From Fimbriimonadaceae bacterium (GTDB lineage: Bacteria; Armatimonadota; Fimbriimonadia; Fimbriimonadales; Fimbriimonadaceae), in NCBI GenBank assembly GCA_019638775.1, contig JAHBTD010000005.1:3345-67344 (forward strand): 64,000 nucleotides of DNA, written 5' to 3'. The notes beneath the pieces are model-generated. The model saw nothing but the letters and a program-made list of their open reading frames with translations. It was not told where the DNA came from and did not search any database. Below, in pieces: positions 1-64,000 of the stretch (the stretch's first letter is position 1; each line of letters starts with the position of its first letter). Both the position numbers and the translations under genes were made by a program.

Positions 1-93
1 AGATTGTTTCGACGTGAGACTGTAGGTTCCTTCAAAGGAGTTTGTGGCGTTTAGGAGAACTTTAGGTGGGATGGGGTGAAATGGTGTTGGTAA

Positions 94-219
94 GTCGTGA
101 GTCGTGAGTCGTGAGTCGTGAGTCGTGAGGCGTGAGGCGTGAGGCGTGAGGTGTAAGGCGTAAGGCGTAAGGCGTAAGGCGTAAGGCGTGAGTGTTGAGT
201 GCTGAGTGCTGAGTGTTGA
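94..219 (+). repeat. Tandem heptanucleotide array, 18 units
   Basis: (GTCGTGA)5(GGCGTGA)3 GGTGTAA (GGCGTAA)4 GGCGTGA GTGTTGA (GTGCTGA)2 GTGTTGA, read directly. No indel over 126 nt. Every unit carries TGA or TAA on the + strand. Confidence 0.95.
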
Positions 220-240
220 GTTGGGGGGTATCAGTCATCG

Positions 241-290
241 GCGATCAGCTGCCGGATACTTCCGATAGCGGTTCGCAGATAGCTGATCGC
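241..290. promoter_or_regulatory. Perfect 10-bp inverted repeat GCGATCAGCT-N30-AGCTGATCGC upstream of the first operon
   Basis: The arms are exact reverse complements. The repeat ends 7 nt before the SD AGGAGG (298-303). Its function (operator or RNA stem) is not established. Confidence 0.3.
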
Positions 291-308
291 TGATTACAGG
301 AGGCATGA

Positions 309-2519
309 GTGATGAGCTTAATAGTCGCAGGATTAGCAATGATGGCTTTAGGAGGTTCGATGATGGGAGAGTCTATTCAGTCGTTGCCTGCCTCACAGAT
401 GAAGGCATCCAAGGATGATTGGCTCTTAGGCCAAGGCGACAATGTGACGCGCGTTTTTCATGACCGCGAACAGAACTCGCTCATCCTTGCAAACGGCCTC
501 GTCGCACGAAGGTTCTTTACGCATCCAACGGGTTTGGGCACCTTTTCTATCGAAAACTTGGTGAGCCAGGAGACGTTAGTTCGTGCCGTGCGGCCCGAAG
601 CCTTACTGACTCTCAATGGAACGGAATACACGATTGGTGGCTATTCTGGACAACCTGACTCGGGTTATTTCCTACTGGACTGGTTGAAGTTGATGACGCC
701 TAATCCAAGCCGGGCAAATTCGGGTGGCTTTGTGGCTGCGTCCACGCTTCCAAGGTTTGAGTGGAAGGCAGTCCGACTGTCTGAGGGCAAGTCATGGCCC
801 CCGAAAGGTGTTCACATATTCTTGAACACCGAATTGAAAATCAAGGAGTCAGATACGCCGGTTAGAGTGGAAGTCCACTACGAGATGTATGACGGCTTGC
901 CCTTGATGAGCAAGTGGGTGACGATTAGGAACGTCACCGACAAGCCGATTCGTCTCAACTCCTTCATCGTCGAGCAGTTGGCGATGGTTGAGCCGGAGTC
1001 GCAGGTTGACCATCAGGCCGAATGGCTGAAGCCGAACGTGACGGTTCTGACCGATTACTCGTTTGGCGGGATGGCGACGATGAACTCTGCCAAATGTGTG
1101 AACTGGGTGCCTGACCCCGACTACAAGACGCAGGTCAATTACGATTTGAAGACTCCTTGTTTGCTGGAGGTTAAGCCACCGCTTGGGCCGGATGTGGATA
1201 TTCAGCCGAACAGTTCGTTCGACACCTTCCGAATCTACGAACTGTTTCACGACTCTTGGGATCGGGAGCGTAAGGGGCTTGCTGTGCGCAAAATGATGCG
1301 GACCATCGCTCCGTGGTGCACCGAGAACCCGCTCATGCTGCACCTGACGAGCACGGATCCGAAGGTTGTTCTTCCTGCCATCGACCAAGCGGCGGAAGTC
1401 GGTTTTGAGATGGTGATCTTTAGCTTTGGGAGTGGGCTGAATATGGAGGATGCGTCACCTGGGAATATTGCCAAGTTCAAGGAGTTTCGCGATTACGCCA
1501 GAAAGAAGGGGCTGGATTTGGGCGGCTATTCGCTTCTGGCGAGTCGTCGGATTGACGATAAGAACGATGTTATCAACCCCAAGACTGGGAAACCTGGGGG
1601 TGCGATTTTTGGGAATTCTCCGTGTCTTGAAAGCGAGTGGGGGCATCGCTATTTTGACGATCTAAAGGCGTTTATCCGGGGAACTGGGTTCAGCATTCTC
1701 GAGCACGATGGAAGCTACCCGGGCGATGTTTGCGCCTCGACAACCCATCCCGGACACAAGGGTTTGGAGGACTCTCAGTGGACGCAGTACCAGCGCATCA
1801 AGGAGCTTTATGAGTGGTGCCGGGGAGAGGGGATTTACCTGAACATCCCCGACTTCTATTTTTTGGTCGGGGGAAGCAAAACTGGGATGGGCTATCGGGA
1901 GACGAACTGGTCGTTGCCAAGGGCGCAGCAGCACATCCACTGCCGCCAAAACCTCTATGACGGCACTTGGGAAAAGACGCCGAGCATGGGCTGGATGTTT
2001 GTGCCGCTGGTTCAGTATCAGGGCGGCGGAGCGGCTGCCACTATCGAGCCGTTGAAGGATCATCTTCAAGACTACGAGATGCATTTGGCGAACAACCTCG
2101 GCTACGGTGCGCAGGCTTGCTATCGCGGACCACGGCTGTACGATACGCCGGAGACGAAGGCCGTTGTCGTGAAGTGGGTGTCGTGGTTCAAGAAGTACCG
2201 CGACATATTGGAGTCGGATGTGATCCACGTTCGACGGGCGGACGGACGCAATCTCGATTGCATTCTTCACGCAAATCCAGCTTTGGAGCGCAAGGGGATG
2301 GTGATGGTTTACAATCCGACTCATGAGCCGCTGACTCAAGAGATCACGTTGCCGCTGTATTACACAGGAATCGAAAATGAGTGCATGATCGGCGAGCAGG
2401 ATAAGAGCTCAAAAAAGGTCAAGCTGAGCCGCGATTATAAGATTACGATCAAGCCGACCGTGCCGCAAATGAGCTGCATTTGGTATGTGGTTCGGGATGC
2501 TGAGGTTGCCAAGAAGTGA
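309..2519 (+). CDS. Putative secreted glycoside hydrolase / TIM-barrel carbohydrate-active enzyme (family unresolved)
   Basis: 736-aa ORF. SD AGGAGG lies 5 nt before GTG 309 (ATG at 312). N-terminus is hydrophobic. The central region (VIFSFGSG...ILEHDGSYPGD...) looks like an alpha-galactosidase-like barrel. The gene heads a sugar-permease operon. Confidence 0.55.
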   Translation: MMSLIVAGLAMMALGGSMMGESIQSLPASQMKASKDDWLLGQGDNVTRVFHDREQNSLILANGLVARRFFTHPTGLGTFSIENLVSQETLVRAVRPEALLTLNGTEYTIGGYSGQPDSGYFLLDWLKLMTPNPSRANSGGFVAASTLPRFEWKAVRLSEGKSWPPKGVHIFLNTELKIKESDTPVRVEVHYEMYDGLPLMSKWVTIRNVTDKPIRLNSFIVEQLAMVEPESQVDHQAEWLKPNVTVLTDYSFGGMATMNSAKCVNWVPDPDYKTQVNYDLKTPCLLEVKPPLGPDVDIQPNSSFDTFRIYELFHDSWDRERKGLAVRKMMRTIAPWCTENPLMLHLTSTDPKVVLPAIDQAAEVGFEMVIFSFGSGLNMEDASPGNIAKFKEFRDYARKKGLDLGGYSLLASRRIDDKNDVINPKTGKPGGAIFGNSPCLESEWGHRYFDDLKAFIRGTGFSILEHDGSYPGDVCASTTHPGHKGLEDSQWTQYQRIKELYEWCRGEGIYLNIPDFYFLVGGSKTGMGYRETNWSLPRAQQHIHCRQNLYDGTWEKTPSMGWMFVPLVQYQGGGAAATIEPLKDHLQDYEMHLANNLGYGAQACYRGPRLYDTPETKAVVVKWVSWFKKYRDILESDVIHVRRADGRNLDCILHANPALERKGMVMVYNPTHEPLTQEITLPLYYTGIENECMIGEQDKSSKKVKLSRDYKITIKPTVPQMSCIWYVVRDAEVAKK

Positions 2520-3403
2520 ACCGCAAGGGGCGTACGGCATTCATTTTCGCGTATCTGGCGCCAGCGGTTCTGTTGTATGCGGTCTTTGTGGTTTGGCCCC
2601 TGATCCAGTCGGTGGTGATCTCGTTTACAAACTGGCGCGGGCTTTCCGACCAGAAGGACTATGTCGGGCTTGAGAATTACGAGCGGCTGATAAAGGACGA
2701 GGCGTACATCACCGCCGTCAAGAACAACCTTTGGATTCTGGTTTTTGGCGGGTTGGCGATCCTTGTGGTGGGGTTGTTGATGGCTCACGCCGTTCAAGGC
2801 GATGGAAAGCTTGCCAAGGTTTTGCGTGCCACGTACCTCATTCCCCATGTCATCTCTCTGGTTGTAGTGGCGATCTTGTGGGCGTTTCTCTATCATCCAT
2901 CGTTCGGGTTGGTGACGCAGGGTGGAGAGATGGTTGGGATTCGACAGCCCGAAGCCGGATATCTGGGCGATCTTGACGCAGCGCTGCCAGCCGTGACGTT
3001 GGCTTTTGTTTGGTACGCGGTTGGGTTTTACATCATGCTCTTTGCGGCGGGGCTTAAGAACATCCCGAGCGACATTTCAGAGGCGGCGTCTTTGGATGGG
3101 GCGGCGGGGCTTACGCGATTTTGGCGGGTGACGTGGCCTTTGATGTGGTCGGTCCGTAAGGTTGCCGTGACGTATATCGTCATCACGGTGATCAACATTT
3201 TTGCCTTGGTGCAGGTGATGACGCGGGGTGGAAACCCCGACCGGCGCACTGAGGTGATGCTGAGCTACTTCTTTGAGAAGGGGCAAGAGCAAGGAAGATA
3301 TGGCCAAGGCGCGGCTATTGCCGTGACGAACTTGGCTTTGGCTCTCGGCGTGGCGCTTATTCTTATGTTTGTGTTCCGAAAGAACCCCGAGGCCAGGCGA
3401 TGA
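2516..3403 (+). CDS. Carbohydrate ABC transporter permease (MalF/UgpA type)
   Basis: GTGA overlap with the upstream stop. Multi-TM protein with EAA loop ISEAASLDGAAGLTRFWRVTWPL. Confidence 0.9.
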   Translation: MNRKGRTAFIFAYLAPAVLLYAVFVVWPLIQSVVISFTNWRGLSDQKDYVGLENYERLIKDEAYITAVKNNLWILVFGGLAILVVGLLMAHAVQGDGKLAKVLRATYLIPHVISLVVVAILWAFLYHPSFGLVTQGGEMVGIRQPEAGYLGDLDAALPAVTLAFVWYAVGFYIMLFAAGLKNIPSDISEAASLDGAAGLTRFWRVTWPLMWSVRKVAVTYIVITVINIFALVQVMTRGGNPDRRTEVMLSYFFEKGQEQGRYGQGAAIAVTNLALALGVALILMFVFRKNPEARR

Positions 3404-4275
3404 GGCAGCGCTCTGGGCGGCGTCTAACCCTGCCCGATTTGGCAAGTTTCCTCCTTACGCGGTTGGGCATGGGGTTGTTTTTGGCGGCGGTTATCCTCCC
3501 GCTGCTGTGGGTGTTGATCTCGTCGGTCAAATCGAGTACGGAGATTTTTGGCTCGCCTTGGAGTTTGCCCGAGAGTCCGCAATGGTCGAACTACAGCGGA
3601 GCTTGGGGGGATGCGGGAATCGGTCGGCATTTTCTCAATTCACTGGTTGTGTGCGTGGCGACCCTTGTTCTCTTGCTGCCGATTGGGTCGATGGCGGCCT
3701 ACGTCTTTGCCAAATACCCTTTTCGAGGGTCGAAGTCGCTTTTCAGCGTCTTTCTCGGCGGGATGATGTTTCCGAATCTGTTGGTCATCATTCCTGTTTT
3801 CCTGCTTTTGAAATCTCTGCCTGGTGGGAGTGAAGGGCTCGTCGACACTAAGACAGGGCTTGTGCTCGTGTACGTCGCATTTTCCTTGTCCTTCACGGTG
3901 TTTGTGATGAGCGGATTCTTTGAAGCGCTGCCCGACGAGCTTGGCGAGGCGGCGATGCTTGATGGCTGTGGGCATTCCGGAATCTTTTGGAAGGTGATGT
4001 TTCCGCTCGCTCGTCCGGGGATGATTGTGGTTGGCATTTTCAATGCGATTGGGTTATGGAATGAATATAACTTGGCGGTTGCCTTAATTCATACACCCGA
4101 GAACCTAACGCTGCCTTTAGCGCTTGCCGATCTGACGACGAAGGGAACCTATGAGAGCGATTGGGGGATGCTCTTTGCGGCGATGGTGATTGTGATGCTG
4201 CCGATCATCGTGGTTTATTGGATTTTCCGAGAGAAGATTCACGAGACGATGCTGGCAGGCGCGATTAAGGGGTGA
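3400..4275 (+). CDS. Carbohydrate ABC transporter permease (MalG/UgpE type)
   Basis: ATGA overlap with the upstream stop. EAA loop LGEAAMLDGCGHSGIFWKVMFPLARPG. Confidence 0.9.
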   Translation: MRQRSGRRLTLPDLASFLLTRLGMGLFLAAVILPLLWVLISSVKSSTEIFGSPWSLPESPQWSNYSGAWGDAGIGRHFLNSLVVCVATLVLLLPIGSMAAYVFAKYPFRGSKSLFSVFLGGMMFPNLLVIIPVFLLLKSLPGGSEGLVDTKTGLVLVYVAFSLSFTVFVMSGFFEALPDELGEAAMLDGCGHSGIFWKVMFPLARPGMIVVGIFNAIGLWNEYNLAVALIHTPENLTLPLALADLTTKGTYESDWGMLFAAMVIVMLPIIVVYWIFREKIHETMLAGAIKG

Positions 4276-4282
4276 GTTGGGA

Positions 4283-4303
4283 GCGATGAGCGATGAATGA
4301 TGA
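4283..4303 (+). repeat. Heptamer array (GCGATGA)2 ATGATGA
   Basis: Starts 8 nt after the permease stop codon (4273-4275). Each unit contains TGA. Confidence 0.85.
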
Positions 4304-4370
4304 ATAGGGAGTCTTGGACATCGAAGAGGGACGAGTTGGTGGGCTCAAGTGTGCTGCAATGACTTCTTTT

Positions 4371-4412
4371 TTCAGATTTCAGATTTCAGACCTCTGACCT
4401 CTGACCTCTGTT
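4371..4412 (+). repeat. Heptamer array (TTCAGAT)2 TTCAGAC (CTCTGAC)2 CTCTGTT
   Basis: Six in-phase 7-nt units, read directly. Lies 67 nt after the previous array, in a gene-free spacer. Confidence 0.9.
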
Positions 4413-4519
4413 TGCGATCTCTTCCAGCGGGTCCTTTTAGCCTTCATTTAGTAGCCGTTGGTAAACTCGCCCAAAAATTGCTGCGCCGACCTTGGCCAGC
4501 TGCGCTGCGACTCAACCTT

Positions 4520-5389
4520 ATGCTGTTAAAATCTCTCAATTACTGGTCTGTGCCAGGTGGCCTCGAAGGCACACTCGACGTTTTCAATTTCCTTCAAACT
4601 GCAAAAGAACACCGCTTCGACGCTGTTGAAGTGGCGATCGGCGAGGCCGGGTCCGCTTTCGGCACGGATGCGACCGAGGCGCGATGCAAGGAGGTTCTTG
4701 CTGAGGCCGAACGCCTTGGCGTGAAGGTCGCGAGCACGGCGAGCGGGCTCTATTGGGGCCGCAACCTCGCCGACACCGATGCCGCGCTCAGCGCTCAGGC
4801 TGCCGACGATCTGAAGAAGATGCTCCAGATCACACAGTGGCTGGGCTGCCGGACGCTCCTCACCATCCCCGGCGCGGTGGACGTTTTCTTCATGCCCGAG
4901 CGCGGCGTGAACAGCTATGACGGAGTTTGGGATCGGGCTACGGTGGGCATCCGCGCCGCCCTCCCGACCGCGGAGGCGTGCGGCGTGCGTATGGGGATCG
5001 AGAACGTCTGGAACAAGTTCTTGGTCAGCCCGATGGAGATGGCGAGCTTTATCGACCAGTTCGACAGTCCCTGGGTGGGCGCTTATGTGGATGTCGGCAA
5101 TGTGCTTCCGTTCGGCTATGGCGAACAGTGGCTGCGGATATTGGGCGAGCGCGTGGTCGGAATTCACTTTAAGGATTTTCGCAAAGCGGTCGGCAATCTC
5201 GACGGCTTTGTCGATCTTCTGGAAGGGGATGTTAACTGGCCAGAAGTGATGGCGGCGATAGGGGAGATCGGCTATGACGGGCCGCTCGTCGCAGAGATGA
5301 TCCCTTACTATGCGCACTATCCGATGGTGCGTATCGCCAACACCTCTAACGCGATGGATGCGATCATGGGTCGGGGTTTCCGAAGTTGA
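4520..5389 (+). CDS. Sugar phosphate isomerase/epimerase (xylose-isomerase-like TIM barrel)
   Basis: The track ORF opens at 4349, but its first 57 codons translate the heptamer array. ATG 4520 gives MLLKSLNYWS..., typical of this family. Confidence 0.8.
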   Translation: MLLKSLNYWSVPGGLEGTLDVFNFLQTAKEHRFDAVEVAIGEAGSAFGTDATEARCKEVLAEAERLGVKVASTASGLYWGRNLADTDAALSAQAADDLKKMLQITQWLGCRTLLTIPGAVDVFFMPERGVNSYDGVWDRATVGIRAALPTAEACGVRMGIENVWNKFLVSPMEMASFIDQFDSPWVGAYVDVGNVLPFGYGEQWLRILGERVVGIHFKDFRKAVGNLDGFVDLLEGDVNWPEVMAAIGEIGYDGPLVAEMIPYYAHYPMVRIANTSNAMDAIMGRGFRS

Positions 5390-6507
5390 GTATGCGTTTT
5401 GGCGTGGTGGGGTGGGGTCTGCGGAAGCACCTACCCATCTTGATGCATCGCCCCGAAGATGGCTTTGTACTGGCAGCGTTGGCGGATCCGAGTGAAGAGG
5501 CCCAAGCCGACTTTAAGTCCAAAACAAACGACTCTGTTTTTCTTACCGCTGATTATCGCGATCTGCTGGATAAGGGGCTGGATGCCCTCTTTATCCTGTC
5601 GCCCGACTGGCTGCACGAGGAGCAGGCCATCGCCTGCTTACAGGCGGGCGTTCCGGTTTATCTGGAGAAGCCGATGGCGATTACGGTTGAGGGGTGCGAC
5701 CGGATTCTTGAGGCCGCCAAGCAGCACAACACCAAGCTGTACGTGGGCCACAACATGCGCCACTTTGGGATGGTTCGCAAGATGCGTGAGTGGATTCAGG
5801 CAGGGTACATCGGCGAGGTGAAGACGGCTTGGTGCCGACACTTTATCAGCTATGGCGGCGAGGCTTACTATCGGGATTGGCATGCAGACCGCACCCAGTC
5901 CACTGGGCTCTTGCTGCAAAAGGGCGCGCACGATATTGACGTTTTGCACTGGCTCTGCGGCGGCTACGCCAAGCGCGTGACGGCGATGGGGTCGCTAATG
6001 GTTTATGGCGATATCACCGACCGGCAGGAGCCTGGCGAGAAGGCCAACGTCACGATTCGTCCGACCTGGCCCCCGTCCTCGCTGTCGAAGCTCAATCCCG
6101 TGGTGGACGTGGAGGATGTGAGCATGATGCTGATGGAGTTGGACAACGGGGTGCTTGCCAGCTATCAGCAGTGTCACTTTGCGCCCGATGCGTGGAGGAA
6201 CTATACGATCATCGGTTCGCGCGGGCGGATTGAGAATTTTGGGGATGCTCCGGGGTCTTCGGTCGTCCGGCTGTGGGAGACATCAAGGCTGGGCTATGCC
6301 GAGCATGGCGATCTGGAGTATCGGCAGCCTCCGGCGGTTGGGCCGCATGGAGGGTCGGACCAGGCGATCCTGGATGAGTTTGTGAATTACCTGACGCACG
6401 ACGCGCCGACGGATACCTCTCCGATTGCGGCGAGGATGGCGGTCGCGGCGGGCTTTGCGGCAACGGAGTCGCTGAGGAACGACAGTGTGCCGGTTGAGAT
6501 TTGCTAG
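5386..6507 (+). CDS. Gfo/Idh/MocA family oxidoreductase
   Basis: TTGA overlap with the upstream stop (alternative ATG at 5392). N-terminal Rossmann MRFGVVGWG. Family-typical EKP motif (YLEKPMA). Confidence 0.85.
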   Translation: MSMRFGVVGWGLRKHLPILMHRPEDGFVLAALADPSEEAQADFKSKTNDSVFLTADYRDLLDKGLDALFILSPDWLHEEQAIACLQAGVPVYLEKPMAITVEGCDRILEAAKQHNTKLYVGHNMRHFGMVRKMREWIQAGYIGEVKTAWCRHFISYGGEAYYRDWHADRTQSTGLLLQKGAHDIDVLHWLCGGYAKRVTAMGSLMVYGDITDRQEPGEKANVTIRPTWPPSSLSKLNPVVDVEDVSMMLMELDNGVLASYQQCHFAPDAWRNYTIIGSRGRIENFGDAPGSSVVRLWETSRLGYAEHGDLEYRQPPAVGPHGGSDQAILDEFVNYLTHDAPTDTSPIAARMAVAAGFAATESLRNDSVPVEIC

Positions 6508-6526
6508 GGGCTTTTTTGGGGGGCGT

Positions 6527-6658
6527 CGGCAGGTTGTTGGCAGGTTGTCGGCAAGTTGTCGGCAAGTGGTCGGCAGGTGGTCGGCAGGTGGTCGGCACGT
6601 TGTTGGCAGATGGTCGGCAAGTGGTCGGCACGTTGTTGGCAGATGGTTGGCAGGTGGT
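6527..6658 (+). repeat. Tandem 11-nt array, 12 units (consensus YGGCARNTKGT)
   Basis: cggcaggttgt tggcaggttgt cggcaagttgt cggcaagtggt cggcaggtggt x2 cggcacgttgt tggcagatggt cggcaagtggt cggcacgttgt tggcagatggt tggcaggtggt. Starts 20 nt after the oxidoreductase stop. Confidence 0.95.
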
Positions 6659-6710
6659 TAGGGAGTTAAGACCCTCCTTCGCAAGCGACGGAGGGATGAG
6701 AATAACATCC

Positions 6711-7073
6711 ATGAAGCAGGCGAAAATTGGAATATCGGCACTTTTTGCCCTGCCTACAAGCGCCATAGCCTGTAGCGGAGCGGACGTCCAGGATTCGATC
6801 CGAGCCGCGATTCGTTTCGCCTATTTCAATGCCGCCTTCATGACCATTGCCCTTGGTGTGTCTTTCTTTATTGCTAAGAAGTCACCGATCACCGGACTGA
6901 TTACTGTGTTCATAGGGATTCTTCTGGCTTTGCATCCGGCGTGGACCGTGAACGCATGGGGCGGAGACTGTGGCATTGGCAAGGCCAGTGCCGCAGTCGT
7001 GCTTTCCCTATTCAGCGGTATCGTCGTCGTGGTTCAACATGCTTGGGCGAAGCGCACTTTAGCTAAAGATTGA
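6711..7073 (+). CDS. Small membrane protein / possible lipoprotein, unknown function
   Basis: The track ORF 6501-7073 begins inside the 11-mer array. The plausible starts are ATG 6696 or 6711, after GGAGGG (6690-6695). Lipobox-like SAIAC, then about three hydrophobic helices. Confidence 0.5.
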   Translation: MKQAKIGISALFALPTSAIACSGADVQDSIRAAIRFAYFNAAFMTIALGVSFFIAKKSPITGLITVFIGILLALHPAWTVNAWGGDCGIGKASAAVVLSLFSGIVVVVQHAWAKRTLAKD

Positions 7074-7085
7074 GGCATCTATATA

Positions 7086-9644
7086 TTAATCATCATCCTC
7101 ATCCACTGCATTCTTGTCCAGCTTAAGCCCCTTTGACTTTAGCCCTCGACCGTGCGGGCCGACCCAATCTGTCGGATACGGTTTGGTTCCCATCGTGAGC
7201 CGCCAGACAAGACGATTCAGCGTGTTCTCATCGGCGCGGTCGGGGAGAGAGAAGTCGATCTTCGCGCTGATGTCGGCCAGTTTTTGCATCTCGGGCGTCA
7301 TCTCTTCACGGCGTGGGTTCAGCTCGTCCAGTGGGATGTTGTTGGGGAGGCATTTGAACGGTGTGAGGTCTGGCTTGTCGGTGAAGACATCGCGCATCGG
7401 GTCGGACAGAGCGACGAACTGCGTCATGGGGGTGATGCCCAGCATCAAGCACATCGTGTGGAGTACGGAGGTCTGGTTGTAGAACGTGCTGTTGACGGCC
7501 TTGCGCTTGGTGTAGGGGCTCACGACCAGACACAGCGAGCGGTGCCCATCGATATGGTCCCACCCGTTTTGAGGGTCGTCCTCGTTGATGAAGATCGCCA
7601 TCTTGCTCCAGTACGGAGAGTTTGTGAGCGCCTCCACGATCTGCCCCATCGCAAGATCGTTGTCGGCCATGTGAGCACGTGGTGTTGGCATTCCTGCCGA
7701 GCCGCCGCTGCCGTGATCTTCGGGCAGATAGATGACGGTCAGGTTCGGCATGGTCTTCATCGCCTTGAACTTTTTGAGGAAGATGTCGGCACGGACTACG
7801 TCGGGAATCCCCATATTCCACCCCGGAAAATCGGGATCGCTGTAGGCGCGGATGCGCTCGACGCTGATGTTTTTGGGATATTTGTAGCTGTTCTTTCCAG
7901 CCACAAAGTCGTCGTAGATCTCCTTCCAAGTGCCTTTGGGATCGGAGGTGGCGTAGTCAAACTCGCCGAAGTTCAGCACGCTCATACCGTTTGCCAGGAC
8001 GTGATCCCAGAGGAACCCGGTCGCGGCGACGTTGAGCGGGTCGTCTCCGCCGAACGGATAGCTTCGCGTCCATCCGCCAAACGACTTCTCAAGGTAGCTG
8101 CTGGCGTAGCCCTCCATCGCCCAAGAGTGCCCGTCGGCGCTGAGGATGCCGTTGCAGTAGTAGTTGTCGAGGAGGACGAACTGCTCGGCAAGGGCGTGGT
8201 GGTTTGGGCTCACCTCACGGGGGAAACTGCATAAGCTGGGCTCGCCATCTCCCTGAGGCATGTCGCCAAAGACCTGGTCGTAGGTGCGGTTCTCTTTGAT
8301 GATGTAGACCACGTGCTCGATCGTCGATGCTTCTCCGGGCTTGTTTGGAACCGGTTTGGGGGTTCCTTTGCGCTGAGATCGCTCGGCGGCGAGCAGGGCT
8401 TGGGGCACGCCCGCGTCATCAAGCGACTGCTTGGTCCACGCTGCAAGCTGGGCAGCGTCGGGGAGCTTGGCGATGTTGATTGAACCGGTGTGTCCGTGGG
8501 TGTTGAATTCGTTCATTCGGCGCGGGCTTCGGGAGCCGGTGCCCTTGGCGTTGGTGACGACGATGCTGTCCCCGGCGAGCACAACCCCGCTGGGATACCA
8601 CGCCGTTGGGATGAAGCCCTTGGGTTTGCCCGATGCCAAATCGACGACGGCGATGGCATTGTTGCCGCCGTTGGCGACGTAGAGGGTGCGACCGTCCGGC
8701 GATAAGGCGAGCGCGTTTGGCATGCTGCCGAAGAGGAGTTTGGGGTCGGGCTTGATATTGAGCTTTTGCTTGACGTTGCCCGTCGTCGAATCCAGAATCG
8801 CCACCGTATCTTCATTCGCACATGCGACGAAGACACGCTTGCCCCGCTCGTCGAGCAAGACTTGGTTGGGTTGCAGCCCAACGGGGGTGTGCTTCTTGAT
8901 CGTCTTGGAGGTGAGGTCTACTTGGACAACCGTTGCTTCCTTTGTGACCCCTCGGAAGTCGATCTCGACTTCTGTCCCGGCAGACTTTTGTGTCATGACG
9001 CCGGGTTTTGGCCTTTGGCCACCCCAGCATGAAACCCATGCGGTTTTCCCGTCGCTGGACACAGCGACATCAAAGGGGGCGATATCGACGTCGAATTGGC
9101 TCTCAATCTTGCCGTCGCCCAGATTGACGATGGCGAGCTGGTTGGAGCGTGAGAGGCAGACGAAAGCTTTCGATCCGTCGCCCGAAAATGTGAAACCGCA
9201 CGGATAGGACGCCCCGCCGACTGGTGCAGCAGGGAAGGTGACCTTGCGCTTCCACACGTACTTGCCGTTCTCCAGAACGGCTTGCTCAAGGTCGTTGCCC
9301 GCGTCGGTCAGCCAAACCGAGCCATCGGGAGCTTCCGCGATGCCGTGGAGAGAAGTTCCGCCGGAGATGCTCAGCTCCTGGATGACCTTTTTCTCGACGA
9401 TATCGACGACGATTAGCCCACGGCTATCTTTAGCGAAGAATCGTTTGCCATCGCGTGAGAGCACTCCGTCGATGGGGCGACCGTTGACAACGAGGTTCGT
9501 CCCGGCTGGGCGCACGATCTGGTCAGTTGGGACGAGGGATGCGGTGGGCGAAAGCTCGCCAACCACTCGTTTCTGTTGGCACCCGGCAACGAAGGAGAGG
9601 GCGGCAAGACTGACGATGACGAAGGTGGTTGAGCTTGTGCGCAT
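7086..9644 (-). CDS. Lipoprotein fusing a YncE-like beta-propeller to a phosphoesterase (PlcC/AcpA family) domain
   Basis: Signal plus lipobox (SFVAGC). N-terminal YVTN-type propeller repeats. C-terminal HVVYIIKENRTYDQVFGD phosphoesterase signature. Confidence 0.8.
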   Translation of the reverse strand: MRTSSTTFVIVSLAALSFVAGCQQKRVVGELSPTASLVPTDQIVRPAGTNLVVNGRPIDGVLSRDGKRFFAKDSRGLIVVDIVEKKVIQELSISGGTSLHGIAEAPDGSVWLTDAGNDLEQAVLENGKYVWKRKVTFPAAPVGGASYPCGFTFSGDGSKAFVCLSRSNQLAIVNLGDGKIESQFDVDIAPFDVAVSSDGKTAWVSCWGGQRPKPGVMTQKSAGTEVEIDFRGVTKEATVVQVDLTSKTIKKHTPVGLQPNQVLLDERGKRVFVACANEDTVAILDSTTGNVKQKLNIKPDPKLLFGSMPNALALSPDGRTLYVANGGNNAIAVVDLASGKPKGFIPTAWYPSGVVLAGDSIVVTNAKGTGSRSPRRMNEFNTHGHTGSINIAKLPDAAQLAAWTKQSLDDAGVPQALLAAERSQRKGTPKPVPNKPGEASTIEHVVYIIKENRTYDQVFGDMPQGDGEPSLCSFPREVSPNHHALAEQFVLLDNYYCNGILSADGHSWAMEGYASSYLEKSFGGWTRSYPFGGDDPLNVAATGFLWDHVLANGMSVLNFGEFDYATSDPKGTWKEIYDDFVAGKNSYKYPKNISVERIRAYSDPDFPGWNMGIPDVVRADIFLKKFKAMKTMPNLTVIYLPEDHGSGGSAGMPTPRAHMADNDLAMGQIVEALTNSPYWSKMAIFINEDDPQNGWDHIDGHRSLCLVVSPYTKRKAVNSTFYNQTSVLHTMCLMLGITPMTQFVALSDPMRDVFTDKPDLTPFKCLPNNIPLDELNPRREEMTPEMQKLADISAKIDFSLPDRADENTLNRLVWRLTMGTKPYPTDWVGPHGRGLKSKGLKLDKNAVDEDDD

Positions 9645-9820
9645 GGGGAACCTCTTGGGTCATTTTGCCCCTTTTGCGCTCCGGAGTCCACTCCCTTTCG
9701 CTAAAAGGGCCCAGGCGTAACTTTCTCTTAATGCCCAGGCGTGACACTGTAAGGCGTCGCGGCACTTGGGAAACGAAATCTGGGGCGGGCGATAACGACT
9801 AACAGTTCAATAAAGGTATT

Positions 9821-9846
9821 GGCCGGGTACTCCCGGCCGTTTTTTT
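9821..9846. terminator. Intrinsic-terminator hairpin GGCCGGG-TACT-CCCGGCC followed by GTTTTTTT on the + strand
   Basis: Perfect 7-bp GC stem plus a T7 tract, read on +. It sits 1 nt from the GH95 stop codon (minus strand), where the trailing tract is only AAUACCUUUAUU. Confidence 0.6.
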
Positions 9847-9847
9847 G

Positions 9848-12589
9848 TCAACCCTCGATTACCAGAGTGTCGCCGTTTGCGAGTCCTGTGCTCAGGATAT
9901 CCATGCCTGTCGTCTTACTCTTCGCAGACTTGGGGGACCAATAGGTTTCGGTGCCGTCAACTTTGACACGGCACATCCCAGTCCTTCCTGCTTTGATCTT
10001 TGCCCTGACGAGCTTGCCATCCTTCCACTCGATATCTACCGTGTAGTCGCCTCTTGCCTTCAGGCCTTTCACACTGCCGCTTGCCCATGCTTTCGGCAAA
10101 GCGGGGAGTAGGCGAATGAACCCTTCGTGGCTTTGGAGGAGCATCTCGGCAATCCCGGCTGTGCCGCCAAAGTTGCCGTCGATCTGAAAGGGGGGATGGT
10201 CGTCGAAGAGGTTGGGGAGGGTGGATTTGATGAGCAGTTGGCGGAGGTTTTCGTGGGCTAGATCGCCTTCGTGGAAGCGTGCCCAGAAGTTGATGATCCA
10301 GGCTCGCGACCATCCGGTGTGACCCCCGCCTTTGCTCAATCTTCCTTCGAGAGATTTGCGTGCGGCTGCCATATACTCTGGCGTCTTCTCAAAAGTGAAC
10401 TGGTTGCTGGGGTGCATTCCGTACAGGTGCGACATGTGCCGATGCCCCGGCTCGGCCTCTTCGTACTCCTTGTCCCATTCGAGAATGCGTCCGTCTTTTC
10501 CGATCTGGGGAAGCGCCAGCTTGCCAAGGCTTTCTTTGACGCGCTTGGTGAAGGCATCGTCAATCCCCAACAGTTTTGCAGCCTCAAGGGTGTTCGTGAA
10601 CGTCTCCCAGATAATCTCCTGATCCATCGCCCCGCCCATCACAAGATTGAGGTTTTGGCCTTGGTAGCGGTAGGTGTTTTCGGGGGAAGTTGAGGGGCCG
10701 GAAACCAGCTTGCCAGTGCGTGGATCGGTGACGAGCCAGTCCAAGAAGAACTCGCTGCATAGCTTGAGATTCGGGTAGGCGCGGTTTTTGAGAAAGGCGG
10801 GGTCTTGTGTGTAGCGGTAGTGCTCCATGAAGTGCGCCGAACACCAGCCTGCACCCATCACCCACATCCCCCAAACCGGGTGCCCGGTGAGGGCGGCGAA
10901 GAGGTTGACGTCGGTGGTGTGCCCAAGGGCGATTCCGTTGAAACCGAGTGTCTTGGCTAGCCCACGACTGCTTGGCACCAACGCCTCCATCAACCAAAAG
11001 AAAGGATCATGGCATTCGCTGAGGTTGGTGACTTCGGCGGGCCAATAGTTCATCTGGATGTTGATGTTGGTGTGGTAGTCGACGTTCCAAGGTCCGGCGA
11101 TGTGCTGGCTCCACAGCCCTTGAAGGTTGGCGGGCATATCTCCCTTGCGTGAGGATGCGATGAGCAAGTAGCGTCCGTACTGGAAGTAGAGAGCTTCCAG
11201 GTTGGTGTCCGTTCCGTCGGCTTTCACTTTGGCGAGACGCTCGTCGGTGGGGAGGTTGGGGGCTTCGCCAAGGTCGAGTTGAACGCGCTTGAAGAGCTTT
11301 TGGTAATCGGCGAGGTGATTTGAATAAAGCTCCTGATAAGTCTTGTCCGCGATGCGTTTTAAGTCATCTTCGCAGGCTTTGATGAGGTCGGTGGTCTTGC
11401 GGACTGTTGGGTTTTTCAGGTCGTAATCCGTCTCGCAAACGAGAGATATCAAAACAGAGTCTGCGTTCCGGATGGAAAGGCTGTTTCCGTTTACGCTGAT
11501 CGTTCCCCCTTTTGTGGAAACGCGGACGATGGCAGCGAATTTGGTGCCGGGTTTGACGCCTCCGTGAGAGGCTTGTCCCACCATGATTAGCCCCTTCCCA
11601 TCCTCGGTCGGCTTGGTGGTCGTGCCTTCCGAGCGGGCGAGATCAAGGTCGAAGTTGATTGCATTGATGCGGTCGGTTACGATTTGGGTAATGATTGCCT
11701 TGTCGGGATGCGATACGAAGGTTGACCGCGAATAGGCAACTTCATTAAGGCGGTAACCGGTGGTTGCTTCGGCGGTGTCTAAATCGAGACTTCGCCGATA
11801 CGTGCTTGGGCGCACCTCCGAATCCAGCGCGACTTCTTTTGCCAAGTGTCCCGCGCCACCGCCATTTTGGACGGCGATTGCCAGCAAGTTTTTCCCGGGT
11901 TTTAGGGCCTTGGAAGCATCGAATTGGAACGGTCGATCCCACGCATTCGTGCGTCCGATCTCGACACCGTTGAGGGTGACGATGCTGCTGTCGTCGATGG
12001 GGCTGAGGTTCAGGGTGCGGTTCAGCTCTGCGGGATCGGAACCGAGATCAAACTCTGTTCGAAAGACCACCCAGCTTTGGGCGGGGACTTCCAAATCGTT
12101 GGCCGTTTTCCAACTGGAATCGTCGTAGGATGGGGAGAGTTCGGCTTGGTTTAACTCTTTGGAAACGGGTCCACGTTTCCACTTTTCGATTCGGATGGGT
12201 TTGGGCAGCTGAACCCCAGGATAGTGAAACTTCATCTTGAGGTCGCCCAAGGTCTGATAGCTTCTTGGCTCAATGGGGTCTGCCATTAAATCTTGGGCAA
12301 TGATCTGTTGAGCCTTGGCTTGATCGCCTGCGAAGTAGGCTTCTCGGGCTTTCTTGATCGCTTCGGCGCTGGTTGCCGGATTCTTGGGAACGGGGCCGCC
12401 CGCCCAGATCGACTCCTCGTTGAGCTGAATCCGTTCCTCCGCCACTCCGCCAAAGACCATCCCTCCCAATCGGCCGTTGCCAATAGGAAGGGCCTCCTCC
12501 CATCGTGTGGCAGGATGCCTAAACCAGATCATGAGGTCGTTTTCGGGAGCGTCGAGTTGCATGGCGAGGGCGGCGATAACGGTGATCAT
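9848..12589 (-). CDS. Glycoside hydrolase family 95 (alpha-L-fucosidase-like)
   Basis: N-terminus [28 protein letters not shown]...ESIWAG is the GH95 N-domain signature. 913 aa. Confidence 0.85.
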
Positions 12590-12811
12590 CTTGTTCGGTT
12601 AGCCTATCACCTTTGCGCATTGAGACCGAGCCAATTTATTCGGGTTTTGGACTGAAACTCCTCGCCTGGAGTTATGATCCGAGCGAAAGGGATCTGAGGA
12701 CCTGAAGAGGGTGATCTTGTGAATTGCCAACTGACTCTCGTTCGTAAGCGAGGGGATTGAAGCACGGGACCCTTGCAACCCTGGGCTCGGTCCGGCGTAA
12801 GCAGGAATACG

Positions 12812-13072
12812 ATGCTTCATTGGATTTGGCTTTTGGTTATTGGTCTTATCGCCGGCGCTCTCGCCAAAGCGATCATGCCCGGAGACAAGATGGAGCCCAA
12901 GGGCTGTCTTATGACGAGCCTGCTGGGTATCGCTGGTTCCGTTCTGGTTGGGTTTACGATGCGCACTTTCCTCGGTACGTCGGGCGGCGGTGGGCTGATC
13001 GGAACGATCGTCGGTGCGACGATCGGGGCTTGCATTCTGATTTGGCTGGGCCGCGTCTTTACGAAGAAGTAG
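12812..13072 (+). CDS. GlsB/YeaQ/YmgE family stress-response membrane protein
   Basis: MLHWIWLLVIGLIAGALAK... with Gly-rich TM helices. ATG 12812 lies inside track ORF 12773-13072. Confidence 0.85.
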   Translation: MLHWIWLLVIGLIAGALAKAIMPGDKMEPKGCLMTSLLGIAGSVLVGFTMRTFLGTSGGGGLIGTIVGATIGACILIWLGRVFTKK

Positions 13073-13100
13073 GCGTCCTGCCGTGTAAGATAGGCTCGAG

Positions 13101-13778
13101 ATGATTCCGGCAGACACGGCATGGTTCAACCGGGCTTTGTGGAAGCAGTGGATCTTGCTGACGACGGTCGGTCTGCTGGCTGTCCTTGCATTCAAGCTGC
13201 CGCTTGTGATGGCTGGCTGGAATCTTGTCTTTGGTTCACAGCCAAACAAAGGGCTAGTCGCTTTCGCAACTGTCCTGGCTGATTTCTCTGGCTGGTGCAC
13301 ATACGCCTGGCTTCAGGCGACCATCGTCAAGGAGATCTATCCGACCTGTCAAAGGATGAAATGGGTCTTTGCTACATCGAGCCCATATTTGCTTTTGACG
13401 CTTAGCGCTTTGCCCTCGTACTTCATTTATTCCCCAGCAGCAAATCAGCCTCCGGGGCCCCATACGCAGACTCACCCAGCCTATATTATCCTTGCTAGCT
13501 TCTTCATGGGATTGCTGTTCTCGGTTCCTCAGTGGTTTTTGCTGAAGAGGTTCGCAAAAAAGGCTGGTGTGTGGATTTTGTGTCAGACAGTTGCTTTTGG
13601 GGTGGCGGGATGGATACTGGTTCTCTGTCTGTTGCCCGACCCTGCTCGCTTCACGGTCGGCTACGACTTCGGCTTCGCCCTTGGTGCGACACTCATCGAA
13701 GGAGTCTTGGTGGGTGTTATCGGCGGGCTCGCTTTCTACAAGATGCAGCCCCTTCAAACGACCGAAGCCGCAGACTAA
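13101..13778 (+). CDS. Multi-pass membrane protein, unknown function
   Basis: 225-aa ORF with about six hydrophobic segments. No recognisable motif. Confidence 0.55.
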   Translation: MIPADTAWFNRALWKQWILLTTVGLLAVLAFKLPLVMAGWNLVFGSQPNKGLVAFATVLADFSGWCTYAWLQATIVKEIYPTCQRMKWVFATSSPYLLLTLSALPSYFIYSPAANQPPGPHTQTHPAYIILASFFMGLLFSVPQWFLLKRFAKKAGVWILCQTVAFGVAGWILVLCLLPDPARFTVGYDFGFALGATLIEGVLVGVIGGLAFYKMQPLQTTEAAD

Positions 13779-16189
13779 TCCCGCAGACGAGCTTCCGGCT
13801 TCACACTGAGCCGACCTTCGATCACATCAACCCGCAGCTCTGCGTCCGGCATCCGTTCGACCGTGCCCCACGCCCCAGGCACCGAGAAGAACGATTTGAA
13901 CGGCTCCTTCTGAGCTTCGAGCGTACCGTCGATGCCGTCGTAGCGCAGCCCGGTCCAGGCCAGGAACAGTCCGTAGGAGGCGAGGGCGCGGGCGTAATGC
14001 GAGCCGCATTCGTACTCGTTCCAGGGGTTTCTCCGCTTTCCGTCGTGGCGTTTGCGGATGGCGCGAGCGATGGATTCGGCTTCGTCACGCAGGCCGTGGT
14101 AGGCCAGGTGGGTGGCGACTTGGTATTCGATTCCGGTCCAGGCTTCATCCGAGTAGGGGAAGGGATAGTGAGGGCGTCCGCCGCTGGGCCAGGAGCACAG
14201 AAGCAGACCGGTTTCATCGCGGAAGGCGTACACCCGCTGTAGGTTTTCGTGGTCGCCGAGCGGATCACGAAAGTTGTGCCTGTAGATCGAGCGCAGGGTT
14301 TGGGTGACGAGGTCGCGGTCGATCAGGTCCCCCAATCCGGCGACTTCGGCGCAAAGCTGTCCGAAGACTTGGTCGGTGAGGCACCCGTGCCCATGCTGAT
14401 ATTTGGGGGCGTCGGCTTCGGTGTAGGGATTTTCTTGGATGAAAAAGTCGCCGTTCCATAGCCGCTCCTTCGTTGCCTTCGCGCCTTTTTCAATCAAGGC
14501 TTGGTACTTGTCGGCGTGTTCGGCATCTCCAAGGTGGCGGCAAATCTCCTCGGCGGCGCTGAGGGCCCCGAGATAGAAGAATTGGGTGAGCGGGTTTGGG
14601 CCTTGGAAGTTGATGTCGTAGGTGTTGTGCATGTCGCCATCGACGAGGCCGTCCTGGTCGCGATCCCACTGCACCCAGGAATACTCCAGGGCAAAGTGAG
14701 CCTTGGGCCAAATCTCTTTGAGCCAAGCGTCGTCGCCGCTCCATCGCCAGTCGCGGTAGATCTGGATGATCTGCCCGAGCTGACCATCGCTTGCCGCGTG
14801 CCACAGGTAGCTTTCTTTGGCGAGGGGGAGGATCATGCGGAAGTTGAGGGCCCCCTTCTTGCCTTCTCCGCCACAGTTGAAACCGAACTTGAACGCCGTA
14901 TCCAGGAAGCTCCGCTGGATGTCGGGGAAGAGGCAGGCGTGGGTGAGGGCGTAGTTCCAAACGTGCGAGCAGGTGCCTTCGCAACAGCCGCTTTGGGGCG
15001 AGCATCCCTCCCAAGCCCAGAAGCCGCCGTCTTCCAGACGGATGACGGTCGGCGTGTGGAGGATGGAGGCGGTCGCGGAGACACATTCGATAATCGACTT
15101 AGGCAATGTTGAGTCGAGAAGGGCGTCTTCGAACTTGCTGGTGCGGTCGGCGAGTTCGTCAAACCGCCCGAAGAAGTCGTCGGCGACGGCCCAAGCGTCG
15201 GTGTGTTGGGTGGCGTAATACTGCGTCCAGAGCAGTTCTTCACCAGGCTCTTTCTTGCCCCAATACTTGTCGATGATGGGGAAGTGCCAGGCGATGAGGA
15301 ACGGAATTTCGGCGACCTCGCCGGGGACGAGCTTGACTCGGCATCCTAGCGATCCGGACATGGGCTTGCCGCTGTCGGATTCGGGGTTGGGGCCGAGGGT
15401 GCCCGTCTCGCGGAAGCGGTTCCAGAAGGTGGCGATGCAATCCCACCAGCCGGTGACTTCCCAGCGCTCGGTGTAGTCCACGTTGGACCAGCTTGTGGTG
15501 AGCGAAGCGGTGCCGAATCCTAATTCGCCGTGGCTGAAACGCTCGTTTTCGAAGAAGATGCCTCGGCAGTTCGATCCTTGACGGTAGGTGTTTTTGGTCT
15601 TGTCGGGCGTTGTCTCGGTGGCGTCCATCATCGCGTGGACGGGGTTCAGCATGGTCCAGGCAAGGCACAGCTCGACCGGCTTGTCGCCGGTGTTTTCGAT
15701 GCGGTAGTTGAGGCTGGCACAGGGGTAGCTGGAGGCTTGAGTGTCCTGCGGGATAAAAGGGTTGAACGCGCTCAGCTCGATCTTGAGCGGGAAGTTCTCT
15801 TTGTGAAATCGAATGCGGGCGAAGGGGAAAGTGCCCGCGAATTCGATGCTGTCGAAGCATGGCAAGCCGTCCATCTGGGAGAAGAAATGTCCGTGCCCGT
15901 ATGACCAGTAGCCCATGCTCTCGCCGACGAAGTCACGGACTCGCGGGCCCTGCAACGCCAGCGCTCTTGCCTCTTCGCCTTCGGGCTGGAGCCACAGCGC
16001 AGGGAAGGTGTAGGCGAGCATTTTGCCCTTGTTCGGTCTGCCGAAAATCTCCCAGTCACGCAGGTTACCACGACCGTCCAGGCTGACGCATCCGGTGCCG
16101 ATGCCGCCTAGGGGGAAGGCGATTTCGCGCAGGTGTTCGCCTTTGTAGGTGTAGGGGGAGTTGTCAAAGCCGGGGCGAAAGAGCGACAT
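13775..16189 (-). CDS. Glycoside hydrolase family 116 (GBA2-type beta-glucosidase/glucosylceramidase)
   Basis: N-terminus AFPLGGIGTGCVSLDGRGNLRDWEIF is the GH116 N-domain signature. 804 aa. Confidence 0.85.
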   Translation of the reverse strand: MSLFRPGFDNSPYTYKGEHLREIAFPLGGIGTGCVSLDGRGNLRDWEIFGRPNKGKMLAYTFPALWLQPEGEEARALALQGPRVRDFVGESMGYWSYGHGHFFSQMDGLPCFDSIEFAGTFPFARIRFHKENFPLKIELSAFNPFIPQDTQASSYPCASLNYRIENTGDKPVELCLAWTMLNPVHAMMDATETTPDKTKNTYRQGSNCRGIFFENERFSHGELGFGTASLTTSWSNVDYTERWEVTGWWDCIATFWNRFRETGTLGPNPESDSGKPMSGSLGCRVKLVPGEVAEIPFLIAWHFPIIDKYWGKKEPGEELLWTQYYATQHTDAWAVADDFFGRFDELADRTSKFEDALLDSTLPKSIIECVSATASILHTPTVIRLEDGGFWAWEGCSPQSGCCEGTCSHVWNYALTHACLFPDIQRSFLDTAFKFGFNCGGEGKKGALNFRMILPLAKESYLWHAASDGQLGQIIQIYRDWRWSGDDAWLKEIWPKAHFALEYSWVQWDRDQDGLVDGDMHNTYDINFQGPNPLTQFFYLGALSAAEEICRHLGDAEHADKYQALIEKGAKATKERLWNGDFFIQENPYTEADAPKYQHGHGCLTDQVFGQLCAEVAGLGDLIDRDLVTQTLRSIYRHNFRDPLGDHENLQRVYAFRDETGLLLCSWPSGGRPHYPFPYSDEAWTGIEYQVATHLAYHGLRDEAESIARAIRKRHDGKRRNPWNEYECGSHYARALASYGLFLAWTGLRYDGIDGTLEAQKEPFKSFFSVPGAWGTVERMPDAELRVDVIEGRLSVKPEARLRD

Positions 16190-16265
16190 GGCGCGAGTAT
16201 AGACAGGATTTGCCGCGCAAAAGTCAATGTTTACATGCGGCTTTTCACCCAGTAGACTTTGATTT

Positions 16266-19200
16266 ATGCTTTCCTGTCTGCTCGTCGCGGTTTTGATGCC
16301 CGCTGCTGGGAGTCTTCAGCCCGCACAACTGAGGTGTGAAGCTCTTGCCAACCCGGTTGGAGTTGCCACGGCAACTCCGCGCTTGAGTTGGAAGCTGAAC
16401 GCCACCGACAAAGCTGCACACAACCTGCGTCAAACGGGTTACCGGATCACGGTTGGAAGCCAGTCCGGGAAGAGTGATTTGTGGGATACGGGCAAGGTCC
16501 AGTCGGGAGACACGTTCGGAATCGCCTATGCCGGCAAGCCGCTCGCATCGGGACAGAAGGTTTGGTGGAGGGTGCAGGTCTTCGACCAGAAGGGCGTCGC
16601 CTCCGACTGGAGCGCGGCTGCCGAATGGTCGGTCGGTCTGCTGAAGCCTAGCGATTGGAAGGCGCAATGGATCGGCTACGACGCCCCGGTGAATGCCAAC
16701 CGGTCGCGCGATCCGTTCAGCGATGCGTCGTGGATTTGGGCGGAATCGGGGGATGTCGTCTACTTCAAGCGGGTTCTGGTGCTGAACGCTGGCTTCACCA
16801 AAGCGACTCTGCGCATCACGGCTGACGATCAGTTCTCGGCGACGATCAACGGACACAAGGTTGCCGAGAGTGACGGCAAGACGGACGCATGGCGACGACC
16901 GGTCGAAGTGGACGTGACCGACAAGCTGCTGACGGCAGACAACACGATCCTCGTTCGGGCGACGAATTCGGGCGGGGCGGCGGGCTTGCTCGCCAAGCTG
17001 ACCGTCGCATACACGGGCAACAACGCAGTCGAGATGTCGACGGGCAGCGCATGGCAGGTGGCGACTTCGGAGAGCGGGCCGTTCACTCCGGCGAAGGTGC
17101 TCGGCGCTTACGGAGCGGAGCCTTGGGGCCGCGTCGGGCCGCAGAACCTCCACCTTCCTCCGCCGCGACTTCTGCGCCATGAATTCTCCTTGAACAAGCC
17201 GGTCAAGCGGGCTATCCTTTACGGCTCGGCTCTTGGTCTGCTCGATCTTCGGCTGAACGGCAAAGCCGTCACCGACGAGCTGTTCATGCCGGGATGGACC
17301 GACTACACGAAGCGCGTCTACGCTCGCGGCTACGATGTCACCAAAGCGCTGAAGCAGGGCAACAATGCGGTCGGCGTCGTCTTGGGCGACGGCTGGTATT
17401 CCGGCTACGTGGGCTACGGCGGACGGCGAAACCACTACGGCACGAAGACGCGGGCTTTGGTGCAGCTGAACGTCGAATACACCGACGGCACGACTCAGAC
17501 CATCGCCAGCGGACCGGATTGGAAGGCCAGCACCGGCCCAACGCTGGAAGGCGACTTCCTTATGGGTGAGGCCTACGACGCCCGGCTGGAGAAGGCGGGC
17601 TGGGACAGCGCAGGATATTCGGATCGAGGCTGGTTCTCGGTGCAGACGGGCGCGGAGATGAATCCCGTCGTCGAACCGTTCCCTGGGCAGCCGGTGCGCC
17701 CCTATGAAGTGCTGAAGGCGAAGACGGTCACCGAGCCCAAGCCGGGGGTTTATGTGCTGGACCTCGGGCAGAATCTGGCGGGATTTGCGAGGCTGAAGGT
17801 CAAGGGGGAGAAGGGACAGAAGATCGTGCTGCGCTTTGCCGAACGGCTGAGCCCAGACGGAAACATCTACACCACCAACCTTCGCGGCGCGCGCACGATC
17901 GACACCTACATCTGCAAAGGGGAGGGCGTCGAGACGTGGTCGCCCAAGTTCACTTTCCACGGCTTCCAGTACATCGAAGTGACGGGGCTTGGGCACAAGC
18001 CCGCGCCCGATGAAGTGGTCGGGATCGCCATCAGCAGCGATACGCCCGACGCAGGAACTCTGGAGACCAGCGACCCGATGCTCAACCGGCTGGTGAAAAA
18101 TGCTTGGTGGACGCAGAAGATGAACTTCATCGACATCCCCACCGACTGCCCCCAGCGCGACGAGCGGTTGGGCTGGACCGGAGATGCGCAGGCCTACATC
18201 CGCACGGCGACGATGCTGAACGACGTTCAGCCGTTCTTCGCGAAGTGGCTCGTCTCACTGGACGACGCTCAGCGCGAAGACGGGCAGTATCCGATGGTCG
18301 CCCCGCTCAAGGTTGCGGGCGGGGACGGCGGTCCGGCGTGGGCCGATGCGGGTGTCATCTGCCCGTGGACGATCTACGACGTTTATGGCGACAAGGAGCT
18401 TTTGGCCCGCCACTATCCGCAGATGAAGAAGTTCATCGAGTTCTGCGTGAAGCGGTCTACGCCGGAGATGCTGCCTCCCAAGCAGTTCCACTGCTTCGGC
18501 GACTGGGTGAGCATCAACGCGAACACCCCGAACGAAGTGATCTACACCGCCTACTTCGCAGGCTCGGCAAGGCTCCTCGCTCAAGCGGCATCTGCGCTCG
18601 GCAAGCCCGACGAAGCCCAAAAGCATATGGCCCTTTATCGCCAGGTTCGGGCGGCTTTTCAGAAAGCCTACGTCAAGCCGGACGGCTCGGTTTTGGGCGA
18701 TACGCAATGCTCGTACATCCTGGCTCTGGTGTTCGACCTTTTGGAGCCGGAGATGGTGGGCAAGGTCGCTGACCGCCTGGTCGCCGATATTGAGAAGCGC
18801 GGATGGCACCTTTCCACCGGGTTCGTCGGCACGCGCGACATCATGCACGTCCTCAGCAAGATCGGGCGCAACGACGTGGCGTTCCGGCTTCTCCACAACG
18901 ACACTTTCCCCAGTTGGGGCTTCACCATCAAAAACGGCGCGACCAGCATCTGGGAGCGGTGGGACGGCTGGACGCCGGAAAAGGGCTTCCAAGACCCCGG
19001 CATGAACTCCTTTGCCCACTATGCGTTTGGAGCCGTTGTGGGGTGGATGTTTGCCCAGCCCGCGGGCATCGACAACCTCGCGCCTGGGTTCAAGAGGATC
19101 AAGATCGCGCCGCAGATCGACCCCAAGCTAACCTGGCTGAAGTCGTCTTACGATTCCGTCCGGGGCAGGATCGTGTCGGAATGGAGCGTGAAGGACGGAA

Positions 19201-19355
19201 AGCTGACGATGCGGGTGGTGATTCCGCCGAATACGACGGCGGAGATTCACGTTCCGGCGACGGGGGTAGAAGCCACTCCGAAAGTAGAGGCAAGCGCGGA
19301 CCGCATCTACCGGGTGGGCTCGGGCGAGTATACGTTTGTTGGGAAGCTGAGGTGA
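16266..19355 (+). CDS. Alpha-L-rhamnosidase, glycoside hydrolase family 78
   Basis: Signal peptide. LRCEALANPVGV...PRLSWKL start. Catalytic-domain motif DCPQRDERLGWTGDAQ. Confidence 0.9.
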   Translation: MLSCLLVAVLMPAAGSLQPAQLRCEALANPVGVATATPRLSWKLNATDKAAHNLRQTGYRITVGSQSGKSDLWDTGKVQSGDTFGIAYAGKPLASGQKVWWRVQVFDQKGVASDWSAAAEWSVGLLKPSDWKAQWIGYDAPVNANRSRDPFSDASWIWAESGDVVYFKRVLVLNAGFTKATLRITADDQFSATINGHKVAESDGKTDAWRRPVEVDVTDKLLTADNTILVRATNSGGAAGLLAKLTVAYTGNNAVEMSTGSAWQVATSESGPFTPAKVLGAYGAEPWGRVGPQNLHLPPPRLLRHEFSLNKPVKRAILYGSALGLLDLRLNGKAVTDELFMPGWTDYTKRVYARGYDVTKALKQGNNAVGVVLGDGWYSGYVGYGGRRNHYGTKTRALVQLNVEYTDGTTQTIASGPDWKASTGPTLEGDFLMGEAYDARLEKAGWDSAGYSDRGWFSVQTGAEMNPVVEPFPGQPVRPYEVLKAKTVTEPKPGVYVLDLGQNLAGFARLKVKGEKGQKIVLRFAERLSPDGNIYTTNLRGARTIDTYICKGEGVETWSPKFTFHGFQYIEVTGLGHKPAPDEVVGIAISSDTPDAGTLETSDPMLNRLVKNAWWTQKMNFIDIPTDCPQRDERLGWTGDAQAYIRTATMLNDVQPFFAKWLVSLDDAQREDGQYPMVAPLKVAGGDGGPAWADAGVICPWTIYDVYGDKELLARHYPQMKKFIEFCVKRSTPEMLPPKQFHCFGDWVSINANTPNEVIYTAYFAGSARLLAQAASALGKPDEAQKHMALYRQVRAAFQKAYVKPDGSVLGDTQCSYILALVFDLLEPEMVGKVADRLVADIEKRGWHLSTGFVGTRDIMHVLSKIGRNDVAFRLLHNDTFPSWGFTIKNGATSIWERWDGWTPEKGFQDPGMNSFAHYAFGAVVGWMFAQPAGIDNLAPGFKRIKIAPQIDPKLTWLKSSYDSVRGRIVSEWSVKDGKLTMRVVIPPNTTAEIHVPATGVEATPKVEASADRIYRVGSGEYTFVGKLR

Positions 19356-19387
19356 TGCGTGAATCGTGAATCGTGAATCGTGAATCG
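19353..19387 (+). repeat. Heptamer array TGATGCG (TGAATCG)4
   Basis: The first TGA of the array is the GH78 stop codon (19353-19355). Five in-phase units, each with TGA. Confidence 0.9.
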
Positions 19388-19514
19388 TAGGATGGACTTC
19401 ATGAGTTGTTTGAAATCTGCGTTTGTTGCCTAGCCCTGCTCGTGCTCTAAACTCATCCACAAAATGCTTGGCGGAGGCTTGGTCTTTTGTCGCTTTTGCA
19501 CCATCATATAGGCG

Positions 19515-20300
19515 ATGTTTACGCTCGCTGCACAGGAGACCGAAGTCGGTCGCAGGTTTGCCGAAGACGGCTATTACATCGCTAAGGGCGTCTTCAGCCC
19601 GACCGAGATCGGGGAGCTTGAAGAGGACTTCGACCGGATCGTGGCACAGCTCTACGCGAGCGGGGAAGAGATCAACGCGACTTGGGGCGGGCCGGAGATG
19701 GAGCGGATGGGCGCGGCGAAGATGCAGGTGATCCACACGCACAACGTCCAGCTCTATTCGGCACGGTGGGCGAAGGCGCTCTATCACGAGCGGTTCTTGG
19801 CGGCGGCACGGGACATTCTGGGGGAGAACATCGTTCTCAACCACAGCAAGCTCTTTCAGAAGCCGAGCGAAAACGGCGCACCGTTCCCGATGCACCAGGA
19901 TTGGGAGTATTTCCCGACCGTCAAGGACACGATGATGGCGGGGATCATCCACGTCTCCCATGCGACCGACGAGATGGGATGCCTGCGCGTGTACCCGGGT
20001 TCGCACAAGCTGGGGCGGATCGGCGGCTCCAACGGGCATTCAGAGAAGCTGCTGGAGGAGTATCCGATCGAGAAGGCGACTCCGCTGGAAGCGGAGCCGG
20101 GGGATGTGGTGTTCTTCCACTACTTCACGATCCACGGATCGATGCCGAACCGGTCGGACCGGGTGCGTAAGACCGTCCTCGTCCAGCTTTATGCCGGGGA
20201 TGATCGCATTGAGGATGGTTGCGGACATCCCGACGAGAAGCTGGTTTTGAGCGGTTGGAACTTCCACGCCAGCCGAAACGCGGCGAACCGCCAGAAATAG
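19515..20300 (+). CDS. Phytanoyl-CoA dioxygenase (PhyH) family Fe(II)/2-oxoglutarate oxygenase
   Basis: FAEDGYYIAKGVFS N-terminus. HxD motif (HQDWEYF) and a distal His (IHGS). Confidence 0.8.
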   Translation: MFTLAAQETEVGRRFAEDGYYIAKGVFSPTEIGELEEDFDRIVAQLYASGEEINATWGGPEMERMGAAKMQVIHTHNVQLYSARWAKALYHERFLAAARDILGENIVLNHSKLFQKPSENGAPFPMHQDWEYFPTVKDTMMAGIIHVSHATDEMGCLRVYPGSHKLGRIGGSNGHSEKLLEEYPIEKATPLEAEPGDVVFFHYFTIHGSMPNRSDRVRKTVLVQLYAGDDRIEDGCGHPDEKLVLSGWNFHASRNAANRQK

Positions 20301-20301
20301 C

Positions 20302-20868
20302 CTAGGGGTCGCTAACGAGACGCACGGCTGGTTCTTCATCCTCGAGGATTGAAGGGAATCGCCCGATATCATCGCGCACGAAGAAGTTGTCGTTGAGGTC
20401 GTCGTTTGCGGTAGAGACCTCGCCGATGATGCACTGAGGGGTCATCGGCTCAAACTCGTGGTAGATACCCGCTGGGATTGTGATCCTTTCGCCGGGACGA
20501 AGAACAATGGTTTCGCCGGGCATAACGGTTCTTGCTTCGCCATTGACGCTGATTTGAAACTCTGTGCCAAGGCGATTCGGTTGATCGGGCCAGACTGTTA
20601 CTGCCAACTCTCCCCATCGGGCGATGATGTCCTCTTTCTTTTTGGCGTGGGTGTGCGCTGGTGTAACCATGCCTCTTCTGGCGTACATGAGCTTCTCGCA
20701 ATATTCAGGCTCGTTGGCCAGGGTGATCAGGACAAGGCCAAAACGCTGCCAGTCGTTAAGGCCGAAGTCTGTGATGTCCCACATTGGTTTTGGAGGGAGA
20801 GCCCACCCCTGTTCTGCAAAGCAGGTTGAAGCCTGTCTGTAGAGCAAGTTTATTTCGCTACGTTTCAT
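20302..20868 (-). CDS. D-lyxose/D-mannose isomerase-like cupin
   Basis: MKRSEINLLY...EKLMYARRGMVTPAHTHAKKKEDII matches the D-lyxose ketol-isomerase cupin pattern. ATG 20868 lies inside track ORF 20302-20883. Confidence 0.8.
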   Translation of the reverse strand: MKRSEINLLYRQASTCFAEQGWALPPKPMWDITDFGLNDWQRFGLVLITLANEPEYCEKLMYARRGMVTPAHTHAKKKEDIIARWGELAVTVWPDQPNRLGTEFQISVNGEARTVMPGETIVLRPGERITIPAGIYHEFEPMTPQCIIGEVSTANDDLNDNFFVRDDIGRFPSILEDEEPAVRLVSDP

Positions 20869-21161
20869 TCCTTCGCCACACACGCAGTCGTAGGCTGTTC
20901 CCAGGTCATGCTTTGCAACAACGCTTATCGTCGACGCTAAAAGCCCATCCTATTGGATGCTACTTGTCACGGCGAGGATACCCATCGATTGTTGCGGAGC
21001 CTAAACGGGAAGTTGTGAGATTGGTACGGCTGCGTGAGCATGTTACCAATTTCGTTCCGTGCATGGCACTGAATAATATTTCTGTTCTTAAGCAGGCTGA
21101 AAACCCGGTAGATGTCGATCCCCGTAGCGAGCTGAGAATTAATATAAGGTAAGTTCATCGG

Positions 21162-21881
21162 GTGTCCCGTCCGGAACATCCCTCAGAAAATGTCGTTCTC
21201 AACTTAGAGAAGCAGGCTCTTGAGCCTGAGTTAAGGAGAATGTTAAAGAGTTTTCCCGCGCAAGTTTTGGGGGATCGCTTGCGTCGTGCCCGGGTTCGGC
21301 AGTCCATCTCTGTACGCGATCTTGCCAAGGCAGCGGCGGTAAGCAAGAACTCCATCACACGTTTAGAGCACGGCGGGGGGACAAATCCCGCGACGCTTGT
21401 GAAGGTTTGCGCTGCTTTGGGACTTCATGTGGCGGGCCTACTGCGCAAAGAGCAGCAGTCGGAGCAGATCGTTGTCGTTCATCGCAAACAGGACGACCGT
21501 TGGTTCGATATGACCGACTTTGGCGCGGGGCCGTTGGGGGGATTGGACCGTCCGATTTCATCCGAGGAGCGAGCGGCATTTGTTGCAGCGGGAGCTCAGG
21601 TGCCCTTGCTCATGCTCACAAACAGATTGGAGTCGGGGCGATTGTTGCCTGCGATTCTTGAATTGCATAGCCAGAGCGAACTGCGAAGCCATGCGGGCGA
21701 GGAGATGGTTTATGTTTTGGCGGGCTCGATTGTGCTGAAGGTGGGCGAGCAAGAGGTGATCCTGCATGAAGGTGAATGCGCGACCTTTTGGAGCGCAGAG
21801 CAGCACGCATATGCTCCAGCACCTGGATCGCCACTGCCCGCGAGGGTTTTGTCGATCCGGTCTGACGACCGACCCGGATAG
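21162..21881 (+). CDS. XRE-family HTH regulator with C-terminal cupin domain
   Basis: HTH LGDRLRRARVRQSISVRDLAKAAAVSKNSITRLEHG, then a cupin-like C-terminus. The start is uncertain (GTG 21162 or ATG 21240). Confidence 0.75.
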   Translation: MSRPEHPSENVVLNLEKQALEPELRRMLKSFPAQVLGDRLRRARVRQSISVRDLAKAAAVSKNSITRLEHGGGTNPATLVKVCAALGLHVAGLLRKEQQSEQIVVVHRKQDDRWFDMTDFGAGPLGGLDRPISSEERAAFVAAGAQVPLLMLTNRLESGRLLPAILELHSQSELRSHAGEEMVYVLAGSIVLKVGEQEVILHEGECATFWSAEQHAYAPAPGSPLPARVLSIRSDDRPG

Positions 21882-21970
21882 TGTGATAATGGTGCGGCAA
21901 GAAATTATATAACGTTCCTTATACGGAACATATATGATGTTCTCCATTGGTCTATACGGGAGGTTGATTG

Positions 21971-23419
21971 CTAAACTGCAGTTGCCTCTTTCTTGAGCCC
22001 GCGGTCAACGGGAAGGCCCGCTTTAACATAGGCTTCAAACCCGTCGGTTAGGTTTATCACATTGGTGAACCCCTTCGTCTGGAGATAGCTCAGACCGATG
22101 CAGGAGCGTCCGCCGCCGCCGCAGTGGAGGATGAGCGGTTTATGCCGTGGCAGTTCATCAAGTTGCTTATCCATATAGCCAAGAGGGATATTCTTAACTC
22201 CGGGGATGTGTGCTTCGGCGTATTCGTTAGCTCCCCGAACGTCGAGAAGCTCGGCCTCACCTGTTTTGAATCGCTCTGCAGCTTCGATTGCACTGATCTG
22301 TGGCATTGGCTTTGCTTCAAATCCAGCTTGAGCAGCCGCCTCAAAGGCTTCAGTGTCGAACCAGCCGGCTACATTGTCCAGTCCGATCATCGCCAAGTCT
22401 TTCACCGCTTGCTCAACCGCCTGTTGGCTCGTGGCGATGAGATAAATTGGCTTGTCGAAAGGAAGGAGCCACCCTGCCCAAGTTGTAAAGCTCCTGTTGC
22501 TTGGGATGCTCAGCACTCCGGGGATCAGAGCTTGCAGGGCTTCGCCATAGCTGCGAGTGTCTACGATCACAGCCTTTGCCTTCAGCAAATCGACAATGTC
22601 GGAAGGGTGCATCTTTTGAGGTTTCGTGAGCCCTTGCCGGATTGCTGGACCGACCTTGTTCATCCTCTTCATCTCTTTGAAGTAGTAGGGGGGCTCTGGC
22701 TGTCCTGAAAGAACCGTGTCGACAAAATCCTGCTCGCGATCTGTCTTCAGTCCCCAGTTCGCATCCTTTTCATAGCCTAAGGTGCTTACAGGCACACCGC
22801 CAAGGCTCTTTCCACATGCCGATCCAGCGCCGTGAGCGGGCCAGATGAGCACGGTTTCCGGCAGGCTGCTCTTGAACTTGCAGAGCGCATCAAAGAGCAC
22901 CCTTGCACCGGCTTCCATGGTGTCCTTGAAGCCGGCGACTTTATCTAATAGGTCAGGGCGTCCAACATCACCAACAAAAATAAAGTCTCCCGTAAAGACT
23001 CCGAGAGGCATGCTGCTGGCGGGCTCGTCGGTGAGGACAAAGCTGATGTGCTCGGGCGTATGTCCGGGCGTATGGAGCACGTCGAGCCGGACGTTGCCGA
23101 CGCGTATGTGGTCGCCGTTTTTGACAAGCTTGACGTTCGGCTGATCGGCGAAGCTGTACTTCCACTCTTCGTTACCCTCGTCGGAGAGGAAGAGCGTTGC
23201 GCCGGTGCGATCGGCGAGCTCGCGGCTGCCCGAGCAGAAGTCGGCGTGGATATGAGTCTCGGTGACGGCGCTGATGCTCAATCCCTCGGCACTGGCGGCT
23301 TGAATGTACTGTTCGAGATCACGGTTGGGATCGATCACGCAAGCCTCGCCGGTTTTTGCGCAACCTATCAAATAGCTGGCCTGTGCAAGCTTATCGTCGT
23401 AGAAGCGTTTGAGAATCAT
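21971..23419 (-). CDS. MBL-fold hydrolase (persulfide-dioxygenase-like) fused to two rhodanese domains
   Basis: THIHADF metal motif in the N-terminal MBL domain. C-terminal rhodanese with active-site HCGGGGRS. Confidence 0.85.
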   Translation of the reverse strand: MILKRFYDDKLAQASYLIGCAKTGEACVIDPNRDLEQYIQAASAEGLSISAVTETHIHADFCSGSRELADRTGATLFLSDEGNEEWKYSFADQPNVKLVKNGDHIRVGNVRLDVLHTPGHTPEHISFVLTDEPASSMPLGVFTGDFIFVGDVGRPDLLDKVAGFKDTMEAGARVLFDALCKFKSSLPETVLIWPAHGAGSACGKSLGGVPVSTLGYEKDANWGLKTDREQDFVDTVLSGQPEPPYYFKEMKRMNKVGPAIRQGLTKPQKMHPSDIVDLLKAKAVIVDTRSYGEALQALIPGVLSIPSNRSFTTWAGWLLPFDKPIYLIATSQQAVEQAVKDLAMIGLDNVAGWFDTEAFEAAAQAGFEAKPMPQISAIEAAERFKTGEAELLDVRGANEYAEAHIPGVKNIPLGYMDKQLDELPRHKPLILHCGGGGRSCIGLSYLQTKGFTNVINLTDGFEAYVKAGLPVDRGLKKEATAV

Positions 23420-23501
23420 CTTGCTTTTCCTACGCCTGTTGGCGTGTATGACATGTTAGAGGCTGAACGATTCGCGGAGGATTCTACAAGGGTAAGACTC
23501 T

Positions 23502-24734
23502 TTAGGACGTTTCTTTGTGGAGGTCCTTTTTAGAATCTGACAGGCCCTTTTCTAGTTCGGACGCAATTCTTCGATATGCTTCTCTGAAGCTGATTCCTTG
23601 CTCTTGTACAAGTTCGAAAGCCCGTTCTGCGGAGTAGAGCGACGGATCCATGGCCTCGGATGTTCTCTGAGCATTAAATTGAACTCCTGGGATGGCATGT
23701 TCCATCACTCGAAGCATTTCCAGTGTGGAGTCAATCATTCTAAAAAGTGGTCCTTTGATAAGTTGAAGATCGCGGTGGTACCCCGAGGTCATCTTGCTTG
23801 TGATTGCCAGGATTGCTTGTAGGTCTGCTGGCGCTTGAGAGGAGTGTCCCCGTACTAGTTCAAAGATGTCGGGGTTTCGCTTTTGCGGCATGATGGATGA
23901 GCCGGTCGTGAATTCCTTAGGGAGCCTAACGAACGCAAACTCTTGTGTTGCATACAGGCAGAGATCGGCGGCAAGCCGTCCGAGATCTTGTTGGACAAGA
24001 CACAGGGCAAAAGCCAAGCTCGCTTCGGCCTTTCCGCGTGAGAGTTGGACAGCGGTGACGGGCTCGTGGGTTTCTTTGAACTGGAGGTCGCGGGTTGTTC
24101 GTTCTCGGTTGATTGGGATACCGGGTGTGCCATACCCCGCTGCCGAACCGAGTGGATTCTTGTCGATGAGGGTTAAGGCCGATTCGATCATTTTGACATC
24201 GTCGGTAAGCTCGGCGGCAAAGCCGTTTGCCCAGAGTGCAACCGTCGAGGGCATGGCTGGCTGCAGGTGCGTGTAACCGGGTAACGGGATATCCCCTTGA
24301 GAGCTTGCAAGCTGCTGCAAAACTGTGACAACGGCGGTCGTGCACTCGGAAGAGATGGCGACGACGTCGCGCAAGTAGAGGCGCAGTGCGGCTAGAACTT
24401 GATCGTTTCGGGACCGGCCAAGATGGATGCGCTCGCCGAGGTCTCCGAGCCAGGCGACCAAGCGATTTTCGATTGCTGTGTGCACATCCTCTTCGTCGAG
24501 TCGGATGGTCCACTCACCTCGGGCGTGTTGTTCGCCAAGCTGCATGAGGGCATCGCAAAGGGAGTCGGACTGATCATAAGTAAGGTGTCCACACTCGGCG
24601 AGCATTGCCGCGTGAGCTTGAGAAGCCCGGATATCGTACGGAACGAGTCGGGCATCAAGAATGTGGTCCTCACCCACCGTGAAGCTTAAAATCAGTTCGT
24701 CGATCGATTCGCCTTTATCCCAGAGCCGTGGCAT
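23502..24734 (-). CDS. argH: Argininosuccinate lyase
   Basis: MPRLWDKG... fumarate-lyase fold with signature GSSIMPQKRNP. ATG 24734 is preceded by AGGAGG with a 6-nt spacer (the track ORF starts at TTG 24740). Confidence 0.9.
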   Translation of the reverse strand: MPRLWDKGESIDELILSFTVGEDHILDARLVPYDIRASQAHAAMLAECGHLTYDQSDSLCDALMQLGEQHARGEWTIRLDEEDVHTAIENRLVAWLGDLGERIHLGRSRNDQVLAALRLYLRDVVAISSECTTAVVTVLQQLASSQGDIPLPGYTHLQPAMPSTVALWANGFAAELTDDVKMIESALTLIDKNPLGSAAGYGTPGIPINRERTTRDLQFKETHEPVTAVQLSRGKAEASLAFALCLVQQDLGRLAADLCLYATQEFAFVRLPKEFTTGSSIMPQKRNPDIFELVRGHSSQAPADLQAILAITSKMTSGYHRDLQLIKGPLFRMIDSTLEMLRVMEHAIPGVQFNAQRTSEAMDPSLYSAERAFELVQEQGISFREAYRRIASELEKGLSDSKKDLHKETS

Positions 24735-25716
24735 GAGCAACCTCCTTTAACAATGCTCTGTAAAATTCGAAGCCCTGTTCAATCTCACTGGCAAGCACAA
24801 ACTCGTCTGCGGTGTGTGACCGGGCGGAAATTCCGGGGCCACACTTGATTGCCGGTACTCCCTGAAAGAAGACTTGGTCGGACATCGTTAGGCTGGCAAA
24901 TGTTTTCGTTCCAGTGCCGATACGTAAAGCAGATTGAACGATTATTGCATCGACGGGGCACTGGTAGGGTTCGAGCCGCGATGAATGTATACGAATTTCG
25001 CCGGCAACGCATTCTTCCAACCTTTCTAACAATTCAGAATGAGTCAGGCCAGGGACGGTTCGAAAATCAAGCTTGGCAGAGGCTTCGGCGGGGACCTGAT
25101 TGTGGGTTGCTGCTCCTTTGAGGACAGTGGGTTGAAGACTTGAGACGCCTAATTGGGGGTGCGGCTCGCCGAGGTCGATCTGCCTTAGCTTCACGATGTC
25201 TTCGGCGAGTCCCCAGACAGGATTGACTGCTCCTAACGAGTTGGCGTTTGCCGCGTGGCAAGCTGTGCCTTGGTGGACCAATTCGAGGATCATTAAGCCT
25301 CTTTGAGCTATTCCAATCTGCAACTCGGTCGGTTCGCCAACGACAACACCATCTGGTTCCCAGCCTTGCTGCTGCAGCCAAGGCCAGGCTATTTCGGTGC
25401 CCTTCCCGCCGGTCTCCTCTTCGCAGACGAGCATCAGGACGACCTCGCACGGTCCGCCTGCTTTTTGGACACCTAAGAGCGTAGCGATCATCGCGGCGGC
25501 GCTGGCTTTTGCGTCGTTGCTGCCGAGCCCGTACACCTTGCCATCGATCGTCTCTACATTCCACGGATCGCGGGTCCACCCGTCGTTCGGAGGGACGGTA
25601 TCAAGATGAGTGTTTAAGAGGATCTTTGGGCCTGATCCTGCTTTGGCGATGACGTTATCGCCGAGACGTGTGACTTCGGCTCCGCTTTCGCGCAAGAGGT
25701 CCTCTACCCAGTCCAT
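24715..25716 (-). CDS. argE: M20-family deacylase (acetylornithine/acetylcitrulline deacetylase ArgE-like)
   Basis: NTHLDTVPP, GSNDAKAS and EEETGG motifs. The frame stays protein-like upstream (LDVLEIHCRLVSIPSVSHQEAQI) with no ATG/GTG/TTG. The probable true start is CTG 25785 (see findings). Confidence 0.8.
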   Translation of the reverse strand: MDWVEDLLRESGAEVTRLGDNVIAKAGSGPKILLNTHLDTVPPNDGWTRDPWNVETIDGKVYGLGSNDAKASAAAMIATLLGVQKAGGPCEVVLMLVCEEETGGKGTEIAWPWLQQQGWEPDGVVVGEPTELQIGIAQRGLMILELVHQGTACHAANANSLGAVNPVWGLAEDIVKLRQIDLGEPHPQLGVSSLQPTVLKGAATHNQVPAEASAKLDFRTVPGLTHSELLERLEECVAGEIRIHSSRLEPYQCPVDAIIVQSALRIGTGTKTFASLTMSDQVFFQGVPAIKCGPGISARSHTADEFVLASEIEQGFEFYRALLKEVAHATALG

Positions 25717-25786
25717 GATCTGCGCCTCCTGGTGGGAGACGGACGGGATGGAAACCAGCCTGCAGTGGATTTCGAGGACGTCCAGA

Positions 25787-26686
25787 CTAAACCTCCTCCG
25801 GCATGAGTTCGGCTTCGTCGAGGACGATCATCGTGCCGCAGCCTTCGTTGGTGAAGACTTCGGTCAGGAGACTGTCAGGCGTCTTGTAGGAGATGACATG
25901 GACGCGGGTGACGGTGCCGTTGAGGGCGTCGGCGATGCAGGCGGCTTTGGGCATCATCCCGTCCTTGAGCGTGCCGTCTTTCTCCAGCTCCTGCAGCTGG
26001 GCGAGCTCAAGATGAGAGATGAGAGTCGTGGGGTCGCCTGGGTCGGTGCAGATGCCAGGAGCCCCGGTGACGAGGATCAGCTTGGCGGCTCCGATGGCGT
26101 TGGCGATGGCGGCGGCGACGGAGTCGGCGTTGATGTTGAGCAGCTGTCCGTCGGCGTCGGCGCTGAGGGGGCTGACCATCGGGAGATAGCCGCTGTCGAG
26201 GAGGTCGTCGAGCACCTTGGGGTCGATCTTGACGATGTCGCCGACGAAGCCGAAGTCGACGGTTTCGCCGTCTTTCGTCTTTCGCGGAGGGCGTTTGGCG
26301 GCGTGGACCAGGCCGGAATCCACCCCGCTAAGGCCGATGACGGGCATGTCCAGTTCGCGGCCTGCGGATAAGAGGGTTGCTCGGGCCGCGCCGAAGAGGG
26401 CGAGCGTCATGGCCTCCAGCATTCCGGCGTCGGTGATGCGGCGGCCTTCGTGGAAGACGGACTGCGCGCCGAGGCGGTCGGCAAGGGCGGTGGCCTGCGG
26501 CCCGCCGCCGTGCACGAGGACGACCTGGATGCCGAGTCGGTGGAGGACGGAGACCTGCTCCAGCAGGGCCTTGGCGTCGGCTTGAGTTTGGATGGCTTCT
26601 CCGCCGACCTTGACGACAAACCGCTGGCCTTGGTAGAGGCGCAGGTAGGGGAGGGCTCTTCTGAGGGCCTCGACGGAACTATGCAT
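25787..26686 (-). CDS. argB: Acetylglutamate kinase
   Basis: RFVVKVGGEAI...VLVHGGGPQ amino-acid-kinase signature. GGAGA SD with a 6-nt spacer. 8-nt overlap with the argF' stop. Confidence 0.9.
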   Translation of the reverse strand: MHSSVEALRRALPYLRLYQGQRFVVKVGGEAIQTQADAKALLEQVSVLHRLGIQVVLVHGGGPQATALADRLGAQSVFHEGRRITDAGMLEAMTLALFGAARATLLSAGRELDMPVIGLSGVDSGLVHAAKRPPRKTKDGETVDFGFVGDIVKIDPKVLDDLLDSGYLPMVSPLSADADGQLLNINADSVAAAIANAIGAAKLILVTGAPGICTDPGDPTTLISHLELAQLQELEKDGTLKDGMMPKAACIADALNGTVTRVHVISYKTPDSLLTEVFTNEGCGTMIVLDEAELMPEEV

Positions 26687-27680
26687 TGGGGTTCTCCATA
26701 AGCTTCATCATCACGGCCTTTTGCACGTGGAGGCGGTTGGCGGCTTCTTGCACCACCACGCTGCGCGGGCCGTCCAAAATCTCATCCGAAATCTCTACGT
26801 TGCGGCGAACGGGAAGGCAGTGCATCGCCTTGGCATCGCGCTGGGCGTTGGCAAACCAGGACTCTTTCAGACACCAATCGCGCAAGCTTGCGCGGGCTTC
26901 GGCCTCCTCGCTTGGCCTGCCGTAAAACTCTGGCGCGGCCCACGACTTCGCATAGACGATATGGGCTCCTTCGGTGGCTTCTTCGCGGTGGTGGGTGACC
27001 TTGAGGCGGTCGCCTCCGATCTGCCTCAGCTCGGAGATCGAACGGTCGGGCAGACCGAAGCCCTCGGGGTACACGACGGTCAGCTCCATGCCGCGAAGGA
27101 GGGCCATCGAGGCGACGCAGAGGGGGACGGCGTAGGGCAGCGGTCGGGGGTGCCATGCCCAGGAGAGTACGAACTTGCCGCCTTCTTTGGGGACTTTCAG
27201 ATCGTTCAGGAGCTTCCAATCGGCGAGGGCTTGGCAGGGGTGGTCGGCAGCCGACTCCATGTTGATGAACGGCTTGGGACAAAGCTTGGCCATCTTGGGC
27301 ATGAGAGCGTCGTCAAGGTCGGTGTCGAGGTCCTTGCCTTCGGCAAAGCATCGGATGCCTAGGAGGTCGCAGTATTGGGCCAGCACGGGGATGGCCTCGC
27401 GGATGTGCTCTTGGGCGCTGCCATCCATCACGACTCCGTCTCTGGTTTCGAGATTCCAAGAGCCCGCTCCTGGCTGGATGACGACGCTGCTGCCGCCGAG
27501 CTGCGACGCGCCAGCCTGGAAGGAGGCGAGCGTGCGCAGGGAGGGGTTCATGAAGAGGAGGCCGACAACCTTGTTCTTGAGGCTGTCGTTGATCGGCTCC
27601 CTTACGAGATGCTGGGCCAGCCGGACGAGGTCTTCGATCTCGTCGAAGCTCAGGCTTTTGAGGGAGAGGTATCGGTTCAT
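26679..27680 (-). CDS. argF': N-acyl(acetyl/succinyl)-ornithine carbamoyltransferase type ArgF'
   Basis: MNRYLSLKS... with NPSLRT (not the STRTR of classical OTC), MESAADHPCQ and HCLPVRRN. The track ORF 26679-28265 carries a spurious 195-codon N-extension antisense-free over argC. Confidence 0.8.
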   Translation of the reverse strand: MNRYLSLKSLSFDEIEDLVRLAQHLVREPINDSLKNKVVGLLFMNPSLRTLASFQAGASQLGGSSVVIQPGAGSWNLETRDGVVMDGSAQEHIREAIPVLAQYCDLLGIRCFAEGKDLDTDLDDALMPKMAKLCPKPFINMESAADHPCQALADWKLLNDLKVPKEGGKFVLSWAWHPRPLPYAVPLCVASMALLRGMELTVVYPEGFGLPDRSISELRQIGGDRLKVTHHREEATEGAHIVYAKSWAAPEFYGRPSEEAEARASLRDWCLKESWFANAQRDAKAMHCLPVRRNVEISDEILDGPRSVVVQEAANRLHVQKAVMMKLMENPNA

Positions 27681-27682
27681 CG

Positions 27683-28738
27683 CTATGTCCACCCCACGGC
27701 GGCCTGCATCAGACCGGCAGTCTCGTCGAAGCCGAAGATTCGGTTCATCCACTGGATACCGCCCCCGGCTGCGCCCTTGATGAGGTTGTCGATGACGCAG
27801 ACGACGGCGACCTGCGTTCCTTGGGCGGCGATGCCGATGTGCGCCCGGTTCGACCCGGCGACGTGCTTGACCGACGGCATGCTTGCCGAGACCGAGATGA
27901 ACGGACAGTCGGCATAGAAAGCCGTATAGCTCTCGATCAATTCTTCGGTCGTCGCAGCCGATTGGGTTTCCGCATAGACGGTGGCATGGATGCCGCGGGC
28001 GAACGGTCCGGAGTGGGGAAGGAAAACGAGCTTCGGCTCGCCTTCCGGCCTGAGCCGACCGAGGAACATCTTCATCTCGGGCGTGTGCCGATGCTTCAGA
28101 AGCTCGTAAGCCCACATGCCGCTGTGGCGATCGGGGTGGTGGGTGCCGGATTTGGGCGTGCGACCGCTGCCTGTGCTTCCGGTGACGCCGTTTACGACAA
28201 AGCTCGATGCCAGCCCAAGGGCGGCAAGCGGGGCGCAGGCCAGGGTCGCGGCGGTGGTAAAGCACCCAGGCTGGACAGCGTGCTTCGGCACGGGGGCTTT
28301 GTGCAGCTCGGGGATGGCGCAGGTGAATTCAGAGAGGAGTTCGGGGGTGGGATGCGATATTCCGTAGATCTCTTCAAACTGCTTCGCGTCGGCGTAGCGG
28401 AAGTCTGCTGAAAGATCCACGACCTTCATTCCGGCAGGGCCGCTTTCGATCCACTGTTTCAGGATTGGGGCGGCTTCGCCGTGGGGAAGCGCGGAGAAGA
28501 GGGCGACCTGATCTTGCTTTGCCGCATCGGCGAGACTGTTGTCGTTTGTATCGAAGGCCAAGCTTTTTGACACCCCGGCAAGGTGGGGGAAGATGTCGCC
28601 CACTTGCTGCCCCGCTGCGCTCTGCGACACGACGCTGGTCAGCTCGAAGTGGGGGTGAGCGAGCAGCAGGCGAATCAGCTCGCCCGCAACGTATCCGGTG
28701 CCGCCGAGCACAATAGCGGGAATCTTTTCAGACGGCAT
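27683..28738 (-). CDS. argC: N-acetyl-gamma-glutamyl-phosphate reductase
   Basis: IVLGGTGYVAGELIRLL Rossmann start. Active-site region QPGCFTTA. 351 aa. Confidence 0.9.
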   Translation of the reverse strand: MPSEKIPAIVLGGTGYVAGELIRLLLAHPHFELTSVVSQSAAGQQVGDIFPHLAGVSKSLAFDTNDNSLADAAKQDQVALFSALPHGEAAPILKQWIESGPAGMKVVDLSADFRYADAKQFEEIYGISHPTPELLSEFTCAIPELHKAPVPKHAVQPGCFTTAATLACAPLAALGLASSFVVNGVTGSTGSGRTPKSGTHHPDRHSGMWAYELLKHRHTPEMKMFLGRLRPEGEPKLVFLPHSGPFARGIHATVYAETQSAATTEELIESYTAFYADCPFISVSASMPSVKHVAGSNRAHIGIAAQGTQVAVVCVIDNLIKGAAGGGIQWMNRIFGFDETAGLMQAAVGWT

Positions 28739-29684
28739 GGGCTACCCCCAAGGCGTCGCGCACGCATTCGGCGAGCTTTGCCGCTTCGGTTCGGGCGTTG
28801 ATGCCTTTGACTCCCGTGCGGCTGAGGATCACGCTGGTTCCGGCAGCGTTGTCGGTGGCGGGTCCGGTGATGACGGTGGGCTTGAGCCCGAAGTCTCGGC
28901 TGAGCAGCTCGACCCCGCCCCACGCGCCTACTGGGTCGCCGGCGGCAAGGACGATCGCGGAGAAGCTGCGGTTGAGCTGGGGGTCTTGCAAGATCGCGGA
29001 GACGCCGTATTCGCCGATCAGGCCGTCGCCGAGCTCCATCACGATCACATCCGGCTTTTCGGCGGCTAGCCGATTGAGCATCGTTCGTGCCAGGGTTGCC
29101 GCGTTGGCGGGGGAGGTGGTGACGATGCCGAGGTCGGTGAAGATAATGGTCTGGCGCGCGCCCGCGTCCTCCATCGCCAGCACGTCGCGGCGCAGGCTCA
29201 CGCCGGTGGATTTTGCGGCGGCAACGCTGAGGCCGCTCCTGACCAGCTGCTCGATCAGGGAGATGCAGGCTTCGGTCTTGCCGGAGTTCATGCTGCTGCC
29301 GACCACGCCGATGACGGGTGTGCCGTTGACGGTCAGCGAGTCGTCAAGCTGCGGGAGGTTCTGGGCGATGTTGGCGGGGACGCCCTTGCGGCTGGCGAGG
29401 TAGGGGAAGTCGAGCACTTGGCCCAGCACTTCGCATTCGAACGGCGGACCAACGAGCGGAGAGTAGGAGGTGCATTGCCCGAGCACTCCACCCATGTTCA
29501 GGAGATTGATCTTGTCGCCGGTCTTGAGCTTTTCTGGGATGACGCCCGCGTAGCCTTGAACGGCGTTGCGGTGCCCCAGCGCTCCGGCGATCACGTCGCC
29601 CGGCTTGATGGCGGACATGCGTCCGGTCGTGAGCTCCAGGGCGTTGTAGGCGCTTTTGGAGTTGAGCACTCGGACGGCGATCAC
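28728..29684 (-). CDS. P-loop (SIMIBI-like) protein of unknown function embedded in the arginine operon ('X')
   Basis: Walker A-like GVVGSSMNSGKTEA and Walker B-like PDVIVMELGDG. Overlaps the argC start by 11 nt. The frame is protein-like for 34 more codons upstream, to CTG 29786 with GGAGG 6 nt upstream. Confidence 0.7.
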   Translation of the reverse strand: MIAVRVLNSKSAYNALELTTGRMSAIKPGDVIAGALGHRNAVQGYAGVIPEKLKTGDKINLLNMGGVLGQCTSYSPLVGPPFECEVLGQVLDFPYLASRKGVPANIAQNLPQLDDSLTVNGTPVIGVVGSSMNSGKTEACISLIEQLVRSGLSVAAAKSTGVSLRRDVLAMEDAGARQTIIFTDLGIVTTSPANAATLARTMLNRLAAEKPDVIVMELGDGLIGEYGVSAILQDPQLNRSFSAIVLAAGDPVGAWGGVELLSRDFGLKPTVITGPATDNAAGTSVILSRTGVKGINARTEAAKLAECVRDALGVAHAV

Positions 29685-29782
29685 ATCCCCCTCTTCGCAC
29701 GGGAAGCTGTTGTCGACTTTGACATCGCGGCGCAGTCGGCAGTTTGCCGTGACCGAAGCGATCTTGTCGAGGAAGACGGTTT

Positions 29783-31207
29783 TCAGGAGTGACCTCCCCT
29801 TGTGGCTTGACCGTCCGCGGGAGTGGCATGGGCGTCTCGCCCATGCGTCCCATGACCGTCTCGGTCATGGCTGTTCTTTTCCACGGGCGGGACGCCCGTG
29901 GTACGCATGGGCGAGACGCCCATGCCACTTTCCGGCTCCTCAAAATTCTTGGGTGCAATGCTTGGGGGTTCTTTCTTTTCAGAAGCAGAGACGCCCATGC
30001 CACTTTCGTCTGTGCCACCTCCAACTCTGGCAGCCAAGATCGTGGGCAGGCCGCAGATTCTGCCAAAGCCTTTAGCGTCTTCGGGGGTCCACTCCCCAAC
30101 CGCCTCGCCATAGACAGCTCGCGATGCGGCATGGAGGGAGTGGGGCGAGGCGACGCCTTCGACGAAGACCGAGCCCTGCCTGAGCAGCAGATGCACCTTG
30201 CCGGTGACCCTTTGCTGGGACGAAGTGAAGAACGCCTCGATATCTCGGCAGGCAGGCTCCAGCAGTAGCCCCTCATGCACCATGTCGCCATAGGCGGCGG
30301 CAAGCTGATCTTTGAGGGCGATCTGTCGCTTGGTCAGTACCAGCTTCTCCAGTTCGCGATGGGCGGCGATGATGACGGTCGGGGCGGGGGCCTCGAAGGC
30401 GACGCGGCCTTTGATACCGAGGATCGTTTCGCCGAGATGGATGCCGCGACCGATGCCATAGCTCCCAGCAATCTCGTCGAGTCTTTCGATGAGATCGATG
30501 GGGCGCATCGACTCGCCATCCAGCGCGGTGGGGATGCCTTGCGTGAATTCGAGAATGAGCCTCTTTGGCGTGAGCGATCGGTCGAATGCGTCCTTGGTGC
30601 GCACCCACTGGTCTTCGGGAATTGAGAGTTCGGTCCCGGTGGTTTCTGCGCCGCCGATGGTGATTCCCCAGATGCCGCTGTTGACGGAGTAGGCGCTGCC
30701 GTGGCTGGGGATCGGGAGGTTTCGGGCTTGCAGGTAGGCCACCTGATCCTCGCGCTTGGGGGCGTCGTCGCGGACGGGGGCGAGGATTTCGAGGTCGGGG
30801 GCGAGGGCGCGCAGGGCGACCTCAAAGCGAATTTGGTCGTTTCCGGCGGCGGTGCATCCGTGGGCGACGGCCTGGGCTCCCAGCTCCTTCGCCATGCGCG
30901 CCGACTCCTGGGCCTGGAGGGTTCGCTCCACACCCACGCAGAGCGGATACAGATTCCCGCGCAGCACGTTGCCGGCGATGAGGTGTTTCAGGGCTTGGTC
31001 GAAGAGGGCTTGCTTCGCATGAATATGCACATGCTGAGACGCGCCCAACGCCTTGCTTCGGGCTTCCAACTCCTCCAGTTGGGCCGGAGAGAACCCGCCG
31101 ACATCCACCGTCACGGTGACGACTTCATAGCCCTTTTCGATGAGGTAGGGGACGCCCCAGCAGGTGTCGAGTCCCCCCGAAAAGGCGAGCACGGCCTTCC
31201 TACACAT
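29783..31207 (-). CDS. argG: Argininosuccinate synthase with a repeat-derived C-terminal extension of about 79 aa
   Basis: MCRKAVLAFSGGLDTC... N-type ATP-PPase motif. ATG 31207 overlaps the argR stop. The canonical sequence ends near ...LPTILAARV. The rest (GMGVS..., HGRDAHAT) translates the palindromic repeats. Confidence 0.9.
   Translation of the reverse strand: MCRKAVLAFSGGLDTCWGVPYLIEKGYEVVTVTVDVGGFSPAQLEELEARSKALGASQHVHIHAKQALFDQALKHLIAGNVLRGNLYPLCVGVERTLQAQESARMAKELGAQAVAHGCTAAGNDQIRFEVALRALAPDLEILAPVRDDAPKREDQVAYLQARNLPIPSHGSAYSVNSGIWGITIGGAETTGTELSIPEDQWVRTKDAFDRSLTPKRLILEFTQGIPTALDGESMRPIDLIERLDEIAGSYGIGRGIHLGETILGIKGRVAFEAPAPTVIIAAHRELEKLVLTKRQIALKDQLAAAYGDMVHEGLLLEPACRDIEAFFTSSQQRVTGKVHLLLRQGSVFVEGVASPHSLHAASRAVYGEAVGEWTPEDAKGFGRICGLPTILAARVGGGTDESGMGVSASEKKEPPSIAPKNFEEPESGMGVSPMRTTGVPPVEKNSHDRDGHGTHGRDAHATPADGQATRGGHS
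29823..30003. repeat. Cluster of four perfect 9-bp-stem/3-nt-loop palindromes plus one half-site (REP/BIME-like)
   Basis: A 29826-29846 GCATGGGCG-TCT-CGCCCATGC. B 29850-29870 CCATGACCG-TCT-CGGTCATGG. C 29881-29901 CCACGGGCG-GGA-CGCCCGTGG. D 29905-29925 GCATGGGCG-AGA-CGCCCATGC (inverted copy of A including flanks). Half-site CGCCCATGCCAC at 29992-30003. Confidence 0.9.
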
Positions 31208-31664
31208 TCGCCGTCTCCCGACCGCTGAGCGCGAGGAGCTTTTGCCAGACCTTGTCCTGGTCGGCGGCGGAGGCGGTGGCGATGAAGATCGTGTCGTCTC
31301 CGGCGATGGTGCCCACGAGCTCGGGCCAGCCAAGCTGGTCGATTTGAACGGCGACCAGGTTCGCCGCGCCGATGAGCGTTCGCAGGACAAGCAGGTTGGG
31401 TCCGGCGGGTTGGAACGAAAGGATGCCTTCGATCTTTTGAGGGATGCTCTGAAGACTCTCGCCCATGAGCACATACCGTCCGCCGACCTTGGCGACGCCG
31501 AGGTCGTGTAGGTCTCGGGAGATGCTGCTCTGGGTGACGGAGAAGCCTTGGCTCTCCAGCGCCGCGACGAGATCCTCCTGACGCTCGATCACTTCGCGCT
31601 GGATCAGCGACGTGATAGCGGCAAGTCGTGTTTTGCGAAGGGAGTCGTCACGGCTCATGCGCAT
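31200..31664 (-). CDS. argR: Arginine repressor
   Basis: Winged-helix N-domain (LVAALESQGFSVTQSSISRDLHDLG) and C-terminal oligomerisation domain (GTIAGDDTIFI). First gene of the operon. Confidence 0.9.
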   Translation of the reverse strand: MRMSRDDSLRKTRLAAITSLIQREVIERQEDLVAALESQGFSVTQSSISRDLHDLGVAKVGGRYVLMGESLQSIPQKIEGILSFQPAGPNLLVLRTLIGAANLVAVQIDQLGWPELVGTIAGDDTIFIATASAADQDKVWQKLLALSGRETANV

Positions 31665-31665
31665 G

Positions 31666-31696
31666 ATTATGCATTAATGTGCATAAAAATGCAAAT
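31666..31696 (-). promoter_or_regulatory. ARG-box operator overlapping a putative sigma70 promoter (TTGCAT-17-CATAAT) of the arg operon
   Basis: TGCA half-sites at 31670, 31680 and 31690 (10-nt phasing). TGCATAAAAATGCA (31680-31693) is a palindrome. TGTGCATAAAAATGCAAA resembles the Bacillus-type ARG box CATGAATAAAAATKCAAK. The element abuts the argR start codon. Confidence 0.55.
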
Positions 31697-31720
31697 CGTT
31701 TTTAGGACTTGGGCACACTC

Positions 31721-33085
31721 TCACCGCATCAGGTGCCAGCCAAGGATAGCGCCATAGCCGACGAACACAAGCGTGAACAGGCAATTCAGCATCACATGCC
31801 CGATCTGCAAGAAGGGGCTGCTGGGCCAGTCGCTGCTCTTGAAGTAGAAGGAATCGACGCCGAGCCGGAACCCCCAGAACAGGAAGATCACGGTCGAGAT
31901 CGAGAGTCCGGCGGGTGTGCCGTGCAGAATGTCGGGATGGAGGACGAGCGTCAGCACGCCCCAAGAAACGATGGTGAAGACGATGAACGAGCCATAAGTC
32001 CACATCAGTTTGTGGTTGAGGCTGCTCAGGCGGGGAAGCTCTTCTCGCCATTTCAGCCGGGTGGGTACCTGGAAGCTAGCGGCAAGGATGAGGATCTGGG
32101 CGATGGCGAGCAAATAGATGAGAATGGACAGCGCCTGTTCGACCCCAATACTGAGCATTGCGCCGCGCAGCCACTCCATCAGGGGCCAGATCACCACGTG
32201 CCGAAACGGGCCGTGAAAGAGGATGGGCAGAGGGCCGAGGATGGCGAGAATCACCCAGAGCGGATGCTTGATCTTGAACCTGCGCTCGGCGAACATGAGG
32301 ATGCCCTGCACGGCAAAGTAGAGCAGAGGCAGGCCGTAGCCCGCTCCGGCAGGGAAGCTGATGGCGAACTCGTGCAGCAAGCCGGAGATAAGGAAGATCG
32401 CAAAGACGGCACCTCGCATCCCGAACGTTTTGGTGAGCCATGGCAGGAAGAAGATGCGGTCGAGCTCGACGAACGGGCGGTTCCATCGGCGGGTCCAAAA
32501 TTCGCTCAGGGTTTTGGACCGGTAGGGCGCGTCGAAGAGCGGCTTGACCTTCCATCCGGAGGTCTTGGCAAGGTCGGAGAGCATGTCGGAGAAGCCGAGA
32601 TGGATGGCGGTGAGGATAGCGAAGATGGCGATCCATTCGGCAAGGTCTTGGTTCAGCCGATTGCTGAATCCAGCAACGACTAGGAGCACGAGGGTTCCGC
32701 AGAGGAATCTGACCATTCCCCCGGCAAAGCGTTTGGCGTCGGTGGCGAGGGGGCTTGGCTTTTCGGCAAATGGGGTGGGGTCGATCCCTGGCCATACCGT
32801 CGCATAAAACAGTAGGCCGGGCCAGTACATCTTTTGCAGGTCCTTCAAGGGTTGGCGAAGTAGCGAGGATGCCTTGAATACAAACAGCAAGGCAAGGGCC
32901 GAAGCCGTCAAACGCTGATAAGGACTCCAGTTTGGGGCTTGAAGGAGCGTGAACAGGACTGCTGCACAAGGGATCGCGCCGGAGAGAAACTTGCGAAACT
33001 TATCCTCTTTGAGAATGAATGCGAATGCCCAAGCCGCAGCCAACGAAGCGCCCCACATCGCTATGAAAGCCGACCACGCTTGCAT
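31721..33085 (-). CDS. MBOAT_2 / wax-synthase-like membrane O-acyltransferase
   Basis: Polytopic membrane protein with LSEFWTRRWNRPF and SGLLHE motifs characteristic of the MBOAT_2 family. Confidence 0.7.
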   Translation of the reverse strand: MQAWSAFIAMWGASLAAAWAFAFILKEDKFRKFLSGAIPCAAVLFTLLQAPNWSPYQRLTASALALLFVFKASSLLRQPLKDLQKMYWPGLLFYATVWPGIDPTPFAEKPSPLATDAKRFAGGMVRFLCGTLVLLVVAGFSNRLNQDLAEWIAIFAILTAIHLGFSDMLSDLAKTSGWKVKPLFDAPYRSKTLSEFWTRRWNRPFVELDRIFFLPWLTKTFGMRGAVFAIFLISGLLHEFAISFPAGAGYGLPLLYFAVQGILMFAERRFKIKHPLWVILAILGPLPILFHGPFRHVVIWPLMEWLRGAMLSIGVEQALSILIYLLAIAQILILAASFQVPTRLKWREELPRLSSLNHKLMWTYGSFIVFTIVSWGVLTLVLHPDILHGTPAGLSISTVIFLFWGFRLGVDSFYFKSSDWPSSPFLQIGHVMLNCLFTLVFVGYGAILGWHLMR

Positions 33086-33128
33086 AGCTCATTATCGCTG
33101 AACTTGAACGCGCGCGGCGCTGACTGCG

Positions 33129-34001
33129 CTACAGCTTTCGCGAGAGTTGGTCTCGCTGCCCGTGCAAGAGGGCCGAACCATCTTCATAAAGGCTCAGAAC
33201 GCCGTATCCATTGTTAGCCTGTCCAGTTCCCTCCACCACCGCACGGAGCGTCACATAATGCGTTTCGGCGAGCTTGACGTAGGCGTTTTCGTGGGTGTGA
33301 CCTTGGAGCACAATGCGGACGTTCTTGGCATCGTCGATGGCTTGGCGGACCTTCGCAGCGGAGGCAACGCCCGTAGAAGGTCGCGAGGCACCTGTCCAGT
33401 CGATCCGCTGATGGACGCAGACGAGCACATGCTTCTTGGTGTTTGAGAGCTCTTGCCTCAGCCAGTCGATCTGCCAATCGGGAATGCTGGTGTCGGTCCA
33501 CACGAAGTTTCCGGCATCGTAGGGGGTGCCGTCGGCTTTGTGGCAAGCGTCGAGGATGATCGCTTTCCAGTGGTCGAGTTCCAGCGTCGTGTGCCCGGTC
33601 TTCTGTCCGACGGCTTGCAGGAAGTCTGCTCGCTTGACCTTGGCGAGGCAGTGGTTGCCGAGCGTGAATCTCTGCACGGGCGACATCTGGCTAATCTCCC
33701 CAAGAGCCGCCTTCAGAAATCGCATTTCGTCTTCGGCTGTCGCCTGGTCGGCGGAGTCGATGAGGTCACCCAGCTCGATGAGAGCGTCGATCTTTTCGGT
33801 CTGGAAGTGCTGTCGCGCCTCTTCGATTTTCGGGAGAGACTCTCGGTAGAAGCGGGTGCCCCGGGCGGGGGCGTCGGCGTAATGGATGTCGGTGAGGAGG
33901 CCGATCCTTTGGGGCGCGACGGGCAACCAGGAGGCGGCCTTGGACCAGGGGGCGAGGAGCAGGGCTCCGCTGGATATTAGGAGATCGCGTCGGGTTAGCA
34001 T
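33129..34001 (-). CDS. Tat-signal metallophosphoesterase
   Basis: MLTRRDLLISSGALLLA twin-arginine leader. Metallophosphoesterase motifs DIHY, GDLID, GNH and GHTHEN. Confidence 0.8.
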   Translation of the reverse strand: MLTRRDLLISSGALLLAPWSKAASWLPVAPQRIGLLTDIHYADAPARGTRFYRESLPKIEEARQHFQTEKIDALIELGDLIDSADQATAEDEMRFLKAALGEISQMSPVQRFTLGNHCLAKVKRADFLQAVGQKTGHTTLELDHWKAIILDACHKADGTPYDAGNFVWTDTSIPDWQIDWLRQELSNTKKHVLVCVHQRIDWTGASRPSTGVASAAKVRQAIDDAKNVRIVLQGHTHENAYVKLAETHYVTLRAVVEGTGQANNGYGVLSLYEDGSALLHGQRDQLSRKL

Positions 34002-34004
34002 GAC

Positions 34005-35117
34005 CTAAAACATGATGACCGACCGGATCACATCGCCGGTCTCCATCTCGTGAAATGCGTCTTCGACCTCTTCAAGCTTAATCTTTCGCGTGACCATGCG
34101 GTCCAGTTCCAACTCACCTTTTAAGTACATGTCGGCGAGCATTGGGAAGTCGTAAGACGGCAAGGTGTCGCCGCAGTGGCACACGCGCAGACCCGCCTTG
34201 TTCCAGTACACACCGGTCGCCATGTCGCCGAGGTTGAGGTTCACCGAGTCGGTCTGCGCAGGGAAGCCGATGGTCGTCGCCGTGCCGCCATAGCTGAGCA
34301 TCTTGATCGCCTGCTCGGTGCTGGCGGGGATGCCGGTGGCCTCGAAGGCGTACTCCACGCCGCCGTCCCAACCATCGTCGGTGAGCTTGCGGACTTCGGC
34401 GACCGCGTCTACCTCTTTGGCATTGACGGTGTGGGTCGCGCCGAAATCCTTCGCCCAGCCGAGCTTGACCGGGTTGATGTCCACGGCGATGATCTGTCGG
34501 GCTCCGGCGATCTTCGCACCCTGAATGACACTGAGGCCCACGCCGCCACAGCCGATGACCGCGACTCGTGAGCCGCGATGGACGGGGGTCGTGTTCAGCG
34601 CCGCGCCGACTCCGGTGATGACGCCGCAGGCGATGAGGCAAGCTTTGTCCAGCGGCATCTTGTCGGGCATCTTGATAGCGGCTTTGGCGTGGACGACGGT
34701 ATGGGTGGCAAACGTGCCGCAGCGCAAAACTTGGGAGCACACGGCGCCGTCGGAAGCGCGCTTGATGCGGGGGCCTGGGCGCAGGGCCATGTAGCACCGG
34801 CGGGGGTCGCCGCGCAGGCAGGCGGGGCACTGCTCGCAGGGGGCGCGGTAGGCGATCACGACGGGGTCGCCGGGTTTGAGGTGGGTGACCCCTTCGCCCA
34901 CTTCTTCGACATAGCCCGCGCCTTCGTGGCCCAGCACGATCGGGAACTTCATCCCGTTGCCGTGGAGCATCTTCACCGTGAGGTCGGTGTGGCAGACGCC
35001 ACTGGCGACCAGCCGGATGAGGACCTCATTGCGCTCGGGCGGGTCGATGGTGATGTCGCGAACGACGGCGGGCGCGCCTGGCTCTTCGAGGATCGAGGCT
35101 TTTCCTTGGATGGGCAT
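34005..35117 (-). CDS. Zinc-dependent alcohol dehydrogenase (class III-like MDR)
   Basis: GVCHTDL, GHEGAGYVEEVG, structural-zinc CEQCPACLRGDPRRC and Rossmann VIGCGGVG. Confidence 0.85.
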   Translation of the reverse strand: MPIQGKASILEEPGAPAVVRDITIDPPERNEVLIRLVASGVCHTDLTVKMLHGNGMKFPIVLGHEGAGYVEEVGEGVTHLKPGDPVVIAYRAPCEQCPACLRGDPRRCYMALRPGPRIKRASDGAVCSQVLRCGTFATHTVVHAKAAIKMPDKMPLDKACLIACGVITGVGAALNTTPVHRGSRVAVIGCGGVGLSVIQGAKIAGARQIIAVDINPVKLGWAKDFGATHTVNAKEVDAVAEVRKLTDDGWDGGVEYAFEATGIPASTEQAIKMLSYGGTATTIGFPAQTDSVNLNLGDMATGVYWNKAGLRVCHCGDTLPSYDFPMLADMYLKGELELDRMVTRKIKLEEVEDAFHEMETGDVIRSVIMF

Positions 35118-35156
35118 ATCGAGATAATAGCAAGTTTGCGGGGTCGAATCGAAGCC

Positions 35157-35696
35157 TTATCTCGGCCCGCTCATATAGTAGATCGTGCCCTCCTTATCCG
35201 CTAAGAAGCCAGCACCTGTATCAATTTCCTGATCGGATAAGGAGAGGCCCATGCTGAACTCTCCTGGGGGCTTTGAACCCGGAACCCTTAGCCATATATT
35301 CACTTCACGAGTGGGAGTGTCCCAGAGGTGGGGCGCCTTCTGAAGGGTTTGAGCAAGGACCTTGGCAACAGGGTAGCTCCCTATGGACTCCGTGTGTCTT
35401 TGGAAGTTGATTTCTTTCACCTTGCCGTTTTTAAAGGTCATTTGCAGTTTGAACGCTAAGCGTTCGGTGGCTCGGTCTGTGCCAGCAAGGCGAAGGGAAT
35501 TGGCGTCTTCGACAGCTTTGATCCTCAATCCGGAAAAGAGACAATTCTGTTCTTCGAGAAAGCGGAATGCCTGCTCGTACCTGGCCTCGGTCTGCTTTCT
35601 CATTGGTGGAGGAGGCCAGAACACCCAGCAAACCACGATCCCAACGAGGAGACCAATACTTAGCTGGAAGCGGTGTTGGCGAATGAAAGCTCTCAC
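35157..35696 (-). CDS. N-terminally membrane-anchored hypothetical protein
   Basis: 179-aa ORF with a single TM (LSIGLLVGIVVCWVFW). No recognisable domain. Confidence 0.55.
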   Translation of the reverse strand: MRAFIRQHRFQLSIGLLVGIVVCWVFWPPPPMRKQTEARYEQAFRFLEEQNCLFSGLRIKAVEDANSLRLAGTDRATERLAFKLQMTFKNGKVKEINFQRHTESIGSYPVAKVLAQTLQKAPHLWDTPTREVNIWLRVPGSKPPGEFSMGLSLSDQEIDTGAGFLADKEGTIYYMSGPR

Positions 35697-35773
35697 GGTG
35701 GGTTGCCTTGCCGTCAGTTGTTGAATTCATTGTAGCGGGCACTATCGCCGGACAAGATAGGTAAATTGGGATT

Positions 35774-37288
35774 GTGGCAAAGTCGATTTATCTGATTCTC
35801 GCCCTAGCTGGGCTGGGTGCGTCGTGGGCATGTGTGGGCAGTACAGAGGGCAACCAAGATTCGGAGGGCCTTCATGACAACTCTTCTATTAGCAGCGCGG
35901 GCAAGGGCCAGCAGCAAAGGGGAGTCAACGTCACCCGGCTCTATAACGACACTTGCGGCAAATGCCACGGCATGAACGGTGAGGGCGGCGGCGCGGGAAC
36001 CAAGACCCTGCTTACCCAAGAGAAGTTTGATCAGAAGCACGACAAGCCGTTCTTTGACGCGATCAAGAACGGCGTCATCGACATGGGCATGGAGTCGTAT
36101 GGCGAAACGATGTCCGACCAAGAGATTTGGGCGATGGTCGTGCATATTCGCGAGCTCCAATACAAGGCTCTGCGCGCTGAAAATGGCGGGCCAAAGGCCA
36201 CCAACGGCGTGTACAAATCCAAGTACCACGACTACAAGATCGAGACAGTGGTTGACCGAGAGCAAGGGTTGCGCACGCCGTGGGCTTTGGACTGGCTGCC
36301 AGACGGCCGCATGATTGTCACGAACCGGCCTGGAAAGTTGGTGGTGGTGAAGGACGGGAAGGTGCAGTCGGAGGTTTCGGGCATTCCCGATAGCGTTGAA
36401 ATTGGGCAGGGCGGGCTGATGGATGTGGCGGTGCACCCCGATTACGCCAAGAACGGCTGGATCTACTTAAGTTACACGGAGCCAGCTGGAGCGGGCGCAC
36501 GAGGCGGCATGACGAAGGTCGTTCGCGGAAAGCTCAGCTTTGATGGCGCTCAGGCAAAGTGGGTCAGCCAGCAGACGATTTGGGAGACCGAGCAGCAGTA
36601 TTACAGTGGTTCGGGCGTTCACTTCGGCTGCAAGATCGTTTTCGACGGCAAGGGGCATGTCTTCATTGGTGTTGGCGAGCGTGGCACGAACATGCGCGTC
36701 CAAGACATCACCACGCCTTACGGCAAGGTGATGCGGGTGAATGAGGATGGGTCGGTGCCGAAGGACAATCCCTTTGCGAGCACCAAAGGCGCAGAGAAGG
36801 TGTGGACGACCGGACATCGCAACCCGCAAGGCTTGGCGTTGGACCTTGAGGGACGGCTTTGGGATACGGAGCACGCTCCGCGCGGCGGCGACGAGCTGAA
36901 CCAGATCGTCAAGGGCGAGAACTACGGCTGGCCGGTGATTAGCTTTGCTATCAACTACAACGACTCGCCGTTTGTGACGCCTTGGCCAAAGCCGGGGCAA
37001 AACTTTAAGATGCCGATTTTCCGATGGCTGCCGTCGAATGCGGCGAGCGGGCTCGATGTTCATAAGGGGCAGGCTTTTCCGCAGTGGAAGGGTGATCTCT
37101 TTGCCGGTGGCCTTGCAGGGCAAGACCTTGACCGTATTCGGATTGGAAAGGACGGGCAGTTGGCTGAGCGGGAAGAACTGGTTTGGGGGATGGGGCGCGT
37201 GCGGGACGTGATGTGCGGGCCGGATGGCTATGTGTATCTGGCGCTGAATCAGCCGGACATTATTGTGCGGCTTGTGCCTGCGAAGTAG
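35774..37288 (+). CDS. PQQ-dependent sugar (glucose/sorbosone) dehydrogenase with N-terminal cytochrome c domain
   Basis: Signal peptide and one CxxCH (CGKCHGMNGEG). Beta-propeller GSDH motifs follow (GHRNPQGLA, RGGDELN, NYGWP). Confidence 0.85.
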   Translation: MAKSIYLILALAGLGASWACVGSTEGNQDSEGLHDNSSISSAGKGQQQRGVNVTRLYNDTCGKCHGMNGEGGGAGTKTLLTQEKFDQKHDKPFFDAIKNGVIDMGMESYGETMSDQEIWAMVVHIRELQYKALRAENGGPKATNGVYKSKYHDYKIETVVDREQGLRTPWALDWLPDGRMIVTNRPGKLVVVKDGKVQSEVSGIPDSVEIGQGGLMDVAVHPDYAKNGWIYLSYTEPAGAGARGGMTKVVRGKLSFDGAQAKWVSQQTIWETEQQYYSGSGVHFGCKIVFDGKGHVFIGVGERGTNMRVQDITTPYGKVMRVNEDGSVPKDNPFASTKGAEKVWTTGHRNPQGLALDLEGRLWDTEHAPRGGDELNQIVKGENYGWPVISFAINYNDSPFVTPWPKPGQNFKMPIFRWLPSNAASGLDVHKGQAFPQWKGDLFAGGLAGQDLDRIRIGKDGQLAEREELVWGMGRVRDVMCGPDGYVYLALNQPDIIVRLVPAK

Positions 37289-37314
37289 GGTTGGTGCGGC
37301 GGTTGCTGCCTTTA

Positions 37315-37339
37315 TCCTCAACCCTTTGGGAGGGTTGAG
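37315..37339. terminator. Perfect 10-bp hairpin CCTCAACCCT-TTGGG-AGGGTTGAGG between convergent genes
   Basis: Read directly. It lies between the stops at 37288 (+) and 37365 (-). There is no strong U-tract, so terminator function is tentative. Confidence 0.4.
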
Positions 37340-37364
37340 GAATGGAAATGGGGACCCAAATGAG

Positions 37365-38327
37365 TTACTGCTGTTGCTGTTGAGTTTGGGTTCGGGCCTG
37401 ATCGTCGATCATCTGTGGGGCGCGAGATGGGATCTTGGCAAACACAGGAAGGTCCAAGCTGCCAAAGGAGTTTCGTAGCTCATTCACTGCCATCCTCTCC
37501 GTGATCGACGTGCGCACAGACGCCGTTAGAACTTCCGTTGCACTGCCTCGATAAACGCCCTTGTTTGGGGGCACGTCGTCGTAGTTCCGTCCGTGGGCGA
37601 CCACGACGTATCGCTCGTCAGGGACGCATTGGTTCGTCGGATCGTAGGGCATCCATTCGCCGGTGGGCGTTAAAAACTCAACCCAGGCGTGGCTTTCGGA
37701 GGCGACCTCTCCCTCACGGAAGACGTGCAGATAGCCGTTTACATACCGCGCCGGAACGCCCTTCAGGCGGAGTAAGCCGATCATGATTTGGGCGATGTCT
37801 TGGCAGACACCCGCCTTATGCTTTAGGGCATCTTCAACGGTAGAGTTGTACTGGGTGACCACGGGGTTGTAGGTGATCTCATTTTCGATCAGGTGGGCAA
37901 TCTCCTCGGCGATCTTGCCCACAGGCTCGCCACTCTTGCTTTTGAGCTTCGATGAGAATTTGAGCAAGCTCGGCGAATCTTTGATGGGCCCGCCAAACAG
38001 CAAGAAGTCTTTTTCGGTTGTAAAGCCTTCGGTATGGAGCGGCTCGGTCGGCAGATCTTCGAGGTTGCAAGCAGCGGGCTGGGTTTCTACAATAGAGCGG
38101 GCAAGAACCTCAATCTCCTTGTGGTACTTGGGGATGCCGAAATGGTGGACGGTGTTGCCCAGCCAGTCGGTGAAGGTATGGACCTTCGTGGGCGGTCCAA
38201 CAGCCAGAAAAAAGCTACGCACGATCTGCTGACGTGTGCTTTTGGGTTCAATCCAAAACTCCATCCACGATTCGCTGATGAAATCGGAATACTTAAACTG
38301 GATACGGTGTTCTATTTCGAGGGTCAT
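37365..38327 (-). CDS. Transglutaminase-like cysteine peptidase family protein (with Bact_transglu_N)
   Basis: N-terminus MTLEIEHRIQFKYS... Catalytic triad context GVCQD, SHAWVEF and YDPTN. Confidence 0.85.
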   Translation of the reverse strand: MTLEIEHRIQFKYSDFISESWMEFWIEPKSTRQQIVRSFFLAVGPPTKVHTFTDWLGNTVHHFGIPKYHKEIEVLARSIVETQPAACNLEDLPTEPLHTEGFTTEKDFLLFGGPIKDSPSLLKFSSKLKSKSGEPVGKIAEEIAHLIENEITYNPVVTQYNSTVEDALKHKAGVCQDIAQIMIGLLRLKGVPARYVNGYLHVFREGEVASESHAWVEFLTPTGEWMPYDPTNQCVPDERYVVVAHGRNYDDVPPNKGVYRGSATEVLTASVRTSITERMAVNELRNSFGSLDLPVFAKIPSRAPQMIDDQARTQTQQQQQ

Positions 38328-38333
38328 CTCGGC

Positions 38334-39296
38334 TTATAACTCCTGGTCGGGGCTTGTCATGGCCTCGTGCACTCGTGTAAGCGTATCGAGGGAATCGTTA
38401 ATAAATTGAGTGATGTCCTTACGGTCGAGAATCTCTTCTTGATCGTATTCGAGCGTCGCCGCGAGCTTTCCGATTTCGCGCGTTGCGGACTTTACTCCTG
38501 GTCCGTGTGGCGGCAATTGTTTGAGGTAGCCAAGCATTCGCCGCACGCCGCAGTTGACGGTTCTCGGTGCGCCAGGATGAAAGACGAAGAACTCCAAGAC
38601 ATTGCGTCGCTCAAATCGCGGACCGTACATCTGGCGGTAGTTTTCCAGCGATGCGAGGTTCGACAGCAGACTACGCCACCCGGCAAAGTGAAGCGGTGAG
38701 GCGGTGTCTTCGGAGGGGACTTCCAAGCTTGGGAGTCTTGCGCCAAGGACGATGAGCGTTCGTTGGGTGCGCTCCATCGCTTCGCCGAATTTGTGATAAC
38801 ACCAGCCTTGGTCGCGGGTGAGCGTATGTTCAATCGCGCCTAGCGTTGTGAGCAAATCCCGTTGGCAAGCCGCGACCGCTTCCAGGGCGTGGCCTTCATC
38901 CCGGTACTTCCTCCCCCCAGGACGCTGCAGCCCTCGGTAAGCGTGGTTCAGGTTGTAGATCACCTCGCGCGTCATGGTTTCGGAGACGGCACGGGCGTTT
39001 TCTCGGGCCTTGGCGACGCTTGAAATCACCGACACCGGGTTCTCAGTGTCGAGCAAAAAATAGTTCAAGTAGCGCAGGCAAACGTCGGACTTCGGAGTTG
39101 TCTTGATGTTGTGCCCTTCGGGAACAGGGAAGCAGTGGGTAAGGAAATTCCACTCTTCATTCGCCCGATCATTGTCTAGTCCGGAAAGTTCAATGTAGAA
39201 CTCACTGGCCACTTTGAGCTGGCGCCCGCTGTTTTCGGCCCGCTCTAGAAAGCGGCCCATCCAATAGAGATTGTGTGCAACGCGTGACAGCAGCAT
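38334..39296 (-). CDS. Alpha-E domain protein (DUF403)
   Basis: MLLSRVAHNLYWMGRFLERAEN... is the alpha-E N-terminal signature. 1-nt gap to the upstream ATP-grasp gene. Confidence 0.85.
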   Translation of the reverse strand: MLLSRVAHNLYWMGRFLERAENSGRQLKVASEFYIELSGLDNDRANEEWNFLTHCFPVPEGHNIKTTPKSDVCLRYLNYFLLDTENPVSVISSVAKARENARAVSETMTREVIYNLNHAYRGLQRPGGRKYRDEGHALEAVAACQRDLLTTLGAIEHTLTRDQGWCYHKFGEAMERTQRTLIVLGARLPSLEVPSEDTASPLHFAGWRSLLSNLASLENYRQMYGPRFERRNVLEFFVFHPGAPRTVNCGVRRMLGYLKQLPPHGPGVKSATREIGKLAATLEYDQEEILDRKDITQFINDSLDTLTRVHEAMTSPDQEL

Positions 39297-39297
39297 A

Positions 39298-40731
39298 TTA
39301 GGCTTGTTCTCCTATCACCCAAGTGTCTTTGCTTCCCCCACCTTGACTGGAGTTGACGACGTAAGAGCCCTCGCGCAGAGCGACTCTGGTGAGTCCTCCG
39401 GGCAAGACGCGGATTCGATCCCCATAGACCACAAACGGCCTGAGGTCGACCCGTCGAGCTTTATACTCCCCATCGAGGTAGGTTGGGTGAGCGGAGAGCT
39501 GAATAAGCGGCTGGGCAATGTAGTGGTCTGGATCGTCCTTGATCTTCTTTGCGAATTCCTCGCGCTCAGCTTGGGTTGCCATCGGCCCCATGAGCATTCC
39601 GTAGCCGCCCGCTCCGTCGGTCATCTTGACGACGAGCTTGTCAAGGTTCTCAAGCATGTATTTGCAGTCCTCAGCGAGGAAGCCTTTGTACGTTGGAATC
39701 TGCTCGATGATGGGCTCTTCATCCAGGTAGTAACGGATGACGTCGGGAATGAACGGATAAACGGCCTTATCGTCGGCGACTCCGGCTCCCGGTGCATTAA
39801 CAATTGCGACGTTGCCTTCGCGGTAAGCATTGATCAATCCTGCGACGCCGAGGATCGAATCGCGTCGAAACACGAGCGGGTCGAGATAAGGATCATCGAG
39901 TCGGCGATAGACGACATCAACCTGTCGGCGGCCTTCGGTCGTACGAACGTAAACGTGGTTTTCTTCGACGACGAGGTCGGAGCCTTCCACGAGCAGCGCG
40001 CCCATTTCCCTGGCGAGGAAGCTGTGTTCGTAGAATGCCGAGTTGGCGCGTCCGGGGGTGAGCACGACGACTAAGCCACGCATCGAGTTTCGCGGCGAAA
40101 CGAACTGAAGGCAGTCCAACAGCATGTCCGGATAGTTTCGGACGGGCGCTACCGAGTATTTCGAGAAAAGCTCGGGAAATGTGCGTTGAAGAATATTTCG
40201 GTTCTCGACGACGTAGGAGACTCCGCTGGGACAGCGACAGTTATCCTCAAGCACAAGGAACTCACCTTGCTCGCCACGGATGAGGTCGGTTCCTACGATG
40301 TGAGTAAAGACATCGTGGGGAGGTGTAATACCCAAAAGCTCACGACGATATTCGGAACGCGAGAATATAAGATCCCACGGTACGACCTTATCGTGCAGAA
40401 TCTGCTGCTTCGAGTAGATGTCCTTTAGAAAAAGGTTAAGGGCTGTGACTCGTTGGATGAGTCCAGCTTCAACCGTTTCCCATTCTTTGGACGTAATGAC
40501 GCGCGGCACGAAGTCAAAGGGGAAGATTTTCTCTTCCCCGTCTTCTTCGCCGTATACGTTAAAAGTGATGCCTTGATTCCGAAGCGAAACATCTTGTAGC
40601 TGCCCCCTTTGGCGTATCTGCTTAGTTGTTAATTTCCCGAGAGCGCTGGTGATCGGAGCGTAATGCGGTCTGGGGACGCCGTTGGAATCGAAGGACTCGT
40701 CAAATCCAGTGAGCTTAGTAGTCCATTCCAT
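39298..40731 (-). CDS. Circularly permuted type-2 ATP-grasp protein (DUF404/DUF407)
   Basis: 477 aa. N-terminal ...VPRPHYAPI...LRNQGITFNVYG... pattern typical of CP_ATPgrasp_2. First gene of the triad. Confidence 0.85.
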   Translation of the reverse strand: MEWTTKLTGFDESFDSNGVPRPHYAPITSALGKLTTKQIRQRGQLQDVSLRNQGITFNVYGEEDGEEKIFPFDFVPRVITSKEWETVEAGLIQRVTALNLFLKDIYSKQQILHDKVVPWDLIFSRSEYRRELLGITPPHDVFTHIVGTDLIRGEQGEFLVLEDNCRCPSGVSYVVENRNILQRTFPELFSKYSVAPVRNYPDMLLDCLQFVSPRNSMRGLVVVLTPGRANSAFYEHSFLAREMGALLVEGSDLVVEENHVYVRTTEGRRQVDVVYRRLDDPYLDPLVFRRDSILGVAGLINAYREGNVAIVNAPGAGVADDKAVYPFIPDVIRYYLDEEPIIEQIPTYKGFLAEDCKYMLENLDKLVVKMTDGAGGYGMLMGPMATQAEREEFAKKIKDDPDHYIAQPLIQLSAHPTYLDGEYKARRVDLRPFVVYGDRIRVLPGGLTRVALREGSYVVNSSQGGGSKDTWVIGEQA

Positions 40732-41007
40732 AAATGTTTTGTGGTGTCCTTAATTATAGCAGATTTAAGCAACTCTTTGCCAGGAGTGAACTTGCGTTAG
40801 GTTCGCGGATGCGGTCCTTTGTGCTCATGTTTTTCGCCGACTGTTGGCTCTCGTGACAGGGAGTTGGCGGGGTGTTCGTCTCATCTTTGAGGGGGTGAGT
40901 TTTGTAGGGTTGATTGGAAGATTTGGAGTGGCGAACATCCGCCGCGTTTGAAAGCGCGAATATATTCTCGCACTCCCATAGATTTCAGCGTTACAATACG
41001 TTCAACA

Positions 41008-42465
41008 ATGAAAACAGTTCGCGAGAAGGTGGCACACCTCTGTCGTCGATTTGGACTTGGTGCGACAATCGCTGATCTTGACCGCTACGAGAAAATGGGT
41101 CTTGACGCGACGATCCGCGATCTCCTCGACTTTAGCAAGCCTGATCCTGCCTATCCGGTTCATGCCTCTGAGTTCTTTTATCAGAAGGACGGCCAAGTCC
41201 AAACCCAGCCAAATCGGGTGACCGCTTGGTGGTTGACGAGGATGGCGCTGACGGACCGACCATCGCGCGATAAGCTGCTCATCTTTTTGCACGATCATTT
41301 CGCGATCAGCGCGTCGAAAATCGAGAGCGGTCCCGTGATGCTCGATCACGTAAGGATGCTTGAGAAAAACATGACGCAGCCGTTTGCGACGCTGCTCGAA
41401 GAGGTCTCGACCGATCCAGGAATGTTGATTTGGCTGGACCTGCGGCTAAGTATAAAAGGTGCGCCAAATGAGAACTTCGCGCGCGAACTGCTAGAGCTGT
41501 TTACGCTTGGAATTGGAAATTACACCGAGAAAGATATTCAGGAAGCAGCAAAGGCTTTGACCGGTTGGGGGTTGAGAAACATTACGGCAGAGCGCGGGCG
41601 CGACGCTCAGCGTGAGGCGTTTAACGATTGGGTCATGAAGGGAACCCCCTTGGTTGCCGCATGTTTTAGCCCCGCACTTTCTGACGAGGGGCCTCACGAA
41701 TTGCTGGGCCAGAGAAAGCGATTCGATCTGTCTTCGACTTGCGATTTCCTCGCGAAGCACCCGACAACTGCCACTTATCTCTGCACAAAGCTCTGGGAGT
41801 ATTACGCTTATCCGCAGCCTGAGAAGAAGGTCGTTGAGCGTCTTGCGAAGGCATGGGTGAAGAGCGAGGGTCGCATCCCCGCAGTGATGCTCGAAATGAC
41901 CAAGATGGATGAGTTTTGGAGCGAGAAGGCCGAGCGAACGATTATCAAGAGTCCGATCGACTATGTCATTCCTGTGGTTCGGCAGGTCATCGATCCTAAG
42001 GCAGTGCTGGCAGATCGCCCTACCGATGCAACGGCTACGACACCCGCGTCTCCCACTATGCTCAACCTTGCGAACACATTGGTTTATCTTTGCAATAAGC
42101 TGGGCATGGCTCCGCTGTATCCGCCAGATGTCGCCGGTTGGAACTGGGGCACGGCTTGGCTCAGCACCTCTACCGTTCTTGACCGGATTAACATGGCCAA
42201 CATTTTTGGTGGCCGGGCAAAGTCTGTGGCCCAGCGTCTTCAGCTAACGGCTCAAGCGAGGGGTGTCTCGGGGGATGAAGGCCTGATACGGCTGCTGGCA
42301 GAAACTTTGGATGTGCCGCTGAGCCCTGAGGATGCGGCTGTCTTGATCGAGATTGCGCAGAAGAACGGGTTAGCTAGGGGTATCGCCAACACCGATGCGA
42401 CTGCCCGGGCGATGCTTCCCATCTTGCGCACCGTCTTTGCGATGCCAGCCTTCCAGATGTGCTAA
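41008..42465 (+). CDS. DUF1800 domain protein
   Basis: FLHDHFAIS and LELFTLGIGNYTEKDIQEAAKALTGWG motifs. ATG 41008 lies inside track ORF 40948-42465. Confidence 0.8.
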   Translation: MKTVREKVAHLCRRFGLGATIADLDRYEKMGLDATIRDLLDFSKPDPAYPVHASEFFYQKDGQVQTQPNRVTAWWLTRMALTDRPSRDKLLIFLHDHFAISASKIESGPVMLDHVRMLEKNMTQPFATLLEEVSTDPGMLIWLDLRLSIKGAPNENFARELLELFTLGIGNYTEKDIQEAAKALTGWGLRNITAERGRDAQREAFNDWVMKGTPLVAACFSPALSDEGPHELLGQRKRFDLSSTCDFLAKHPTTATYLCTKLWEYYAYPQPEKKVVERLAKAWVKSEGRIPAVMLEMTKMDEFWSEKAERTIIKSPIDYVIPVVRQVIDPKAVLADRPTDATATTPASPTMLNLANTLVYLCNKLGMAPLYPPDVAGWNWGTAWLSTSTVLDRINMANIFGGRAKSVAQRLQLTAQARGVSGDEGLIRLLAETLDVPLSPEDAAVLIEIAQKNGLARGIANTDATARAMLPILRTVFAMPAFQMC

Positions 42466-42773
42466 ACCTGCGCCTTGTTGGAGTAGCGCTGCGGGCTCTA
42501 CGGTCCTGTTGGTCTTCTTGGCGTTGAGCAGGGGCCTTAGCGTTGCAGTTTCTCTTGCTTCCTCAGGAATGTTGACGAGTCGCTTAACTCGGACTGAGGA
42601 ACCTGGAGTATCCAACCGAGGTCGAATGGAGCGCGTGTTATTGAGGCACGATTATCCCTCAGCAAAGCCGGTAATTATGCGGGCTCAATAACTCTGCCTT
42701 CCTGTTAGACTGGTTTTGCACGGCAATCTTACCGAGCGCCGTTGTACTTGTTTTGACTGGTTTGAGGGAGTAT

Positions 42774-43637
42774 ATGTTGTTTAAGGTACGCGTACGTGCA
42801 TTTGCTTTGGCGCTTGTGGGCATCGCCTCTCTTGCAACCCCGAGGCTAGCCGCTTCCCAGGTCTCTAACGGAAGCTTTGAGGTTGGGGGCGGGAGTTTTT
42901 CGAGTTGGGGCACGATAGGGAATGCACAGATTCAAGGAAACTCGCTTGGCTCTGGTCCGACGGATGGCCTGTGGCAAGCTCTGCTTGCAACGGCAACCGA
43001 CGGCACGGTCAACTCCAATGTAGTCCCTGGAATTGGCGTAGGGCCAGGGGCGCTTGAACCGTTTCTGGGAGTCAATGCGGGAACGCTTTTGGGGGTCGGG
43101 AACGGGACACCCCTGCTTGGGTCAGGAATGACGCAGACCATCGGAATGATCGGCGGGCAGAGCCTTTTCTTCGATTGGAATTTCCTGACGAACCAGACCT
43201 TCAACGATGGAACCAACAACTCCATCGCGCCGAGCACTGTCAACAACGACTTCGCATTTATGACGATTCTTCCCGTCGGGGATCCTGGATCGGCGCAAAT
43301 CTTCGTTCTTGCTGACACCTTCTTCGGCTATGTGAACAATCCGGGCGCGCCCGGCGGGTTTGAGACTGGATTCACGATCACGGCGGCGACCAACCCGTTC
43401 ATCTCCGAAACCGGCTTCCAGAACTTTATGTGGACGGCACAGACGAGTGGGCAGTATCTACTCGGGATCGGAGTTGTTCATGTCACAACCGGGCCGGACA
43501 ACGGGGTGAACTCTGGCCTGCTCATAGACAATGTTCAGCTTGATGCCGTGCCTGAGCCATCGAGTATTGCGGCTCTGAGCTTGTTGGGTCTCGGCCTCCT
43601 GCGCAGGCGTGTGCGCAAGGTGAAGGACAAGGCATGA
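42774..43637 (+). CDS. Secreted PEP-CTERM-anchored protein (jelly-roll/lectin-like ectodomain)
   Basis: Signal peptide. N-terminal NGSFE...W motif. C-terminal VPEPSSIAALSLLGLGLLRRRVRK is a PEP-CTERM sorting signal. SD GAGGGAG precedes ATG 42774. Confidence 0.85.
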   Translation: MLFKVRVRAFALALVGIASLATPRLAASQVSNGSFEVGGGSFSSWGTIGNAQIQGNSLGSGPTDGLWQALLATATDGTVNSNVVPGIGVGPGALEPFLGVNAGTLLGVGNGTPLLGSGMTQTIGMIGGQSLFFDWNFLTNQTFNDGTNNSIAPSTVNNDFAFMTILPVGDPGSAQIFVLADTFFGYVNNPGAPGGFETGFTITAATNPFISETGFQNFMWTAQTSGQYLLGIGVVHVTTGPDNGVNSGLLIDNVQLDAVPEPSSIAALSLLGLGLLRRRVRKVKDKA

Positions 43638-43951
43638 ACGCTGACCGCCTCAGGCTGGAGACAGCCACGGCAGAGGACTTCTCATCTCTGATTGGGCAGG
43701 AGTTTGCTCTGGCGCTTGAGGAGGGTGAACAGCCAGTCGCGTCTTTGAAGCTTACGGAATCGACGGCAACCCAGTACACCTCCCCGAACGGACGGACTGG
43801 GTTTGTCCTTTGCTTCGAGGGGCCGCCTGACGTCTATTTGGAGCAGCACATCTATTGGCTCAGCAACTCTGTGACCGGTGATCTGGGCATCTTTTTGGTG
43901 CCGATCAGTGAGGATGAGAGTTGTCGGCGGTATCAGGCGGTCTTCAACTGA
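43634..43951 (+). CDS. Small cytoplasmic protein (DUF6916-like), partner of the tail-collar genes
   Basis: ATGA overlap with the PEP-CTERM gene stop. 105 aa ending ...IFLVPISEDESCRRYQAVFN. The DUF6916 assignment is from memory of the family pattern, not a search. Confidence 0.65.
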   Translation: MNADRLRLETATAEDFSSLIGQEFALALEEGEQPVASLKLTESTATQYTSPNGRTGFVLCFEGPPDVYLEQHIYWLSNSVTGDLGIFLVPISEDESCRRYQAVFN

Positions 43952-43984
43952 AGAATGACGATTTAGGATGATTGAGGGAAACTT

Positions 43985-44506
43985 ATGGCAGAACCGTTCA
44001 TTGGTGAAATCAAGCTTGTGCCCTATAACTTCGCCCCGCGAGGGTGGGCCTTCTGCAATGGGACACTGATCTCTATTGCTCAGAACACCGCGCTTTTTGC
44101 GTTGCTTGGGACGATGTATGGTGGCAACGGGCAGACGAATTTTGCCCTTCCCGACCTGCGTGGCAGGGGGGCGATCTCATCGGGGCAAGGGCCAGGCCTG
44201 AGCAACTATAGCCAAGGAGAGACCGGAGGCGCCGAGAACGTCACCTTGACGACAGCAGCAATGCCAGCTCACGGACACTCAGCACAAGCTTCGTCGGCAT
44301 TTGGCACACAGGGCGACCCGGCAGGAGCCCTTCCGGCTAAGTCACCACTTGCGCTTGGCTATGCCTATCGCTCGGGCGCAGGGGGCACGATGCCGAGTGA
44401 TGCCGTTAGCAGCGTAGGCGGAGGACAACCGCATACGAATCATCAACCCTATCTGGTTCTTAACTACGTCATTGCGATGGTGGGGATATTTCCGCCGCGT
44501 AACTGA
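43985..44506 (+). CDS. Phage tail collar domain protein (MdpB-like), paralogue 1
   Basis: MAEPFIGEIKLVPYNFAPRGWAFCNG...NFALPDLRGR...GGGQPHTNHQPYLVLNYVIAMVGIFP. No signal peptide. Confidence 0.9.
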   Translation: MAEPFIGEIKLVPYNFAPRGWAFCNGTLISIAQNTALFALLGTMYGGNGQTNFALPDLRGRGAISSGQGPGLSNYSQGETGGAENVTLTTAAMPAHGHSAQASSAFGTQGDPAGALPAKSPLALGYAYRSGAGGTMPSDAVSSVGGGQPHTNHQPYLVLNYVIAMVGIFPPRN

Positions 44507-44527
44507 TGCAAATCGAAGGAGAATTTT

Positions 44528-45040
44528 ATGGCAGATCCTTTTATTGGTGAAATCCGACCGGTACCGTACACCTTTGCTCCTCGGAACTGGGCGTTTTGCA
44601 GCGGGCAACTCCTCCCAATCAATCAGAACCAGGCGCTCTTCTCGCTGATTGGCACGACTTACGGCGGCAACGGTCAGACCAACTTCGCCCTTCCTGACCT
44701 TCGTGGACGTGTTCCGATGAGTTCGGGAACGGGTCCTGGTCTATCCTCGAAGACTTTGGGGGAGAAGGCCGGAGTGGAGACGGTGACGCTTACGGCAAAC
44801 GAGATTCCGGCGCACAACCACCCGGCGAACGTATCCGTACAGCCTGCTGATCAGTACTCGCCAGGATTGCTTTTGCCTGCGGTTTCACCTCGGCAACTTT
44901 TTGCACCAGGGCCGACGGGCGCATTTGCCCCTGGGATGATTACGAACACTGGCGGCAACCAGGCGCACAATAATCTGCAGCCCTATCTCACGATCAGCTT
45001 TGTCATCGCTTTGACAGGGATTTTCCCGCCGTTGAACTAA
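44528..45040 (+). CDS. Phage tail collar domain protein (MdpB-like), paralogue 2
   Basis: MADPFIGEIRPVPYTFAPRNWAFCSG...NFALPDLRGR...GGNQAHNNLQPYLTISFVIALTGIFP. AAGGAG SD with a 6-nt spacer. Confidence 0.9.
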   Translation: MADPFIGEIRPVPYTFAPRNWAFCSGQLLPINQNQALFSLIGTTYGGNGQTNFALPDLRGRVPMSSGTGPGLSSKTLGEKAGVETVTLTANEIPAHNHPANVSVQPADQYSPGLLLPAVSPRQLFAPGPTGAFAPGMITNTGGNQAHNNLQPYLTISFVIALTGIFPPLN

Positions 45041-45064
45041 CGATTACTTTGGAGACAGCAACTC

Positions 45065-45592
45065 ATGGCAGAACCATTTCTTGGAGAGATTCGACTGGTG
45101 GCATTCAACTTTGCGCCACAAGGCTGGGCTACGTGTTCAGGGCAACTCTTGCCGATAGCACAGAACGACGCTTTATTCGCGCTGATCGGAACGATCTATG
45201 GCGGCAACGGGCAGACCACCTTCGCCCTTCCTGATTTTCGGGGCAGGGTCGCAGTCTCTCACGGGCAAGGTCCTGGCCTGAGTAATTATCTGCTTGGGCA
45301 AGCGTCGGGTAGCGAGGGCATCACCCTCTCTACCAACCAGATACCTACGCATAACCACACGATGGCGGTGTCGAGCAATACGGCGACGACGAGCGACCCA
45401 CGAAACGGTGTCTTTGCAAAGCCGAACGTCAACCCAAGAATGCAAAATCTGTATGGCAGCCCGGCAAATGTTGCGATGGAAGGGGACACGATTGGCGCCG
45501 CGGGTGGCAGCCAGCCTCACGAGAATCGTCAGCCCTTTTTGTCCCTGCTTTACGTGATCGCCCTCCAAGGAATCTTCCCCAGCCAGAACTAA
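45065..45592 (+). CDS. Phage tail collar domain protein (MdpB-like), paralogue 3
   Basis: MAEPFLGEIRLVAFNFAPQGWATCSG...TFALPDFRGR...GGSQPHENRQPFLSLLYVIALQGIFP. Confidence 0.9.
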   Translation: MAEPFLGEIRLVAFNFAPQGWATCSGQLLPIAQNDALFALIGTIYGGNGQTTFALPDFRGRVAVSHGQGPGLSNYLLGQASGSEGITLSTNQIPTHNHTMAVSSNTATTSDPRNGVFAKPNVNPRMQNLYGSPANVAMEGDTIGAAGGSQPHENRQPFLSLLYVIALQGIFPSQN

Positions 45593-45610
45593 CGACAGTC
45601 GGAGAGACCA

Positions 45611-46252
45611 ATGCAAGACGCTAAGAAAACACAGATACCGAGAAGGGCCTTCCTGCAAGGCGCTACTGCCGCTGTTGGAACCACTTTGTTGGGGCTTGCC
45701 CCGGCCTCCTCTCTCGCTTCAGGCCTTCAAAAAGGGGGCGGACCGCTGAGTGCGCAAAGCTCTTTTTCCATCGGCTATTGGGATGGGCAGATGTTCACCC
45801 CTGCTGGTGAATTGGCCACTGGCGATGCGACGCTTGATGTCGTGAACCTTCACCTCCGTGGCTATGGACCGAACGGGACGCTTAAAGGGATTGACGCGAA
45901 TGCGCTGGTACCGATGGGCAAGAGCGTTCAGAAAGTTCCCTTTACAGCTTGGGTTGCTGGGCCGTCGGGCTGCGAGCAGGTGAGATTCAACATGACAGTT
46001 GATGGTAATCACGGGCTCGTGTTGACTGCGCGATTTTTGGCAGGCAAGCTGGAGTCTGTAACCGACTTTTCATTCATCGCTGGAAGCGGGAGTGGGCTGA
46101 AGCTTCGAGAAGGAGTCTATGTGATCGCGAACGGGTCGATGAACTGGGGTTCGTATGCTTACGACGCCAGTAACATGGAAGCGCCGCTTACCGGGCCAGC
46201 GGGTCCTGTAGCCTCCCTTCAGTACGTCGTTCTGACTGTCTCTCGAACGTGA
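45611..46252 (+). CDS. Tat-signal secreted protein, unknown function
   Basis: Twin-arginine leader IPRRAFLQGATAAVGTTLLGLAPASSLA. 213 aa with no recognisable domain. Confidence 0.7.
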   Translation: MQDAKKTQIPRRAFLQGATAAVGTTLLGLAPASSLASGLQKGGGPLSAQSSFSIGYWDGQMFTPAGELATGDATLDVVNLHLRGYGPNGTLKGIDANALVPMGKSVQKVPFTAWVAGPSGCEQVRFNMTVDGNHGLVLTARFLAGKLESVTDFSFIAGSGSGLKLREGVYVIANGSMNWGSYAYDASNMEAPLTGPAGPVASLQYVVLTVSRT

Positions 46253-46725
46253 GCGAAACCCCCCAGATCGGTTATCGGCTTGCAACGCCGGAAGAAGATT
46301 CCTTCTTCCGGCGTCTTTTCGACATCACCCGCGCCCCCGAGTTTCAGATGTCGGGAATCGTTGGTGATCCCCTGGCGCAGCTTTTAGAATCGCAGTATCA
46401 CGCACGTCAAACGCACTACGCGGCGATGTACCCTACTGCCGAATATCGGTTGATCCTTGCCGATGGGGAACTTACGGGCGGCATGATCGTGCGGGAGATG
46501 GATGAGCATCTGCATCTCATCGATATCACGTTACTTGATGAGTGTCGTGGCCGTGGAATCGGTACCCTCGTGATGCGGGAGCTTCAAGCCACCGCTGAGA
46601 GCGCGGGCAAGGGAGTGTTGCTCCATGTGGAGCATTTCAACCCAGCGCGACGCCTCTATGACAGGCTTGGCTTTGTCGAAGTCGAGGAGATTGGGCTTTA
46701 TAAACGGATGGTTTGGAAACCCTGA
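46249..46725 (+). CDS. GNAT family N-acetyltransferase
   Basis: GTGA overlap with the upstream stop. Acetyl-CoA loop CRGRGIGTLVM and NPARRLYDRLGF. Confidence 0.85.
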   Translation: MSETPQIGYRLATPEEDSFFRRLFDITRAPEFQMSGIVGDPLAQLLESQYHARQTHYAAMYPTAEYRLILADGELTGGMIVREMDEHLHLIDITLLDECRGRGIGTLVMRELQATAESAGKGVLLHVEHFNPARRLYDRLGFVEVEEIGLYKRMVWKP

Positions 46726-46754
46726 TCGCCCGACATCTTAGGAATGCTGCGGGG

Positions 46755-48131
46755 CTATCTTGCATACTCGCAGCCCTTAAGCAGACTATCCAGGGCCGCG
46801 CGATCAAAGAGCTTTCCTCGCTGGATTACAGCGGCGATCTTTGTCGTGTTGCGGATATCTGATAGCGGGTTGGCGTCGAGGAGGACGAGGTCGCCACGCT
46901 TTCCGGAAGCAACTGTTCCAGCCTCATTTTCAAGACCGAAGTACTTTGCGGCATTAAGGGTTGCGGTGGCAATGGCGTCCGCTGGCTTCATGCCTGCTTG
47001 GACCAGCAATTCGAGCTCGTCATGCAGGCTGAATCCGGCAAAGACATAAGGGTTGAGGCAGTCGGTTCCTGCGATGATCGGTACCTTGGACTTGATCATT
47101 TCCGAGACGAACGCCAGGGTGGCTTGATACGATTTCCTCGATCTTTCCCAGTCTTCGGCGGTTCTGGATTTGAAGCGGAAATCCTTCGTCGGGTCCCACG
47201 ACGCGGCTATGAACGGGGAGACATATTTCAGACGGGGGTCCTTGCCAAAATTCGGATCGTCAAGATAGGCAACGTTGCGGAGCACGATGAGTGTGGGGCA
47301 GTGCCACATGGGGCCGGAGGCCAAGTCTTTCAGAAGCTGTTCTTGCTTTTTGGGATCGAATGAGGAAACGACTTCTGGAGAGAGCTTGACGGCAACTTTA
47401 GATGCCTCTGACAACCCTTCTGGGCAAGCATTGGCGATCTGCTTGCGCAGGTCCTCGGCCTTCGATGAGCACTCTAAAGCAACACCCATTTCGTGCTCGC
47501 TGCTCTTTTGGCCAGCGTTCATCGCCTCAATAATCCCGACGGAGTGCGGCACGTGCCCCGCGAAGGGAATCTTCTGTTCTTTGCATTCGTCGGCGATGGC
47601 AAAGAACGATTCTCGGGAGAGCAGGCTGTAAACCTTCACGAAGTCGTAGCCAGCTTTCTTGATGTTTTGTACGGCTGTGCGAGCCTGCTCAGCAATGCCC
47701 ACAGCGATCGAGCCCGGCCAGACCGGCTTGGGTCCGTCAACGATGGGGCCGCCTAAGACCATTCGGGGTGCAGTTGTTTCGCCCTTCTCAGAGCGTTGCC
47801 TCCAGGCAAGCTGGGCCGTGTTTCCGAACATCACGCGAATGCCGGTGACACCGTTTGCGGTGAAGAGGGGCAGGGTTTTCTCGTCGGCGAGGTGGACGTG
47901 CATGTCCCACAGTCCGGGCATCAGATACTTGCCTTTGCCTTCTACGACCTCGGCATTCGCCGGGACCTTCGCGCTCTCTGACGGGCCGATGCTGATGATC
48001 TTGTCGCCCTCAACAATGACCGTTTGATCGAGGATCGCCTCCGGCTTTCCCGGCTGGATAACCGCGACGTGGCGAATAGCGATCGCTTGAGGAGGCGCGA
48101 GGAATGCGCAAGCAAGCAAGGCTGCAATCAT
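46755..48131 (-). CDS. Secreted amidohydrolase-family metal-dependent hydrolase
   Basis: ATG 48131 gives signal MIAALLACAFLAPPQAIA. GLWDMHVHL metal motif. The track ORF 46755-48392 has a spurious N-extension. Confidence 0.8.
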   Translation of the reverse strand: MIAALLACAFLAPPQAIAIRHVAVIQPGKPEAILDQTVIVEGDKIISIGPSESAKVPANAEVVEGKGKYLMPGLWDMHVHLADEKTLPLFTANGVTGIRVMFGNTAQLAWRQRSEKGETTAPRMVLGGPIVDGPKPVWPGSIAVGIAEQARTAVQNIKKAGYDFVKVYSLLSRESFFAIADECKEQKIPFAGHVPHSVGIIEAMNAGQKSSEHEMGVALECSSKAEDLRKQIANACPEGLSEASKVAVKLSPEVVSSFDPKKQEQLLKDLASGPMWHCPTLIVLRNVAYLDDPNFGKDPRLKYVSPFIAASWDPTKDFRFKSRTAEDWERSRKSYQATLAFVSEMIKSKVPIIAGTDCLNPYVFAGFSLHDELELLVQAGMKPADAIATATLNAAKYFGLENEAGTVASGKRGDLVLLDANPLSDIRNTTKIAAVIQRGKLFDRAALDSLLKGCEYAR

Positions 48132-48181
48132 AAACGTATTATGCGGGCGGAAGCGTGTGTGGGTTTCGGCATTCGCTCGAT

Positions 48182-49138
48182 TTAGGTCCTGATCAGCGGG
48201 ATGCTGCGGTCTGCGATAGAACCCGACCTTCCGATGATCGCATCCGATTCGTCGGGCGGCTCCTTTGCAAACGTGCCGCTTGTCCCTTCTATCTTGAGCA
48301 TTCCTTCTGGGGTGACCTCCATAAAGCTGTAGAGGGGTTTGGTGTAGGCGTTCATGCCGCCATACCAGAAGTAGCTCGCCGAGTTTTGGCAATAGCAGGG
48401 AATGCCTTCGTGATGTTCTAACCGGTCAACATGCAGGTGTCCGAAGATGCAGGCCGCAACTGCGCCTTTGGGGTTGTCTTTGGCGGTTTTGGTGACGATG
48501 TCGAGAACTTCGACCTGTTCGGGAGGGAGCTTGCCGTCGGCGTTAGGGAATCCGAGCGGCTGATGGGAGAGCAGGATGACGGGCTCTTTGCTGGAGCGGA
48601 GTTCTTTGGCGAGCCAGTCGAGCTGTTCGGGGTCGGCCCAGTTATGGGTGGCGTTGTCGGTGAAGTAGTTGCCGTTGGCGTAGGCGTTCAGCTTGCTGTC
48701 CTTCTTGAAGTGGTTAAGGTCCAGCACCACAAACCGGTAGCCGCCGATGAGGTGCGACCCGTAGCGGCTCTTCATCCCCCAATACTTCATAGCGGCGTCC
48801 TTGTCGCACTTGTCCATGTCGTGGTTGCCAAGAACGTGAACCTTGGGGAGATCGAGGGTGTTGAAGAGGTCGACACATTCTTTGGAATTGGGCTCGGAGT
48901 AGCAAAAGTCGCCAAGTTGGAACACGGCATCCAGCCCCTTCTGCTCTTGTCTTTGCTTCGTTGCTTGAACGAAGGTACTGAGCCGTTCCATCGCATCGGG
49001 GGCGAGGCCGTGGTGAAGGTCGGTGATGACGGCGAGTTTGACGGGCTTGATCGGGCGGGAGGCTTCCATGCGCAGTGGTATCCACCGCGTCGCGGCGACG
49101 GCGGTTGTGGCGATGAGGAAGTCGCGGCGGGTCATCAA
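48182..49138 (-). CDS. Tat-signal metallophosphoesterase (paralogue-like to 33129-34001)
   Basis: MMTRRDFLIATTAVAATRW leader. DLHH, GDF, GNHD and GHLHVD motifs. Confidence 0.8.
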   Translation of the reverse strand: MMTRRDFLIATTAVAATRWIPLRMEASRPIKPVKLAVITDLHHGLAPDAMERLSTFVQATKQRQEQKGLDAVFQLGDFCYSEPNSKECVDLFNTLDLPKVHVLGNHDMDKCDKDAAMKYWGMKSRYGSHLIGGYRFVVLDLNHFKKDSKLNAYANGNYFTDNATHNWADPEQLDWLAKELRSSKEPVILLSHQPLGFPNADGKLPPEQVEVLDIVTKTAKDNPKGAVAACIFGHLHVDRLEHHEGIPCYCQNSASYFWYGGMNAYTKPLYSFMEVTPEGMLKIEGTSGTFAKEPPDESDAIIGRSGSIADRSIPLIRT

Positions 49139-49201
49139 TCTAAGTATGCACCCATCAATCGTATTCCCCGACCTTGACTTGATCGGGGTAGATGCGACCG
49201 C

Positions 49202-50242
49202 TTAGAGCCCGTTGCCGAGGGTGGGTGATTGAACCTGCTTGCGCGGGTCGATGAGTTTGATCCCATCTTGATCGTATACCCACGGTGTGTTCCAGAGCAG
49301 CTTGAGCGCGCGGCGCAGCGGCATCTCGTGGAACCTATCCGGCCAGAGCTTTGCGATCTGTCTTTCCAGCTTGCGTGCGTGGCGCGAGGGCGCTTGCGGA
49401 AAGAGATGGTGAGCCACATGCGCGCCGAAGCGGCCGTGCATTGCGTCCAGCCAGTTCAGCCATTTGGGGAGCGTTACCGAAAGGGAGCTTGCCAGGACAT
49501 CGCTTTCATCGGCGAGTGGGTTCAGGAAGTGGTTAGTGGAGATGTACGAGATCACAATGGCGTTGCCGACGAGCAGGGGCAGCACATATCCCATGAGAAG
49601 GACGGGCCAGCCGAGGAGCAGCGTTAAGCCGATCCAGAACGCCTTCGGGGCGAGAAACTGAAAAACGATGACGGCCTTTTCTTTTCGGCTGCAGGCAGAA
49701 TCTCGCAGGAAACGGATCATGACGGTGACGTTGTGCTGGGTCATCATCATGCTAAAGAATCCGAAGATCACCAGGTTGCGCGCGAGCGGCGACCGCTTAT
49801 ACAGCCATTTCAACACTGGGTTATCTCGATACTCGTCGATCATGAAAAGGCGGTCGGGGTCGAGGTGGGGATGCTGGGTGTTGCCGTGATGCTCGGCGTT
49901 GTGCCAGCGACTCCAAAGGTGCGGCCCGATGCCAAATGGCGAGAAAGCGATGGCGGTGAGAAAGTGTCGCAGTTTGCGGTTTTTGATGGCGCCGCCGTGG
50001 CAAATCTCATGCGCGATAAAGGCCAAGCACCCAAAACTGTGTCCGACGACCAGACCGAGGATTGGGGCCAGCCACCAACTGAAAAATGCCGTCATCAGCC
50101 AGAACGATACGGCGATGATGCCGATGTGGGGGATGAGCCAAAGCAGGTGCAGATTGTCAGGCTTGAGGTAGTGGGCGGGGACCTCGCCCTTCAATATTTG
50201 ACGGTAGCGAGGCATTGGCGATATCGGTTGAGTTTCTGACAT
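49202..50242 (-). CDS. Membrane fatty-acid desaturase family protein
   Basis: Histidine boxes HEICHG, HNAEHH and HVAHHLFP. ATG 50242 lies inside track ORF 49202-50521. Confidence 0.85.
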   Translation of the reverse strand: MSETQPISPMPRYRQILKGEVPAHYLKPDNLHLLWLIPHIGIIAVSFWLMTAFFSWWLAPILGLVVGHSFGCLAFIAHEICHGGAIKNRKLRHFLTAIAFSPFGIGPHLWSRWHNAEHHGNTQHPHLDPDRLFMIDEYRDNPVLKWLYKRSPLARNLVIFGFFSMMMTQHNVTVMIRFLRDSACSRKEKAVIVFQFLAPKAFWIGLTLLLGWPVLLMGYVLPLLVGNAIVISYISTNHFLNPLADESDVLASSLSVTLPKWLNWLDAMHGRFGAHVAHHLFPQAPSRHARKLERQIAKLWPDRFHEMPLRRALKLLWNTPWVYDQDGIKLIDPRKQVQSPTLGNGL

Positions 50243-50525
50243 GTCGGTAGGTAGGGAAAGCGTGTGCGAAGGAAGAGTATGGAAGGTTGAGCATGGAGCG
50301 CGCTTGCAGGATGCCAAGGCATGTTTGCGAGCGGCGAGTGAGGTTGCGGAAAAAAAGCGGTCTTGAAGCTTGCAGGTGGCGGCTTGAGGAAGGCGGTGGG
50401 GGAATGGTAGGGTAGCTCTTTCTACGCTTGGAGAGGGCGTGGTGTAACGGAGGCTGGGACTGCCGGAATGTCTCTTAGCGTCGTCGCAGTCATAGGTCCA
50501 GCAGAGCCCACGGCTAACCAATAAT

Positions 50526-50610
50526 AGTTCTTCTCGATCTGGAGGATGCGGCGGGTGCGGTGCGGCGTGGGGTCCGTTCGTAGGATGGAGAAGGCACTGT
50601 CGGTGAAGTC
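50526..50610 (-). pseudogene. Decayed duplicate of a trmO C-terminal fragment
   Basis: 85 nt matching 52075-52159 with 4 mismatches (my hand alignment). It encodes DFTDSAFSILRTDPTPHRTRRILQIEKN versus DFTDRAFSILRTDPTPHRTRRILQIEKN in TrmO. Confidence 0.7.
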
Positions 50611-50641
50611 CTCGACACTTCGTGCGACGGTCGACTGCTTA

Positions 50642-51745
50642 TTATCGTGCAGCTTGCTGCTCGCTTGTGACTCTTTGAAACTCAGCACGACGTCTATCGG
50701 CTAACTCGTTGAGTAGGCGTCGGAAATCTCGCGTCATCATTCCTATGACTTCGGGCAAATCTGCCCAGTGCGCGTTGACCACACTATGAGCTGTGTCACC
50801 GTAGGTGCCGTCCTCTTGTGGACGGTTCTGAAGTTCGTGAGTCATCCATGCTAAAGTGAAATATGCAACAAAGGCATCTTCATCATTCCCCTCGATTTTG
50901 AGGTGCTCCATCACGTAAGTTTTCTCTTCTGGCGTTAGCTGTTGCATATCGTAAATCGCAAAGCTGAGTAGATTTTGCTGACCTTGCCTTAATTGAAGTA
51001 CCGAGGCCACGATGAGTGTCTGCATATCCCATTCGGCGTCTATTTTCACTGAGTCGATCACTTGCTCTTCGCCATCTATCATCACGAGGTGCTTCTTGTT
51101 CTCATTATTCGTTATTGCGATGTTTAGTGGTCCGGGCGCCTTTCTGCGTATTCCTTTCAAATCGATCCGAGAGAGAAATTTTTCGACTTGACCACGGACA
51201 GACGTACCCATTCCAGGCACTTGCTCGTTTAGAGCAGCTTCAACGACAGGAGGCAGCCCGTAGGGAAAATCGTGAACCCTGTGGTTTGTCCCGAACCCTG
51301 GAAGACGGGTCAGCAGCTGCTCTACCTCTTTCTTAGGAAAAGGCTTCCATCGCAAATCCTCAGGAACCAGGGTAGATCGTCGTGGATGATACGGAGAGAA
51401 CCAGAGAGTGCGGCCTATTTTGCCATCGATGGAGCAAAGTTCAAAGCCATCAACGGGATAAGTACTGACATCGGATGAGCAGCTGCCCGGTCGGTGATAA
51501 AAGAAAAGCTGCCCCGTATCTGTGCGCAACCGATTCAGATAAATGATCTCTCCGACAACACCATTAGTCGGTATCGGGTTGGTAATCGAGCCAAACGGAC
51601 CGTAAGCATCCGGAAGCATGTCACAGCTTGGCAAGAGTTCGGCAGTCGCGAAGTGGGGATTTCGGTGTAAGTCTGCTTCCTGTTCTTCCCAGGGCTGATC
51701 CTTGTCCCCAACGCGCTCCTCTTGTTTCTTAAACCACTTCAGCAT
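50642..51745 (-). CDS. Hypothetical protein (orphan, lower-GC segment)
   Basis: 367-aa ORF with non-shadow amino-acid composition and no recognisable motif. A spot count in the gene gives 43% G+C (line 51061). Confidence 0.6.
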   Translation of the reverse strand: MLKWFKKQEERVGDKDQPWEEQEADLHRNPHFATAELLPSCDMLPDAYGPFGSITNPIPTNGVVGEIIYLNRLRTDTGQLFFYHRPGSCSSDVSTYPVDGFELCSIDGKIGRTLWFSPYHPRRSTLVPEDLRWKPFPKKEVEQLLTRLPGFGTNHRVHDFPYGLPPVVEAALNEQVPGMGTSVRGQVEKFLSRIDLKGIRRKAPGPLNIAITNNENKKHLVMIDGEEQVIDSVKIDAEWDMQTLIVASVLQLRQGQQNLLSFAIYDMQQLTPEEKTYVMEHLKIEGNDEDAFVAYFTLAWMTHELQNRPQEDGTYGDTAHSVVNAHWADLPEVIGMMTRDFRRLLNELADRRRAEFQRVTSEQQAAR

Positions 51746-51889
51746 TGTCTTGGCCTTTGCTGAATTTTACACAACTAGTTTGGGAAGTAGCCTTGAAAAT
51801 GTTTTAGGTGCAGTTTTTTGGATTGAGATAGGAAACTCAGAATCGAGTTACGCGAGCCGACTGATCTGAAGCAAAGAGGTGTGTTGTAT

Positions 51890-52714
51890 CTACGACTCAT
51901 TCAAGAGCGTCGCATCGCTTCTAAACGCTAACTGCGCATCCCGATCCGGAATCTTTTCCCAACCCTCGCCGTGGAGGGATTCGTCGGGGAAGCCTTTGTC
52001 GATGGATTCGACGGTGACGGTTTGGGCGTCGATGCGGTAGTAGAGCCGCCAGGGACCGCAGGCGAGGCGGTAACAGTTCTTCTCGATTTGGAGGATGCGG
52101 CGGGTGCGGTGCGGCGTGGGGTCCGTTCGCAGGATGGAGAAGGCGCGGTCGGTGAAGTCGATCCCCCATTCTTCGCGCAGCCAGTTCAGCTGTTTGCGGG
52201 CGAGTTCCGTCACCACGATCTCAAACTTTGGAGCGGCGGCAATCGCCGAATCGACCTCGCCCACCCACCCCAGACTGCTTTCGGGATAGGCGTCGATGGT
52301 GGCGATGTAGGGCTTGATGTCGAGGATCGGGGTGCCGTCGATGAGGTCAAGCGGGCCGACGCGCAGGGTCAGCCCTTCGATGCCCAACAGCCGCACACTG
52401 GTGAGACCGATGGGGTTGGGGCGGTGCGGGGCGCGGGTTGCGAAGACGCCGCGACGCTTGGCGGGGCCGCGCGGGGGGAGCACTCGGGGCCGCCAGTCTT
52501 TGTTGCGGTCGAACCAGAAGATCAGCCAGATGCGCTCGAACCCCTCCAAATCTTCCAGGGCCAGATCGAACTGCCGCCCGGGCTGCAGGACGATGAGGTT
52601 GGTTTCGTCGGACTCGGTCTGCGGCTGGTGGGGAGTCTCAAACTTGAGCTGTTTCTCGTTGCGGACGTATCCGATGGGCTCAAACGTGACGCTCGGCGCC
52701 GGTTCCTGACTCAT
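51890..52714 (-). CDS. trmO: tRNA (t6A37-N6)-methyltransferase TrmO (TsaA-like)
   Basis: EPIGYVRN...PNPIGLTSVRLL...LDLIDGTPILDIKPY is the TsaA/TrmO beta-barrel signature. An extra C-terminal domain follows. Confidence 0.85.
   Translation of the reverse strand: MSQEPAPSVTFEPIGYVRNEKQLKFETPHQPQTESDETNLIVLQPGRQFDLALEDLEGFERIWLIFWFDRNKDWRPRVLPPRGPAKRRGVFATRAPHRPNPIGLTSVRLLGIEGLTLRVGPLDLIDGTPILDIKPYIATIDAYPESSLGWVGEVDSAIAAAPKFEIVVTELARKQLNWLREEWGIDFTDRAFSILRTDPTPHRTRRILQIEKNCYRLACGPWRLYYRIDAQTVTVESIDKGFPDESLHGEGWEKIPDRDAQLAFRSDATLLNES
52075..52159 (-). repeat. Parent copy (inside trmO) of the fragment duplicated at 50526-50610
   Basis: Direct repeat pair flanking about 1.46 kb that contains the orphan gene 50642-51745. 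Confidence 0.7.
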
Positions 52715-52807
52715 GCCTCATTGTGGCTGGATTCCTCGCCGCATCTTGCACGAACCTGCTCGTAACCGCGTGTGTCGCCCTTACGTCCAAACGCCGGAGG
52801 AACTTTC

Positions 52808-54586
52808 ATGGGCACATTTACCAATCTTGCTTTGCTCGCTTTCTATGGATTGAGCACGTCTTCTACCCCTCCCCCCTTCCAGCAGGGAGGAGAGCAGGGG
52901 ATTTACACTTCGGCCTCGCTTCAGACTATCGAGCGCGGGCTTTCGTCTTACTTGAACGCCGAGATGCAGAAGAGCATCCTCACTCCTGGCGACAACGTAG
53001 AGTGGAAGGTCTCGCTTAAGGCGGGTCAGGTGATCGTGGGAGATGCCAGCAGCGATAGCTGCGACACCGCCGCGCAGATCGTCGACAGTCTGGGCAAAAC
53101 CCACTTTGTCAACGACGACCGCTATCCTGGCGATCAGAGGCCACTCGTTTTTTGGCGGTGCGATGCTGACGGCGAATATCGCTTCCAGGTGTTCAGTCCG
53201 CAGAACAAATCGGGCGGGCAGGTCTTTGCCCGGTATCAGGTTTACGATACGATCGATCTGAGCTCGGACAAGATGTCGGAAGGGGTCTTTGCGTCGACGC
53301 GACCCTTTTTGATGCGGATGCAGATGAAGGCGGGAGAGATGCGCGAGATCATCGCGGAGAAGCGTGGAGAGGGCAACTACATCAACTTCAGCTTTGGTGC
53401 GGTGATTTCGCCCAACGGTCTGCCGGAGCGCCTCCCGAGCTTTTCGACGCCGATCTACCCGGCGGTCCTTGCCGCGATGGCTCCGCTGCCGGGTGACTAC
53501 TATATGGTGGCGATCCCCTATGGCTATCGGGGAGGCGACGGGCGTGTGCGCATCGGCACGCGCGACATCATTCCCGAAAAACTGGTTCGACAGGGTGGCA
53601 AGGCAACGGGGAAGGCTCCGACCAACCGACCGGCGGTTTGGGAGCTTGATGTGAAGGCGGGAGAGCTATTGGAGGTGACGCTGCCCGAGCTGAATCTGGA
53701 CACCAAACTGAGCATCGGCGAAGCCTCCGATATCTCGCAATGCAGCACGGCAAAGGCGGAAACGAACCCCTTCTACCCGGTGCTGAGAAGCCAGCCTCCC
53801 GGCCCGGGTCCGGCCTTTGATGTATTGCCGGGACGGGCGCGCGACAATCGGGTGTTTGTGCTTCGGGCGAGTCGGGACGCCAAACTTTGGATCGGCTCTG
53901 ACGGTCGTGGACCGTCGGACAAGCAGTTCTCGGTCAACATTCAGCCTGCGGCGATTGACTTTGCCGAGCAGAAAACCAACGCTGGGAAGCTCCGCGTTGG
54001 AAAGACGGATTACTGGGCGTTTGATGCGGCGGCTGGCGATGTGATGGCGCTGAAGTCGATGGCTACCGGATTTGCTCAACAGATCGTTGTTCGCGATCCA
54101 GATCTTGCAGAGGTTCGGAGGACGGTGGCGGGTCCGGATCAAACCTCCGACGAATGGAAGATGGTCATTCAAAAGCCTGGGCGATATCTCGTGGCAGTGT
54201 CTTGCATGGGTGACGGTGGGGGCGGCGAATACGCGCTTTCGCGACAGGTCTATCACGCGAAGGAGTTCAGCCGGAGCACACCGGCAAAGTCGGAAATCTC
54301 CGACGGCCAGGTTCAGATTTGGAAGTTTACAGCAACCCCGAACGATCCGCTTCTGATCCGCTGGTCCTCGTCGGCTTGGTCTTATGGGATCAGCATTTAC
54401 GACGATCATGGGAACCCCGCTGGGTTCCAGCGGCAGGCGATTGATGCCAACAACACGTTCGGGCTGCTGAAGGTGGACAAGCCGCAGACGTTTGTGATCG
54501 TGCTGACGGGTGGCAAGGAGAAGGCGAATTACTCGATTGAGCTTGGAAGCATTCCGGGCTATAAGCCAGCTTCCGGCGCACCCTAG
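52808..54586 (+). CDS. Secreted protein with about five beta-sandwich (pre-peptidase-C-terminal-like) repeats
   Basis: GGAGGA SD 6 nt before ATG 52808. Recurrent ...GEY.F.V..., GDYYMVAI, GRYLVAVS and ANYSIELG strand patterns. The domain assignment is by eye only. Confidence 0.6.
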   Translation: MGTFTNLALLAFYGLSTSSTPPPFQQGGEQGIYTSASLQTIERGLSSYLNAEMQKSILTPGDNVEWKVSLKAGQVIVGDASSDSCDTAAQIVDSLGKTHFVNDDRYPGDQRPLVFWRCDADGEYRFQVFSPQNKSGGQVFARYQVYDTIDLSSDKMSEGVFASTRPFLMRMQMKAGEMREIIAEKRGEGNYINFSFGAVISPNGLPERLPSFSTPIYPAVLAAMAPLPGDYYMVAIPYGYRGGDGRVRIGTRDIIPEKLVRQGGKATGKAPTNRPAVWELDVKAGELLEVTLPELNLDTKLSIGEASDISQCSTAKAETNPFYPVLRSQPPGPGPAFDVLPGRARDNRVFVLRASRDAKLWIGSDGRGPSDKQFSVNIQPAAIDFAEQKTNAGKLRVGKTDYWAFDAAAGDVMALKSMATGFAQQIVVRDPDLAEVRRTVAGPDQTSDEWKMVIQKPGRYLVAVSCMGDGGGGEYALSRQVYHAKEFSRSTPAKSEISDGQVQIWKFTATPNDPLLIRWSSSAWSYGISIYDDHGNPAGFQRQAIDANNTFGLLKVDKPQTFVIVLTGGKEKANYSIELGSIPGYKPASGAP

Positions 54587-54612
54587 CTCATCGAGAAATG
54601 CTGCCCAAAAAC

Positions 54613-54640
54613 GAATGGGTCGTCATTGACGACCCCATTC
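54613..54640. terminator. Bidirectional intrinsic terminator between convergent genes
   Basis: GAATGGGTCGTC-ATT-GACGACCCCATTC (12 bp, one bulge). Flanked by CCCAAAAAC upstream and TTGATTTAT downstream. Lies between the stops at 54586 (+) and 54663 (-). Confidence 0.7.
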
Positions 54641-54662
54641 TTGATTTATCGGACTGGGACAA

Positions 54663-55700
54663 CTATCCGCCGCCAGACCCGAAGATTGAATCTTCGATCT
54701 TGCTGTCTGTCTTTGCCGACTTGAAGTCCATTGTCCAGCTCTCGTTGCCGGCGAAAGTGACGACGATTTTCATCGGCAGTTTCGCGCTTCCGACATTTTT
54801 ATAGTTTGAATAGTCGATGACTGTGATAACCGAGCCAATGGTGCTGCGCTTGATATTCACCATTCGCACGAGCAGCCCGGATTTGCTATCGAAGTAAAGC
54901 TCCTCGGTCGAAGCAGTGGAGGGGCGCGTTGATCGGACGACGACCACCTCCGTCTTTCCAACTTTATCTTTGCCGACTACGGTTGTACGTGTAAGTTCGC
55001 TGAATAGCCCTTCGTCTTGCCAAGTTCTGCCGATGCGCCCGAAGATGGCCGCTGGCTCGTCGGTCATTGGGAAGGTGTTGTACCAAATCTGTTTGCCGTC
55101 GCTGTTGACCTTGCGCTCGCCGGAGATCAGTCTAAATTTGCCGCCCTCTGCATGGATCATCTCTAGGGGCATCGTCTCTATCTTGTGAGTAGCGTCGTTC
55201 GGTGCTGTGAGTGTTCCCGTTCTGACGATGGCCGTTGCGCTTGTGCCGACGGCGCCCATGTGTTTGGCGAAGAGGTCGGCAGGTTTGGGGGCATTCTCCA
55301 TCCTCTCGTGCCGCAGGCTTATCGCGGCGGGTATGGGTGCACCGGCGGGGTGCTCTTTTCCGTTGTGGCAGCTCATGCAGGTGACTTCGAGCTTTCCATC
55401 AAAGTATCGGGTGTTGATGTCCCTTTGCATGGTGACCATCTTTCTTGCGGTCTCTTTGATGGGCGATTCGGCGGAGTAGTCCTTGGGGTCGTGGCAACTG
55501 GAGCATTGGAACCCGAGCGAAGCCGACATGAATTCCATTGCCGGGATAAGGTCGGACGCAGGGACGCCCTTGAAGACCTTGATGTTTGCGTAGACCTCTT
55601 CACACATGGGGCCTTGTGAGGATGGTGACTGTTGGGCTGATAAGAGGGTGATGGGCACAAGGCTAACGGCAAGGATTGCGATTCGAGCGTAACGACGCAT
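54663..55700 (-). CDS. Di-haem c-type cytochrome (photosynthetic-reaction-centre cytochrome-c-subunit-like) fused to a C-terminal beta-rich domain
   Basis: ATG 55700 gives signal MRRYARIAILAVSLVPITLLSAQQ. Two CxxCH motifs (CSSCH, CMSCH). About 200 aa of C-terminal beta-strand-rich domain follow. Confidence 0.7.
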   Translation of the reverse strand: MRRYARIAILAVSLVPITLLSAQQSPSSQGPMCEEVYANIKVFKGVPASDLIPAMEFMSASLGFQCSSCHDPKDYSAESPIKETARKMVTMQRDINTRYFDGKLEVTCMSCHNGKEHPAGAPIPAAISLRHERMENAPKPADLFAKHMGAVGTSATAIVRTGTLTAPNDATHKIETMPLEMIHAEGGKFRLISGERKVNSDGKQIWYNTFPMTDEPAAIFGRIGRTWQDEGLFSELTRTTVVGKDKVGKTEVVVVRSTRPSTASTEELYFDSKSGLLVRMVNIKRSTIGSVITVIDYSNYKNVGSAKLPMKIVVTFAGNESWTMDFKSAKTDSKIEDSIFGSGGG

Positions 55701-55869
55701 GATGTGCTGATTATGGCAAGCCATGCTGCAGTATTAACGCCAATTTTGGTAACTCAAGCTTTATGTTGATCTGAAGCGACTGTCAGCATATATACCAGCG
55801 TGAAATGTACGTCATCCTGCGGACTTGAAATTGGTCTTGAGGTTGCCGTTATAAAGATAAAACAATAAT

Positions 55870-55898
55870 CGGACCGCAGCCCAAATGGGTGCGGCCCG
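55870..55898 (-). terminator. Intrinsic terminator downstream of 55959-56342
   Basis: About 12-bp GC-rich stem (CGGACCGCAGCCC / GGGTGCGGCCCG; one mismatch, one bulge). Followed on the minus strand by AUUAUUGUUUUAUCUUUAU. Confidence 0.5.
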
Positions 55899-55958
55899 AG
55901 TCAGGGCGTAATCTGGGCAGTTGCGCCACCCGATTAGCAAGGTAAAGTCGTAGTCGTA

Positions 55959-56342
55959 TCAGCGTCCGCCTACACGAACTCCAACAACCGCATATTGATA
56001 GGATGTGACCGGAATGTGCTCAGATTTAGTACAACCTAACTCCTGTTCCATGCCAGCAGCGAGATTACGTACGATGTCTTCTTGCCCGCTCTTTCCACCT
56101 TCACGCCAACTTTTCCGGATCGTCACCTGAACTTTTTCGTCCGTTCGATCGTTGACGACATATACATAGGAGCCAGACTTGGCGAAACCACAGCTACCTT
56201 TATATTTGAGGCTGGCACCCTGTGGACCGAGTATAGACTCCTGCGGTCGAATCGTCTGGCCGACGCCCACTTGGCTGGCGCTTAGGGCGAGAACTACGAG
56301 CGCTGTGCAAGCAGCTAAAATCGAACTTATTGTTTTGATCAT
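55959..56342 (-). CDS. Small secreted hypothetical protein
   Basis: GGAGG 6 nt before ATG 56342. Signal MIKTISSILAACTALVVLALSASQ. 127 aa. Confidence 0.6.
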   Translation of the reverse strand: MIKTISSILAACTALVVLALSASQVGVGQTIRPQESILGPQGASLKYKGSCGFAKSGSYVYVVNDRTDEKVQVTIRKSWREGGKSGQEDIVRNLAAGMEQELGCTKSEHIPVTSYQYAVVGVRVGGR

Positions 56343-56570
56343 GTCTAACCTCCATAGGTCAAACAATCCAACGGCGTCACTGCACAAAAAATAACAATTG
56401 TTGAAAATTTTATATCTTAATAGTCTTTGGCTTTGGCAGTAACTGATTCAGGTGGCATCTGCTTGAGCCCGCGGTTGTCGCCTAAAGCTCTTTGGGTTGA
56501 ACTGCGAAGGCTTGTTGGTTTGGTCGGCCAAGTGTGTTTTTTGCGCCGTCAGCAGGAATAGTGAACCAGA

Positions 56571-57104
56571 TCATGGGGTGGTGGAATGTGGCGGAAATTC
56601 CCATACCATTTGACCAGTTAAGACAGTTGGCTCAGGGTCTAGCTTGTCGATGATCGCCTTGAACGGAGGGATCTTCCGAGCTTTTTCTTTTGTCGACTGA
56701 TACCACGACTCTTTTTGTTCGCGGGGAGTCATCACGCTCGCCATACTGGCAACGAGGAAGGCCGCTGAAGAGACCAGTACTAGAGCAAACTTCCGACGTC
56801 CGCGTACGATCTCGCCTTGTGGGCAATGCTTTGTCATGATCTTGCCATCGGGTCGCTGGACATATCGAATGCAGAGGCGGCCTTCGTGGGTGTTGACCAA
56901 ATGCTCGGCATCTTCGCGGCTCATCCCGGAGAGGTTGTAGACGTTGAGCTTACAGAGTCCGCAATAGCGGACCTCGTCGTCGCCCTCCATCTCTTTCCAA
57001 GAGGTCGGGCAGGGGGAGCCAACTCGAACCTGATCCAACGAAATGAGTTTGTCCGTAGTTTTCATCTTATTTGTTAGTTGTTTGGCGAGGGGCAAATTGT
57101 TCAT
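56571..57104 (-). CDS. Cys-rich N-domain protein with one TM helix
   Basis: ATGA overlap with the upstream stop. CPTSW...RYCGLCKLNVYNLS Cys motif. TM helix FALVLVSSAAFLVASMASV. Confidence 0.6.
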   Translation of the reverse strand: MNNLPLAKQLTNKMKTTDKLISLDQVRVGSPCPTSWKEMEGDDEVRYCGLCKLNVYNLSGMSREDAEHLVNTHEGRLCIRYVQRPDGKIMTKHCPQGEIVRGRRKFALVLVSSAAFLVASMASVMTPREQKESWYQSTKEKARKIPPFKAIIDKLDPEPTVLTGQMVWEFPPHSTTP

Positions 57105-58201
57105 CCACTTTTTTGCACAAACCTGCTCACAACGACCATTCCATCTTCCTTGAGCGTGAGGAATCGTTGTGCCCCGCGATGGTAGCGGTCTGGGCGCATG
57201 TTCTTCTTGTGAAAGATACGGTCGCCGGTTTGGATGTCCCAGACGCCAGTGCCGCTAACGTACGAGATCGCAAACAAGTACTTGTCGAACACCAGCCAAC
57301 CCCATTTTCCTGTGGAATAGGAGGCCGGTCGGCTCGGCTCAATCAACGGCTTTTGGATGAACTGCAATTCTAATCCGGTCTTGACGTCATAAATGCCGAC
57401 GCCCCGTTTTGGCTCGAAACCAACTTCACCCTTGCCCCAGATTGCCAGCCTGTTTCGATCAATCCAGCATAGGCCAATGTCCCAAATATAATTCCGGAGA
57501 GCAAACTTGCGAATGCTCAATCCATCCTCTGACTCCCACACGTTTTCGTCAATCCACTTTTCCAGGCTCCATGTTCTGACCTCTCCGTGGGGATGCCAGA
57601 TCCAGCCGTTGTCAGCGATCCATTTGCCGTCAGGAGAAACGGCGAGACTGCAGTGGAAATAGTCAAGGTCGTGGGGTGGACGTTCATCTTTAGAATAGTC
57701 TGGCGACTCCCGAACAGTGATCAGTTCACCAGTCGAAGGATCGGAGATATCCAGACGGTTCCAGTCGGTGCAGTGAATCAGCAGAGTCCGGCCCTTGTGC
57801 TTTATGAATGCAATAGGGAATGAAGAGATACTCGGGTAATAGTTTCCTCTTTTGAGAGGCATCGTCAGCTGACCTGTAGTGAGATCGATCACATGACCGA
57901 CTTCGCCATATCGCTCCACAACCGCGCAAAACCTCTGATCTGGAGAGACGTGCAATTGAATTGTCTTGTCCTGATCAAGCCGAGAAATGTCGATTTGGAG
58001 CGCGCCACGCAAGCGCTTGAACTCAAGGTCCCCTGCTTCCTTGACTTGGGCATTGAAGAAGCTAAGAGTTCCATCTTGCTCCAGCGTGATCCAGCGGCAT
58101 TGGCTCCGGCTGTGGACGGGTTGGATGTCCAGCAACTTCCCACGCAAGGGAAGCTTGGCAGGCTTACTGTGCCGAAAAGAGTAGGGTGACTCCTCTTTCA
58201 A
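57101..58201 (-). CDS. Beta-propeller-like hypothetical protein
   Basis: 366 aa with repeated W/D-rich strand patterns (SPDGKWIADNGW, IWDIG, GVWDIQTGD). 4-nt overlaps at both ends. Confidence 0.6.
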   Translation of the reverse strand: MKEESPYSFRHSKPAKLPLRGKLLDIQPVHSRSQCRWITLEQDGTLSFFNAQVKEAGDLEFKRLRGALQIDISRLDQDKTIQLHVSPDQRFCAVVERYGEVGHVIDLTTGQLTMPLKRGNYYPSISSFPIAFIKHKGRTLLIHCTDWNRLDISDPSTGELITVRESPDYSKDERPPHDLDYFHCSLAVSPDGKWIADNGWIWHPHGEVRTWSLEKWIDENVWESEDGLSIRKFALRNYIWDIGLCWIDRNRLAIWGKGEVGFEPKRGVGIYDVKTGLELQFIQKPLIEPSRPASYSTGKWGWLVFDKYLFAISYVSGTGVWDIQTGDRIFHKKNMRPDRYHRGAQRFLTLKEDGMVVVSRFVQKSG

Positions 58202-58509
58202 CGTGAGGTCGGAACCTCCCGAACAGGATGGATGCTCGCCTCGACTTTTGACATCTGCATCAGTGGCAGCACCTTGGTGCGCCTTGGGTCGTCCCGAAAC
58301 GCCTCAAAGGCCTGCTCCGACGGGAACCAAACAAGGTGCACTTCTACCGTGTCGTCCAAGCTGCGCACGCGTCGCTGAAGTTCTCCTCCATGCTCTTGCA
58401 GAAGAGGTAGGACTGCGTCCTCGTGTTGGTCGAATAGTTGGAGCCCGTCCGGATTGAGTTGGAAGATCGCTAACAGGGTGACGCCGACATTTTGTGTCAT
58501 TGCGCTCAA
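58198..58509 (-). CDS. Small alpha+beta (DUF1330/Dabb-like) hypothetical protein
   Basis: 103 aa. 4-nt overlaps with both neighbours. The fold guess is by eye only. Confidence 0.5.
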   Translation of the reverse strand: MSAMTQNVGVTLLAIFQLNPDGLQLFDQHEDAVLPLLQEHGGELQRRVRSLDDTVEVHLVWFPSEQAFEAFRDDPRRTKVLPLMQMSKVEASIHPVREVPTSR

Positions 58510-58997
58510 TCGCCAAAGTGCGGTGTGTCTTCGCGATCCACCATCAGGCCGGGGATCTTAGACGTGAGCCTAACGCAAGCGTTCCATCGCAAAATTGCAT
58601 TTTCATTGCCGGGTGGGCGCAATGATTCCGCAAGCGCGTACTTTTCCATTGCACGCTTGAGCCAATCTCCAACGAACGAGGCGTGGGCGCCCTCCTGCAG
58701 CTTGGCTCGTGCCCAACGCTCGCAGGCGATGCCGCCGTAGTATGCCTTTTCGTACTCGCTTCCCATTTGCTCTACAACCACGTTAGCATCTTCTACTTTC
58801 GTTCCATGCCTGAGATGGAATTGGTCGGTAATGGCTAGGAAAAGGGAATGCTGTGCCTCGACGTTGTTGGGATCGACAGCAAGGACGTCGCGGCAGATGC
58901 TGGCGGCCTGAGCGGGCTCACTGAGCAGTCGGTAGCGCTCGGCAAGGGCCAGGGCGCGAGGGATGGATTCAGTGGAAATGCGTTTAAGTTCGGGCAC
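58506..58997 (-). CDS. TPR-like helical hypothetical protein
   Basis: 163 aa, helical, ...ALALAERYRLLSEPAQAASICRDVLAVDPNNVEA... First gene of a four-gene overlapping set. Confidence 0.6.
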   Translation of the reverse strand: MPELKRISTESIPRALALAERYRLLSEPAQAASICRDVLAVDPNNVEAQHSLFLAITDQFHLRHGTKVEDANVVVEQMGSEYEKAYYGGIACERWARAKLQEGAHASFVGDWLKRAMEKYALAESLRPPGNENAILRWNACVRLTSKIPGLMVDREDTPHFGD

Positions 58998-59009
58998 GGG
59001 GGGCCTCCA

Positions 59010-59039
59010 AACGATGAACGATGAACGATGAACGATGAG
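59010..59039 (+). repeat. Heptamer array (AACGATG)4 AG; left arm of the inverted repeat around the four-helix-bundle gene
   Basis: 59023-59039 GAACGATGAACGATGAG is the exact reverse complement of 59481-59497. Confidence 0.95.
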
Positions 59040-59072
59040 TAAGAATCTCCCATTCGTGAGCTCGTAATAATG

Positions 59073-59444
59073 TCATTTCTTTCGCTCCTTTGCTTTCTTC
59101 ACTGAGGCTACAAAGATCCGGGTGAGCTCTCCTGCTTCTGTCAGAATAGGCTCAACTTGTTCCTTTGAGGCTACACCAGCTTCAACAAGTAGTTCGTGCC
59201 AATAGCACGTCTCTTCCAATTCTTGCAATGCGACCTCCAGTTTACTGATGAACTCAGCGGTTGATCTGGCCCGATAACCTTCGCGATAATGAGCACCTAC
59301 TGATGCGCCCGATCTTACAGCCTGTTTTCCAAAAATCTGCGCAACGGTGCCGTTTGGTAACGATGAGTAAAGCCGAACTACTTCAATCGCAAAGCCCTTA
59401 GTTCTCCTATGCAAATCTTGAAGCTTGCTATTCGGCTCGATCAT
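59073..59444 (-). CDS. Four-helix-bundle protein (23S rRNA intervening-sequence protein / S23p family)
   Basis: ...FAIEVVRLYSSLP...IFGKQAVRSGASVGAHYREGYRARSTAEFISKLEVALQELEETCYWHELL... is the family signature. 123 aa. Confidence 0.85.
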   Translation of the reverse strand: MIEPNSKLQDLHRRTKGFAIEVVRLYSSLPNGTVAQIFGKQAVRSGASVGAHYREGYRARSTAEFISKLEVALQELEETCYWHELLVEAGVASKEQVEPILTEAGELTRIFVASVKKAKERKK

Positions 59445-59480
59445 TGTCTCCTACGATCTCCGTCAGTGTAAGCGCTCTTT

Positions 59481-59564
59481 CTCATCGTTCATCGTTCCTA
59501 CTTCATCGTTATCAATCATTGCTCCCCCTTCATCACTCCTCAATCCTCATTCATGATTCATTTT
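59481..59564 (-). repeat. Degenerating heptamer array, about 12 units (CTCATCG TTCATCG TTCCTAC TTCATCG TTATCAA ...); right arm of the inverted repeat
   Basis: In phase for 84 nt. On the minus strand most units contain TGA. The array runs into the sdhB stop codon (59558-59560). Confidence 0.85.
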
Positions 59565-60301
59565 TTCTTGCCAAACCGGAACAGCTTCGCCAGTGGATCG
59601 TAATGCGCGTCCACAACTCTTTCTTTCAACGGGATAATCGCGTTGTCCGTGATCTTGATATGTTCCGGGCAGACCACCGTGCAGCATTTTGTGATGTTGC
59701 AATAGCCGATGCTGTCGCGTTTTTTTAGGTCGTCGATGCGGTCTTCCGTATCCAGCGGGTGCATCTCTAAAGCTGCCGAATACACAAACAGTCGCGGTCC
59801 GATGAATTCGTCGTGCTTCTTATGCTCGCGCAGGACGTGGCAGACGTTTTGGCACAGGAAGCACTCGATGCACTTTCGGAACTCCTGCACGCGCTCCACG
59901 TCTTCTTGGTCGATGCGCCAAGTGCCGTCTTCGGCATCGGGCTTGCGAGGCTTGAACGGCTTGATGGTCTTCTTGGCGCGGTAGTTCCACGAGACGTCGG
60001 TGACGAGGTCTTTGATGAGCGGAAACGCCTTCATCGGCTCGACCTTGACCGGCTCATCAAGGGGAAGATCGCTACACCGGGTCATGCACATCAGGCGCGG
60101 CATGCCGTTGATCTCGGCAGAGCAGGAGCCGCATTTGCCGGCTTTGCAGTTCCAGCGCACCGCCATGTCGGGGGCGTGCTCGGCCTGGATCTGGTGGATG
60201 ACGTCGAGGACAACCATGCCTTCGGTGACTTCGGCGGGGTAATCCTCAAACTTGCCGTCTTCGGCGGTCCCCCGCCAGATTCTAAAAGTAACTCTTGCCA
60301 T
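59558..60301 (-). CDS. sdhB: Succinate dehydrogenase/fumarate reductase iron-sulfur subunit
   Basis: Cys clusters CKAGKCGSCSAEING, CIECFLCQNVC and CTVVCP. 1-nt TAATG overlap with sdhA. Confidence 0.9.
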   Translation of the reverse strand: MARVTFRIWRGTAEDGKFEDYPAEVTEGMVVLDVIHQIQAEHAPDMAVRWNCKAGKCGSCSAEINGMPRLMCMTRCSDLPLDEPVKVEPMKAFPLIKDLVTDVSWNYRAKKTIKPFKPRKPDAEDGTWRIDQEDVERVQEFRKCIECFLCQNVCHVLREHKKHDEFIGPRLFVYSAALEMHPLDTEDRIDDLKKRDSIGYCNITKCCTVVCPEHIKITDNAIIPLKERVVDAHYDPLAKLFRFGKKK

Positions 60302-62112
60302 TACTTCATCTCCTCAATCACAGCCTTCTGCTCATCCGACTGCGAGACCACCGCCTCCTGAGCGACTTCCATCTGCCCATCCTTCAGCCGCACCACCGTA
60401 TTCACCTTCCCGAACTCCGCGCTCTTCTCGGGATAGTCCTCTCGGAAGTGCGCCCCTCGACTCTCCTTTCGCATCAAGGCCGAGCGGGTGATCGCCTCCG
60501 AGATCGTCAGCAGGTTCTTCAAATCCAGGGCCGTGTGCCAGCCGGGGTTGTACTCCCGGTTGCCAGAGATCGACGCCTTTGTGGCGCGGTCGTGCAGGGC
60601 TTGCAGGCCGGGCAGAGCCTCCTGCATCTCGGCTTCGGTGCGGACGATGCCGACGAGTTTGTGCATCATCGTCTGCAAGTCTTGCTGAACCTTGAACGGG
60701 TTGTCGCCGATGTCGGCCCGCTCGAACGGCTCGACCGCCCAGACAGCGGCCTCATCGACCTGCTTCTCGTCGAATCCGACCGCGCCGTTCTGCTTGGCAA
60801 ACTCGGCCGCGTGCTCGCCCGCCCGCTTGCCAAAGACGAGAAGGTCGGAGAGGGAGTTGCCGCCGAGGCGGTTGGCGCCGTGCAGGCCCGCGCCGCATTC
60901 TCCCGCCGCAAACAGCCCCGGAACGCTGGACATCTGCGTTTCGGCGTCCACCCGAACGCCGCCCATGACGTAATGGCACGTCGGGCCAACTTCCATCGCC
61001 TCGACCGTAATGTCCACGCCAGCCAACTCCTTGAACTGGTGGTACATGCTTGGGAGCTTCTTCTTGATGTGCTCGGCGGCGTTCGGAATCTTCTCCTTGA
61101 TCCACGCGATATCCAGGAAAACGCCACCATGGGGCGAGCCCCTGCCCTCTTTGACCTCGCGGTTGATGCACCGAGCGACGTGGTCGCGGGTGAGGAGTTC
61201 GGGTGGGCGGTTGGCGTCCTTATCCCCACAAACGTATCGCCAGCCCTCTTCGGGGTCTTTGGCGGTCTGATTCTTGTAGAGGTCGGGGATGTCGTCGAAC
61301 ATAAACCGCTTGCCCTCGCTGTTGCGCAGGACGCCCCCTTCGCCGCGAACGCCTTCGGTAACGAGAATCCCTCTGACGCTGGGAGGCCAGACCATCCCAG
61401 TGGGGTGGAACTGGACGAACTCCATGTCGATGAGGTCGGCTCCGGCGTGATAAGCCAGCGAGTGACCGTCGGCGGTGTATTCCCAACTGTTGCTGGTGAC
61501 GGAAAACGCCTTGCCGATACCTCCGGTGGCCAGCACTACGGCCTTGGCTTTGAAGACGACAAACTGGCCGCGCTCGCGGTAGTAGCCGAACGCGCCGGTC
61601 ACCCTGCCGCTGTCCTTGAGAAGCGTCAAGATGGTGCACTCCATGTGGAAGTCGATGCCCCGGTGGATGCCGTGGTCCTGCAGGGTGCGGATCATTTCCA
61701 AGCCGGTGCGGTCGCCAACGTGGGCGAGGCGGGGATACTTGTGTCCGCCGAAGTTGCGCTGGAGGATGCGCCCGTCCTGGGTGCGGTCGAACAGCGCTCC
61801 CCAGGCCTCCAGCTCCAGCACGCGGGCGGGGGCCTCTTTGGCGTGGATTTCCGCCATGCGGGGGTTGTTCAGATACTGCCCGCCGCGCATGGTGTCAGCA
61901 AAGTGGACACGCCAGCTGTCGCGGTCGTCAACGTTGCCGATGGCGGCGGCAACGCCCCCTTCTGCCATGACGGTGTGGGCTTTGCCGAGGAGCGATTTGG
62001 AAACGACGCCTACACTGACGCCCGCCGCCGAAGCCTCGATCGCGGCGCGGAGCCCTGCACCGCCTGCACCGATCACGAGCACGTCGAATTCGAAGGTTTT
62101 GTAGTCGCTCAT
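60301..62112 (-). CDS. sdhA: Succinate dehydrogenase/fumarate reductase flavoprotein subunit
   Basis: MSDYKTFEFDVLVIGAGGAGLRAA FAD motif. Covalent-FAD His context KAHTVMAEGG. The track ORF 60301-62892 has a spurious N-extension over sdhC. Confidence 0.9.
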   Translation of the reverse strand: MSDYKTFEFDVLVIGAGGAGLRAAIEASAAGVSVGVVSKSLLGKAHTVMAEGGVAAAIGNVDDRDSWRVHFADTMRGGQYLNNPRMAEIHAKEAPARVLELEAWGALFDRTQDGRILQRNFGGHKYPRLAHVGDRTGLEMIRTLQDHGIHRGIDFHMECTILTLLKDSGRVTGAFGYYRERGQFVVFKAKAVVLATGGIGKAFSVTSNSWEYTADGHSLAYHAGADLIDMEFVQFHPTGMVWPPSVRGILVTEGVRGEGGVLRNSEGKRFMFDDIPDLYKNQTAKDPEEGWRYVCGDKDANRPPELLTRDHVARCINREVKEGRGSPHGGVFLDIAWIKEKIPNAAEHIKKKLPSMYHQFKELAGVDITVEAMEVGPTCHYVMGGVRVDAETQMSSVPGLFAAGECGAGLHGANRLGGNSLSDLLVFGKRAGEHAAEFAKQNGAVGFDEKQVDEAAVWAVEPFERADIGDNPFKVQQDLQTMMHKLVGIVRTEAEMQEALPGLQALHDRATKASISGNREYNPGWHTALDLKNLLTISEAITRSALMRKESRGAHFREDYPEKSAEFGKVNTVVRLKDGQMEVAQEAVVSQSDEQKAVIEEMK

Positions 62113-62951
62113 CACAGAATCCTCCAATCGGTCCAGATGCCCATGGCGACAAGGCGGACGTAGAGGTCGGCGAACATGACGCCGAACAGGCTGAGCCAGG
62201 CGAAATTCATGTGCTTTTGGTTCAGGCCAGAGACGCAGGAGTAGCAGGCCAGCTGCATCTTCTTCTTCGAGAGGCAGTTTTTGCGACCGCCGATGAGGTG
62301 GCGGAACGAATGGCAGGAGACTGTGTAGAAGGTGAGCAGCACGGTGTTCAGCAGGAGCACCAGCGAACCCACGCCGACGCCGAACTGCACGGGCTGGTCG
62401 GGCATGGGACCGAGTCCGGCGGGGGCGTAGCGGCCCATCTCGCCGACCGGGAACCAGAAACCCTTCCACACGTCGTGCCAAAGCGCCAGCAGAAAGAGCA
62501 GCGCGAAATAGAGGAAATAGCGGTGGACGTTCTGCAGGATCAGCGGCAGGCCGTTCTCTCCGGTGTAGCCCTTGCGAGGCTCGCTGACGGCGCATGCGGG
62601 CGGGTCGGCCCAGAACGCCTTGTAGTACGCACCGCGATAGTAGTAGCAGGTGAACCGGAACAGAGCCGGGAACGGCAGGATGATGAGGGCGGGCGAGAAG
62701 GGCAGAAACGCAGGCCACCAGCTTGGCTGAGGGCCAAACCACGAGTGCGGCGAATTGCCGAAAATCTCTGGCGAATAGAACGGCGACAGGTAGTTTCCGT
62801 GGGTGTAGTTGGCGCCTTGGAAGGCGGCCCAGGTCGCGTAGACGATGAACAGCGAGAGAACGGCGAAGGTGAGGGCTCCCTGCACCCACCATGCGTCGCG
62901 GCGCGACGTTTTGCCGAATCCCCTTCGATACAGCGGGTCCGTGCTTGCCAT
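62112..62951 (-). CDS. sdhC: Succinate dehydrogenase membrane anchor / cytochrome b subunit (single large subunit, b558-like)
   Basis: ATG 62951 gives a 279-aa polytopic protein. TGATG overlap with sdhA. No separate sdhD. Confidence 0.75.
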   Translation of the reverse strand: MASTDPLYRRGFGKTSRRDAWWVQGALTFAVLSLFIVYATWAAFQGANYTHGNYLSPFYSPEIFGNSPHSWFGPQPSWWPAFLPFSPALIILPFPALFRFTCYYYRGAYYKAFWADPPACAVSEPRKGYTGENGLPLILQNVHRYFLYFALLFLLALWHDVWKGFWFPVGEMGRYAPAGLGPMPDQPVQFGVGVGSLVLLLNTVLLTFYTVSCHSFRHLIGGRKNCLSKKKMQLACYSCVSGLNQKHMNFAWLSLFGVMFADLYVRLVAMGIWTDWRIL

Positions 62952-63088
62952 GCGTGATCCCTGCCCTTGATGCCTGCGGCGGGCGGATTCACTAAGCATA
63001 CACGGTTGAAGGGACGATTGCGAAGCGTGGGGAAGTGCAAAATGCTGAAGCGACACCCAATAACCATCTTTCGTAAAATAGATCACCA

Positions 63089-64000
63089 ATGGCGGATTGC
63101 TCAGTTACCAACACGTATGACGTCCCAATCAAGAATGCGTCCGAGGATCGCTTGGAACGCGGTCCATTTGCTACATTGATTGCGAACGCACTGCTGGCTG
63201 ACAACCCTTATGGGGCGTCAGTTATTGGCCTAACCGGAAAGTGGGGCACAGGAAAGTCGTCCGTTGCCACTATGGTGGTCGAGAGAATCAACGATGAGGC
63301 CACTGTCGTGAACTTCGAGCCTTGGATGGTTGGGTCACGAGAAGCACTTGTAATGGAGTTCTTTACAACATTAGGCAAGGCAGTCCTCCCCAGTGGTGAC
63401 AGTCAAGAGGAAAAGCAGGCGCGCTCTAGGTTCTATCAGTACGGCTCGAAAATTGTAGGGGTTCTGGCGACAGGGGCCAAGGCTGTTGGGACGATCGTGC
63501 CCGGGGCAGTAGTGGCTGGCAAAGCAGCAGAGTCCGTTGCCGATGTATTGAGTTTGGCTGCGCAAGGACTAGAAGCCCAATTCGAAAGTCCTTCTTTGAG
63601 GGAAGTACGCGACACAATTTCAAGCGACTTAGGCGAGCTTACTAAGGCTGTTATCATCGTTATTGATGATATTGACCGACTTGATCAAGAAGAAGTTAGG
63701 ACGATATTCCAATTAATTAAGGCGTGCGCTGACTTTCCGAACTTGCGCTATCTGTTGCTATTTGATCGTGAGCAAGTCCTTCACGCTTTGGAAGGATCAG
63801 TTAACAATCCTGACGCTTTCCTTGAGAAAATTGTGAATCAAGTATTTGACCTTCCTGAAGCAACGACAAAACAACGTGCAAATATTCTAGATGAGGCACT
63901 AAGTGCGCTTCAGATTCATGAGGGCTTATCTAGGCAAGACATGGATCGTTTAAGAATGCTGTTCGATGAGGTTTTGCTTCCTGGATTACCCACAGTTCGG
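63089..64000 (+). CDS. KAP-family P-loop NTPase (5' part; runs off the window)
   Basis: My translation: MADCSVTNTYDVPIKNASEDRLERGPFATLIANAL...VIGLTGKWGTGKSS (Walker A)...hydrophobic Gly/Ala-rich insert...AVIIVIDDIDRLDQEE (Walker B). Open to the window end, with lower G+C. Confidence 0.8.
   Translation, partial: MADCSVTNTYDVPIKNASEDRLERGPFATLIANALLADNPYGASVIGLTGKWGTGKSSVATMVVERINDEATVVNFEPWMVGSREALVMEFFTTLGKAVLPSGDSQEEKQARSRFYQYGSKIVGVLATGAKAVGTIVPGAVVAGKAAESVADVLSLAAQGLEAQFESPSLREVRDTISSDLGELTKAVIIVIDDIDRLDQEEVRTIFQLIKACADFPNLRYLLLFDREQVLHALEGSVNNPDAFLEKIVNQVFDLPEATTKQRANILDEALSALQIHEGLSRQDMDRLRMLFDEVLLPGLPTVR

Follow-up and report, generated by a model that had tools for sequence, protein, structure and literature searches.

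In the succinate dehydrogenase operon of a bacterium belonging to the Fimbriimonadaceae we identify a cassette of about 550 nt that lies between sdhB and the next gene of the operon. It is an inserted, horizontally spread element of the type known as the intervening sequence (IVS) of bacterial 23S rRNA. It occupies positions 59010-59557 of the 64,000-nt stretch of DNA that was analysed (hereinafter the window), and consists of a gene for a four-helix-bundle (4HB) protein closed on both sides by inverted arrays of tandem heptamers. Our preferred reading, to which we give somewhat better than even chances, is that this is a horizontally spread, promoter-less cassette whose two arms would pair in the operon transcript and whose processing would fall to RNase III; by analogy with the rRNA elements, processing of the stem by this enzyme is the most likely working mechanism. 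The origin and mobility of the rRNA IVSs and the function of the S23p/4HB open reading frame that they carry have been open questions since the early 1990s, and the over-representation of heptamers in bacterial genomes is likewise a question of long standing. The sdhB locus and its relatives present an IVS module outside rRNA, for which filled and empty versions of the same junction can be compared, along with spread across phyla with conserved arms and purifying selection on the encoded protein.

The genes around the cassette all lie on the minus strand, with sdhA upstream of sdhB (Table 1). The TGA stop codon of sdhB (59558-59560) is also the first TGA of the 5' heptamer array, which continues in the sense strand as approximately 11 degenerating units (ATGAATC ATGAATG AGGATTG ... 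AACGATG AACGATG AG). Tandem Repeats Finder (TRF) recovers this degenerating period-7 array from 59482 up to the sdhB stop, and on the opposite side of the gene a regular (AACGATG)4.1 array at 59010-59038 with 100% matches, in keeping with the four left-hand units and the decaying right-hand array of the initial annotation. The inner 5' spacer holds a Shine-Dalgarno sequence of the 4HB gene's own, GGAG, within GTAGGAGACA ahead of the ATG. Beyond the 3' arm the sense strand continues with TGGAGG (GGAGG at 59004-59008), CCCCCC and the GTG start codon (58995-58997) of a downstream ORF that returned no family match in profile searches. This is the first of four ORFs with overlapping stop and start codons (58506-58997, 58198-58509, 57101-58201 and 56571-57104), and the 4HB gene, as previously noted, is co-stranded with sdhB, sdhA and all four of them. 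A search of the minus (sense) strand for promoter- or terminator-like sites returned none.

Table 1. Features of the cassette and its immediate neighbors; positions are those of the window, and 5' and 3' follow the sense of transcription
Feature	Position	Strand	Description and basis
sdhB	59558..60301	-	Fe-S subunit of succinate dehydrogenase/fumarate reductase; Pfam Fer2_3 and Fer4_8
5' arm	59476..59557	-	TRF, period 7; inverted pairing with the 3' arm; folds; perfect core 59481-59497
Inner 5' spacer	59445..59475	-	31 nt; sequence reading
4HB gene	59073..59444	-	123 aa; PF05635/TIGR02436, '23S rRNA intervening-sequence protein' family
Inner 3' spacer	59045..59072	-	28 nt from the stop codon to the 3' arm; sequence
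3' arm	59010..59044	-	TCTTACT(CATCGTT)4 in the sense strand; TRF; duplex; perfect core 59023-59039
Start region of downstream gene	58995..59009	-	Directly abuts the 3' arm; sequence and fold
Downstream ORF	58506..58997	-	163 aa; first of four overlapping ORFs

Profile searches with the 123-aa protein recovered just two families: PF05635, with an E-value of 1.7e-18 and 67 bits (cut-off 33.8), and TIGR02436 ('four helix bundle protein'), with 86 bits (cut-off 24). Its best solved relative is PDB 2RLD (E 1.3e-20). The solved relatives of this protein form a homopentameric ring.

The inverted repeat that brackets this gene is exact over 17 bp, as originally described: GAACGATGAACGATGAG (59023-59039) is the perfect reverse complement of CTCATCGTTCATCGTTC (59481-59497). 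These cores enclose a loop of 441 nt and form part of extended arms of 35 nt (59010-59044 and 59476-59510) that are 89% complementary. When the two flanks of each of the 1026 ORFs of 100-200 aa in this genome were scored against each other in inverted orientation (median 8, 99th percentile 18.75), the window gene obtained a score of 25 and ranked 6th; the duplex of its arms is computed at -44.3 kcal/mol, as against -23.1 +/- 3.3 for shuffled arms. The bracket in the window exceeds chance by far. Five of the six armed 4HB genes of this genome fall within the top 14 of the 1026 ORFs, the other genes in this group being RAYT-like IS200 genes, DUF559-like genes, rpmB and one unknown ORF. Structure prediction for a 581-nt sense RNA pairs the arms in both the minimum free energy (MFE) and the centroid folds (z = -3.67), and in the predicted MFE fold the run of C residues before the downstream GTG pairs with the GGGGG of the 5' array.

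We compared the junction after sdhB with its orthologues in related genomes. In three other genera of the same family (G012, G017 and G013) the sdhB stop codon either overlaps the start codon of the downstream orthologue or directly adjoins it, in the form ATGA or TAATG, and in seven metagenome contigs sdhB ends 4-20 nt ahead of the orthologue of the downstream ORF (45-56% identity). The filling of about 550 nt is seen only in this genome, against ten empty orthologous junctions, and no hairpin was found at any of these ten. Because the orthologous junctions are empty, we conclude that the cassette at the sdhB stop/start junction is an insertion; the comparison of related genomes suggested in the initial annotation has accordingly found the site empty in the relatives. 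The N-terminus of the downstream protein reads MELK... or MEFK... in the three genera and (GTG)PELK... here. The coupled ATG of the relatives, set against the GGAGG-GTG that touches the 3' array here, suggests that the insert, or a later change, replaced the coupled start. The 3' end of the insert would in this manner have furnished the downstream gene with a new GGAGG-GTG start, leaving the operon functional.

The empty junctions also bear on the reading that the 4HB gene is a true member of the sdh operon, for instance an assembly or regulatory factor, with the repeats acting as its expression signals. Such a role could be suggested by its placement on the operon strand, the tight spacing, its own Shine-Dalgarno sequence and the conservation of the protein. 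However, the gene is absent from 10 of 10 orthologous sdhB junctions, its paralogues reside in unrelated operons (groES-groEL, frr-uppS and an ABC transporter), and its closest relatives are found in other phyla in unrelated contexts. Functional membership in the sdh operon is effectively refuted by the empty junctions, and we regard it as highly improbable.

The genome (4.3 Mb, 55.7% GC) contains seven PF05635 matches, and six of these seven paralogues are bracketed by inverted heptamer arrays, each with a heptamer of its own: AACGATG in the window cassette after sdhB, GTAAGGA/TTGTAAG between groES and groEL, GGGCGTT between frr and uppS, GTCGTGA between an ABC permease and its ATPase, GTAGATT after a RidA-like gene, and AGCGATC at C61:87240. 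The seventh match, a longer and divergent form, is without inverted heptamer arrays, and a frameshifted eighth 4HB copy (C39:974962-975500) has ATTTACG arms. The survey of paralogues that the initial annotation had proposed thus returned bracketed copies in six of seven cases, together with the frameshifted one.

To describe this layout across the family we scored 82 loci, taken from this genome, from 40 further genera of its family and from 16 relatives in other phyla, by local alignment of the flanks, since TRF alone under-detects degenerate arms such as those of the groES and C61 cassettes. Heptamer-rich lineages are over-represented in these samples, in which the flanks of the same locus, scored in inverted orientation, reach a median of 19.75, as opposed to 8.5 for cross-locus comparisons (95th percentile 12.5) and 9.0 for the direct orientation. 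TRF detects period-7 arrays in 57 of the 82 loci on one flank or both, and in 40 on both; in the latter the two units are mostly identical or one base apart, and the arms have a median length of 4.3 units. Likewise, in six genomes reached via the cross-phylum loci, with record labels of Planctomycetota, Pseudomonadota, Chloroflexota, Actinomycetota and Acidobacteriota, 16 of 19 4HB copies are bracketed. Among clear calls the 4HB gene is co-oriented with its neighbors in a ratio of 24:9 upstream and 27:4 downstream. An Rfam search with six of the long-armed loci gave no family match. The inverted-arm layout is a property of the 4HB gene family and not of the sdhB site.

The proteins closest to that of the window, 16 relatives with 53-63% identity, belong to Phycisphaerales, Thermoguttaceae, Isosphaeraceae, Chloroflexaceae, Anaerolineales, Thiocapsa, an actinomycetotal metagenome-assembled genome and Acidobacteriota, and are found next to an ABC transporter, in a tRNA cluster, and in restriction-modification (R-M) and cas loci. 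Period-7 arms flank 14 of the 16 on at least one side, and in 11 the unit is AAGGATG or a one-base variant thereof; the upstream (A/G)AGGATG array often reaches the ATG, and TTCATCC arrays lie downstream. The AACGATG/CATCGTT of the window is itself a one-base variant of AAGGATG/CATCCTT, altered on both arms. In our phylogenetic tree the window copy is the sister of a Phycisphaerales copy (support 99/83) inside a cross-phylum clade that includes none of the copies from the 40 family relatives. Complete plasmids carry copies as well: that of Ca. Chlorohelix is flanked by genes for a helicase and an N6-methylase (ATGAAGG arms), and that of Pseudanabaena lies between csx2 and cas1. These relationships indicate that the cassette unit has crossed phyla.

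The dN/dS values among the relatives of the window protein (0.03-0.16) indicate that the 4HB protein is kept by purifying selection, and the arms of Anaerolineales orthologues are still AAGGATG at a dS of 0.85 to above 1; taken together these values suggest that both protein and heptamer are conserved beyond neutral expectation. A recent duplicate pair in a planctomycete (L160 and L166 of genome G057) reveals the extent of the unit: the two copies are 91% identical, and their homology comprises array, gene and array and ends at the array ends. Sequence comparison thus shows the arms to be part of the moving unit, both in this duplicate and in the cross-phylum clade of the window. A second pair, L079 and L084, has only the ORF in common; at about 75% identity we judged it indecisive as to whether the arms travel with the gene, and took L160/L166 as decisive. 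We saw no direct (target-site) duplication at the ends of L160 and L166 or at the window junction, no transposase ORF in the cassette and no linked reverse transcriptase; a transposase acting in trans, as for a DNA transposon or MITE with terminal inverted repeats, is conceivable. The mobility that the initial annotation had raised as a possibility is now backed by the ten empty junctions, the cross-phylum clade with its conserved arms, the L160/L166 boundaries and the plasmid copies.

The groES-groEL spacer offers a second site at which gain and loss can be followed, and it presents a picture of repeated colonisation with three states: empty, gene-carrying and arms only. The groES1-groEL1 spacer was readable in 25 of 30 sampled genera. 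Seven of these have an empty spacer of 19-55 nt, ten have a 4HB cassette in it (455-650 nt), and four have a gene-less inverted heptamer hairpin, namely G031 (145 nt, (GTAAATC)4...(GATTTAC)4), G044 (119 nt), G017 (193 nt) and G003 (85 nt). The remaining four (G037, G015, G008 and G051) have other inserts, of which that of G037 is a 919-nt spacer with a 269-aa ORF matching PF05635. According to the tree, the groES1 copies must have arisen at least twice, and the second groES paralogue has a cassette in four genomes. The hairpin of G017 carries GTTGGC, the heptamer typical of the clade of cassettes at groES-groEL, and that of G031 carries the unit of a cassette with a gene at another site of its own genome; these matches fit a derivation of the gene-less arms from cassettes. 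A tblastn search of the gene-less groES-groEL hairpins found no coding remnants.

Gene-less hairpins of this kind could alternatively mean that the arrays and hairpins are host features, be they slippage-prone, regulatory or structural, and that a bare 4HB gene preferentially lands in their loops as it does in the loops of rRNA helices. This would be consistent with the four gene-less groES-groEL spacers, the presence of arrays throughout the genome, mostly without a gene, the different arms of each cassette within a genome, and the sharing of the ORF alone by L079 and L084; moreover, a heptamer excess has been published without naming a gene family (PMC4692102, PMC2700814). Against this, L160 and L166 have arms and gene in common, AAGGATG arms have been kept with the clade of the window protein at unrelated sites in several phyla, the ten empty sdhB junctions are devoid of any hairpin, and the gene-less hairpin of G017, with the heptamer of the local cassette clade, is better accounted for by gene loss than as a virgin target. 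We consider it unlikely that host hairpins serve as the target.

Period 7 is the dominant tandem-repeat period of this genome, accounting for 451 of 1909 TRF rows in 339 clusters. An inverted partner within 3 kb is found for 25 of the 451 arrays, and most are single-armed, which suggests that the heptamer repeats have a life independent of stems. Counting sites with a k-mer index, we found the cassette heptamers of this genome at 17-81 sites here (the groES cassette at 4), and the heptamers of other genomes' cassettes at a median of 9.5 sites (p = 0.003 versus the genome's own). The AACGATG family accounts for 32 sites including the two arms of the window, and some of these sites are gene-less hairpins (C50:489919-489981 and C50:493175). 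The initial annotation had pointed to similar gene-less arrays at 4283-4412 of the window: these arrays are real, with the units GAGCGAT, TTTCAGA and GACCTCT at 4281-4410, but they are not complementary to one another and therefore are not an empty version of the bracket. As to polarity, arrays show a tendency for the G-rich arm to follow stop codons, a trend that is indicative only, as a crude ORF map placed 188 arrays inside spurious ORFs.

RAYTs, the REP-associated tyrosine transposases, are flanked by their own REP sequences in what is known as the RAYT/REPIN system. The main rival to processing of the stem by RNase III is that a system of this type operates at the level of DNA, with the arrays as terminal repeats or binding sites and the 4HB protein as their cognate factor. 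By binding to stretches of 4-5 heptamers the protein would maintain or spread cassettes with a gene and arrays without one alike, and pairing in RNA would be incidental. We consider this possible, at clearly lower probability than the preferred reading. The likeness extends to a small gene set between inverted repeats whose further copies are scattered, gene-less and intergenic, over the same genome, to the pairing of different gene copies with different repeat families, and to the flank test, in which the RAYT-like genes of this genome score beside the 4HB genes. The 4HB protein differs in being without the HUH/Y1 catalytic motifs of the IS200/IS605 TnpA-like enzymes, and its repeats are tandem heptamer arrays and not single palindromes, with a loose correspondence between repeat and gene.

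Several results favor such a DNA-level system. In 76 arm pairs we looked for an excess of G·U over A·C mismatches as a signature of selection on an RNA stem and found none (108 G·U versus 130 A·C, p = 0.17); the mismatch test provides no specific support for RNA-stem selection, and complementarity may be kept at the DNA level. The inclusion of the arms in the L160/L166 unit, the median arm length, the enrichment of cassette heptamers at other sites of their own genome, the gene-less hairpins of the window's heptamer family on contig C50 and the purifying selection on the protein point in the same direction, as does the nature of the other small genes bracketed by inverted repeats in this genome, the RAYT-like and DUF559-like selfish genes. 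A comparison of sampled 20-kb stretches yielded 1.7 period-7 arrays per 100 kb where 4HB genes are absent (11 genomes) and 13.8 where there are at least two (nine genomes, eight of them with four or more), a difference (p = 0.012) to which no phylogenetic correction is applied and which thus counts less in favor of the DNA-level system than it might; other repeat periods are alike between the two sets (31 versus 35). Weighing against this system are the lack of a visible target-site duplication and the case of GGATTTT, the largest array family with 74 arrays, which is without a 4HB partner in this genome. Further, the sister proteins of L079/L084 and L033/L051 have different heptamers, and genome G007 has seven 4HB copies with no period-7 arrays in the 60 kb sampled. 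We also know of no nuclease or recombinase chemistry in four-helix bundles.

The preferred reading, namely that of a cassette processed as RNA, derives its mechanism from the rRNA elements. A promoter-less 4HB gene with its own ribosome-binding site, closed by inverted heptamer arrays, would have landed at the sdhB stop/start junction, where read-through of the sdh operon would transcribe it. The two arms would then pair in the transcript to give a stem of about 31 bp, a probable site of double-stranded RNA processing as in the homologous 23S rRNA intervening sequences, and cutting at this stem would free the cassette mRNA from the cistrons on either side and part these from each other. Read-through is favored by the lack of promoter- or terminator-like sites on the sense strand and by the co-orientation of 4HB genes with their neighbors, and pairing of the arms by the two predicted folds and the duplex energy. 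The genome encodes the requisite RNase III (rnc, 228.9 bits). Ribosomes translating the 441-nt loop may, however, rarely allow the arms to meet, which is a consideration against the stem.

The analogy of the cassette to ORF-bearing IVSs, first drawn in the initial annotation, is strongly supported by the common protein family (PF05635/TIGR02436, shared with the ORF-bearing IVSs of Leptospira and Coxiella), the gene-sized loop and the tandem-heptamer stem. The IVS and the cassette are similar in size (about 430-550 nt), in both, terminal inverted repeats close off the loop that contains the ORF, neither has a promoter of its own and both are carried by a highly transcribed host unit; IVSs have likewise been proposed to be selfish or once mobile. 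The IVS of Coxiella burnetii 23S rRNA offers the closest parallel: it combines an S23p ORF with a stem of 28 bp and with tandem heptamers, at the first of which RNase III cuts (PMC4990558, Warrier et al. 2016), and its tandem heptamers lie in the 5' stem region beside the start codon in variable copy number (PMC4990558). Its ORF is decaying and probably untranslated, whereas the clade of the window is under strong purifying selection and the window gene has a good Shine-Dalgarno sequence. The cassette further differs from IVSs in that it lies at a cistron junction of a protein-coding operon and not in helix 25 or 45 of 23S rRNA, and in that RNase III excision has been demonstrated for the IVS, whereas we infer it for the cassette. 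No IVS is present in the host's own two complete 23S genes (2897 and 2953 nt), which are of normal length and give full-length model matches.

The fold of the window protein is also homologous to that of Avd, the accessory protein of diversity-generating retroelements (DGRs), a pentameric four-helix bundle that binds nucleic acid and a reverse transcriptase (PMC10053308). The window protein is not recognised by the Avd model NF033474, for which the groES-linked paralogue scores far below the cut-off. In contrast to DGRs, there is no reverse transcriptase, template repeat or variable repeat near the cassette, and the single reverse transcriptase gene of the genome, on contig C50, stands alone and has no 4HB gene as a neighbor; since this sole enzyme is unlinked to any 4HB gene, we rejected a retroelement link.

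Short heptameric repeats have been reported from several other bacteria, such as the STRR of heterocystous cyanobacteria, GGGAATC in Xanthomonas and GGGGAYT in Nostoc (Rehm et al. 2015, PMC4692102), and the 4-5x heptanucleotide elements of Geobacter metallireducens (PMC2700814). Like these, the arrays described here are few-unit period-7 arrays, mostly intergenic, near the end of the upstream ORF and between co-directional genes; they often form convergent inverted pairs and drift rapidly in length and sequence, and this genome displays the over-representation of intergenic period-7 tandem arrays by which STRR-like repeats are recognised. The published accounts name no gene family and propose G-quadruplexes or regulator sites (PMC4692102, PMC2700814), whereas here the arrays bracket and travel with a specific gene family. 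We tentatively propose, as a possibility in the minority of our expectations, that 4HB genes and heptamer arrays may constitute one pan-bacterial genetic system, in which the ring-shaped oligomer would recognise runs of about 4-5 heptamers and spread cassettes and arrays into transcribed junctions; the 23S rRNA IVSs would then be copies that landed in rRNA, and the heptamer excess its footprint. The questions surrounding IVSs and heptamers thereby become experimental ones of protein-repeat binding, RNase III processing and mobilisation.

In the searchable literature we found no description of armed 4HB cassettes as a class outside rRNA; new here are the filled and empty junctions in several genera, the three-state groES-groEL spacer, the neutral outcome of the G·U test, the L160/L166 boundaries and the dN/dS values. 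Genes annotated as 23S_rRNA_IVP inside cas operons have been interpreted as functional partners (PMC3936711). Our results counsel caution on this point, in that 4HB genes located in cas, restriction-modification or metabolic operons should not be assumed to be functional partners of their neighbors.

Inverted heptamer arrays in the genome that carries the window are also seen around genes other than those of the four-helix-bundle (4HB; PF05635/TIGR02436) family. The rpmB gene for ribosomal protein L28 (contig C61:42600-43400), which a tRNA gene adjoins, has long inverted AGCGATC/AGCTATC/AGCCGAT arrays on both sides, and is a housekeeping gene within the same type of bracket as the 4HB cassettes. 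The top flank complementarity of the genome (score 48) belongs to an unknown ORF of ~150 aa (MADLLQDRQRKL...; C1:700380-701200), with composite arrays of the types GGATTTT, GCCGAT, AGCCGAT and CTTACAA on either side. The window itself contains an array of 18 heptamer units of the CGTGAGG and TGAGTGC types (96-221), which lacks an inverted partner; the GTCGTGA units within it correspond to the arm heptamer of the C1:1057292 cassette.

Other small genes of this genome lie within inverted repeats of a different kind (see table below). Three DUF559-like (Vsr-endonuclease-like) genes are bracketed by GGGGAGGG...CCCTCCCC hairpins, a layout that looks similar to that of REP/RAYT systems but differs in the type of gene enclosed. 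When flank complementarity was tested, four IS200/RAYT-like genes with REP-like palindromes reached ranks comparable with those of the 4HB genes.

Small genes within inverted repeats (own genome) and groES-groEL spacers holding other inserts (other genera)
Feature	Location	Length	Observation
DUF559-like gene	C50:13853-14296, outside window		G-rich palindromic repeats on both sides
DUF559-like gene	C39:916017-916421, outside window		G-rich palindromic repeats on both sides
DUF559-like gene	C50:526767-527237, outside window		G-rich palindromic repeats on both sides
IS200/RAYT-like gene	C39:925128-925658		inverted REP-like palindromes in flanks
IS200/RAYT-like gene	C39:835137-835709		inverted REP-like palindromes in flanks
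IS200/RAYT-like gene	C61:147542-148108		inverted REP-like palindromes in flanks
IS200/RAYT-like gene	C1:812935-813435		inverted REP-like palindromes in flanks
groES-groEL spacer	L088 (genome G015)	1247 nt	no 4HB match
groES-groEL spacer	L110 (genome G037)	919 nt	269-aa ORF matching PF05635
groES-groEL spacer	L099 (genome G008)	299 nt	GC-rich

Immediately 3' of groEL in the own genome is a PF05635-like gene of longer and divergent form (C39:558082-558294; frame of 190 aa), which is without heptamer arms and is surrounded by GTCCTATAGGAC-type palindromes; palindromes resembling this type occur in the loop of the gene-less groES-groEL hairpin of another genus (G031).

Among other genomes, a Pyrinomonadaceae MAG (locus L045, 2850-3500) has a tRNA gene on either side of a window-type cassette; the transcription unit there is one for stable RNA, intermediate between rRNA and operon settings. 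The 4HB gene of a Chloroflexaceae MAG (L037, 2723-3700) has a complete local hairpin on each flank, in which a G-array of 140-215 nt is followed by a 9-nt loop and a C-array of ~100 nt.

The own genome has only one reverse transcriptase (C50:38481-40023), a frame of 514 aa whose C-terminal extension is long. Its gene stands alone, with neither an Avd nor a 4HB gene beside it, and the enzyme may be of the defence type. A third, partial 23S rRNA (C104:623-2424), whose model match is split into three abutting pieces, could represent either contamination or a copy that has diverged; the contamination estimate of the genome is 3.96%.
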